Assembly: GCF_964204645.1 (NCBI RefSeq)
Contig: NC_134034.1
Location: 1,674,072 to 1,738,071 of the forward strand
Source of the DNA: Tubulanus polymorphus
Taxonomy: Eukaryota > Animalia > Nemertea
DNA: 64,000 nucleotides
Direction: 5' to 3'
Made by a program: the position numbers and the translations under genes
Shown: one piece after another, positions 1-64,000 of the stretch
Layout of the letters: the number at the start of each line of letters is the position of its first letter
Numbering within the stretch: the first letter of the stretch is position 1
The notes under the pieces: generated by a model
The model's input: only the letters and a program-made list of their open reading frames with translations
What the model was told of the DNA's origin: nothing
Databases searched by the model: none

Positions 1-88
1 AATCCCCCTAATGAGATCATCAAAGGAGATGACTCCCCCGATAAATTCCCCCTATGACGTCATCATCGAATCCTCGATTTTCCTACAG

Positions 89-3000
89 ATGTAAAGATTT
101 GAAATACAAAGAGATTTTACCGGAAGCGAGTGTCATCGTATGTTTCCACAACGAGGCTTGGTCGGTACTTTTGCGCACGGTACATAGCGTAATCGATAGG
201 TCCCCGGATGTTCTGCTTAAAGAAGTTCTTCTTATCGACGATTATTCAGATTTAGGTAAGTTCTCTCAGTCGTCGATAGATGGCAGCCATGTAGCGTCGC
301 TTGCTTAACGATTTAACGTATTTGGGTAATTTCTAGATCATTTGAAAGCGCCATTGGACGATTATATGGCTAATTTGCATAAAGTGAGGATCGTGCGGGC
401 AAAACGGCGAGAAGGTTTGATCAGGGCTCGTCTGCTAGGCGCGTCAGAGGCAAAGGGTACCGTCCTGGTATATTTAGATTCTCACTGCGAGTGTTCTCGA
501 GGTAAGGCAGGAACTTTCTTTTAACCCTTTGTATTAGCGTCGCAAAGTTTGGAATATTTGTGTGTGGGCGTGGAACACCGAGAGCTTATAGACCTTCGCT
601 TCACAGTACGCTTGGAAGTCCAAGGATAACGTTTTTTTTTTAAATTTTGATTCAATCGATAGGTTGGTTGGAGCCACTTCTGGACCGAATCGCGGACAAC
701 AAAACGCACGTTGTCACCCCGGTTATCGATCAGATTTCCAGCGAAGATCTACACTATATGGCGGCCTCGGTGAAAGCGGTCGGAGGCTTCCATTTGACGA
801 AACTATCGTTCGATTGGACGTCAATACAGTCGAACGAACGCGTCCGACTTCAGAATCTTCCATCGACAACACCAATCAGGTATGAATTGCGAAACGTTTC
901 CTTAAACAAATTAATGTCGCCTAATGATAGATTTATTTATAACACCATCCATGGGATCAATGGCCGGGTACTCAAAGATTGGAAAGAGTTAACTGGTGGA
1001 TAACAGTACGGTTGCTTAAATTGCCAAATTCAATTGTTACAAGGGCATGACTCCTGTTGTACCTCAGGAGAATAAATCTATATCTTATAGTTATAGTATC
1101 CTATCTTATGACTAAGATTCTCAAATCCCAGTATATTGGGTTGAGGTATTTGATGACTCACGAGTCCTCGGTAGTATAGTGGTGAGTATCCGCGCCTGTC
1201 ACGTGCGAGACCCGGGTACGATTCCCGGCCGGGGAGATTACTTTTTATAGCAGGTACGTGTACAGTTAGTTATATATCGATTGTTTTCTTTTTCAGATCG
1301 CCGACCATGGCTGGTGGACTGTTCGCCATCAGCAGAGAATATTTCCAATATTTAGGTACATATGACCCCGGAATGGATATCTGGGGCGGGGAAAACTTAG
1401 AAATATCCTTTAAAGTAAGTGACACTTTCTAGTTTATCTTCTGAAATCATATACTCTTTTTAATTTCAACACGTTTGACCCTTCAGTTCAAATGTAAACC
1501 TCTGATTTTTGTAAGGTATTGTAAATTCAGCCCATCTAATGGAAATCCATCTTGTAATTTTAACAGTTCTGCACACGTGAACTTCTTCAATGTTGAATTA
1601 ATTTCTACCCTTTGAATGTGAATCTAATCTTGTGATTTTAGCTTTCGAACGTGAATCCCTATGATCTATGATTGGTTGATTATATTTTGCCACTTCTAAC
1701 CCTTTGAATTCGAATCCATATATTTCGCTCATGATGACTTGTAATTTAAACTTTTGAATGCTAATCCCTGTAAACATATAATTTAATCTATAAGATCTTG
1801 CTATCTGCGTATGTATATATGTTCCAGATCTGGATGTGTGGAGGCAGTCTAGAGATCGTGCCTTGCTCGCGAGTCGGGCACATCTTCCGAAAACGCATCC
1901 CGTATTCGTGGGGTAAGGGCGGCAGCGTCGTACAACGAAACACTGTCCGTCTGGCCGAAGTCTGGATGGACGACTATAAGAAATTCTACTACGAAAGAAT
2001 AAACAATAATCCGGTAACGATAACGATGATAAGATTATGATTGTAGTAAATGGTATAAGGTTAACATCTATCTAGTCAAACTCGCGTAAGTCCTCGCGTT
2101 ACAAGTCTCAAGTCGCCTGTGGTCGTATAAATTCTAAGATCCCACCACACCCCCACACCCCCTCAATTCAAAATGTCTCGGAAATCTGTTTCTAAGGAAG
2201 AGTTGGTAAATCGTATATAAATACCCAAGACGCACTTAAAAGATTTGATTTCCCAATCCCATTTTCTTAAGTAAATCTATAGTGGACGAATAGGACGAAT
2301 ATAGGGCCCTGAAATCTAACATGTTCAGATTTGGATTTAACATCCTAAAGGTTTGTTCAACTTGAAAACAAAACCTTTCATTTGTTGCCCTAGGGCCCAG
2401 TGGCACAGTCCTGACTTAACCCAGTGGTCATAAACCTTAAAACTTATTCTTAAGGTGTAAGATTGGCTTTATAGTTTAAGTTGACTTGAGTTGCCTATGG
2501 TATTATTAAGTCGAAACCATGATTGCGCAACTGACCTCTGGTTCTACAAAGTAATTTCTTCGTAACTCAATTCTAGGGCGAATTCGGGGATGTCTCCGAC
2601 CGGAAGGAACTGAGATCGCGACTAAAATGCCAATCGTTCGACTGGTACGTGAAGAACATCTATCCGGACATTTTCATACCGAGCGCCTCGATCGCATCCG
2701 GCGAGGTAAGATGACGTCATCGCAATGATTAATGACGTCATCAATTTGCGTGAGATTATTTTGTTTTTTATGTGATTATTTTCAGATCAGAAATAAAGCT
2801 GCCGATATGTGCGTCGACGCCTTGACCGAGTCGGTTACGATGGAGCATTCTCCCGTGAAAATGTGGCCGTGTCACAACCAGGGTGGAAATCAGGTAATTC
2901 ATACTTAATCCACCAGATGGCGTATAATTTTTTTTGCGTCGACCAAAAAACGGGATCCGGTTTAATTTTCTTTTGAAAATTGCTGATTTGTAAAGCTATT

Positions 3001-3751
3001 TGACTAAGTCGACGATCCAATGAAACTAGGCTACATTAGTCCCTGTATTATTTTCTGTACTCGTGTTTGAACACAATTAAGTTTTTGTTTTACTCTTTGT
3101 TTTAATGTAGTTTTGGTTGCTGTCGAAGAACGGTGAAATTCGTCGTGATGAAAAGTGCGTCGACCTGTCGGAGAAAGGATTACTCATTTTCATTTGTCAC
3201 GGAACTAAAGGCAACCAGGAATGGAATTACAGACAGGTTGTTCGCTATATACCAACAACTATCGAGTTGGACCAGAATAAACTAAATATGGCCTTTCAAA
3301 GTCACTTCTGTGTGAACTGGGCCCAAATGAGCCAAAAACTAGACAGAAACTAACCCTGTCTTATCTAAGTTCATTTCTATTGAACTAGACCAAAATGAGC
3401 CAAGTCCGATTATTCAAGTCGCAAACGTGAAACTGGGGCCCTTGGTCTAAATTCAAATGTCAAAATGTATATTAACCAAAATGAGCTAATCCCAGTCCCA
3501 GTCTTATCGTTCGAGTTTGACAGGGAAACCAGGGGCTTGGTTATTCAACTTCGAGTCATCGTATCTATGGGAAACAAAAGTTTCTTTTTTTCAATATCTT
3601 TCAGGATCAAAGGCTGGAACACGTCGCGACTGGTAAATGTCTGGAGATGGGCGACGATAAAAACGTTTTACTAGCGAACAAGTGTGACGAATCGAACGAT
3701 CGTCAGGTCTGGTTCTGGAAGCGAAAAACACCTGAATCAAATTCACGATGA
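89..3751 (+). CDS. GALNT: Polypeptide N-acetylgalactosaminyltransferase (GT27; GALNT1/13/pgant5-like), 5'-partial, 9 exons in window
   Basis: Exons 89-255, 337-501, 663-879, 1297-1414, 1828-2013, 2577-2705, 2786-2893, 3111-3236, 3605-3751(TGA); all GT-AG and in phase. Motifs: [33 protein letters not shown], DxH (LDSHCEC), [31 protein letters not shown], and a C-terminal ricin-B lectin ([18 protein letters not shown]). AATAAA at about 3773. Confidence 0.96.
1165..1236 (+). tRNA. trnD-GUC: tRNA-Asp(GUC), intronic in GALNT, T-loop variant (GTAC instead of GTTC); possibly non-functional
   Basis: 72 nt, identical to the four intact copies except GGTACGA for GGTTCGA in the B-box/T-loop; T5 terminator at 1242-1246. 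Confidence 0.85.
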
Positions 3752-4205
3752 AAATAATGGTTTTGAAGATTTAATAAATTCTCGTTTTTTAACTAATAGA
3801 ATATAAGATGATGATCAAAGTTTTATGTTTCGTTTGGTATATGACTCTTGTCTCTTGCGCTAAAGTTGAGGACCACCACGCTTCCGGCAACAGTTCGAAA
3901 TCGCCGCCAAGCCAAGTAGACCAATTTAATTCAATAACTTTATTGTTCCTCGAAGTTACAGAATAGCATCGTTAGAGGAAAGAATGGTAAAACAATGTAC
4001 AATTAGACAAACAAACAAAAACATACAAAGAACACAAATAAACGAACACTAAAAGACCATTGACTGTCGCAGCGGCGTCGTATTACTGTTAACTGAGGAA
4101 TTCGAGTCCGCCTAGACGATTACCTCAGCTGTGAGAGTCGACTGATGCGCACGCGTCCGCCATCTATGAACAGGTTTATTATCATCGCGTTTATTTGTTT
4201 ACAAT

Positions 4206-7200
4206 ATGGCGGCCGCCAGCGATCAACAACAACAATCGTTGATTTTGGCCGATTTACAGCAGCAATTACGCACAGCTCGTGCGCCCGTGACGCTCTCAAC
4301 TCTCGCTCAAATCGGAGACGAAAAGGTAGACGAAGTTCCGAGCTAAATTTCGCAATTTTCGGCCGTTGAATTTCTCGCTAATCGCTAGAAATACGAGAAA
4401 TCAATTAAATTGAATTTTATTGTTGTCATTTAATATTATTACTAATGATTAAATGATATTGTTTTCTGCGGCTGATCGTTAGTTGGTGAGTTTAAGATAG
4501 TTTGAATCGGGTTTTTTGAGGGGATGTGAAACCATTTCAATGCCGAGGAGGAAGGAGGCGCATCAGCAATTGGTGGAGCTATTTTATCGAGACTCTTCTG
4601 CGAAGCCTTAATCTTGCCCCCATCACTCACCCCATTCGTCCTCTCCTTCGTCTCTCTGCCCTCCCTCGCCTTCTCTTCCATTCCCTGTCCTCTCTCCTTC
4701 CGGGCTAGCATCCAAATTATTCTGAATTATTGCCCCTGGGTTAGTCTACGGATATTAGTCATTCTTAGTCTAGTTCCTAGCCGCCGTTCCACAAACAAGT
4801 ATGTGTAGGGAACCCGTAACAACGACTGGTATTCAGACTATAGACATTCTATAACCAGGTTCCCCTACATAGAGGGTTGTTCGGGGAACGACAGCCAGAT
4901 ACTAGGACTGCCCCCCTAGGGTCAGTTGAATAAAATCAATGATCTAGAGGTGATTGATTGATTGTTTGTTTGTTTATAGTTAGTGGAGAAATTCCTCACA
5001 GAGAATATCAACATAAAAGGCAATGGACCGCACGCCTTACAGAGTCAACTTTATTTAGGTATGTAAATCTATACGCAGCAATCATTTATTTCATCCAGTT
5101 TTCAGATTTTTACAATGAATTGATTTAACTGCGTTAAATCTTGTAATCAGATAATTTTTATAACTGCCGGGTCTGGTATTGTCAGCTTGATCATGATTCA
5201 GAAAAAGTAATGTACATGGTAGAGATAGGCGGCCGGGTGAACTTTAGAGATCAGCAAAAATCAGTAACAAGGTATCAATTTAGCCTAAACTTAATTATTC
5301 TTATTGTTCATCTTTATTTTCAGCAAGCTTTTGGGGTTTCAAGGACATTGTTAAATCTTTGATCAATTTAGGCGCTGGTAAGTTTGTCTTCAACCGCCAC
5401 TTTCATCCGTCATTTCTTGAAAATCCGTCCGGTCATGACCTAACGGGTACCCGCAGTGCGTGCCACCGCGGCAATCGAGGATCCACCAGGTGTCGCTAGT
5501 ATATAGTTGGTCTACCGCGTTTGATTTCTTCGACATTTCAATTAAAACTGAATGAACTTTTCTCTTAAATGAATTAGTTATTTATGAATGCTATACTGAT
5601 ATCCGAGTAGAAGAATGAAAGTACAAATTTCTCATCATTTTCTCATTACCTATGAAAAGTATTTGGTGGAATGTTTACATTGTAGATTTTGTGCTGTAGG
5701 CCGATAAGAAAAAATATGAAATGTGAAACACATTTTTAGCCCATTCACGAGTCATTTAGACAAGGTCGTTGCTGTATATATGTTCACCAGGGTCCAGTTT
5801 CACGAAAAAGTTTAAGCCTAAAACGGTTAAGTTTGAATTGTTGTCCTCATTGAAAACATGAAGTAACCAATGGCAATTACACCAAAAATTTGGGTTTAAC
5901 TTTTTCGTGAAACCGGGCCCAGGGCGGGTTGAAAACTTAAGCATTTCAATCAACTTCCCTAGCAGGTCTTCTAGTTTATTCTTGTTTTGTAGATGTAAAC
6001 AAACAGAATAACGGTTCTGGATGGACCCCGCTTCATGCAGCTACATTTCAAGAATGCGGACCAGTAAGTTATCATCATCAAGGGGTTGATGGTTTGATTT
6101 GGCTCTAAATTCAGTTGTAAGTTCTGGATGATTCATGCGTTTGTTACGAGACGAGAAGATACACAATATCCGTGTAAGAAGATAACAAGAGAAATCCCAC
6201 AATAAGTTCAGCCAAAACGAGAAACTTGAATAGAAGAGTTATATATATATTTGCGCAACGTTTCGGCTAAAGACTATTAGCCATCATCAGGCGTACTCAA
6301 AGCCATCATCAGGCGTACTACCAGTACGCCTGATGATGGCTAATAGTCTTTAGCCGAAACGTTGCGCAAATATATATAACTCTTCTATTCAAGTTTCTCG
6401 TTTTGGCTGAACTTATTGTGGGATTTCTCTTGTTATGCGTATGTTATTTTTCTATACTGACTATAGGTTGTTATGTTGTTGATACAAAATGGAGCTGACC
6501 CGGAAATCCCTGATGAGTTAGGCCGGTGCGTTAAAAAAAGAAATAAAATTTTTTTTTCTAAAAAATATGTGATTAGTAAGAATCATTTCAAACACCATTC
6601 TATGCTCTGGCGATCTTGAAACGGTCCCCATGTAAATCTGTGATCTAACGATTTTGAAACGGTCCCCACCCACGTTAATTCAATGATCCAACAATTTTGA
6701 AACAGCCCCTATATAAATTCAATGATCCAACAATTTTGATATGGTCCCTAAGTAAATTCTATGATCTTGTAATTTTGAAACGGCCCCCACCTACATTCTA
6801 TCATCCAACCATTTTGAAACGGTCCCTATGTAAATTCTGATTATGATCTGTTTCGTAATTTAAGGACGCCGAAAGATTTCGCTTCAGCCTCGGAGAAAAT
6901 CTGGATGCATTTCGCGGCGTTACGACTGAAACGCACGTCAAAAATACAACTAGTCCACCTCGGCGTTCTGAGACAGGTGATGTTCGCTTTCAGGGTCTAG
7001 AATCATCAGCGCGTGGAAATTCCTTTTTTTTCGATTGATTTTGTTCATGGTTTTATGTTTTTCAGGGAGCTTCCCTCGATTCGAGGCCTTCTTCTCGAAT
7101 AGCATCGGCAAACTTGAACAACTTCGGAATTGTAAGTAGTCGGACGAATTCTGATTTGAGTTTTTCAGTAGAATTATTTTTTCAGTTAAAAATCGATAGA

Positions 7201-7378
7201 TGTTAACTGTATATTTCTATTTCAGGCATTTGAGTCGTCGTCACTACAGAACGAGTGTCTGACGTCATCTGCCGCTGCTGTTAATGGTGACGTTTTAGCA
7301 GACGATCAAAACAGACAACAACAACAGAAACAGACGACACCTGAATCTCAACAACCGAACTTTTCTCTATGGAAATAG
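4206..7378 (+). CDS. Small ankyrin-repeat protein (about 237 aa), 8 exons
   Basis: Exons 4206-4325, 4980-5058, 5324-5377, 5993-6063, 6467-6525, 6865-6976, 7066-7131, 7226-7378(TAG); total 714 nt, in frame. Ankyrin consensus: LYLASFWGFKDIVKSLINLGADVNKQNNGSGWTPLHAATFQECGPVVMLLIQNGADPEIPDELGRTPKDFA. Confidence 0.9.
5791..5919. mobile_element. MITE, PIF/Harbinger-like
   Basis: TIRs GGTCCAGTTTCACGAAAAAGTT / AACTTTTTCGTGAAACCGGGCC, flanked by a 3-bp CAG duplication. Confidence 0.75.
6254..6293 (-). ncRNA. Minimal type I hammerhead ribozyme motif (mirror copy)
   Basis: Exact reverse complement of 6327-6366, in the left arm of the inverted repeat. Confidence 0.72.
6327..6366 (+). ncRNA. Minimal type I hammerhead ribozyme motif (PLE type)
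   Basis: CGC-CTGATGA-T-GGCTAA-TAGTCT-TTAGCC-GAAAC-GTT-GCG: intact core, 6-bp stem II, palindromic ACGT stem III, 3-bp stem I. Confidence 0.75.
6615..6835. repeat. Intronic minisatellite, about 40-bp unit
   Basis: About 6 diverged copies of TTTTGAAACGGTCCC(C/T)ATGTAAATTCTATGATCCAACAA. Confidence 0.8.
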
Positions 7379-7833
7379 AGAAGTTTATCGGGGTCTATTG
7401 TGGAACCAAGTTCAATGCAAATCACATTTCTTGGTTGTCAAAACTAAGGTCAACTTCGTTCACATCTTTGTGCGGACTTCTCCAAAAACTGTTGGACTTG
7501 GGACCTCTTCGCAGGATTCTGTGTGCAGTATCGTTGCGATATATCCTAGGTCGTATTCCCGACCCTGATCTCACGGCATATTTCAGAAGATGATTCTATC
7601 GAATAGTTGACCTAGTTTCCACCCAGCTGACCTAGTTTCCGTCCACAATCAAGTAGAAAACGCTAAGTTGTATTTCAGATATATGTGTATATTAAACATT
7701 GTTAGATGTATATATTATTTATTGTGTAGAAAGTTTGTGAATATGATTTAAAAACTGTACAAATAGACGCTTCATAAAACGATAAAGAATTGTCATTTTT
7801 TTTCGGAAGGTAATGGAAATAATGCTTGAAGGT

Positions 7834-10800
7834 TTAATGTTGAAATGCGATGGTATTCGAGTTTTCGATGGTCGGGTTGACGAAACGCGTCCAGTTAAAT
7901 AGACTTTTACCAGTAGTCCTGAAAATAAACGGAGATTTTATAAAAGATGAGGCTTCGAAATCTGCAGCTTTGATCGGTCCGTATCACCGTCAGCCTGGAT
8001 CCTGTACCCCCATAAGCCTGGACCCTGTACCCTCTAGCTTAGACTCTGTACTTCTCTTAGGCTGGACCCTGTACCCTCATCAGCCTGTAGCCAGTACCCC
8101 CATAAGCCTGGACCGTGTACCCCTCCAGACTGGAGCCACTCGCAGCCCTGTACCCCTCCTAGACTTCAGCTGCTGCTGATTGATACACGGAGATGATTGC
8201 TCGTAGAATATGCATTAAAACACTCAGACCCTCGGGAAGACGTCGACAATACAAAGGGTATTTCGAACAACAAATTGTAGGAAAGAAGATGAGGTCAACT
8301 CTTACTTGCTGTAAATAACGCTTATGATAAAAGCCAAGACAACTACTCCTAACAACAAACCAAACACAAGCGCCATGGAGTTTACTTTACTGCCTCCTGC
8401 AGCGCCGAGAGGTGAGGTTATCGGTTTCGTCTGCTTGGCCATGATGGGAGCAGTCGCGGTCTGGTAGACCCACCGACCTACCTGGAAAGCAATGTACAAA
8501 AATACAGCGAGAACTAATTAAGGTCCTAGATTAGTTCGAGCCTGGAGTGAGTTTTCGAAGTGATATCGGTTCAATGAATGGGAATTGTTTTACCGAGAAA
8601 GTCAGGAAACAGATACCGGTATCCGCTATCGGCCGAAACCAAATCAGGATGATTTCAAATACTTACCCCGCCTCTCTCCTCATAAACTCGTACCCACGCT
8701 ACGTAAACCTCCCCCTTTTCCAATGGACTGTTCCAAAATCCACCGTAGTTTTTACCGTCGCCGACTACGAACACGTCCGGTAGAGGGGGTGATAGCTGGC
8801 CGGCCACGTATTCGCTCAGACCTCGTTTTTTGGCCTCTTCGTACGGCCAGATAACCCGATCGACGCTAGGGGGCCTCTGACGCCGTCTGCGACCCAACTG
8901 TTCATCCTTCCTTACCACTATTTGACACAAACTGGCAAGAAGAAAATGAAATTCGCCGATTCGATGCAATCAACAAATACGACAAACTCCATAAATCTCC
9001 CTTTAACATCTAATTATATCAACTAGTGATTTGATCTACAGAATCTCCTATAGAAAAAATGGCTTCGTCCATATATCCCCCTATGACATCATCAAATAAC
9101 ATACTAGTGATCTGATCAATAGACATTCCAGAAAAGATGGCTGTCTCCATAAATGTCCCTATGACGTCAATAGATTACCTGATTATTTGGTTTATAGACA
9201 CTTCCAGTTAGGATTTATACCTCGATGATGAATCCCCCTTTAACATCATCGAATATCATTATTTTCAATCAAACCCCCTTGGCTATATATCACCACAATG
9301 CGGGCTTATTGTGAACCTCTATTCTCTCTTGTCATAACGTACTTGTACTTTTTCGATAATTTCATTTGTTTAAGAAATATTTCAATCTTCGAATCGTCTG
9401 TGGCTTGTGATTTTATTTCCGGTAGTGGGCTGGCCGTCGGCTCACTTGTATCATTTCCTGGAAAGAAAGAACAATAATTTAATAACAATAACAATTAGAT
9501 ATTCATATACATCCATATTCCACAGTAAAAATTCAATTCTTGAGTAAGTCGGGATTCGAACCCATAACCTTGCGGATTGCCGTCGTCTACCAGGGTTAAC
9601 TTTAATAAAAAGGGCGCCGTAGTTGAAGGCCAAGTTTTAAAAAGGGCACCTTTTTACTTTTGCCCTTAAATGGGTTGGTTTACTGGTACCTGCTGTTTGA
9701 AAGCGTAGATAAGCAGGCGGACTCAATCCTTTTAACGTGGCAGCGAATAAAGAACAGTTGTACCAGGAGCTCGGCGTCAAGTGATAAATCCAAATAAAAT
9801 GGTGACTGTGACCCGGATAGATCGAATATCGTCTGATTGCACCACGCTCGCGCCCTCTATCGCATTCTAGCTGAAATATATAATGGATGTACGACGTTTG
9901 ACACACTTCGAACGAATGTTTCGAAATCTGAGTCTGGAATTATTCATCTACAGTTTACAGGGGTGGGTCTAGAGGCTAAGCTTTTCGAAGACTTCTCACA
10001 TCCAAAAAGGCAATATTACGTGTAGCTCCGCGCAGAGGGGCCAATTTTGAAGAACTCGCCACGTCCCAAAGGCAAATTATAAATAAAGCATGGTACTAAA
10101 GAATTTGATGGACTTGTACAAGTTTCATAAGTCCCCCTATAGATCCGTCAGTGATATGCATTACAGTTAGTTTATCCTTGAAGCCAGGTGTTGTTTGACT
10201 TGGCTCTTACTCGCTTACCCGGTACATTGTGATCTCAAACGGATCGATACCTGACGGTGCATTCCACGATAATTTCACCCATTTATCGGAAATATCCGAC
10301 ACGTTGAAATTCTCCGGGTTTTTCGGTTTGAACGTATCTACGAAAACAACGAGAGCAAAATAGATAGAAAGTTTTTCAGGCGACACCGAAAAAGCGCAGG
10401 TATAAATCACTATGCAGCCGTTTGAAGTTTACCAAGTGAGACGTTTTAATGGGAAAAAAAGAACTACAAACACCAGACATAAGAAATTTCATCAGCAGCA
10501 AACTTTCAAAAACTGATCGCCCACAATTCACATTTCTAATTGGAAACGAACTACACGTACCAGACGTAGGCCCTATACATAAGCCATTTAATCAACACAT
10601 TTAAGGGAATATGCTCGTCTCCAGTGAGGCTTGTGTTGAGTGGGCGATTTTCCGACTGCACAGGAATGCCTTGAGGGGGTGGTTCCAGGCTGCACAGATT
10701 GATACCCGCATTACCGTTAAATCGCGATCTTCACGTGAAAGGCAGTAACAAATATCATTGATTATCTCGATCTCCGCGTGATAGACGGGGATAAAGTGAA

Positions 10801-13800
10801 AATACCTTTAAATATCCCAGTAGCGTACACCTCACACATAGTTAACGCATCTCCGTTGTTCGGTTTAGATACTATAATATATCTACCGGTTATCGGGGCC
10901 GGAGAACAGGAAAACAATTTCATCTCTCCTCGTCCCATTTGACTCCTCTGCGACGCGCAGACGGTCGCGTTATCGTCCGCCGAACTCAAACTGTCGGCCG
11001 TTTCGTTCATTATCCGAATCGTGAACTTTCTTAACCTGTAATCTACAAATATGAAAACCATATTTCAACATTGGCGAATAGACAGAATTCGACGAAGGCG
11101 TTGCTTGGAGATGGGGAGAAACCCCTTCGGAGATTCGATACTTCTGTTTATTCTTCCAACATTTTATCTTCACACTTCACATCAGATATTAGACATTTTA
11201 TCAGCACACTTTCAAAAACTGATCATCCACACTTCACACATGTGTTCAGTGCTTCACCTGAGACATTTTTAATTGAAAATGAAATACAAACACCAGGCAT
11301 TAAACATTTTATCAGCACACTTTCAAAAACTGATCGTCCACACTTCACATGTGTTCAGTGCTTCACCTGAGACATTTTCAATTGAAAATGAACTACAAAC
11401 ACCAGACATTAAACATTTTATCAGCACACTTTCAAAAACTGATCGTCCACACTTCACATGTGTTCAGTGCTTCACCTGAGACATTTTCAATTGAAAATGA
11501 ACTACAAACACCAGACATTAAACATTTTATCAGCACACTTTCAAAAGCTGATCGTACGATATTTATTGGCTTTGAAAAAAATGTTTGACGTATACAACAG
11601 TTATTCAGACGTAAAAGTTATCCAGTAGCTCGCTGATATTGCGCAATTCCAGGTTGCGAGTTAGATTTTGACTTAGGCAAATGTTGATGATAAAGGATTT
11701 GGCGAGTATACAAGCTTACCACAGCAATCGCCCCGATTTACCAAGGTCACCGATGACACCTCGTACAAGTCTTCAAGGTCGACCATCCACCATTGCACAT
11801 TGTCAAGACCGCCTGGTTGTTGGTCGGCCGTGTGAGTGCACGAATCGGCCCTGTAGTTCGAATCCGGATTTCCGTCATTCCCGTGAATTGCGATTCCTGA
11901 TTGCTTGTATAAACTACTCTGAGACGAGGGCTTACCGACTAGTGATAACTCATGGTAGGTTGTATTAACTAAATGTGTATAGAAATTACGATTGAAAAGA
12001 ACATTTTCACGACGTTTCTACCCCCTCAATCCCACTCATCAAGAGCATTATTAGCAGGTTCCGCGTTTCTCGTTCGCCTCAACCTCTCAATGCTATTCAG
12101 GGCCCGGTTTTATATACCGGTATAACCTTTAGCCCCGAAACTAACTCAATTGAAAATAACTTAAGTTAGCCCCCTGGTTAAAGGTAATACCAGTCTATAA
12201 AACCAGCCCCAGGGTATTATCATCGGGCTCGTGGTTTCACTTCCCCAATTACCCACTCGCAGTCTATGTGACTTCGAGATAGCTTTAGATTTGAAAATGC
12301 ATTTCAGAAATTCTTGCAACGGTTTTGTAACCAGTATGGCCCAACTGCAGAAGAAACGTGGTACGGATTTACGTGTTATTACCTATGGTTCTAAAATAAA
12401 CTGCGCAGTGAAATATATAGTTTATATTAAATTCTAACGACAGCAGATTGAAAGACAAGATAAATAGCCCAGGTATTACGGGAGGGATTTATATTTCTGA
12501 CGGTCAATCGGTCAATTCATAATTTCGTTCATTTACTTACAAGGATGTTGACCTCTTATTTGTACTTCGCAAATCGTCAAGGCTTCGCCGTTCGCCGGTT
12601 TGGTCAGTATGACGTAACGCCCTGTGATCGTCGGTTTACACTGGATGCGCGTCTTACCGCGCGGTAAACTGGACTCCCGCGTGGCGCAGATTTCACTAGC
12701 ATCGACATCCGTCAGACTGAACGTTTTAGAGACAGGTTGTTGACTGACGATTACCGTTAAGTTCTTCAAGCGATCTTCTGCGAACGTTACACGAGAAAAA
12801 ACAACAGATTTTTAACAAATCTTAAACTACACGAAATATCAACATTGATTTTGGTTTGGCTAACATTGATTGTATAAGATATCTCATTAAATCAATGGGA
12901 GCAAATCCAGATTCAATGGCAACCAATGAGATAAATCTTCAAGGCAGCATTTGAGGATCTGTGAGATAGCTAAAAAGCAATGGCGGCAGAACCAGAACTT
13001 CGAGATAGAGTAGACATCACAATACCATTGATTCTAGTTCGGCCAACATTGATTTTATAAGATATCTCATTAAATCAATGGAGACAAATCAAGAATCAAT
13101 GGTAGAACAGATCCGGAACATTGAGATATATCTTCCAGGCAATACTTGCGGCTCCAGAAGAACGAAATATCTCAGCATCAATGATCGCGGAATTAGAACG
13201 AGTTATAGTAGACCCTGAAGTTAACCCTCGAGTTGATTACCCCAGCATATAACGTGGCCCGGACTCCGATTGCATCTGATTCTAATTCATCATTAAATGA
13301 CTGAAAAGATGGCTGCCTCCATAAAAATTCCCCTATGACATCACCCGATTGTCTAAGAAAGCACCAACTTTCACAGTAGTTCTAAACGGTCGACTTCATC
13401 CTGAAGAGTCAACAGCCTCTGATTATCGAGTGCCCGACAATGACAGGTTTTCATACCGCGAGTCATCGTGATAATGACCCATCCTCGATTGTCCCGTAAC
13501 CTCCGAGAGAATTTATCACGGTACCTCGAGATCCGTGTATTGTGTTCGCCATTATCACCTACTTACCGCAGCAATCGACCCTGTTGACGATCCTAATTTC
13601 GTAGATATCGTACTCGGCCAGTAGATCTACCATCCACCACAGAGGTCTATCAGCCGATACTGTAGGGTTAGTATGGGTACAGCTGGATCTCCAGTACTGA
13701 CCGGCTTCGTTACCGTCATTACCGTGAGAGGCTCGACCCATCGAGTTCACCGTACTGCTCTGCGCTGAAGGATGACCCACGATCGAAATGCTTCTAACTC

Positions 13801-15050
13801 CTGCAAATACAATATAATGAAAGAATGAAATGAATCAAAAGAATGAATTCGTATTTTCGTCGTATCGCGACATTGAGGGTAACATCGATCCTGCTTAAAT
13901 TTCATTTTTCTTGTATTTCCAACATCTCAAAGTATCAAATTAGGCAGCCTACAAAATTAACCCCAATCAGTTATTTACCGGTTCAAAAAATAATAATTTC
14001 ATTTTTTGCGATCGGTGGGTTGAAGGGAACTAGATACATCGAAGCTGCTAATGAATCCCCGAGTAGCGCTAAGTGGGTTCGGGGTGGAAAGAAGAGGCTT
14101 CTATTAACTCTAGTGCAGACTGCTAAAGATGTCATACATTGACACGTGTGTGTGAGTTAAAATAATTCGTTTCGACTGAAAAGAAACTCCAGTTCCACTG
14201 GTATATGGGGTACCATTAGAATTCAAAGTTAAATTAAACCCACACAACTGTAGAACTGGATTCGTAGTCAAATCAAACCCATAAATCGTGGAACTTGGTT
14301 CATAGTCAAATAAAACCCACACAACTGTGGAACTGGATTCAGAGTCAAATAAAACCCACACAACTGTGGAACTGGATTCAGAGTCAAATCAAACCCATAA
14401 ATCGCGGAACTTGGTTCATAGTCAAATAAAACCCACACAACTGTGGAACTGGATTCAGAGTCAAATAAAACCCACACAACTGTGGAACTGGATTCAGAGT
14501 CAAATCAAACCCATAAATCGTGGAACTTGGTTCATAGTCAAATAAAACCCACACAACTGTGGAACTGGATTCAGAGTCAAATCAAACCCATAAATCGGGG
14601 AACTTGGTTCAGAGTCAAATAAAACCCACACAACTGTGGAACTGGATTCAGAGTCAAATTAAACCCATAAATCGTGCAACTTGGTTCAGAGTCACAATAA
14701 AACCCACACAATCTCCCCACACAACCTCCCCACACAACCTCCCCACACAACCTCCCCACACAACCTCCCCACACAACCTCCCCACACAACCTCCCCACAC
14801 AACCTCCCCACACAACCTCCTGCATGTACAATTAACTGACGCAAATAAACATTATTCATAGCTCTAATAACCTCCACTGTAATAGCCCTCTATATATTCT
14901 ATCGACCTATGATTGTTTTATTGCCCAGAATCAAATGAGTCCCATTGAAGATTTATCTGGTAAGACTATCATACCTTCTCTTACTGCTAATCCACCCCTC
15001 ACTAGGACTAGTAGCAATAATAACGCCACATTCCATACAACAGCGGCCAT
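7834..15050 (-). CDS. Type I membrane protein: signal peptide, 2 F-type lectin (fucolectin/FTP) domains, FN3, receptor-PTP-like juxtamembrane domain, TM, short tail (about 657 aa)
   Basis: Exons (5'->3') 15050-14975 (MAAVVWNVALLLLLVLVRGGLAVRE), 13800-13567, 12777-12541, 11968-11720, 11042-10806, 10337-10219, 9870-9690, 9457-9343, 8931-8667, 8481-8306, 7918-7834(TAA); all GT-AG and in phase. FTL motifs GNDGN..SCTHT..WWMVDL..NRVDCCEDRL and NRGDCCDYRL..GRY..LT(I/M)CEV; FN3 LSWNAP..LTPSSWY; stalk FVVGDGKNYGGFWNSPL; TM ALVFGLLLGVVVLAFIISVIY. Confidence 0.88.
11190..11555. repeat. Intronic tandem repeat, about 109-bp unit x3.3
   Basis: ACATTTTATCAGCACACTTTCAAAA recurs at 11193, 11304, 11413 and 11522; a diverged copy lies at about 10440-10600. 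Confidence 0.9.
12101..12209. mobile_element. MITE, PIF/Harbinger-like
   Basis: TIRs GGCCCGGTTTTATATAC / GTCTATAAAACCAGCCC with a CAG duplication on both sides. Confidence 0.7.
14225..14820. repeat. 39-bp minisatellite (family A) followed by a 13-bp (CCCCACACAACCT)n array
   Basis: Unit GAGTCAAATAAAACCCACACAACTGTGGAACTGGATTCA; the 13-mer array (about 14703-14820) is built from the CCCACACAAC part of the same unit. Confidence 0.9.
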
Positions 15051-16551
15051 TTTGTTTTTAGCCAGAAGAAAACGAATTCCGCTCGTTCAAAACGCAAATA
15101 TCCAATCTCAATATAGGAACGATACTTTTCAATTGGAGTAAAAGATAAACGGTTATTATTTGTGTCACAGTTAGAAACGGATGTTTGCATCTGAGCTGAT
15201 ATACATTTAATTACATTCATAAACCGGTTCACATACATCAAACTGTTTTATCTTCACTTACTATGTGATCTCTATAGACACTACGGAAAAAAGGTGATGG
15301 CCTTCGTAATTCCCCCTATGACGTCATTGAACTGTAATATATCCCAATCCCCCTATGACATGATCAAATGAATAGGTCTATAAAACTTCTCGAAAATGTG
15401 ATGCTCTCCATTAACCCCCCTATGACATCATACCATTATCTAGGTCACGTAGTTATCTGAAAGACCCCACGTAAAGAAGATGGCTACCTTCGTAGATCCA
15501 CCTTCGACGTCATCAAATTGCTAAGACATCTAAATGATTGCCAGTTATATTTTGAAACTGAAAATAAAAAAAAAATGACAACTTCCCCCTATGACATGGC
15601 AATAAACACGGCTAATGAAATTGATCGTTTTTGTGGTTTCGGATATGACGTCACACGGCAGATGGAACCGACGCTTTGCGGGGGGTCGGATCAAAAGATT
15701 CGCGGGCGGATATAAAAGTTTGAAATGAATTGAAAGAAGATAGCAATCATCTACAGAGATGGGTAAAGAGAGGGAGAAGGGGAGAGAGAGCAAAAGTAGC
15801 TTAGAGATTATAATTCGCTGTAATTAACGATCTTTTTGAAATCCGTTTTTAAGCGAAAAGCGGCCGCGCGTGGGTCGCGTTTTCCTCGTGTTCTCAGAGC
15901 GGCGCAGATAAAACGCCGCGGGCTAGGCAACCGTCGTAAGCACACGTGAACTACTTAAATCCGCCGGTTCTTTCGGTAAATCAGATTCGAATCGAGGGGA
16001 GTTCTGTGGCGCTGCTTTGATGATTAATCATCGGTCGTTCGAACGCGGAATCTACGAAAGCGACTGCGGCACGCGAGTGCGGAGTGTGTGTGTACTGTAT
16101 CAATTAACAGCGACGGATATTAAAACGATTGTTGTTAACGCTGATTTCCGTCAGATAGTCCTGGTTTAATAAATTCGCCCGAGTAAAGCGTGTTGACTTT
16201 GACGGGATCTACTCGCGGTGGTAAACACCGTGTATATATATAGGGAGGGATATTGATGTTTGAGCGGACTAGATACGCACGACACTTCCGCTTCCGCTAA
16301 ATGGCACCTCCTTTGTGCGAACTGTGGGGTTGTTTTATATCCCGAGGGGGCAGTTCAAAATCTCTTTGCTATTTCACAACGTACGTTATAGTATCAAAGA
16401 TAGATTGAGGGAATCTCCCTCTAAAAAGAGAAAAAGGATGGAAAACTACGTCCTTAAAAACTATATGCCCTGGGGCAAAGTTTATTCGTGAATTGTATAC
16501 GAACAATCGTGGGAAAGGTCAAGATTGAATTCAAAAAGTTTAGAATTTTGA

Positions 16552-16679
16552 TGACGATTTCACCTGACGATGATCTCTTGGGTGAGATCGAAACGTCGTG
16601 TCTTTTAAATATTTTAGATTTAGTAAATTAATTCTGGTTTTTAATTCTTTTAATCTGTAAATAGTGGGATTTCATCTTA
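16552..16679 (+). mobile_element. Short Penelope-like insertion with a hammerhead motif at 16561-16600
   Basis: CAC-CTGACGA-T-GATCTC-TTGGGT-GAGATC-GAAAC-GTC-GTG; 12-bp TSD TTAGAATTTTGA at 16540-16551 and 16680-16691; homologous to 48007-48289. Confidence 0.8.
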
Positions 16680-16732
16680 TTAGAATTTTGAATTTAAAGA
16701 AAATGATCGGTAGGTTAAGTGGAAAAAGTAGT

Positions 16733-16804
16733 CTCCCCGGCCGGGAATCGAACCCGGGTCTCGCACGTGACAGGCGCGGATACTCACCACTATACTACCG
16801 AGGA
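16733..16804 (-). tRNA. trnD-GUC: tRNA-Asp(GUC)
   Basis: TCCTCGGTAGTATAGTGGTGAGTATCCGCGCCTGTCACGTGCGAGACCCGGGTTCGATTCCCGGCCGGGGAG; cloverleaf, A/B boxes, T5 terminator. Confidence 0.97.
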
Positions 16805-19504
16805 CTGATTGAGCGTTCAAGTGGACTTTTGAGCAAAATTGTTAACAGCTGGGCAAACGACAGCGATTGCCGCTCTGGTGACGGCGTCGAATACGTTTTG
16901 ACGAATTTGACTGAATCGTTGAAGTCATTGTAAATAGAGAGGGACTGACTCGTCAATCGAAAAATTGAATTCGTCTTTAGCGAATAATGAAAATTTTAAC
17001 GGTGAATTCAAAAACCGACGAATCTCTCGACGAAAATGATTCTGAAATCTAGCAGACAACTTTGCAAATAAAACCCGAGACGTATTTTATCGCTGTTGGT
17101 CTCAACTTTAATTCGCGACCGGCTTGTTTGACGTTTAATCTCGGTAATTAGTTTGTCTAGCTGTGTTTACCCCCGAATTAGATTTTTTTCGAATCTAATC
17201 ACGTGGTATTTAAGCGTCACGCACGGCGTGCAGCGTGACCTTGACATTGGCCTGACCTCGCCGTTGAGGGTGTCGTCTGATCCGAATACGAAAAAAGTGA
17301 ATTCTCTCGATTTTCGTATTCATGAGTTTAACGTATATTCTCGACCGCTCTGAGACAGGCCTTCGCGCACCGTTTGAAGTGAGACGCGCGGGGGATTTGG
17401 CGCCGTGCACCGCAGTCGTTTGACCGCGGGTTTATAGAGTTAATACTCTCTCTCTGAGCACTTCTCTAGACTTCGCGGAAACCTTATACTAAATTAGAAC
17501 CGATTTAATCAAACTTTCTTCGAGGTTATGGGGTCTCTTAGCACGACACAATATCTGCTGCAGAGACAACACGTATATACCTCGATATATATTTAGTTTT
17601 AAAGTAATACAATAAGTAGGAGATAATGTTGTTATTAGTATCGATGGTTCCACGTTGAAACGACGGTTGAGTTGAACGTGGAATTAGTGCGGATTCACGT
17701 ACAACAAACTGTGATCATTAATTCAACGTTGGAACAAAAATGTTGAAGTCATGCGAGGCATCTCATCGTCCAAAACAACCTTATTAACCTCAATATAACA
17801 TTGAATTTCAGCATCGTTGCAATGTAAATTAAACTTTGTCTGGTTTAAGTCTATAGACCCTTCCAGACAAGATGTCTGCCTCCACAGATTCCCCCTATGA
17901 CATCATGAAATTGCTAACCAGCAAAGTGATCGGATTAGCCGGTATAAAACACAGGAAGGATTCGAACAATCAATACTGGTAACATCCGGTACGTGACACA
18001 GTTAATAGGATTATACGTCTGTTTATGTGAGTGTGGGGGCACCTGACGTGTAGGGGATTTCATTAATGTCGGTCCTGGGACCCTGTGACTCATCTGAACT
18101 TTAATGCGTCCCTGACTATCCCGCCTAGTGTCAGATCCTTGTTTCAAAGTCGAAATAAAATCTACTTTATTCCCAATTCTAACATTTAGCCCTTGACATC
18201 CCTATTTTTGACGAGGGCTCCTTTAAATACATGGGTCTTATCAAAGCTAACGACCTTCAAATTTCGCCTATGCTGAATTCAATATGTATGGTGGCTGATT
18301 TGGGCCATACTAGAAATAATTTCTGTATGGCTAAAGGCACGATGAAAGATTTTTGCAGTGTCAGATTTTTTTTTTCATTTTGCCACCATCCATATCCGAT
18401 GCCCTTTTTTCGTTCCGGACTGGTGTGTTCGTAAGGCACACAACAAATGAAATCAATCAAATAGATTGGAGGGAGAATCATCACTATTTCAAGATGAACA
18501 TATACTTTCAGCCCAGCCTTCAGACCCAGCCCGCGCTTGTCAATATAGACCAGAATCAGTTCTAAACAGTTATTTATATAAGTTGTGAAAAATACCATTT
18601 TGAAAGAGAAAGATAATACAGTAAGAAAATTGAAAAAAAAGATTTATATCTGGTTTTTGAAAATGTTATTTCTAATAAATTACGAATTATGTGTTGATTC
18701 TGTAGATTCAAATTTCAAATATAACGGGCAGTAACGGTGATTTATGGTGATTGAGGTTTATTCACTTTTTCGTTTACCTCAACCTTTGCTTGCTCGCATT
18801 GGCGCGATAACTGAAATTGATGGTCGACCATATTCTATAGATAAAATCTCCCGAATAATTTCCCAGGCAGTCTTAGAGAATATTCTCGATTTCGATTCTA
18901 GATGAAAAATGGCCCCCGCAACTGAGACTATAAACTATAGTTTAAATATACACGTGTACTCAATGCGTTAACGTTTGATTTTCCAGCGTTAACGCTTCTC
19001 TCAAACAGTAAACATCCAGCGTTTGGACGGAGTGGCGTCGTATAAATACGCGTCCGCGAACAATAAGCAATAAACACGTAGGGAACGTGTCAAATCGACG
19101 TCAACGGCTTCGATTGTTACAATAAACGATGCTTTTAGCGATAGTCGTAATGGCGGCAAGTGTCATTGTTGTATATCTCCATAGAGATATAAACGCTATT
19201 AAAAGGCAGACGATCGCCGTCGTCGTAATAAATATCGATATAAACCGTTATGAGGCGTATATCTATTGTACTTACCGGCGGCTCGAGTCAGGTGCCTTCC
19301 TCTCTCTCCTCTCTCTCTCCTCTCTCCCATTTTATCCTCTCCATCACATTCCCTGTCCCCTCCCTCCACTCCCATCAACACAGTTCGTTTATGATTCCTT
19401 TTAATTCGTTACCTAACCATTCAGGACAAAGTTCCGAGGTTTTTCGTTTGATTGAACCGAAAACTCGGTCAAAATCATTTCATCTTCAATTTCTTTTAAT
19501 CAAA

Positions 19505-19790
19505 AATCAAATCAAACCCTCGCAGCTGCAGAACTGGATCCATAGTTGAATTGAGTCAAACTGTGGAGCTGGATTCTGAGTCAAATTAAACCCGAACAGC
19601 TGTGGAACTTGGGTTTAGAGTCATATTAAACCCACACAACTGTGGAAATGGATTCTGAGTCAAATTGAACCCACAGAACTGCGGAACTGGGTTCGGAGTC
19701 AAATTGAACCCACAGAACTGCGGAACTGGGTTCAGAGTCAAATTGAACCCACAGAACTATTGAACCTGCATTCGGAGTCAGATTAAACCA
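19505..19790. repeat. 39-bp minisatellite (family A)
   Basis: About 7 copies of GAGTCAAATT(A/G)AACCCACA(C/G)AACTG(T/C)GGAACTGG. Confidence 0.88.
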
Positions 19791-20628
19791 TATCATCACA
19801 AATCAATATATTTATATCTTGCGCGAATGATTTTAAGCGTTTTCGAAAGTTTTAACCGTTTCCGGTCGAACTCCGATGTATCACGCGGGTTTGAAGAACC
19901 CCGCCGCGCACTGCGCAGTGTTGATGAGAGCATTAGCGGTGATTCGACTGAAGAATGATTCGTTAATGATTCGACTCGGGTGCAAACTTTTTTATTCCCT
20001 TCAAAAATTCTCCACTCGATTATTTTTCTTTTTTCCACATCAGCAGTATCAGAAACTCAGTTGGAGGGTTTTCTTGTAACGGATATGTTTTCAGCTATCG
20101 TTAACTGTGTTCTATTTTTTTTTTTCACGCTGATAGGGGTTTGTCTAACGAGAGAGCGCGATTGAAAATGAATGCGCGTGATTTGGTTTCCTTGTGTAAA
20201 AACTGTATTTTACGGTACGACGGATAGTTACAAAGATCGCCCGGGCTGACGGAAGAGAAGGGATACGAGGAGAGTGAGGGAGAGAGGAGAGAGGAAAGAG
20301 GGACAGAGAGGAGAGGGGAGAGTGAGACAGGGAGGAGAGGGGAGAGAGGGAAATAGGTAGAGAAGGAGAGGCCAGAATGGAAGATAGAGATGGAGCGCAT
20401 TCAGAGTCGAGAATAGAAAAAAGGAAATATAGGATAGGGGGCGAGATGAGAGTAAGAGAAAGAGGGAGAGAAATAAAAGAGGGAGTGAGCCGGAGAGAAG
20501 AGGAGAGAGGAGAGATAAATATGGAGAGAGCGAGGGGGTGGAGAAAGGAGAGGACATGGAAGGTTAAGGTAAGAGAGAGGGAGGCAGGAGAGAGAGGAGT
20601 GAGGTAAGGGGAGAATGTGAGGTCGGGG

Positions 20629-20912
20629 TGTTATATATATCAGAATCATTTCATCTAATCTATAGAGATAACTGTCCAATAAGACGAGTGCTCAGGACAC
20701 ACGACCAGATCAATCGGGAAGTCCTGTTAACTGGTCATTATGGTGACTGATTCGAACTGATGACCTATGTCAAGCTCTGACTAGTCAAGTAGGTATAAAA
20801 CCCAGACGTGCCCGTCTCTCGCTCTTTAGTCCTTATACTATATTCTGGTTTCACCTGCTGCAAGACCCTCGCTCGCGTATAAACTCCTAGATTAAACAAT
20901 CTTGCCATTAAC
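20629..20912 (+). mobile_element. Possible solo LTR
   Basis: TGTTA...TAACA ends, internal TATAAAA and ATTAAA near the 3' end; no TSD found. Confidence 0.3.
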
Positions 20913-21929
20913 AATTACCGTTCGCCGATCACGTGCAGCTTAATCTGTACTTCGATTCCCGATTTCAAAATCAACACCTCCCGTTTCGATCCCGGCACGC
21001 GTGGTGCGTTTGTAAAGAGACACCAAACCAAACAAATCTACCAATCAAATCAGGGTCAATCCTTGTATTAAGAACAACCGTTCATCCAGTCTGGCCTGGA
21101 AGTGGTTGTTCCCACAGCGATCTCCTTCGCTCTCTACAATCCTATAGATGGTAGTCCATCAGGCACAAAGGTCTTTAGTGAACAACAACCGAAGTTTCTC
21201 ATTCCTGAATTCTTGGACTCTGCATCAGTATCTATAGAGCGAATATCAAACGGGAACGACTTAAAAACCAGCGTTTTTGAAGTAAATGTTTCTAATAATC
21301 GAATTATCGACAAAGAACTGAAAAATCAAAGCTGCACCAGTTCTTTATTATGCGGCAGTACTTCACACGGTTAGGTCGTCTGACTGCGTGTGTCGGTGCT
21401 ATTCGGCTAGAGAGATTTATTAGATTAGTTACAACCCTCGTCCGGCGTGTCATTGCCAATCTAATTACACGTGACAGTTCACGGCGTAAGCCACCTAAAA
21501 AATCAAACCAATTAGTTAATTACCGGCGATACGACGACGACGACGACGACGACGACAAGCTCTTTCTTTCGGGAGAACGAGGAGTGTCCTCCGCTGCCAG
21601 GGACGGACGTGTCACTGGCGTATTGAATATCAATAAAGTTAGTTCTGTGGTCATCTCTGCGTAGTATCGAATACCGATAAGTCAGAAGTTGGTGACAATA
21701 TTGACCCCGCTGTCGGTGTTGTGAATGCGACGGTTGTGTCCGATTGATCGACCATCAGCAGTTGACTTTACGCGCTACACGCAGGGGGGGTGACTCAAAG
21801 GTTTCCCCGTGGGAATCAGCAAATAGTTAAAAGTATCGGAAACGTGGTAGTAGGAAAAATACTTTTGTTTATAAGAGAAAGAGTAGAACTAATAGATTGT
21901 TGAGGGCTCGAAAGTCGACTGTGGCGATC

Positions 21930-22280
21930 GAGGATTCTACTTGTGGCAAGTGAGAATCAACCAGGTGTCGCTTGTGCGCAGTAGGACATCAACTACTGCG
22001 GCAATAGAGGATTCCACTTGTGGAAAGTGAGGATCCACCAGGTTTTGCTTGTGTGCAGTAGGACATCACCTACTGCGGCAATAGAGGATTCCAATTGTGG
22101 AAAGTGAGGATCCACCAGGTGTCGCTAGTGTGCAGTGGGACATCAAACTCCGGAAATAGAGGAGTCCACTTGTGACAAGTGAGGATCCACCAGGTGTCGC
22201 TAGTGTGCAGTAGGACATCGACTTCTATCAAGGATTCTGCGTGTGGCAAGTGAGGAACCACCAGGTGTCGCTAGTGTGCA
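21930..22280. repeat. Tandem repeat, about 77-bp unit x4.5
   Basis: GAGGATTCCACTTGTGG(C/A)AAGTGAGGATCCACCAGGTGTCGCTAGTGTGCAGTAGGACATC; single or partial copies at about 5470, 31441 and 58627 (reverse). Confidence 0.88.
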
Positions 22281-22739
22281 TCGGGGCTGCGATGCCGGAA
22301 TTATCCTCAGATTCAATTAAAATCTATCCATTTATAAATTTGACAAATCCAACGATTGACGAGATCAAAACCGAATATCTAATCTGATTTTTTTTCGATG
22401 TTGGAGGCTAAATATATCCAGATGAAAATTGATATCGTCCTCATTAAACAAACAGTGTCTATTAATAATGCATAATTCGTCTGACACGACGACCACCCTT
22501 GCCACAGCCGCTGACGACAGTTCAGCCGAGAATTTTCATTCCAGACAGTTCCGTCTTTTTTGCGTGATAAGAACCTGATAAAAAGTAGAACGGAACGACC
22601 TTTATACCGTGTAAGCCTGTTGATGTTCGGCCGATGGCGGTAATTAGTGTGATTGAATCTATTAAAGTTAATTGCGTTCGCGCACAGTCACGTGACTAAC
22701 CGTCGGTTTTCCTCATGATCAAGACTCCATAAGAAAAAA

Positions 22740-23312
22740 AGACTTTACCGGTTACAACTTTACCGCAGTAAGAGACAGAGCCTACTGTATTTCATAAACT
22801 CTTACTCAGTATTTGATACCAACTCGGAGCAGAATTTTACCAGTCTCAACTTTACCGCAGTAAGAGACAGAGTCTACTGTATTTCACAAACTCTTACTCA
22901 GTATTTGACACAAACTCGGGGTAGAATTTTACCGGTCTCAACTTTACCGCAGTAAGAGACAGAGTCTACTGTATTTCACAAACTCTTACTCGGTATTTGA
23001 CACCAACTCGGGGTAGAATTTTACCGGTCTCGACTAAACGCAGTAAGAGGCGGAGTCTACTGTATTTCACAAACTCTTACTCGGTATTTGACACCAACTC
23101 GGGGTAGAATTTTATCAGTCTTAATTTTACCGCAGTAAGAAGCAGAGTCTATTCTATTTCACAAACTCTTACTCAGTATTTGACACCAACTCGGGGTAGA
23201 ATTTTACCGGTCTCAACTTTACCGCAGTAAGAGACAGAGTCTACTGTGTATTTCATAAACTCTTACTCAGTATTTGGCACCAACTCGGGGTAGAATTTTA
23301 TCGGTCTCAACT
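22740..23312. repeat. Tandem repeat, 92-bp unit x6
   Basis: ACCGCAGTAAGAG at 22762, 22854, 22946 and onward; a partial copy lies at about 38270-38360. Confidence 0.92.
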
Positions 23313-23720
23313 TAATGAATTAATATTAATTAATATGAGGTTCGCCCCTCCCCCTCCTGTCCTTCCTCGTGTACTTCACGGGGAGGTACTCTTAATTCGT
23401 TCGCTATACCAACGAGTTATAATAGTTTTATTGCGCTTCCTTCCTGTTGTGGTTATAATTGGATAATTACATTTGAGTTTATTGGGTATTTCATGCGGTG
23501 ATTATGGGCAAGAAGCGTGTTGACAGAGATCATGACAAAATAGAATTTCAGTAGATCTTTATCTTTTACCTGGTTTCGATCTAAAGACACTTCGAGATAT
23601 AAAGCCGTTTTTCACTTTGGTCGTATTCTAAACTGGATCGCCCTCCTCGCGATGTCATCGGGTTCGAATCCCTGGAAGTGGCTTTTCTAGATCAGTGTTC
23701 AGTTGATCTGCAACTCTTAC

Positions 23721-24689
23721 CTGTCTTCAACGAGTAGATAGAATTCGCCCAGACGCCTCCGCACATTTCATCAGCGTTTCCACGACAGTAACTGGAACAA
23801 GACGACTCTTTTAACGGGCCGTGCTTTCCGTACGAGTCTCCGCAAAAGCACTCGTAGCTGTACTGTAAACCAGCGTACGCGAAATCTACATAGAATTTTT
23901 AAAAACAAATTTTTGCTCGTGTTTCGTTTCTTTATGAAATCAGAAATTGAATAAGTATTTTGTTTTGAAATATGTTGAACAAATTCTTACTCAATCGGAG
24001 ACACACAGAGATGCACACAGACGCGGTTAGGTCTTCGCGGAAATAGCTTACATGGCCATCAAGGTCTCTGTTCCGATCATCCTTAAAGCAACCAATATAC
24101 TCAACTGAAATAATACATTCAAAGAATTGATCCAGTTCTACAGTTGTGTGGGTTTGATTTGACTCTGAACGCAGTTCCACAGTTGTGTGGGTTTCATTTG
24201 ACTCTGAATCCAGTTCCACAGTTGTGTGGGTTTGCTTTGGCTGTGGACCCAGTTCCACAGTTCTGTGGGTTTAATTTGACTCTGAACCCAGTTCCACAGT
24301 TGTGTGGGTTTGATTTGACTCTGAACCCAGTTCCACAGTTGTGTGGGTTGAATTTGACTCTGGATCCAGTTCCACAGTTGTGTTGGCTAAATTTGACTCT
24401 GGATCGAGTTCCACAGTTGTGTTGGTTTAATTTGACTCTGGATCCAGTTCCACAGTTGTGTTGGCTAAATTTGACTCTGGATCGAGTTCCACAGTTGTGT
24501 GGGTTTAATCTGACTCTGGATCAAGTTCCACAGTTGCGTGGATTCAATTTTAACCAACACCTATGCGAAGCAAATGCTGATATAGTATATCTTTTTAGAA
24601 CTTAACTTACACGAAACATTCGACGCCCAGTTCGGTAGAATTCCTAGCGTAAAATAAACAACCATCGTGCCAACAGCAAAATTCCTCAT
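23721..24689 (-). CDS. Signal peptide + WSC carbohydrate-binding domain exons; 3' continuation unresolved
   Basis: Exons 24689-24611 (MRNFAVGTMVVYFTLGILPNWASNVS), 24104-23991 and 23885-23721: EYIGCFKDDRNRDL..LTASVCISVCLRLNFAYAGLQYSYECFCG..CSSYCRGNADEMCGGVWANSIY (all 8 WSC cysteines). Ends on a phase-1 GTAAG donor. Confidence 0.88.
24130..24552. repeat. 39-bp minisatellite (family A, reverse orientation) filling the first WSC intron
   Basis: About 11 copies of CCAGTTCCACAGTTGTGTGGGTTTAATTTGACTCTG; the 153-aa ORF here is a repeat artefact. Confidence 0.92.
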
Positions 24690-25571
24690 TCTTGCCGTAG
24701 GTTATTTCAACGAATTCAAAAACTGCTCTTGTCGTCGAGAACTTGAACCCCAAAAAGGCTATTCATGAAATCTACCGTCGCAGTATCTTTATCAGTGTTA
24801 TTGTGTAAAAGCAACTCGTCGTGCGGGAAACTAACGATTGATTGAAGACCTAGTTTTTGCTGCATGTAGTACTGCCTGTCTTAAACATTAGAATCGGCCG
24901 ATTTCTTTTAATCGTGACCCACGCGGTTTCACCGACTGTTAAGAATTATTTACAATCCATGACCAAAATTAAACACCCCCGATAGATCGTGTCAGATCAA
25001 AATTAAGAGGAAACTCCGCCGCCAGTTTCTTTCAGGGGTGCGGCAGGAGCGTGTTGGTAGCCCTACTATATAGCGATGCCGCACAATAAGAGTTAGGTAG
25101 GGGTGCGGCAGGAGCGTGTTAGTAGCCCTACTATATAGCGATGCCGCACAGTAAGAGTTAGGTAGGGGTGCGACAGGAGCGTGTTTGTAGCCCTACTAGA
25201 TAATCTTTCGTCTATTAACCTTTTTAATGACATTTTCGAAATCGTTTTAGTACACATGCCCCAGTTTGCCCCACTTTTTGGTAATCCTCCAATACCGCAG
25301 TGTAAAAGCGATATAAAAGCGATGGTTCCTTTCATTGGTCATAATTAAGACCTTTTTGCGGTAAATCGTATTAGGAATTCATTTCTTATTCACACACCAG
25401 TCAATCCCGAATATGGAAACATATACTCTTAAACGTGTATACAATATTTACAACACAATTATTTACAGCAGTTGAGCTAAGTGGTTTGTTGGATTTTTTC
25501 GCTTGTTGGATCCTTTCAGATATTTAGGTTATCGAAAGTGTTCTAATTCAGATTTAAGTCGAGTATACAAT

Positions 25572-26768
25572 CAACGAATGCGAATGCGAATGTTCATAAC
25601 GCCCCGACCATTTCCAAATGTTTCAAAACAACACTTAAGAGATAAAAATAAAAGGGAAAGGCATAAAAACGTAACAAAATGTATATACATTAACTATTTA
25701 CGATATATACTATTGGAGGATCAATATACATCTGAGCCGGTTATAATGAATTTGGCTAATTGGACCGTTGGACAACACGGAATACGAATACGAATATTTA
25801 CTACTCTCCTACCATTCCCATGGTATATGGAGGAAAAACAGTTCTTACAATTATTTAGAAAAAAAAACAGAAAATAAAAGTATTTCAAAATGTGACAAAC
25901 GACGATTACGATTACGATTACGATTACGATTACGATTTATTTACACTCCAACCATTTCCGTGGTATATGGAGGAAAACTATTACACATGTATATACAAAT
26001 ATTTACAAAACAACACTGAAGTGATTAAAATTTAGAGAACGACGATTACGATTACGATTACGATTACGATTACGATTACGATTTATTTACACTCCAACCA
26101 TTTCCATGGTATATGGAGGAAAACTATTACACATGTATATACAAATATTTACAAAACAACACTGAAGTGATTAAAATTTAGAGAACGACGATTACAATTA
26201 CGATTACGATTACGATTACGATTACGATTTATTTACACTCCAACCATTTCCATGGTATATGGAGGAAAACTATTACACATGTATATACAAATATTTACAA
26301 AACAACACTGAAGTGATTAAAATTTAGAGAACGACGATTACGATTACGATTACGATTACGATTACGATTACGATTTATTTACACTCCAACCATTTCCATG
26401 GTATATGGTGGAAAACTATTACACATTTATATACAAATATTTACAAAACAACACTGAAGTGATTAAAATTTAGAGAACGACGATTACGATTACGATTACG
26501 ATTACGATTACGATTTTATTCACACTCCAACCATTTCCATGGTATATAGAGGGGAAAACTATTACACATGTATATACAAATATTTACAAAACAAAACTGA
26601 AGTGATTAAAATTTAGAGAATTAAAACGTAACAAAATATATATACATCAACTATTTACAATACTAAATATACTATTGGAGGGATCTATATACATCTAAGC
26701 CGGTCTTAATGAATTTAGCTAAGTTGACCGTTGGGTTTTTCAGAATATCAACGGTATTAAAGGTATTC
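25572..26768 (-). mobile_element. Stack of 5'-truncated non-LTR retrotransposon 3' ends, including a 5-copy tandem of about 146 bp
   Basis: The minus strand encodes an ORF2-like C-terminus NTFNTVDILKNPTVNLAKFIKTGLDVYRSLQ*, then a T-rich UTR, AATAAA and a (TCGTAA)n tail; the terminal unit is repeated 5 times; two more related ends follow with (TATTCG)n and (CATTCG)n tails. Confidence 0.7.
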
Positions 26769-26789
26769 AAATTCAAAAAGTTTCAAGAT

Positions 26790-26855
26790 CTCCCCGGCCG
26801 GGAATCGAACCCGGGTCTCGCACGTGACAGGCGCGGATACTCACCACTATACTAC
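26790..26855 (-). pseudogene. trnD-GUC: tRNA-Asp(GUC) pseudogene lacking the first 6 nt of the acceptor stem
   Basis: Identical to the intact copies over 66 nt; the 5' TCCTCG is replaced by unrelated sequence. Confidence 0.9.
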
Positions 26856-27059
26856 TAATTACGCATCCACATTCTGCTGAGTCATTTTGTTAATCATATT
26901 TGTATAATTTGTGTATATTTTTTGTTACGGTACTTTGTTTGATTTTTTGTATGGGTGCTAGCGTTAAGCGGCCTTTCTGGCTTTGCTAGGCCTGTGTAGA
27001 TTGTATATATGTTTACATATTGTATTCTATGCAAATAAAATCTATTGAATTGAATTGAA
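26856..27059 (+). mobile_element. Probable LINE 3' fragment abutting the tRNA pseudogene
   Basis: T-rich tract ending AATAAAATCT(ATTGA)3; begins exactly where tRNA homology stops. Confidence 0.5.
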
Positions 27060-27325
27060 CATAGGTGACGCCACCTAGTGGCAGTTATTGGTAAACGAGC
27101 GAATCGATTCTGTTGGAAATGTCGTTATTTGATAAGAATACGCTTTAAAATACCCCGTATGACGTCACAGAACATGAAGATATTCTCTCAGTAAAAGACG
27201 TCGATCGATGAGAACAATAGTTAAGTGTATCGATGTACACGATGTGTATTTGTGATATGATTTGAACACCGGTCACATAACAACCGGGTCAGTCATATAT
27301 ATAAAATGGCGGAGGTTACGTAATC

Positions 27326-27488
27326 ATACTTACCTGGCACAGGGGTGCTCACCGTGATCTGGAAGGCGGTGCCCCTATGGCGAGGCCTGTCATTGCACAG
27401 AGACTGGTTGACCCATACGATCTCCCCAAATGTGGGAGACTCGGGTGTACAATTTCTGGTAGTGGGGACTGCGTACGCGCTATCCCCT
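27326..27488 (+). ncRNA. RNU1: U1 spliceosomal snRNA
   Basis: 5' ATACTTACCTGG, SL1, SL2 loop ATTGCAC (U1A site), SL3 TCTCCCCAAATGTGGGAGA, Sm site AATTTCTGG, SL4 GGGGACTGCGTACGCGCTATCCCC; compensatory stem changes versus human U1; 3'-box-like AAAACAGA downstream. Confidence 0.96.
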
Positions 27489-29189
27489 CCATACAACAAA
27501 ATAAAACAGACTGACATCGATCCCTTATCACTGTACTATCTAATATAGGGCGGTCTATGTGCCCTGGAGGATTCATGAAAAATACTGGACCAACCCTATT
27601 ATTCCCTGCATAGTGTCTTCAATCTTCGTTTAGTTCCCTGTTGAAAAACTAGAGTTCGATGCTCATAAGTACTGTTTTGAGTTACCAGAAAGCGCCGAAC
27701 GCCAAACATTTTTTGTAACAATGATTTACTATACCTAAAGAATCGCTTCCTTATTACTACTTCAGATTTAGAAAATTGATCTTCTGTTGTTTTGTGCTTA
27801 AAATTGATGACTTCAAAAAGCCTCTGAAATGCGTCCAGGCTTCATTTTCTTTAAAAATCCTCTGGACAGACCCCCTTGTTGTCCTGGGATCATAAGTCCA
27901 ACTTCTTCACCCCCCCCCCTCCCCCAACTGACCTCCTGGACCCCCTCCGTTATACACGAATAAGGTTCGAATCCGAGGACGGGCGGTTTTTGAGCGAGTG
28001 ACGCGAGCGATTGGTAGTCTGTGGTAATTGCGGTTAGATTCCTACTCCACACGCGACGTGCCTCGAGGCGGTAGCTTTGACTCGTCGCGCGCGGTCTTTT
28101 AACCGGAAATTACCCTCGGTGCGGTAACCCCACCCCCTTTACCTCAACAGTCTTATTAAAAACCTTTTTAAACCGTTGCATTGAAAATCGGCGGAATTTC
28201 GAAAAATGTTGAAATCTGTCTGCGGGCGACGAATGGGGTTTAAACGCACCTAATTGAGTCGCGAAATAATGGTTACATCCGCAACGTTGAAAAATAATCC
28301 TTCGCGAAATTTTTAAGCAACGTTACATCATTTTGCGAAGCTGATTACGCGGATTCAAATTGCTTCAACTCGGCGTGAGAACTTGGATTTATCGATAATT
28401 GAATTGAATTGACCGGCAACCAGTCTAGCCCCCATATATTGATGGCGTAGTGGACGCGTCCTCTCAAAAATAATTATTTAGAATGTATCAAAAATGAAAT
28501 AAGAGTTCTCACTACAAAATAAACGCCGAAATTCACGATCGTTATTTTGAAAGGCCAATATCGATGACGTAGTGCACAACGACTCACACACGACCCCATT
28601 GTAGTTATCAATGTATATTAACACTATTGTAACGGTTTTTACAGCGTAAAATACGAGATCCGTTCATCAAAAATTACAATCAAAATTCAACCCGACGACG
28701 GTCTCTGGAGAGACAGAGTCGCAAACGTCGTGTCGCTTTTGTTGTTTGTTTGTGATTATCTCGATAAATATAAATGTTTGAATATAATCGGTTTCGAACG
28801 CGTACAATTTCAAAAACCTTGCATCGGCCCAGAACGCACTGAATACAGTCAATTTACTTTATATATTGAAATGAACTTTGTCTCTGGTGGAATATTGCAA
28901 CTGTGTACGAATTAATTCTCGGCACCTACCGCGGAATGAATCCAGTTTCATATTTGCTTAAAACATCACGAGTTCTGCATTTCATCGTGCATCGATTGAT
29001 ATGAGTAGTATCATCATCGTCATCTTCATCGGCAGTACTGGTCGATTTAATCCGTTCTCGCGTTTCTCTCTCTCTTTTTAATCGTCGTGCGCGTTTTTAA
29101 ATCAGACGACAGGATTTTGTGAACTGTTTGAAATGCACTTCTCCGGGACAATGGCACCGTCATCCTTTATTTATGGAACTGTCATCCTT

Positions 29190-29774
<585 letters not shown>

Positions 29775-29844
29775 CGGCTTTTACAGTTACACAGTTCACT
29801 CGTTTAATAATCGACGCATATGAATTTGATTTAGAACTAAACTA

Positions 29845-30110
29845 AATCAAACCCACACAACTGTGGAACTGGGTCCATAGTCAAAGCAAACCCACATAAC
29901 TGTTGAACTGGGTCCAGAGTCAAATTAAACCCACACAACTGTGGAACTGGATTCAGAGTCAAATTAAACCCACACAACTGTGGAACCGGGTCCAGAGTCA
30001 AATTAAAACCCATACAACTGTGGAACTGGGTCCAGAGTCAAATTAAATCCCATACAACTGTGGAACTGGGTTCAGAGTGATATTCAACCGACACAACTGT
30101 AAAACTGGAA
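29845..30110. repeat. 39-bp minisatellite (family A)
   Basis: About 7 copies of the same unit as 14225-14700. Confidence 0.9.
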
Positions 30111-30401
30111 CCCGCTAAAACAGGTATAAATCTAGGTCAGCTTTTTATCTACATCACGTGTTTGATGAAGAAACCGCGTCTATTCAACTTTTAATTAACG
30201 TTACACGTATTTTAATTAGCCTGGAATTAATTAATCGGTTTCAATTAACAATTTAAAAACATTTCCATTTTCAGCTCGAGGCTGTACATACATCACAACG
30301 AGGCTAAACGCTTTGAATGACGTCACAATGTTTTTTTCAAATCTCAAACAACGGCTGTCTACAATCGAGATATTCAAGACAAAATTCGGGTCTCAGCCTA
30401 A

Positions 30402-30578
30402 AGCCCAACGCACACTGCAAAAAAATTGTTTCGCCGAAACAGAAAACACGTCTTTCAGAAAACGTTTTTTGCTCGTGAAAAACGTTTTTCAGTTCGGAAT
30501 TTTTTTGTTTTGCCTCCTCCGCACACGGCATGACGAAAAACATCGAAAACGTTTTCTCGGTGCCGTGTGCGTTGGGTT
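30402..30578. mobile_element. MITE, PIF/Harbinger-like
   Basis: TIRs AGCCCAACGCACAC / GTGTGCGTTGGGTT with a TAA duplication. Confidence 0.65.
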
Positions 30579-33223
30579 TAAGACCGCTCTGAGCCTAGAC
30601 CGAATCCGAGTCTGGACTTTGTTACTGGACCTGGGAATGAGCATAGCATGGTCATACTGTGGACCAAAATGAGTCGAGGCCGGTCTGATGTAATAGGTTT
30701 TTAAGTGTAAAAGTCTGTCTGATTTTAATGTAATTTCTTAATAGTAGAACTGCACCGAAATGACCTAAACCCGGTTTTATCTCAACTCCCTAATCGCAGA
30801 ACCGTGACGTCATCTGCAGGATGAACTGGACGAAATTAATTCGAGACAATGAATATTCTAAATCTCAACTATCGAATTAAGCATGTGTCAGTTCATACGA
30901 ATTTAATCAATTTTGCTCGGTGGGAGAGATGTTGGTTGGAGGGGTGCCATGGTATTAGGGGTCAGTTGCTCGTTGTAATATTGTGCAGTTGACAGGTATT
31001 CAAACTGACTCCGGTTCCGCGACCCTCATTTCACACCATGTACCGTATATACTAATGTTTGTACGCACTCTAATCAACTTTTGATTGATAACATCCGCGC
31101 AGATTCTGACAATGATACAGCGGCTGAGATCGGACATCAATCCAGATTCTGACAATGATACGGCCAGCGATGGACAATGATGTAAATATACATATATATA
31201 TCATACATACATCATATTGGATTTAATGATCGGGACTGGTTCTCGTCTCTGTCATAGTTAATGACATAACTCGCCTGCCGGGGCTCACTTCAACATAAAT
31301 CCTGCCCGAAGGTTCTCGATTAGCTGGACTGGTTACCGACAACACGGTAACTGCGGCAAGCGAGAATCCGATAGGTGCGCTTGTAGTAATTCACTCGTTC
31401 TTGCGCGCTTTTATATTTTCGCTACATTTCAATTAGGATCTGGCAATGCTAAGGGATTCCAATTGTGGCAAGTGAGGATCCACCAGGTGTCTCTAGTGGT
31501 TTTTTTTCTCTTTCAATTAAATCATATCAATGAAAACAATTCGAATACCAAACATTGAGGATTGAAAAATAGTGACGTCTTAGATCGTATCTATTTACGG
31601 GAGTTTAGAAAGCGAGACTTCGAATCTGAAAATTGACTATCATCGATTCACGTTAAACCTACTGTTAGTCACGCCATCTGGCGTGGGCTGCCGGTACCTC
31701 ATTCTGTGGGATATTTCCTAATTTCGCAGCTGTTTCCGAGATGAGAGACTGAAGGTTGACAGACGGCTGCACGCAGATGACGGGGTACCGCGACGACGGA
31801 GGGACCGATTTCTAATCGATTTTCGTAGCTATCGTCTGCGCCGTCGAAGAGATAATCTACACGTGACGCATCGGGAAAAACACGAGAACGGTTTGAAACC
31901 GGGTCGATAATATCGATCGGATATTCCGATATACGAATCCGGCGCTTCGCCTGAGAGCGAATTGACGAAAATAGACTTCAACTCAATTTCGATAAATTAT
32001 CAATTTCTGTTTTTAGATTAAGTCGAAAATATTCAGAGAAAAAAATAAGACGAACTGCATTGAATATAACAAGAATATTACTCACCGCCGCCGCTAAGGG
32101 GCGTTCTTTATTTCGATGATGAAATCAGCAAAGAATCAGTAAAATGTATCTTATCAACTCGCATTCTTCGAAACGACGGACAAAAATAGGCTCTTTTAAA
32201 GATTTAATATTTTGATGAACTTCTCATCAACGATAATCATTAAGACAACATACAATTTCTAGGATTTAGTATTTTTTAACAACGAATTTAAGTAAACGTA
32301 ATGATGTTGAGAATATGAAGTTTTTTAATTAATTACTGAATACAAATTGTCGCTTAGAGAATTATCTATTCTACACACATCGAGGGGCCTAGGAATGATA
32401 GAATAGTGATGTTCTGAATTTTTCAAGAATAAATGATTTCTACTATTTTTACTCCATATATAGCTCTACGTCTTGCGAACACTTTACCGCTAGTTCTAAG
32501 CCTTTTGCAAAATCTTTTTTTTTCTGGCTCTCAATCTTCGTGAAATTTGTTTTTTTCGTAAGTTAACTTACGTTTTCACTAGTTCTAAATCATCGTGAAA
32601 TCATTGCTTTTTCGCTGATTCTAAATCTTTGTAAAATTGTTTTTTCGCCAGTTCTAAAATTTCATGAAATTTCATTTTTCGTTAGTTCGAAATCTTTGTA
32701 AAAATGCCTTTCCTTCACTAATTCTAAATCGATCTACAACACTAAAATCTGTAAATCTAAAATTACGTCTAATAAAAGTTCGGTAATATTTTTTTTCGAA
32801 TTTCTAATAAATCACGTGGTCAGTACTAATTCTATACTTGCCCCAAATTAGTTCTTTTTTCTAAATCCAAACGCGGCTTATTCATCGGAATATCCCACAA
32901 GTCACTATTCCGGAAGTCGGGTTGTTCTTACCGCCGGCCGCAGTCCAACGCTAATCACCTATCACGCGGTTCCGGACATCCGTGCGCACCGGAAGTATTT
33001 ATTATTCGTTACCTTCAAAATGTTTTTCTAAATTTTCCGAGTTTTCTTTCCAAACTTTTTTTTTACATTTTCCAAGTTTGTAACATTTCTTCGCGTTACA
33101 AAAACACATGAGATATTGATAGTAATCATTATAACAGTAATAATAATAATCATAATAATAATAATTATGATGAACTGATAGTAATTTCGGTACTCGTCGT
33201 GGCTTTAATTTTCTGCTTTAGAG

Positions 33224-33918
33224 TTAATCGTGCCAGGTCTGATAGCGGGTCGGAGCGCCGTCGAATCCGTCCGCGGTTTGGGCGCCGAATCGCAGCGGGC
33301 GGGCGAAATAGTTCTTCCACTGTTGCATACGCGCGTTACCGCCGGCCCCGAAACTGCCCTTGCCGCCGCCGAAACGTTTCCGCAAAATCGCTTTCTTCCA
33401 TTTTTGAAACTTGCCGTCCGAGTCGGATTCGAACCCGCTATCGCCCGCGCCGAAACTGCGTTTCTTGTTCCAATTTTGGAATTTGGTATCGGATCCGAAC
33501 GCCTCGTCGCCGCCGGCGAAACCGCGTTTCCTCTTCCAACTCTGGAACTTGTCGGCATCGGAGTTTGCGAAAATCTCGCTCAAATCGTCGCCGGCGAACG
33601 CTCGTTTTTTATTCCAATTTTGAAACGGGTGGGCGGCTCCGAAAACCGACCCTTCATCGGCGTCGAGGCCGGCACGTTTTTTCTTCTTCCACGCTTGGAA
33701 CTTGCCGTGACCCCCCGTGAAGCTGTCATCGGCCTTGTCGTTATCGGCGAAATTTCGTTTTTCCAATGTTGTAAGTTAGCGTGGGACGATCCGCCGTGGA
33801 ATTCCTGATCGTCTGCTCCGAAGTTACGCTTCTCGGCCGCAGCGGCAGACGACTCGACCACAACGACCACGATTAAAAACAGTACAACGCTTAAATTCAC
33901 GAATTGCCAACTCACCAT
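33224..33918 (-). CDS. Intronless neuropeptide-type precursor (about 231 aa if the frame is restored) with 8 related (F/L/M/Y)QxW peptides; 1-nt frameshift at 33758-33762
   Basis: ORF 33918-33580 supplies the signal peptide MVSWQFVNLSVVLFLIVVVVVESSA, KR and peptide 1. ORF 33766-33224 supplies seven homologous peptides separated by basic sites (KKR, KRKR, RKR, single K/R). One extra A in TGG-AAAAA-CGA joins them as ..HWKKRNF.. Confidence 0.88.
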
Positions 33919-33919
33919 T

Positions 33920-34285
33920 GTTACGTATTGTTACGTGATGCACGTACGAACTTTTACGTTATATAAATATGTACAAAAACGTAGGTTTTTGACGTTAAAA
34001 GCGTTCAGTCCAGTTGAGTCGCTAGTTACGCTTTGTAGAGCGTTTTTGCTGACGTTATATGCGTTGACGTTTAAACGTAGTTAAACTAGCGTTGTTATAA
34101 TCAAACGACACAGCACGTTGACGTTAGAACGTTAGACGCCGTCGCGGACTCTCTATCTCTACGTGACGTTACTTTACGTCGCGATTATATACCTACGTAT
34201 CTCGTCTGCTCCGCTGCGCTTGATCGTCACGTGATAGGTCAACTTGCCGCAACGACTCGCGTTACGTTGGCGGTTGACGTGTTAG
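33920..34285 (-). promoter_or_regulatory. Putative promoter/5' region of the peptide gene with a dense ACGT (CRE/bZIP/E-box core) cluster
   Basis: 19 ACGT tetramers (6 as TGACGT, 1 as CACGTG) in about 360 bp; TATA-like elements at 33959-33967 and 34184-34191 on the minus strand. Confidence 0.6.
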
Positions 34286-34859
34286 AAACTTTCTCCCGCT
34301 CTTAGACTGGCGTCCGGATAATTATAGACCGGTGTCCAGACATAGACTGGTATCCTCATATAGTCTCCTGACAGAATGATCGGTTATCCTGATGCTTAAA
34401 GACTGATCTCTCACAAATTGAGACCGGAGATAAATAGACGGGTTCCCGACGACTCGTAGACTGGTGTCCATTTGAATGAGAGCAATGTAGATTTCTATAC
34501 AAGCAAAAATTTCCACCACGAGTGAAAAGAAAACATTTAGAATATTTTGGATCCGGCGCCAATTTGGTGATTTTATCACTAGGAATTGTGCGAAGACTGT
34601 TTTCTAAGATTCTACCCTTCCATCCATCCATGTGCTGGGTTTTTTCGCAATTTCTACAAATTGTATTTGGTAACGGGACGCGCTTATTGCTGGTGGTGGT
34701 TTTTTTTCTGTTTCATTGTACGGTATCACTGTGTGTAGTGCGGCCGAGGGTGCAATATATGATTGTTTCACCGATCGATCTACAACAGACGAGTTTAGAA
34801 TACTTATTATATTTTTACATGTTATTTTCAATACACAATTCACTTCCTCTCTCACTTCC

Positions 34860-35600
<741 letters not shown>

Positions 35601-38145
35601 TCAATTGTATATTCCTAGCATCATTCAAGCGCAGTAGTGAAGGATTCCAGTAGATTTCCCAGTTGAGTTCCGATCATAGAACCGTACATGGTTTATGTTG
35701 TTATATATGCGCGGTGAACAGTGTTTTTTTTCGACTGACTTTGATGAGTTAATTGTGAGAAAGACCACGCGTAGGAATTGGCCGCCGCTCCCCGGATATA
35801 CATATCTATTTTGTTAATGAAACAAGTAAAACAACTTGGCGCTTTGAAAAATGACAAAATATATGCTTAACATCATATAAATTACCCAATATTAAGGAAC
35901 AACAAAGTCGTTTTGGATCTGAATATATCGATGATTGAATCGAGTTGACCGGTAACCAGTCTATTAGTTCCACATATTCGGTGAAAAAAACATTCGCAAC
36001 GGACTTATTTTGACGAAGCTTTGCCTAAAACTGTAGAACCGGAAGTCTTTGTTGTGAATGAAATGTGAATGAAAGCCAACTGTTTTATTATGTGATGACA
36101 CGATTCGTTTTTTTCGCAACGCCCTCTCGTGTTATCGACAGGTGTAACTTTCTTTCCTATATCGGACAAAAGCAGATAGGAAAATAGACACGGCTGGTGG
36201 AGTTTGTTTCATATATCCCGGACAACGGGACAACTACTAAAGTCTTCGTTAATAAATCCGTAGGCGAGTCTTACCCGTAGCTTCCCCTTCCAGTCGGAAC
36301 CCGCAACATGTGTGCGTGCATGCATGCGTGATAGAGTGCGTGATAACGCAACCCGATATGATATCAAACCACGTGACGCCGCCGATTCGCGATCAATTTC
36401 AAATTCGGCGTTTAATGAATAACAACAACACGTGATGACGTCATCGATGACTCGGTGTCGCTTTTGAAATTGAACAATAACAAAAAGTTTCTCGAGAGAT
36501 AAGTTAATTCGCCTTCACTCGACTGTGGCAGGCGAGGATTGGGGATCCGACGCCGGAATGCGATTCGGGTGATTGAGGTCAGCTGCACGCTTACCTTGTT
36601 GTACGCGACTCGGGTTCGAATCCCGAATTCGGGACGCATTTTTGAACTCGATACAAGATGGTTTTTTACGGTTATTTCAAACTCTCTTCTCAAAGTCTTC
36701 CCTTATTTTCATCACTTAATCACACAGCACACATTCCTATTACGCTTTTGGTTCTGGGGGTACCTTCTTTCCGACCCCAGATTTTTAGAAATCTTTGCCG
36801 TCATCAACCTATATCGCAGCGAATCGGTTATCAGTTCCTCCGATATCCACTAGGGGGCGATAGTCTCAGTACACCAAACAGCCACGAGGGTAACGCGTTT
36901 ATCAAAACAATCTATACTCAATTAGTACAGTCGATATCCGCTAGGGGGATAGATTAATACATCTGAAGACTCGATCGCTAGTTATCTGAAGAATCGATTA
37001 GTACCGCTGACTGTAGCTAGGGGGCTCTGGTAATTGTTAATAAAGAGAATAAAGATTTTCATAATGAAAGCTACCGGATATCCGGTCTAGCCGGTAATTC
37101 GTGGTGGTGATTGAATAAATTAAGCATTAGAAACGAGGCTGGTCACGTGACTACGGAGCGAGTTCAGATTGGTCTTTGATGAAAGGAAAAAAGCAAGAAA
37201 TGAACAGAAAATTGTCGCAATTCTACAAGAGCTAGGACCAAGAACAAGCTTCCAAACAATTTAAAGATATTTTATTTGCTATCGGTTATTTCATATTTTC
37301 AATTCAAACTTTACTGTTTTTAGATAATGAAATTAAACTTTTACTCTGCATATCTGAAGAGACTTACATGAAGCCTTTTCTCACTGTGGTATCATCACAA
37401 ACAAACAAATGGTTTTGATAAATAAATCCATGAAACCACGCATAATATATAATAATCCTGTTTGTCCGTTATTCATGTTTCTAGCTTAAGGATTTCATGA
37501 AATTCGACTATGTGAAATCGTGTAATCTGTAAAATCAAATATTATATTACATCTTATATTCACTCTTAGGTTTGGAGAAGGGAGAGCGGGCGACGGGGTT
37601 AAAAGGTAAGACGTTGATAAGACTTGTCGGTATGAAAGGTAAGTATATCGCTCTGAGATGAAACGATACGATACACGCGCGCGGTTAGTGTAACCAACGG
37701 CTGAACGCAGCAGACGCGATCAAAGAACACGTGTTTATCTCAGGTAATTACTAAAGGTAAGACCTTTAGGGTGATAAGCGAATTGTGTGACTTATCAGAC
37801 GACGCAGAGACGAGTCGGTCGGCTGTTTTGTGTTTTATCAGTTGCTTACCAGGTGTGTGTTCGTCGCCTGTGTTGATTGAGCTTATCAGCCGGCGAAGCT
37901 GTGGTCAAACACGACCACAAACTTACCGCCATCCTGTAACCTTTGCTGATTGGCTGTTACTCACTGAGCGATTGCATTGTGGGGGCGAAGTGCGTGGTTG
38001 TATCCGGGTTCTCAACCGTGACGTAAAGGATTTTGTATTCGTCCCCACAAAAAAAATGTCAGTGCACGTCATGCAGCTTGGATCCTTCCTACCAATTCAC
38101 TGTTTTTAAAGCGTGAAGTCTTTGAATAATCTTTATGAAAAAGAT

Positions 38146-38217
38146 CTCCCCGGCCGGGAATCGAACCCGGGTCTCGCACGTGACAGGCGCGGATACTCAC
38201 CACTATACTACCGAGGA
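38146..38217 (-). tRNA. trnD-GUC: tRNA-Asp(GUC)
   Basis: Identical 72-nt copy; T5 terminator. Confidence 0.97.
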
Positions 38218-40007
38218 CTGTTGTTGCATTTTCCAATCAGTCTTCCAACATTTTGCAATCAGACTTTAAACAAACTTTAACTCAGTATTTGACACCAACT
38301 CAGGGTAGAATTTTACCAGTCTCAACTTTGCCGCAGTTAAGAGACATAATGTATTTCCCGAATAGAAAACGGCCAATACAATGAAATGCGCAAAATTTTC
38401 AAAATCCAAAAATTGTGCTATGTCTTTATCTAGGTCAACGAATGCTAATGACGTCATACCAAAGCGAGCAAAGAGCTTTTCTGTAAAGATATTTCTTCTG
38501 TTTGGAAAAATAGAAACAAAACTCGGAGGCAAAGAAAGACTGCAGATAATAAAGACGATGTTTTCGATTGGAACGCGAGCAGGTGAACTGTTACATTCGT
38601 CGTTTCAGTTCTTTGATTAGCATTTTAGCAAGAGTATATTTTCCTGTTCGTTCGGCGGGGCATAAAATGCGAACTAACAAAACGGTTCGACGAGCAGGAT
38701 TAGTGACGCGCCGCTGGAGAATGGCAGCTCAGACTGACGCAATTCAAACTCGATTACCAGTGCTGGAATTCGCTGAATTTTATTTAAGAATTGGCCAGCG
38801 AACGATCGAAATTCTCTTTGCTATGTTTTTTTCAAATTTCAAATATCTCGACCGTTACCAGATGAACCATTCTAGCAGCAGACGGTAAGCTACCGAAACA
38901 CTCGAAGTGAAGACTTTTACTATCGTTGTAAACAACTAAGCGAAGAAATGAAATAAATTTCAGAAATCTCCGCTAGTTCCAAATGCTAATGGCGTTCGGC
39001 GATTAATCAACGCACGTACAGAACTCTCTCAGTGCACGCTGATTAAGTAGAAGTTAATTGGTTTTTATTATTGAAATTTACGGATATTTCTCGGATGCAA
39101 GAGACGGCATCTCACAGTCGGCTCCGGCGACGACGATGTCGAAATTACGAACAATTTTTCACGCGACAAAATTTAACATCGTAAAATAAACGCGATCACT
39201 TCCGGTTCGTCTGTCATCGCTTAAAACGGTTTTAATTGTTGTACCTCAATGATGTTGTTACCAATAGCGACTAGAATTATGCAGACGTGGATTGAATATA
39301 TAACCTAAACTTAACAACGATTTTTCCTATCTAAAGCCCAATGGTCGGATTTAAGATTATAAATAATCAGTATTTAGATAGATTTCTTCGCAGTTAGATC
39401 TGTAAAGTCAGTGCACAGCGTTTTGTCACTTTTCCAGATATTCTACCGCACAAAAATTTGATAATCAGTTCAAAACTTCGATCGATAATGATCTAATCCA
39501 AGAATCAGTATGAGGAAAAAACTATGACTTAGTGTTCGTCACGCCGTCTGGTGGGATTGCGGTAACCAATCATTCGAGCTTTTTGGTGAAGTTATTTGCG
39601 CCAGTGTACACGGCACGTGATGTTGTTATCAGCTCTACGAAATTCCAACGATTAAAATTCCAATCCCTGATCTCTGTAGTTTCAAACGGAATTCCAGTCG
39701 GAATGCTCGGAATTCACGACTCGGACGAGACACTCAACGATGAAATATTTCAAGATGTTTACGATATTTCAACGCTTAATCATCTTGCTGGTCGATGCGA
39801 CGCGATTGGTCTCTATTAATTAACCAAGATTAAACCGATCTTTACGATGTTTATGGCATATCGCATACCTGCCGCAGATTGTGAGGTTGGTTCATCATCG
39901 AGAAGGATCAGTGCTGCTGCTAGAATTGGGTTCACTAAAAACCCAATGAGTTTGATACTTTTGTACCTGGTAATCTTTGTGTTCTAAGCTTTTCACTCGT
40001 TACTACA

Positions 40008-40530
40008 GGAGAGAGGAGAGAGAGGGAGAGGGGAAAGAGAGAGAGGGAGAGGGGAAAGAGAGAGAGGGGAGAGAGAGGGAGAGGGGAGAGGCGAGAGAGA
40101 GGGAGAGGGGAAAGAGAGAGAGGGGAGAGAGAGGGAGAGGGGAGAGGGAGGGATGGAGAGAGAAGAGATTGAGAGTCAGGCTGGGCGAGAGCGAGTGGGA
40201 TGCAGAGAGGGAGGAGAGTGGTGAGATGGGAGAGGGGAAAGATAGAGAGGGGAAGAGAGAGAGGGAGAGGGGAAAGATAGAGAGGGGAAGAGAGAGAGGG
40301 AGAGGGGAGAGGGGAAAGAGAGAGAGAGGGAGAGGGGAGAGGGATGGATGGAGGGAGGGAGAGAGGAGATTGTGAGTCGGGCTGGGAGAGAGCGAGTGAG
40401 ATGCAGAGAGGTTGGAGAGTGGTGAGATGGGAGAGAGGCATCGAGAGAGGCAGAGAAGGTGACAGGACGAGAGAGGGAGAATCGGGAGAGGCATATAGCA
40501 GAAGGTGGAAGATCGAGAGACGGGAGTGAG
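40008..40530. repeat. GA-rich low-complexity tract with an internal duplication
   Basis: Polypurine run; the GAGATTG..GAGTC.GGCTGGG.GAGAGCGAGTG.GATGCAGAGAGG block occurs twice. Confidence 0.85.
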
Positions 40531-41327
40531 GGGGTGATTAGTGATATTTTATTCATTAAGCGTCACATCTTTTCATCTCTGTCCTAATTAGAAGACTCAC
40601 AGCAGATAAACTAGCAATTCGCAAAGATCGTCTGATTAATCGAAACTACGTAGTCGCAGACGATTTGTATCATTATATAGAGAGAGACGGAAATACGTCA
40701 TACAGTCAAACACCACCAGCATCTTGAAGAGAGAGAGTGAGAGATGTATGGCTGGCTAGCCGACTGGCTAGGTAGAGATGATGACTTTGACTACCTTTTT
40801 CTGCATTGGGAACATGGGTCCTCGTTATATATTCAAAGGTAATTCATTTCTCCAGGGTGCTGGCAACATTTCAAAGGTTGCGGTCGAGATTAACTATTTA
40901 ATAGGGTAAGTCTTGGAAAAAACAAGATCAGCGCTATAGTGACAAGCGGTTTCGAGTCCTGCTGGTTACTGATAGTGTGCTGGTATAACACTTCGAAGGC
41001 CGCGCTCCCGTCGTGCAGAGGTATGAACACGATCCAATCGGGATAGTCTCGGGAAACCAACATCCGAACGAAATGAAATTAAATCAAGCAAGAAACATTC
41101 ATGGTGCCCCACCCTTGTCTAAAGTAAACTTTTTTCAGACAGTACGCGCAATGCCATGACTGTATTTCAATTATCTCTATTCGGATGAAATATTATCACT
41201 ATTTCTCAAAACTTCTTGTTATCATTTTTACCTTTTACGATATGATTTTCGTAATTTTATACGTACGTAAAACGGAAGAGTCTCTCCGCTTTTAGATATC
41301 ATTACGTGACAATCGAGTTTAGAAAGT

Positions 41328-41803
<476 letters not shown>

Positions 41804-42504
41804 GATGAGTCATGGAAAAACACGGGTAACGTGAACAAAGTACTTACGTACTATCGCAGTGGAAAGGAGAGAGGAGAAAAAGATGCGTGAGGAAGTGAGG
41901 ATTGGAAGGGAGTAGAGAATGGGATTTACATCGAGATGGAAGAGAGGGAGGGGAAAGAGAGATGAGGGTTATTGAACAAGAGACCAGTGAAATGATATAG
42001 CATGCGTGGAAGCTTGAATGGACCTTAGAAGTCAGGAGAAGACCAGCGAAAGATAGAGGATAGAATGATAGACAAAGTAGGAGGAGGACAGAAGAGGAGT
42101 GGGCGATTGCAAGGTCATGACCTGATATATACTCTATGTTGCCAAATACAGACAGAGGCGGTTACTTCAGTTCATTGATATACATATATTATATGACATT
42201 ATGTTACACTGAACGCATGATGTATAGTGTTCAATCAATTTCACTTAATGGTCAGAAATGGACGGTTTCTCTTGTTTCAATCGAAATCTCATCTGTCCCT
42301 TCTCACTCCTGGTGGAACGAGTCTCAGGTGTGCGCGACACACACGACTAGAACTACTGAACGGTTATCATTATAACGGAGATCGTAAATATCAAATCTGA
42401 CTCTTCGTCAAACACTTCATAATGTCGCTTTCAATATCAATGCGCAGTTTGATCTACACCCAGTCGATTTCGACACGAACTTACTCCCCCTAGAAAGTGC
42501 TCTT

Positions 42505-42845
42505 GACAGTGCAAGGTACCCCGAACTACCCGGATGACAGTGCAAGGTACCCCGAACTACCCGGATGACAGTGCAAGGTGCCCCGAACTACCCGGATGAC
42601 AGCGCAAGGTGCCCTGAACTACCCGGATGACAGTGCAAGATGCCCCTCAAAACGCGCATGACAGTGCAAGGTACCCCGAACTACCCGGATGACAGCGCAA
42701 GGTGCTCCGACCTACCCGGATGACAGCGCAAGGTGCCCTGAACTACCCGGATGACAGCGCGAGGTGCCCTGAACTACCCGGATGACAGTGCAAGGTGCCC
42801 TGAACTACCCGGATGACAGCGCAAGGTGCCCCTCTAAACGCGTAT
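42505..42845. repeat. 31-bp minisatellite x11
   Basis: TGACAG(T/C)GCAAGGT(A/G)CCC(C/T)GAACTACCCGGA. Confidence 0.93.
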
Positions 42846-43979
42846 GAGTTTTTACAGTTTCTAAATTCCTAAATTATGCTCGAAAATTTTGGAAAACGAA
42901 CTAATTTAAGTAAAAGTTCCACCGAGAACTCGCTGTGTAAACTGGGTCGGTAGTTTTCAATTTCCCCATTCCTCAATTTCCCGACTGTGTCCAGCGGTGA
43001 ACGTGTGATTATATGTACATCGTTTATATCAGTAATATACAATCAGACAATTAATCAATATTTTTCCGGTTATGATAGGATTTTTATGCGCGATTCGCGA
43101 CCGCAACTTTTTCCGATCGTCGATTTACACCGACATTACGAAAAACTAACGGCGGAAATAAGATAAATTAACCCTTCACACGTCGATGAATACAGTCGGC
43201 TAGCGGCGCGCGGCGTGGGTCAGTAATAGTTTATCTGCCAGCGAACGAACGAGCGATCGGGCTTAATCAAATACCTTGTGCTTTCTCATAAAAAAGAAAG
43301 CCGCCGCCGGCCATTACACCGTGAACAATACTCTAGCGCGGTAAGAAAGTGACGGTGATGTTTTCTGCGGTTTGGCCGTGGTTTGACGTGGTCATTTGTC
43401 AAGTTTTGACCGATAAATTCTACCGCGCTGTCGTGGCGATATTTACTAGCATGCTGCAGCTGGACATCGGTCAGCAGAGAACCGAGCGATCGCGCGCCGC
43501 GTCTAATGATGTTATTTGCTTCGACCGTGAAATGATCGGAAAATTAAGGGAAACTGACATGCCGCATCTGGGGACATAATCCAGCTTCTCTGACGGATAC
43601 AGCGCCGCGGTGGCCAGTCGGTTACATTTAACAAGGGGTAATATGTCAAACCATCGCCTCGGTGTTCACCGCAACGCGAATTTTTTTCTACCTCCATCTC
43701 ATTCCGAAAAGAAAATGAATTATACCAGATCTTTAATTAACGACGTCGATAGATGATGGTAGAAAAGATGTGGAATCCCCTTATGACGTCATTATCATGT
43801 TCGGATCTATAGATCGTCTGAATTGCTTTTGTCCGTCATGTCACAGGTTGTTATGAAGGCAATTCGATTTAATATGTATGAATGCGAAGTCAATTCAATT
43901 CGAGCTTAGGTCATTGTGTTGTCTTTGTGACGTTGAGCAATGGTCATTTTGTAAAGAATTCCAACCTATTGGTCATCAG

Positions 43980-44051
43980 TCCTCGGTAGTATAGTGGTGA
44001 GTATCCGCGCCTGTCACGTGCGAGACCCGGGTTCGATTCCCGGCCGGGGAG
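43980..44051 (+). tRNA. trnD-GUC: tRNA-Asp(GUC)
   Basis: Identical 72-nt copy; T5 terminator at 44056-44060. Confidence 0.97.
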
Positions 44052-47000
44052 GCAATTTTTGTTATGCCCTCGGAACCTCATCTTTTCTTTCCTTTATTTT
44101 CATTTTTCATAAGAAGATGCCAAGTGTCCTCAACTCAGTGTTTTAACATTTCCTCCTTCTAATAAAGGGTGGAGTCTGCTACTATCAGAATTGAAAAGGC
44201 GAATACGTTATCATCTCGGCAATATCGGAAGCTTCTGAATCATAAGTCGGGATGATACTTTCAAAATATCGGATGGCTTAAAAATCTAATCATAATTAAA
44301 AAAAGCGCCGTCATCGACTTGAGAGACTCGGAAAGAGACGATCGAGTTGAGATTGATTAATAAATATTCCGTTCATGGATTTATATGAAATAAATCTAAG
44401 CATTTCGTCGTATAAAAAGACTGTAACCTGAGTAAAGCCGAGCGTAGATTGGATATACTGGATATTGGATATAGCTCTTAGCGGTACGGGTTAAAATCTC
44501 CTTACACGTGTGGTTGCTGAATGAATAGATCCTCCACCACCGCCGCCATCATCCAACCACCATTATCGTCCGGTTATCAAACTCCAGTTCTCAGAAAAGG
44601 AAAATCCGTTTATACGAATTTACACGCGGAGAGTAAGATTTTGAGTGGATAAAAAGAAACGGGCAGCTTTTTGTAAATTGATTATTCAATCACGAACAAA
44701 CAAACTGACACTCTAGTGAACTCTACGCAATTGATTAATCATTGTTAACCCCCTAACCCCCGCTATCATCGCCACGACGTGAATTCGCGATAAGCTACCT
44801 TTGTATTTATATCAGCATAAGCTAATTGATTCCTTCACTCTTTCTGTCGCATATACTTATTTGTATTGTTGGTCGGCTCCGCGTCTATTGGTTTCAATAA
44901 ACGGTGTTTCTTCCAGATTTCCATACTTCTTGTAGCCGACTTACTCAAATTTCAGTATTCTGTATTTTCTTACTTTCATATCGCTGTAAATCTCTTGGTA
45001 AATACATTCAAATATCTTTTCTTTATTCTTTATAACCTTGTATTCCTTTTATACTTATATTCATATTGTTGGTATTTCTTGTATCCAAGCGTCGTCTTCA
45101 TCGTTACAAAAATACATTTAAATATCGTTTCTTGAACCCTTGTATTTCTTGTATTTTTCAGAATAAAGTGCACTGCGTTCGATGCGGCGGCGGCGACGCG
45201 CTCGATCTCAGATCTGTTGCAGACGAGTCGTCACGCGGCGGCGGCGGTGGTTCTCTCACTCTCTCTCTCTGCTCTCTAAATCCTATAAGAGAATTTATCT
45301 TTGATTCCATCCGTTCCTGAAGTTTTCTCATTATTTCATCGTCAATTGTTCCTGATTGTTTGGATCTTTTTTCGTCATCCACTGACACCGACTCGAGAGA
45401 CACGAAGGCCAGAGAAGAGAACACATCCCCAATAATACTCAGTCTCAGTTATTATAAAACCTTATTTAGAGTTATTTGACGGATACAGATCCCATCCCTG
45501 CCGCACTCCTCGCTTTGATGGATACAGATCTCATCCCTGCCGCACTCCTCTCTCCCCTGATATTCAAGTAATGGCGGAATCATGTAAGCTAGGTATATCC
45601 ATATCGTCAAGGGACCAATTCATATTTTCGAACAGTTCAAGATTTTCCGACGAGGTAAATCCCTTATTTTGATATACATAACAGATATATGGTTACATAT
45701 GAACAGAACTGCCTGTTCATTCGATCACCTGTACCCAGCGTGGTTCGTGGGTTCGAATCCTAGTGATAGTGGCAGGATTTTCCTCTGGCCTCATAATTAC
45801 CAGGGAGGGGGTCAAAGAATCCGAGGCCTAGTTGTATAAATGCGCGCGCGCCGTAGAGGGAAAGGTATTATGAAAAAAGCAAGCATCTAAAGTGATTCTA
45901 GAACAAAATGGCTGGCAATAGATGGCCACTGTACGTGTAACTTTCTTATGCCACGTTGTGAGAATTGGATCTGCTCCTGAGTTATATGTTTTACCTAGAA
46001 GCAAGTTCGTTGAAATGTCGTCAGATGATTCCCTAGAAGCTGACCACTCTATCTCAAGCACCGCTTAAAAACAGTTAACGCGGGGAAAAGTGGGTTTTTT
46101 TTTCTAGATGGTCTCCTGATGCGAGATGCGTGGCGGCGGTGGTGCGGTCGTCTGACTGCGCGCTGTCAGTAGTTCCAGTAACAGACGATATAATCACACA
46201 CAAACTGCGAGCAGACGATAATGTAGAAACGTCAGGTATGATTATATACAATTATCACGTGTTCGCTGTCAGTGAATTCATATACTTAACAACCGTTTAT
46301 AACAGTTTCTCTCTCCTTCCGTCTCCCCCATATATCCTCATTCTTAACACACTATAGTCTCTCCCTCTCTTCTCCACCCCTCTCCCTCCGGACTCTCCTT
46401 CTCCCATTTATGTCCTCGCCCTGGCTGTCCCTGTTCAGCCCTCTCTCTGATTCCATCTCTGCCTCATATACTCTCACATCTCTCCCTCCACTCTCCATCC
46501 AAGTGCTGGTGGACTTTCGCATCGCGTTGCACATCATTTCTCTCTTCCGCAATCCGTCCACACCCCTCCAATCCCACCTTACTCCCTTCTCTCCCTATCT
46601 CTCTCCTCTACCAGCCTTTCATCTACCTCTAGGCTGTCACCGTCTCTATCCGATCGTTCTTTCATCCATTCTCCGACGAGTCTCTCCATTCCCTCTTACA
46701 CCTCACGCTCCACACCCATTCCCCAGACAAATCCAAGTCCTAATCTATCTAACATACTCGACAAGTCAATGATAGTATTAGCATCGAGGACGTTCATGCA
46801 TTATATATGAACTAACACAAATGAAAGCGTCTTTTTTTTCTAGGTACGGTTGTTTTATCAGCTCGCTCTCCTGGGAACGGCGCGCAAATGGCAATAACAT
46901 ATAATTCGATTTATGTACGGACACCGGAGTCGCTCCTCCTTTTTGAACAAGCAAGCAAACAAAAAACGGGGCGCTCCGTAATGGGCATTCGTTCGTCGCC

Positions 47001-47628
47001 TTTCTCTAGAACTACGATCGCTAAAACTCTAAAAAAAAAAACAGAGTAAAATGTGATAAAAGCCGGGTTCAGACAATCGAGCCTTTTTTTCAGAACTACT
47101 GTCTTCTAGTGCGGATCCGTCGTCGATCGCTATCGAGGATAAAATCTCGTACATAATGTACACATTTCAATATCATCCGCCATCAAAGTTTCTGCAACGA
47201 AATCGCGTTTTCTCGATTTTTCCCGGCTTGATTTTCGATCTAAAGATTCGCAAAACGAGTTCGGTTTTTTTCCCGTCAATTCAATTCGACACTTCTTTCA
47301 CTCCTCGTTTTATTATTTGTCCTTCCGAGATTTCATGCGGAAAATACTCGAACGAACGAGAAAAAGTATTTTCCCCCGTTCCTTTCGCATTTTAAAACGC
47401 CTTTGATCGTAATCCGTTTTCAAATTTTTTTCATTCAAATTTTCTTCCATTTCGTCCTAGGAATTTTCTTTTTTTTTTGGTTGAGAAACAAAATCCGTAC
47501 CGAAAATACAGAGTTCAATAAACTTACTTGCTTTCAACCCTAGAATCGGTGCAAGACGAACGTTGATGAAGTTTTTTAATCCCTACTTCGAATCCCGAGC
47601 GGATTGATAGTGTAAAAGGCGAGGCTTA

Positions 47629-47847
47629 GGCTAAACAAAAACGATACCTTGTTTCTCCGCAGCGGCCGGGTGATTTTTGTAAAATATGATAAAATTTATA
47701 AACAGTTCATTTCTATAGCGGCCGGGTCTGTTATGGTGAAATTGCTCACGATTTTTAAAAAAGTAATGTATAGGGTAGATAGGCGGCCGGCCGGGTCAAC
47801 ATTTAAGCTCAGCAGAGCGGAGAAACAAGGTATCAATTTTTTTGGCC
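47629..47847. mobile_element. MITE, PIF/Harbinger-like; partial second copy at about 5150-5287
   Basis: TIRs GGCTAAACAAAACGATACCTTGTTTCTCCGC / GCGGAGAAACAAGGTATCAATTTTTTTGGCC with a TTA duplication. Confidence 0.72.
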
Positions 47848-48006
47848 TTAGGTATAATATCGATTCTTTCCCACACAAAATCCGTCGCGAATTAATCACT
47901 TTTTATTCGATTTTAAGTACAAAGTAATGAAAATGAATTAGAAGATTCGATACACGTATGTATTTCAGAGAAACAGAAAAACATTCCCGATAAAATATCA
48001 ACACCT

Positions 48007-48289
48007 CGGTACGATAACCACACTCAAACGTCGGGTGAACAGATTATGAGATAAAAACCAACTATTTACAAATTAAAAGAATTCTAAAATCCGAGAATTA
48101 ATTTATTGAAACAATCTAAAATATAAGTACACGGCGTTTCGATTTCACCCTAGAGATCATCGTCAGGTGTGATAACGATGATCTCTAGGTTGAGATCGAA
48201 ACGTCTTATATTTTATAAATTGTATCAAAAAAATAAATTCTCGATTTTAGAATTCTTTTAATTTGTAAATAGAGGGTTTTTATCTTATC
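48007..48289. mobile_element. Penelope-like palindromic insertion with two degenerate hammerhead motifs
   Basis: Imperfect inverted repeat 48050-48165 / 48175-48285; 12-bp TSD ATATCAACACCT (47995-48006, 48290-48301); same family as 16552-16679. Confidence 0.78.
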
Positions 48290-49072
48290 ATATCAACACC
48301 TTGTCTGTCCATAGGCCTGGGAAAATATCCAGATATGCTGGAATGGAAGTCTGTCACAGACACGGAAAATATACACACGCGGCGATGTTGTAAAAATCGT
48401 GTTTGATAACGTCTGGATAGACAGTCTTTTCCAGGAAAGATACCGGTTCTTACTTATTTCCAGACACTTAAAAAACCATGAACATGTTTGTTTGTTTTTT
48501 TCTGTACAGCTGAGAATCAGAAATTGTGTTTCGACATCAAATTTTCAATCCATTTTGAATCCTAGGCTATATGTCTAGTACACATTTGATGACTTTATCG
48601 AAAAAAAAACTTTCTGGGTGCAGAATTCATTGAAAATGAAATCGGGAAATCCGTCGTCGTTAGAACCAATGATATTAAAACTCGTTCCCGGCAGGTAGTG
48701 TGGTACGGGTTTTTAAGGGACACCAATGAAAACAATCAAACGAAATCTACCGATCAAATAAATAACAGGGACACAATCCCTCTTTTAAGTTTTTTTTAAA
48801 TAACCGATAAGCCAAAATGTTTAGCGAACTAGATAACCTCGTTACGTGTGTTTGACCGTCTTCGTTTTTCTTCTTCGTAAATATATTTGTGAACAGAATT
48901 AATTCTCCAGCGCAGTAAACCGCGTGGAAGATCGGGCAGGAGAGTTTAAACACAATCTCGTGGAAAACGGCCATCTTGAATAATGCTACGATTAACCGAT
49001 GACATGATCGATTACTCGTTGTGTCGCCTGTTAGTCATTGTATTGAAATTTCCGTCGAAGTTGTCTCAACTG

Positions 49073-49144
49073 TCCTCGGTAGTATAGTGGTGAGTATCCG
49101 CGCCTGTCACGTGCGAGACCCGGGTTCGATTCCCGGCCGGGGAG
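49073..49144 (+). tRNA. trnD-GUC: tRNA-Asp(GUC)
   Basis: Identical 72-nt copy; T-run terminator immediately downstream. Confidence 0.97.
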
Positions 49145-51459
49145 TATTTTTTTAACAAAGACTTCACGCTTTTCACAACAGCGAATTAGTAAGGATCCAA
49201 GCTGCACAAATAAACCACCTTCTGTCGACAACATACGCAATTACGGCACCGAGCAAAATCATAAGTTTTTCCACACGTCAAAAACATCTTTTACATATAG
49301 TACGAAGAAAACAAAACCGAAGTCAACTTTTCCTGTATAACCCTGGTAACTGAAAATACCAGAACATTTTTATTTATTCGCATTTCGGGTTCTTTCGACT
49401 ACAATTTACAATCTACCACGTACGATTTACGACCTACGATTCTCGCTCTCTTTATAGCTCATTCTACGCGCCCTTACTATCCACTTTTATATTACGGTTA
49501 TTTTCGCGAAGTTAAATAAAGAAAAATAAATCGATTGTTAACGTTTCGGGTTCGCTGGGACACGCTGTATAATTCAAGAACCACGATTCGGAGAGCAAAA
49601 TCTGGTAATTGTAAAAAAAATGTAGGTACCCCATAGTGGTAGAAATAGGTTTTGATCACAAATATATCGGGCCTACTTTAATGAATCTAAGACTAGTCTA
49701 GACTGCGCTTGTCACGGGAGCCCTCGAGTGCTGCCACACGCGACATAAGATTTTAATCTCCTGACTGCAGTCCACAGCTTGATACGGGACCCATCCCTGC
49801 TCCGACTGGCCCAGAATTCGCTTAGAACACTAACAATTCATTGGTCCCTTGAGATCGCGAGGCAAGCGGATTCGAATGTGTTGCTGCTAACATTGTCTTT
49901 GACACCTAGTCCAGCCGTGATCATACGGAGACGATTCGGCCCAAGCAATATTTGACCCGTGCTTAATTAGAGGGCGCGTTCACACGTAAATCACCCACTC
50001 GATACTAAAATACTTGGTTTTGAATGGCCTTAGGAGAATCTGGTATCATTTTATTACATCCTTATTTGACACCAGCGTGAACGATTAGCCAGAACAAGCC
50101 TAAACCTGGTACGGAACAAATTCGGCCGGGTCATCAAGTGCTCGCATTGATCGCGGCTTATACGGATCTAAAGGGTGTTTGTTCTGTTTATCGTGTTAAG
50201 GGTCTCTACCTGGTAAAGACGATACAAATCCTGCCCGATATTTCACCCTCTAAACGTCCTATTTTATGCTTAGAATTACTACAAATCGAACGAGACACGA
50301 ACAATTTAATTACACACAGAGTTTTCAGTTATTTATCAACAGTTTTCGTTGTACAGTTCGTTGACATTGCGATAGATGGCGCATCGGTAGCTATAAACCC
50401 GGCGCGTATTTTTCGTTGAATCGATACGCCTTTATGACTAGTACATGGAAAAAGCTATAGATGGCGTAAAGGTAGTAAGCACGGTACAAGTAATTATATT
50501 CTATTAAATAAATGCAATAATTGGTTTTTAACTAATTAACGATAATTAACTGTTTATTCGATTAGCTCAGAAAACTGATTATCTATCTATAGCAGGACCG
50601 GCAATTCTTAAATAAATAAACATAATTTCAGACCGGCGGTTTAATTTCAAACGTAACAAAAAAAATATTCAAACAAATTACAACCTATTTTCAGAACGTG
50701 TGCGCACAATTATATGTATATATGTGTGTGTATAAATAATTTAATCAATAACATAAATAATGTAAATCTACGAGTTTTCTCAATAAATAAATTCTTACTA
50801 AAGGCAAAATGCATCCATAGTCTTTAAACGTACATTATAGTGTCATATTCATGTGCAACTGTTACAATAGCAACACCTGAGTATAATATATATTAGTATA
50901 TATATTATATTATATTATATATTGCTGCCTTAAGTTACACAAAATGTTAGATCAGAAAGCATGCAAAGCACAAACCACTGACCACAGCGTCCCTTAACAC
51001 CGACTAGGCCCACATCTACAACACTAACGCCCCCAAGCGATCAGACATTGACTGACGCCCCCCTATCAGTGACAGAATTAACCATCCCTCCCCCGTAACT
51101 AAACTCCATTCATTCATACAATTAGTATATACAGCTTCAATCAAACTTATGCACCAGCACAGACGGCATCAGCATCTGATTACGCTCAGTTTCACAGCAC
51201 CAGCATCCGATTACACTGACAGTTCTACTGAACCAGCATCTGTATACTGCACCTGCGCATATACTAGAATTCAAATGCATCGGCATCTGACTACTACTAA
51301 CCAACATTTCTGTTGCGCTTACTCTCACTTACAGTTCTTACTGCAACCAGCAGCTTTTACACACAACCCTCTCTCCTCCCCCTCTCCTCTCCCCTCTCTC
51401 CTCTCCCCTCTCTTCCCTTCACTCAACCAGTTATAATATTTATCCATTAAATATAATAG

Positions 51460-51492
<33 letters not shown>

Positions 51493-51740
51493 GTTTATAT
51501 AAATATCAACCCCCTCCCAATGGTACTACACACAAACCCTCCCCCACACACTCCCCTCCTCTCCTAGACTCCCCGAACCCTCCCCTGCACAGACTCAAAG
51601 GACAGCCCTCCTAAAAACTCTCCCCTACATCTCAAGCAAACCCTCTCCTCATCCAACTCATTAGAATGACTCAAATCCAGCAACCCTCTCCGACCCCTCG
51701 GCACCCCTCCCCTTATTGCCCCTCCCCCCTCCCTCCTCTT

Positions 51741-54700
51741 CTAATAAATATCCGTCTGTTCCTCCCTGCGTCCTCTCTGATTAATCACCACCTTCGAATG
51801 AGTAACGATATTTTTGCCGTTCGGCCCGGTTGCTGGCCCGGTCGACGCCGGGTTCGCAGGCGTCCCGTACGAGCGAGATTTACCCGACTCTAAACTACCC
51901 GTACTTTCACTGTCGCTCGACGATGTTTTCTCTTTCGTATCCGTGGTGATGATCGTTGACGCGGCGCGTGCTCTGATCTCCGGGCTACGCACGACCTGAC
52001 GTAAGTTGATGTTCTGCTCTTGTAAATCCGGTCGGTTCAAGTTCGAGTAAACGCCGGCCATTAGATCTTTCTCGAACCGCGACATCCCTCCGCCTCGCGG
52101 CGACCTCTGCTGACCGGGCGGCACCGGCAACGCTTCTGATATACCTCCTCGACCTCGAGGAGGTTGCTGCGACGCTGGAGGCGGCGGCAATACCTCAGAC
52201 ATACCTCCCTGACCTCTGGGAGGCTGTTGCGAGGTCGGTGGAGATGGCAACGCTTCTGTCAAGCCTCCACGACCTCTGGGAGGTTGCTGAGAGGTTGGTG
52301 GAGGCGGCAATGCCTCAGACATACCTCCACGACCTCTGGGTGGTTGCTGAGAGGTAGGCGGAGGTGGTAGGGCCTCAGACATACCTCCGCGACCTCTCGG
52401 AGGCTGTTGCGAGGTCGGTAAAGGCGGAAGGGCCTCAGACATACCACCGCGACCTCTGGGAGGTTGCTGGGAGGTCGGTGAATGCGATTGTAAATTCTCC
52501 GATTGCGAGCAGCGAATATTTTCGATGTTCTCGTAATCGCCGTCAGACGTGACAGCGAAACCCTGCCCGGGAATCACCGAAAAACACCTGCTACTGCGCC
52601 GTGGCGGGGGTGGAGGCGGCGTCTTCTTCTGAGGTGGCGTCTGCTCGCCGTGTTTACTCATATCGACACCAGGTGGCAGTTGAGGCAGCGGTTTGTTATA
52701 ACCGGGTATAGTCTCGGCCGGTACCGGCGGGAAGCTGCGTAATTTCGGATGCGGGTGCGGTAGTTCGGTCATATGAACCCACGGATCGAAACTAACGCTC
52801 TTTCCGCCCGATTGTTGCACGCCCGCGGCGACCGTAATGACCTTCGCCGCCGGGTTTTCCTCGTGGAACGATTGCGACATGGTGGCGCCGCCGGTTGTCG
52901 TCGGCGCGATCGTCTGCCCGCCGTGGTACGAATTCGACATCAAACCGGGCATCGCGTAGTGCGCCGATAACCCGCTAGACGGCGCCGTTGCCACGTTCAC
53001 GGACGGCTCCGCCTCTTTGCGTAGATCGTCGTGGAACGAAGCCGACGCGAGGACCGCGTTGCGTGGAATCGAATTATTCGTCGTTTCGGCCATCGATAGA
53101 GGGCGCTGTCTGAGCGTGTACGGCGAGGCTGGCTCCGACTTGGAACGTTCGAGGAGAATCTGCGATTTAAGCAGCAGCGGAGACGCGTACAACGACTCGG
53201 AGCCACCCGTCGTTTTAACCAACGAGCGTTGAACGTTCGCGTAAATCGATTCCGCTCGTGTCGGATACAGATTCGTTTGAGCGTATAACGGATCGGTGGC
53301 GCCACCTGCCGGCGACGATATCGACCGACCGTAATAACCGTCGAAACCGGAGGACGCGGGCGGCGGCGAGAACGACGACATGACGACCGCCGGCGGATTG
53401 CGTAACGGCGACGTCGACGACGGAACGGTGATGTATTCGACGGGCGCCGGTTGAATCGTCAAGGTCGTCATCGATTCGCGTTGAGGGAAATCGGAATCGC
53501 GTACCGGTATTTCGTTTATACCGATCGGCGTCTGCTGCAGCTGCGCGGTCGTCGCGGCGACGGAATGAGCAGACGCTTTTTTAACGATCATCGCAGACGA
53601 ATTCGAATTATTCTCGACGATGAATTTCACGTCTGCTTTGACGTCTTTACTGTCCTTCCTAGGGGGCGTTTTCTGTCCTTTTTTCTCCGTCTGCTGCTGC
53701 TGCTGAACGTCTGCCGTTTTCGATGATTCCGCCGCCGCCGCTGCAGATGTCTTATCCGACTTCTTCGACTTCCCGGCCAAAAATCCGAACCGCGACGTCG
53801 TGCGCTCTTTGTTCTTCTCTTTCTCCCGTTTCTCTTTTTCTTTCTCTTGTCTCGCGCGTTCTTTCTCTCTCTCTTTCATTTTCTCGCGCTCCCGTAGAAT
53901 TCGTTCTTTCTCTTTTTGCTGACGCATTTTCTCCAGTTCTTTTTCTTTCAATTTCGCGCCTTTTTCTTTCGCCGCTTTTTCCTTCGCGCCGGATTTACCG
54001 TCCGTCGACGACGAGCCGTCCGACTTTTTTCCCGACGATCCGGTCGGCGTTCGCGCCGAACTACTACCGCTGCTACTAGCACCGCCGGGACTACGCGACG
54101 CCGTACCGTTACTCGAAGTCGGCGTGCGCCCGCCACCGCCGTTCGTCGTCGGACTCTGCCCGCTAGGTGGCGTTGTCGTCGTCGATAATTTTTCGCCGGG
54201 TTTCGTTTCGCGCAGGTTTTTGCTGGCGATCTCAAGCGATTTCTCGAATTTTAACGCTTCTTGAGAACACTGGATTTTTTTCATGCGTTCACGAGACGAT
54301 TCAGCCGCCTGCGGAGAGAGAATTGAAAGATAATATTCGGAAGAACAATATTCTACAAGTAGAGCAGTTTAATTAACTTTAACCTGTATGGGCTGGTTTC
54401 AAAGGTCACTTTTAACTTGAAAGTGTATGGGATAGATTTATAGACCAGTTCTAATATGAACCCTGCAGGGGCTGGTTTTATAGACCAGTTTTAACTTGAA
54501 GCCTGCAGGGACTGGTTTTATAGACCAGTTCTAATATGAACCCTGCAGGGGCTGGTTTTATAGACCAGTTCTAATGTGAACCCTGCAGGGGCTGGTTTTA
54601 TAGACCAGTTTTAACTTGAAGCCTGCAGGGGCTGGTTTTATAGACCAGTTCTAATGTGAACCCTGCAGGGACTGGTTTTATAGACCAGTTTTAACTTGAA

Positions 54701-57700
54701 CCCTGCAGGGACTGGTTTTATAGACCAGTTCTAATGTGAACCCTGCAGGGGCTTGTTTTGTAGACCAGTTCTAATGTGAACCCTGCAGGGGCTGGTTTTA
54801 TAGACCAGTTTCAACTTGAACCTTGCAGGGACTGGTTTTATAGACCAGTTTTAACTTGAACCTTGCAGGGACTGGTTTTTATAGAACAGCTTTAACTTGA
54901 ACCCTGCAGGGGCTGGTTTTATAGACCAGTATTAACTTGAACCCTGCAGGGGCTGGTTTTATAGACCAGTTTTAACTTGAACCTTGCAGGGACTGGTTTT
55001 TATAGAACAGCTTTACCTGGCACCTTCGAATAACTTGCATCGAATTTTTAGCTCAATGTTTCATGTTCAATAAAATCATCCCTAGATTTTTCAACTTACA
55101 ATCCCAATCTTTTCAATTGCTTTCAATCTACTGACTAATCCATTAAAACAAATTCATCGTAAAATTCAGTCCTATTTAGAAAGTGACAGTAAAAAGGAGG
55201 GCTCCGATTAAATGGTGGCTCACCTCGACACTCTGCATCCGAGCGTCGTGGTCGGGAACCATCGCTTGTATATTCGCTAATATCGCGTTTTTATCCTCCT
55301 GTTTCGGCGATGCGTTCGTGTGAAAATTCGGAGGATTCGGAACCTGATTTTCTTGCACGGTCGACAATCTGAAAACGAACGACAGACGTTAACCAGCCCT
55401 GGTGAGTGAGTATCGAATGACGAAAGCAGCAGCAATGCGCGATGATCTGGACCCAGTTCCTCAGCCGACTGGTCATAGATTACAAACTAATGACTGACAC
55501 TTTTTTCTCATAATTTTCACACAATTTCATGATTTTTCACAGATTTTCATTATTTTTCACAACTTCTTAAGCAGACGTCGTCAATTCGACCCCCAGTAAT
55601 CTATACGGATTTGAAAGCACAAACTTTTGTTACCTTTTTAGAGTATAAAGCGTTCCTGTGAGTTTCTTACATCGACGCAAACAGTTATCAATATGTTCCG
55701 GTTCTTCGCGCAGAAACCTGCAACAAAACCAACAATGATTATAGATAGATACATATCGCTACGACAACCAGTACGGAAAATAGCGATAAGAACTTACGTT
55801 TCCTCCCTGACTACTATTTCCATCTCTCCGGCCATCACCGATTTCATCTCATCCATCAGTTTAGGGAAAGTTCCTGTCAAAATACACACATAGAATATCT
55901 TGAAAATATCTGGATTTAAATTTGACTGGACAGTTAATGGATTACTGTGTTCCTTAGCAGGGATTTGAAACTGATAGCATCATGAGACTCTGTCACAGTA
56001 CAAACCCCTGTCCTAGTAGTCACATCCTCCATCAGCAGGGATTTGAACCTGATGACATCATCATGAGACTCTGTCACAGTACAAACCCCTGTCCTAGTAG
56101 TCACATCCTCCCTCAGCAGAGATTTGAACCTGATGACATCGTGAGACTGTCACAGTACAAACCCCTGTCCTAGTAGACACATCCTCCCTCAGCAGGGATT
56201 TGAACCTGATGACATCGTTAGACTCTGCCATGCTTCTCGTTTACCATTGTATACCTTTACCCACCTTTTAATTCAGCTAATGATCGACTGACTTGACTGA
56301 GAGATAAAGCTAAAGCTTCGATATCATTTGGAATCACGCGACATCTCTTACTGACGACGCCATTCCTTAAATCTTCGACAGCCGACTCTAAATCACTAAA
56401 AATAAAACAATTCATTCATTAAAACTATAAAAATAAAGTCCTGGGGGGTTTGTAGGGAGTTGGGGAAGGGGTGAGGGGGAGTGATATTTACCTGAGTTGA
56501 TGACTGACGCGCTGTGAATCTGACTGATACAGTGTTATACTAGTATTCAGTGTTTGTCTCTGAGCTCGCACTGTGAGCCCGGATGGGGGAGGGGGAGTGT
56601 TGGGGGAGGGGATGAGGGGAGTGATATTTACCTGAGTTGATGACTGACGCGCTGTGAATCTGACTGATACAGTGTTATACTAGTATTCAGTGTTTGTCTC
56701 TGAGCTCGCACTGTGAGCCCGGACGGGGAGGGGGAGTGTTGGGGGAGGGGATGAGGGGAGTGATATTTACCTGAGTTGATGACTGACGCGCTGTGAATCT
56801 GACTGATACAGTGTTATACTAGTATTCAGTGTTTGTCTCTGAGCTCGCACTGGTTGATCATTAGCACCGGGAACGGCTCCTATAATTCTCTACAAACAAA
56901 CAAAAACAAATACTATTTGAGACTGGAGCGAGATGAAAGGTTGTGAAGAAGGAGAGGTTTGGGGAGGAGTGTGGACAGAGAATTCACCGGGAATTGAGTG
57001 AGGTTTGAGCAGTGATTAGGTTAAGAGAAGCAGTAAGAGGTTTGAGGGATGATTTGGGAGGCAAATGAGTTTAGGAGGGAGGCAAGGAGGTTAGGTAAGG
57101 AGGTAAGTGATATTTGAGGCCGGAGCAGTGAAGGCAGAGAGAGTTTGGGGAGAGGAGAGAAGAGGGAGGCGCAAAGAAGAGTTTGGGGAGAGGAGGAGGT
57201 GAGAGGAGAGGAGGGACAAGTTGTGAAGGAGGGAGGGAGGGAGGAGTGTGAACCGAGGAGCAAGAAAGAATTTAGAGAGGTTTGAGCAGGGATAAGATTA
57301 GAGGTAGTAAAAGCTTTGGGGCAGAATTAGGAGGTTAATGAGGGAGGTAGAGTTTAAAAGGAGGTTATAGCGAGGGAGGTTATTGATTACCTGTAACTCT
57401 TTGCCGGTCTCGTAAATCATGTCTCTCATAGTTTCCGAAGCTGCCAGCTGCTCTCGTCGAAGCTGTTTCACCTCGGAGCTCAGCTCGCGAGCTTTCGAAC
57501 GCAACGACTGCAACGACTTCTGCGCGTCGGAGTTCAATATCGTCGGAGTCGGAGTTTGAGTCGGAGTCGACGACGACACGTCGGATAAACCTACAATAAT
57601 CGACAACACGCTCCGTCAGGATTGTGGAATGGAACTGTGGATCAGTTCCGCAGACGAGGGTGGAAATTGTTGACCCAGTTCCACAGTGAGTCAGTCTTGA

Positions 57701-60700
57701 TATCCACGACAGTAGATGTAGTGTGTACCGATAACTGGGTCATTGTGGAACAGGACCCCCCAAAATCAACCTTAGACAATAGTGAAGCTAGGGGCGGATC
57801 GTGGGGTCTTACAACGTTTCTGTAAAACAAGTGCCCAATTTTGTTGAAATGGGCAAAAATACGAAATTCTGGACGAAGTGTCTAAAGGGGGCACTGCCAG
57901 AATGCCTTTGGATTCATCTCAAAGCTGGGCGCTGAATCAGTGGGATAGAATTGACTGTAACTTAGGCTAATAACCATCACCCCTAAACCTGACCCCATTA
58001 ACAATGTGAATTCAACGATGAGAGAAATGTAACTAGTCAAATTACAGTTTCACTCAGTGGAATACTACGGATCTTTAGTTACAAATCTAACCGCTAGGTG
58101 GTGTTCATCAGCAGACGGTTATTATTACAGTTTTTCTCCGATAGATGGCGTTCTAACCGATATGCAATAGCAGACTATATCGAGAAGCAGTCACTCGAAA
58201 ACATTCAAAGCAAAATCCACTCACCACACATTGCATACAGTCACAAACAATGTTTAAACATTAGTCCTCTAAAACCGATCCCAACACCTTTAGTTAGAGA
58301 AAGGGGGCCAGGCGGGGCCTGAACAGAAAGGGGATCAGGGCCAAGCCTAGCAGCTACTCAACTGAAGAGGTTCAATACCCAAGCTCGATATCTTATACCC
58401 CCGCAGCAGCGGAGTCCGATCTGAACTACCGAAATACAAGAACAAAATTTACAAATAGGGAACCGCACACCAGCTATCCCACCAGATGGCGTCGTAAGCA
58501 CTCAGTCATAATTGATGAAAAACCTTTGAACTGAATTCCTAGGCTGCAGAATCCATACATTATCACAGGGCCATAATTGATTCATTTAAGAGAAAATTTC
58601 ATTCGATTTGAATTGGATCCTTATGGGATCCTCACTTGCCATAAGTGGAATCATTGATTGCCAGTTCCCCTTTGTTTACAGAATTTCAAAGTTTAGCCGG
58701 CTAACATGCTGAGATCCCCTACGCTATGATACTGATGCAGGTAGGGGGTTAGAGAGAGAGACAGAGAGAGTGAGTGAGTTATTTCTATCACCTCGCGGTA
58801 AATTATGCCCAATACAGACAATCACACACATGTCTAAAACACTGCCAAAATGAACCCAGTTTCCACAGCTGCGGAATTATTCATCCACAACCGTGGAACC
58901 GAGCTCCTGAAGCCGAACTGTACGTAAATAATAATAACAGCCTGTAACATGTAAATATATCGACATGTGCATGTATATCTAACATGTACATGTACCATTA
59001 CAGGTGACATGAAGCTTAGAAACTTTAACATGTGCATGTCACATGAGGCACATGACATGTAACATGTGCATACACATGTAGCTTAGTAACGTAACATGTA
59101 CTGTGTGAAGCTTTACACACGTTCGTGTGACTCTTTTCGTAAGAAGTTTCGCTGGGAAAACATGTAAATGTTTCAGTAAAACATGTACATGTGCCTGTAA
59201 CATGTAGATGTTTTAGACATGTACATGTTGTTAGATGATAATACCTGGTTTTAACGAGGCGGGAGGAAGACATTGTCTCTCCTTACGGTCAACTGTAAAC
59301 ACAACAAATATATCAAATAATCACCTCTCAATGTAAGACAGAGAGAGAGGTATAGATAGAGAGAGAGAGAGGTTGGGAGAGGTTGGGAGAGGTACTTACT
59401 GCCGGTTGTTTGTATCGACGATGAGTCGGATATAATACTATTACGACTAACGGTACTAGCTCTGTCCGAATCCTGTATCACCACTGATTGTTGAACCCAC
59501 GCGGTCAGCGACGCTAATTGTGCTTCCATTTTAGCCATTCTATCCCTGAAACATACGATTGAACATATCATCTTAACGGCGCTACCGTTTATCAAACCTA
59601 TTAGACTTTATCCCTAGTAGTAGCACGCACAAGTGCTTATCAAAGCCTAAGATCCCGACAGATGGTTTAAAGCTATCAGTCTTTCACCAGTCTCTCATCA
59701 ATGCACAGTTCATGATACACCAATTGAAGCTGATTGGGTTGATGGTAAACTGCTAATAATACCCTGAGTGGCACTCAGCGGTTTGAAGGTAGCCTGCCCT
59801 GAGTGGCACTCAGCGGAATTAAAGGTAGCCTGCCCTGAGTGGCACTCAGCGGAATTAAAGGTAGCCTGCCCTGAGTGGCACTCAGCGGATTGAAGGTAGC
59901 CTGCCCTGATTGATGGAGCTCAGTGGATTGAAGGTAACCTGCCCTGATTGATGGAGCTCAGCGGATTGAAGGTAGCCTGCCCTGAGTGGCACTCAGCGGT
60001 TTGAAGGTAGCCTGCCCTGAGTGGCACTCAGCGGTTTGAAGGTAGCCTGCCCTGATTGATGGAGCTCAGCGGATTGAAGGTAGCCTGCCCTGAGTGGCAC
60101 TCAGTGGATTGAAGGTAGGCCGCCCTGATTGATGGAGCTCAGCGGATTGAAGCTAGCCTGCCCTGAGTGGCACTCAGCGGTTTGAAGGTAGCCTGCCCTG
60201 AGTGGCACTCAGCCAGCCCTGATTGATGGAGCTCAGCGGATTGAAGGTAGCCTGCCTGATTGATGGAGCTCAGCGGATTGAAGGTAGCCTGCCCTGATTG
60301 ATGGAGCTCAGCGGATTGAAGGATGAATACTCACGTAGACTGTCCGTTTCGCGGAGTTGAGCTGCCTGAGTTTGCGCCGCTGTTCTGTTGATTGTCTGCT
60401 ATTATCTGCGAGTGATAACTGTTACTGTGCGGTATTAGGTGTTCGTGTAACGAACCGGTGCTGCCCCCTGCCGTATTAGGAACGCATGGCACCGAGTGAC
60501 GATGGTTCATCAGAACCCCGCCGCTGTTTACACGTTCTAGATAAAATAAACAAAAATATTCATGCATAATAGTACCAGTAAGGGCCACCAGGGGCAGAGA
60601 TAGTCTAAGGGCAAAGAAAATCTAGGGGCACCACCAATAACTACAAGGGGAACACTAGGGCCGATAGAAATGTTTAAGGGTTCCACAAACATGAGGCATG

Positions 60701-61560
60701 AACTTCGTACGTGGGAGCATACAATTCAATTAATTTTAATGACCACTAGGGGGAGTTACATCCCCTTCAAATTTTGAGGAAGCTTCCGGACCACTTTCAT
60801 ATCCCAATTACTGGAGACTTCTCCATCAATCGGTACAGTTTATCTCGGTAAAATCATTAATTCGGTGGTTTCGTGAACAAATTCTTATCCTTTACATTAC
60901 CTAAACTTAATTCCTATTCCTAATTTAGCACCCTCCCTAAAAAATCCCAACTGTATCCATTTAGGCAAAGTTTACTGTACAACTAAAAACTAGACAAATA
61001 CTTTTAATTCCCTTTTAAGAGTTTTATTTCAAATTTAAAGGATTTTCGGGCAAACACTCGAACACCTTTCAAAGCATTTTCCATTTAGAAGTTTTTTAGG
61101 AATCAAAGAGTCGTAGGGACTATGTTACAAGACTTAACTCCCGTTTAAGGACCCACTGGACTTGTACGATGATATAAGTCAGTATAGGGGGAGACACTGA
61201 TGAATTACGTACCTCTCGAGGAAGACCGGGAACCGGATCGTTGAGGTGACTGCGGTAATGATGACGGTTGTTGTCTATAGGGGGAGCCGCAAGGACTCGG
61301 TCGATGTTGCGGTAGCGGAGAATGTCCATTCTGATAGTGTGGAGGGTAGTGCTGAGGTGAATGTGGACTTCGAGGCTGAAAATAAACAACGGAATTTTAA
61401 CAGAATACGTAGCAATGAATGGCGGAATACAGAATAACAATAATAATGTTAATAATAATAATAATAATAAAATAATAATGATAATAATAATAATAATAAG
61501 TCTTAAATAGCGCTAATTTAGCTCATGAAAAACCTTAATCATATTTCTAGAAATAGATGT

Positions 61561-61602
<42 letters not shown>

Positions 61603-61612
61603 TAATAATAAT

Positions 61613-61662
<50 letters not shown>

Positions 61663-63557
61663 TAATAATAATAAATGTCTTAAATAGCGCTAATCCAGCT
61701 CATGAAAACCCGCTCAGAGCGCTTAACATAAAAGCCTCATTAAAGAGGAAATGTTTAAGCTGCCTCCTGAAGATCTCCAAAGATGGTATAGACCGGAGGA
61801 ATAGAGGAAGCAAACATTTTGAGACCAATATGAATGATTTAGCAACCTTATAGATCAAAGAGTCCAACCGTTGAGACATTCTAAACGGTGTTTAAACCTG
61901 TACCTTAAATACCTAGGTATAAACGTATTTCGCAATATAATTCAGGAGCAGATCGAGTATCTGATTCAGGGAGGGGTGCATTCCCGAAATAGGGCATATC
62001 CCTCATTGAAAGCGCACCTGATCATCGGAAAACATATTACCTTATTTTATGAAATTAAAGAGAACGTGTTTATATGAATTGAAACTTTGTATGCATCGGT
62101 TGATAATTTTCATTTTCCCTCAGAATTTCAGGGCAACTTGACTCTTCAGGGATGCACACCCTGCACTTCCCCTCCGGTCTGCCATCGCTGATAGCTCTTC
62201 CCCCTATTGGTGAAGTTTCTAACTAACCTCATGCATATAAACCTGCTGTGGACTAGCTAGACTGGAGGTATAGCTCGACGACTTGGATGGTGGTTGATTT
62301 AAACTCTGACAGCTGTTCGTTAACGGATTGCCGAATTGATCCAATTCTTGTATCTTTAATACTGAACGGTCTTGTATATCTCTGTAATAAACCATCGATA
62401 TCACTCTCCGTCACATGTACATGTTATCCATAACATGTACATGTTAACCATAACATGTACATGTTTCTAACACATTTATACGAAAATGTACACATTGCCT
62501 TCATGTTTCAATCACATGAAGTTGCGCACACGTTTCTTGTAAAGTTGTAAATGTTTTCCACAAATTTAAATGCTCCCAATTCAATATCTCAATGCGATAG
62601 TAGAAACATGTAGATATGATAGAAACATGTAAATGAACATGTACATGTGACAGAAACATGTATAGGAATAATAATAAATGTTTCTATACATGTTTTGGGC
62701 ATTTGGCTAAAATTAAAGTAATTTCAAACACCTTTGAAAGAAGTTTTTAAGGAATCAAGGAATCGTAGGGACCCTGTAAAACATGATTCTATCACATTTA
62801 ACCCTTTCAGAGCTGACTAATTAATACCCTATAGCGCTGGAGATAATTTGAAAATTTTAAGAAATTCCAACCTAGTGTGTTGAATAACGGGAATACCACT
62901 ATAGTGCGTCTACACCGCAGTGCGGTGTATCGTTAGTTACTAGTATTTCACTATGTTTGACAGATGCTGCCATTTTTCAAGAGAGATAACTAATTACATC
63001 AATACACTGCAGTGCGGTGTACTAGCAAAAATCCGTCACTGATTAATGCACCGCACTGCGGTGTAGATGCACTGAAAGGGTTAAGTTACATTGATTGATG
63101 CTTAATAATTATATATAATTAATCTATATATCATTTATTGTCAATAATAATTATATTTCAAGGCGTCTAAATTAAACATTTCACGATAATAAGTAATTAC
63201 TAATTAAATCAATACACCGCAGTGCGGTGGACTAGCAAAATCCTTCACCGATTTATACACCGCACTGCGGTGTAGACGCACTGAAAGGGTTAAGTATCAC
63301 ATCTAAAATTAAACACGAATTGTGACGCTCAGAATACCGAGCAGCGTTCTCTACGTACCTGACGTGTTCCAGTTCGTAGTAAACGTTGCGTCGTTCGTCC
63401 AGAACGTAGATCTTAACGCGCGGAGAATCGAAATACTGCAACGTCAGTTTCCTCGAGAACGAACGCACGAACAACGCCTTCACCGTGTCGATGTGCGTGA
63501 TCTCGTTCGGCAGTATCGCGCGTTTCGTTTCATCTCGAAATATCAGAAACACGACCC
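51741..63557 (-). CDS. SRCIN1: SRCIN1 (p140Cap)/KIAA1217 (Sickle tail)/Drosophila CG32809 family AIP3-domain coiled-coil adaptor, 5'-partial (about 1395 aa in window)
   Basis: Exons 63557-63359, 62381-62228 (alt donor 62243), 61375-61213, 60536-60335, 59545-59400, 57590-57391, 56889-56771, 56395-56265, 55873-55798, 55717-55634, 55368-55224, 54308-51741(TAG); all in phase. Signature GVVFLIFRDETKRAILPNEITHIDTVKALFVRSF..NVYYELEHVRDIQDRSVLKI, RMAKMEAQLASLTAWVQ, DLESAVEDLR, EMEIVVREETFLREEP. Confidence 0.93.
54385..55015. repeat. 40-bp minisatellite x15, intronic
   Basis: AACCCTGCAGGGGCTGGTTTTATAGACCAGTTTTAACTTG. Confidence 0.94.
55955..56230. repeat. Intronic tandem repeat, about 76-81-bp unit x3.5
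   Basis: CAGCAGGGATTTGAACCTGATGACATC..GAGACTCTGTCACAGTACAAACCCCTGTCCTAGTAG. Confidence 0.88.
56470..56852 (-). repeat. Triplicated exon 3' half plus splice donor (139-140-bp unit)
   Basis: Three identical copies of the last ~80 nt of exon 56889-56771 with its CAG|GTAAAT donor; exon ends at 56771, 56632 and 56492. Confidence 0.9.
59762..60322. repeat. Intronic minisatellite, 35-38-bp unit, two interspersed variants
   Basis: GGTAGCCTGCC-[CTGAGTGGCACTCAG or CTGATTGATGGAGCTCAG]-CGG(A/T)TTGAA, about 15 units. Confidence 0.92.
61438..61860 (-). mobile_element. L2-clade LINE 3' fragment with (ATT)n tail and a duplicated tail piece
   Basis: Minus strand LPLFLRSIPSLEIFRRQLKHFLFNEAF, then TAAGCGCTCTGAG..AGCGCTATTTAAG and (TTA)n; a second tail at 61438-61533. 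Confidence 0.7.
62802..63080. mobile_element. TTAA-flanked MITE (piggyBac-like ends); extra right-end copy ending at 63289
   Basis: TTAA|CCCTTTCAG ... CTGAAAGGG|TTAA; internal TACACCGCAGTGCGGTGTA palindromes. Confidence 0.7.
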
Positions 63558-64000
63558 CTTTAGAGAAAATAAACGAAACAATTATCGCAAACGTTATTTC
63601 GGTTTCTCCGATGAAGTTTAGCCGAAATTTCGCGAAAGCGTCAACTGCCGGTTAACTGTTTGTTAACTCCAAATACTGAGATTGTTATCAGCGTGGACCA
63701 GTCACGTTATGAAGCCGGGTATCATTGCCCCTGACTCGGGATCCACACCTTCTGATTCAGCTTGATTTCGGTAGCCGGATTCGGACCGCAGCGCTCTCTA
63801 AATAGAATTCCGGTAGCTGACTGAACAGATGCAGTTTCCGTATACGAGCACATGTGGTTTAAATCCGGTAGCTGAGTCTAGACAGCTGCATTCTCCTAGG
63901 TTAAAATTCAGTAGCTGAATGAACAGGTGCAGTCTCCGTATACGAGCGCATGTAGGCAGTAGACACACACACACAGGTGCAGTAGCTGAATTAAACAGGC

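Follow-up and report, generated by a model that had tools for sequence, protein, structure and literature searches.

A candidate orphan prohormone-type gene encoding eight Q-x-W peptides in the nemertean Tubulanus polymorphus

The minus strand of the window (the whole 64,000-nt stretch of Tubulanus polymorphus DNA analysed) carries at 33,224–33,918 a genuine-looking orphan gene of prohormone type, a candidate known from genomic sequence, whose common allele is intact. In our main reading, which we hold with a probability of roughly 0.55, this is a single-copy gene whose coding exon is uninterrupted and specifies a secretory precursor of prohormone type, and the peptides released from it are likely neuropeptides or hormones. 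The architecture of the precursor is conventional; the peptide sequence is its only new element.

In the reference, the coding sequence is divided between two minus-strand open reading frames, 33,580–33,918 (112 aa, ATG start) and 33,224–33,766 (180 aa). Both are present exactly as described in an earlier sequence-only reading, which had taken them to conceal one precursor, and joined they encode a signal-type N-terminus, then AAAE-KR, then eight related peptides with a Q-x-W motif (hence QxW gene and QxW precursor). An in-frame TAA 15 nt 5′ of the ATG makes 33,918 the earliest possible start; the bases around this ATG include A at −3 and G at +4. The coding part is uninterrupted, without an intron. 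The ORF is single copy in the 268-Mb assembly and the 402 nt upstream are likewise unique there; single copy number together with a unique upstream region of 400 nt indicates that this is not a transposon. The consensus 5′ splice donor GTGAGT adjoins the start codon (33,910–33,918), although the frame still continues into a good signal peptide, and antisense frames across the ORF are also open (173 and 192 aa). The features of the gene are:

33,224–33,918, minus strand: coding region, ATG (33,916–33,918) to stop codon (33,224–33,226), 231 aa with the extra G
33,844–33,918, minus strand: predicted signal peptide, approximately residues 1–25 (from hydrophobicity; putative cleavage site)
33,826–33,843, minus strand: Ala-rich spacer ending E-K-R, the first dibasic site
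33,763–33,825, minus strand: QxW peptide 1, 21 residues to Q-H-W; the intact allele adds Glu before KR
33,762–33,764, minus strand: 1-nt deficit of the reference, GG in the window versus GGG in contigs X1, X2 and X5
33,689–33,754, minus strand: QxW peptide 2, then KKKKR
33,611–33,673, minus strand: QxW peptide 3, ending WN, then KKR
33,536–33,601, minus strand: QxW peptide 4, then KRKR, the site of an R>K polymorphism
33,467–33,523, minus strand: QxW peptide 5, ending WN, then KKR
33,398–33,457, minus strand: QxW peptide 6, then KK, an AIL spacer and RKR
33,317–33,373, minus strand: QxW peptide 7, Gly-rich, with a K>E polymorphism, then a monobasic K and an NYFARPL-R spacer
33,227–33,289, minus strand: QxW peptide 8, ending WHD, with the stop codon adjoining
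32,998–33,003, minus strand: AATAAA, putative polyadenylation-signal-like hexamer about 220 nt past the stop codon

The predicted signal peptide, judged from hydrophobicity, has a 16-residue Val/Leu/Ile/Phe core followed by E-S-S-A-A, with Kyte-Doolittle 11-residue means of up to 4.0 at residues 6–21 and an n-region without positive charge. Translation and a MAFFT alignment of the eight units (A1) reproduced the arrangement proposed from the letters, i.e. this N-terminus, AAAE-KR and eight homologous peptides. The units, 19–22 residues long, share an x-F-(G/A) start and a (K/R)-(F/L/M/Y)-Q-x-W end, with the consensus x-F-G-G-x-D-x-x-F-...-K-F-Q-x-W in which Q and W are invariant. Of nine Trp among the 231 residues one is in the signal peptide and the other eight all fall within Q-x-W. 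The claimed lack of Cys and of a Gly amidation donor held across all 231 residues, no Gly preceding any basic site.

Eight repeated units bounded by KR, KKR, KRKR, KKKKR or RKR sites constitute a multi-copy precursor, and the suggested layout of a convertase-processed protein was borne out: every basic cluster lies at a repeat boundary, at most two residues past the invariant Trp and with the next x-F directly after, and most clusters end in KR. Two details of the original description stand in part. Most boundaries are basic sites as stated, but those between peptides 6 and 7 and between 7 and 8 hold spacers (AIL; NYFARPL) and rely on KK, RKR and monobasic sites; Trp was given as a free C-terminus, but four peptides end in WN, WN, WE and WHD. 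AlphaFold gave no fold for the precursor (pLDDT 54, pTM 0.18), which is what one expects of a precursor destined for cleavage.

On this layout, the N-terminal signal peptide would route the precursor into the secretory pathway, where subtilisin-type prohormone convertases would cleave after KR, KKR, KRKR, KKKKR and RKR, and possibly also at two sites close to the last two copies, a monobasic K and an R-x-x-x-R, before a carboxypeptidase E-type enzyme removes the basic residues. The predicted products are about eight acidic, Gly/Ala/Asp/Phe-rich, non-amidated and Cys-free peptides of 19–22 residues, most likely neuropeptides or hormones that would act on a putative receptor. The convertase-2 chaperone 7B2 is given for Tubulanus by Thiel et al. 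2021 (PMC8557429), indicating that the processing machinery is present.

The break between the two frames corresponds to one G lacking from a GGG run (minus strand, 33,763–33,764). When public sequencing runs labelled as the same species were aligned to 32,300–34,500, an extra C (plus strand) was found after 33,762 in contigs X1 and X2 (two samples of study P1) and X5 (study P2, 2014), and the extra base is also present in four of six raw Illumina reads of X6 (study P3). With it, the gene strand reads CAT TGG GAA AAA CGA AAT (H-W-E-K-R-N-F), both ORFs fuse into 231 codons, peptide 1 ends ...QHWE and the first inter-peptide junction becomes W-E-K-R. The reading-frame break is thus either an assembly error or a minority allele present in the reference haplotype. 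The frameshift named in the sequence-only reading does not belong to the gene as such, as shown by the extra base in the contigs of three samples and in 4/6 X6 reads. The missing base is G and not A, and the junction is E-KR and not KKR. Programmed −1/+1 recoding is ruled out, since the extra base exists in the DNA of other samples, and no joints marking an intron at the break or elsewhere in 32,300–34,500 were seen in the aligned runs, which are DNA runs in which splicing is invisible. Because the gene is unbroken in its common allele, this apparent frameshift should not be read as a sign of pseudogenisation. A segregating null allele is possible in view of the two X6 reads that lack the insertion, and a truncating frameshift, if real, would imply that a null allele is tolerated.

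Several features point to a constrained coding sequence. In their DNA the eight copies have drifted too far apart to be detected by Tandem Repeats Finder, yet they keep K/R, F, Q and W through varied synonymous codons (AAG/AAA, CGT/CGC, TTC/TTT, CAA/CAG), which indicates old duplications and purifying selection on the peptide. Among seven SNPs found in the coding sequence of the sampled haplotypes, five are synonymous, one is a K>E change and one is R>K in the KRKR site; synonymous changes would make up five or more of the seven with a probability of 0.005 without weighting and 0.04 when only transitions are counted, values from which the contribution of an antisense frame sharing the wobble positions is not separable. 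G+C content is 0.555 in the coding sequence compared with 0.31 and 0.43 in the flanks, and by codon position it is 0.55/0.47/0.69, a match to the 0.46/0.45/0.65 of the pedal-peptide-1 (PP1) exon of the same genome.

Searches of sequence collections returned no relative. The 112-aa and 180-aa pieces were used as separate queries for the protein libraries: neither matched in Pfam, no relative was found by a word-indexed search of 5.8 billion proteins, and phmmer against 1.84 billion representative proteins gave two matches, both spurious. One (P0001, 298 aa) is evidently a translated CRISPR-like array, in which a 12-residue unit ending P-F-Q-T-W-K alternates with variable spacers and the same repeat in another frame; entries of this type are a source of false matches for short motifs of Q-x-W type. 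The other (P0002) is a wall-repeat protein from a bacterium. From the genome itself, a 20-position HMM built on the repeats recovered only the eight repeats and no paralogue. In the ESM Atlas, where scores under 0.9 count as leads only, the nearest proteins of assigned family include multi-copy precursors of arthropod tachykinin and allatostatin (0.76–0.79); the first-ranked match, at 0.81, is a fragment of a viral nucleoprotein unrelated to the gene. About 1,300 proneuropeptides from 13 nemerteans including Tubulanus, brachiopods and phoronids are covered by the supplement of Thiel et al. 2021 (PMC8557429); F-Q-x-W or Q-x-W-basic motifs are absent from its precursor lists (about 1,300 entries), and a full-text literature search for QxW peptide motifs found nothing relevant. 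With no homologue in Pfam, the protein libraries or the published lists, and with the motifs of the named families lacking from the repeats, the proposal that the precursor fits no named family was upheld.

The Tubulanus transcriptome of Thiel et al. probably does not derive from the same population or species as the present genome, to judge from sequence comparison: the allatotropin exon here (L010) is collinear with, and by eye about 80% identical to, their T. polymorphus precursor (PMC8557429), which marks the genome as that of a Tubulanus-like palaeonemertean. The G-I-S-D repeat ‘achatin’ fragment listed there for T. polymorphus was not found in this genome (G000); its origin may be a different species or population, or translation in a wrong frame. 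Mitochondrial COX1 had no match in the 77-contig assembly.

The closest named family is pedal peptide/orcokinin. The genome has its own PP1 exon (L012:1444–2067; contig C7, around 2,157,200) encoding eleven G/P-F-D-S-I-G-H-G-x-F-S-x-F-x copies, preceded in the same frame by an FCAP/orcokinin-B-like L-D-T-L-G-G peptide, and Lineus PP1 in Thiel et al. 2021 (PMC8557429) agrees with this composite design. Pedal peptide/orcokinin and QxW precursors both have a signal peptide (a predicted one in QxW) and many tandem non-amidated, Cys-free peptides separated by KR or KKR. PP1 and QxW peptides also share Phe at position 2, an acidic Gly-rich middle and a C-terminal aromatic-x-x-aromatic (F-S-x-F in PP1, F-Q-x-W here), and one QxW copy contains G-H-G-x-F as in PP1. 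Unlike pedal peptide, the QxW units have no F-D-S-I-G core, are 5–8 residues longer and end in Trp with Gln invariant; the family motif (x-F-D-x-I/L-G with a G-F or F-x-F end) is absent from A1.

Comparisons of whole sequences gave mixed results. Blastp of the QxW precursor against the PP1 precursor of the same genome gave an E value of 0.008, in register across two repeats (G-H-G-x-F-x-x-aromatic, basic site, x-F), and in a peptide-level shuffle test with this PP1 as the sole comparison the likeness was equalled by 7 of 1,000 composition-matched shuffles. The precursor-level test, run on concatenated translations of both ORF pieces, was no better than shuffles (654/2,000 with basic sites kept), hhalign of the two repeat alignments gave a probability of 0.7%, and the 20-column HMM of QxW repeats did not retrieve the PP1 gene in the genome. 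The earlier claim of a likeness to pedal peptide/orcokinin is thus kept as regards Phe2, the acidic/Gly core and the peptide-level shuffles (7/1,000), but not by the core motif, hhalign or the precursor-level test. We regard the resemblance, seen in sequence comparison, as weak and suggestive only; the QxW family may have branched off from this type, with much divergence and a C-terminal extension.

Likenesses to other families are more limited in extent. FCAP peptides are, like QxW peptides, multi-copy and non-amidated with an aromatic C-terminal residue (Trp in Aplysia FCAP), and one QxW copy begins G-L-D in FCAP-like fashion. The scallop motif is x-L-D-x-L-G-G-x-aromatic-(I/L/V)-H-G-aromatic (PMC5996578), and membership was rejected, since L-D-x-L-G-G...H-G-aromatic is missing from 8/8 QxW copies; the FCAP-like L-D-T-L-G-G peptide of this genome belongs to the PP1 gene and not to the QxW gene. 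Of the FCAP likeness first proposed, a Trp in the C-terminal region and the lack of amidation remain, but the motif does not. The F-x-x-W core of leucokinin was also invoked: Phe and Trp are indeed three residues apart near the C-terminus, but no copy has the Gly after Trp that F-x-x-W-G-amide demands, and QxW peptides, which lack an amide-donor Gly, have about three times the length of leucokinin. For Tubulanus, Thiel et al. 2021 (PMC8557429) give a separate leucokinin precursor. Achatin (a G-(F/Y)-(G/A)-(D/E) tetrapeptide between dibasic sites) was rejected: QxW peptides have 19–22 residues, only the first 3–4 of which resemble it, and nemertean achatin precursors in the same supplement (PMC8557429) look unlike the QxW precursor. 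The nemertean-restricted precursors that Thiel et al. 2021 (PMC8557429) recognised from mass spectrometry (WWS, DMF, AGEamide, GGRWamide and GxGH) are comparable in being orphan, lineage-restricted secretory precursors recognised by architecture or peptidomics. They differ in that the QxW repeats have no sequence similarity to the copies in the supplement, and QxW is found in one species so far.

Three other explanations of the locus were weighed against the neuropeptide or hormone reading. Of these the likeliest, to which we give a minor share, is a gland-cell product of epidermis, proboscis or tube-secreting tissue, made by the same convertase processing and serving as pheromones, mucus or tube components, or deterrents. 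Nothing in the sequence separates neurons from gland cells, long (19–22 aa), acidic, non-amidated peptides are less typical of neuropeptides, and the gene was missed by a neuropeptide-directed transcriptome screen of a congener; nemertean mucus, moreover, contains many secreted peptides. Known nemertean secreted toxins, however, are Cys-rich whereas this precursor has no Cys, and non-amidated acidic multi-copy neuropeptides are normal in pedal peptide, orcokinin and FCAP. That the basic clusters have a structural role and do not serve for cleavage, in a secreted, unprocessed low-complexity matrix or tube protein, is improbable. The Gly-, Ala-, Asp- and Phe-rich composition and predicted disorder would suit such a protein, and Tubulanus inhabits secreted tubes, but the clusters, all at repeat boundaries and mostly ending in KR, have the pattern of convertase sites.

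A decaying or never-functional ORF, either a pseudogene or a lineage-specific frame without expression or translation, appears slightly less probable than the gland-cell product. It would account for the frameshift in the reference, for the lack of a homologue and hence of cross-species conservation in the searched protein libraries, and for the open antisense frames of 173 and 192 aa. Transcript searches also bear on it: among public runs labelled as the same species, no run recorded as RNA contains the gene, and a probable RNA run of 2015 has almost none of its sequence words. The only possible transcript is a 155-nt contig (33,705–33,858, depth 3.2) from a small 2014 run without a recorded library type, the contig statistics of which are transcriptome-like. 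Against decay, four independently sampled haplotypes are intact, the eight diverged repeats retain their motif and cleavage sites through synonymous codon changes, synonymous SNPs are in excess (5/7), the GC3 is gene-like, and the start context is good (A at −3, G at +4), with AATAAA downstream.

Upstream of the ATG is a candidate regulatory region with an unusual composition:

33,926–34,283, minus strand: candidate promoter (putative function), with ACGT cores and half-CRE-like sites
33,959–33,965, minus strand: TATA-like TATATAA, 41–47 nt before the ATG

Nineteen ACGT cores lie within 400 nt upstream of the ATG, compared with a maximum of seven elsewhere in the 64-kb window, and CpG observed/expected in this region is about 2.2. 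Six TGACGT half-CRE-like sites share one orientation, four of them reading TGACGTTA; elsewhere in the genome a triple TGACGTTA cluster is confined to contig C8, where two satellite-like loci carry it. The upstream ACGT cluster does not represent a repeat family, as the 402 nt are unique in the genome, nor is it a signature shared by neuropeptide genes, being absent from the allatotropin and PP1 loci. From its sequence it may be a bZIP-type regulatory module. A more specific version of the neuropeptide reading, which we consider tentative and on balance doubtful, is that of an undescribed palaeonemertean-restricted neuropeptide family with its own receptor, derived from a pedal-peptide/orcokinin-type gene by C-terminal extension to (K/R)-F-Q-x-W and placed under an unusual, genome-unique ACGT-core (bZIP/CRE-like) promoter.

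If expressed and processed, the QxW peptides would add one more lineage-restricted family to the nemertean signalling repertoire, and would illustrate that genome reading recovers precursors missed by homology- or motif-driven transcriptome screens. The gene could also show how a pedal-peptide/orcokinin-like gene diverges past recognition; the pedal-peptide family is reportedly still without a receptor in the spiralian survey of Thiel et al. General significance is modest, given the textbook architecture.

Sequence around the gene is variable and locally repetitive. The 3′ UTR region is polymorphic, with 27 extra letters at 33,047/33,048 in the X1 contig, and an (ATA)n/15-nt microsatellite (33,119–33,165) breaks the X2 contigs. 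Elsewhere in the window, an 847-aa open frame (51,741–54,284, minus strand) lies in a GC-rich (0.57) island and encodes a Lys/Glu-rich coiled-coil-like stretch plus six tandem 20-residue Pro/Gly/Arg-rich repeats of the type T-S-Q-Q-P-P-R-G-R-G-G-M-S-E-A-L-P-P-P-P; Pfam gave no match for this frame, probably one large exon from a gene for a disordered protein. At 34,520–35,620 and 40,000–42,000, long (CT)n/(GA)n-type microsatellites generate spurious ‘SLSLSL’ ORFs of 160–320 aa and show extreme GC/AT skew (−0.40 and +0.60).
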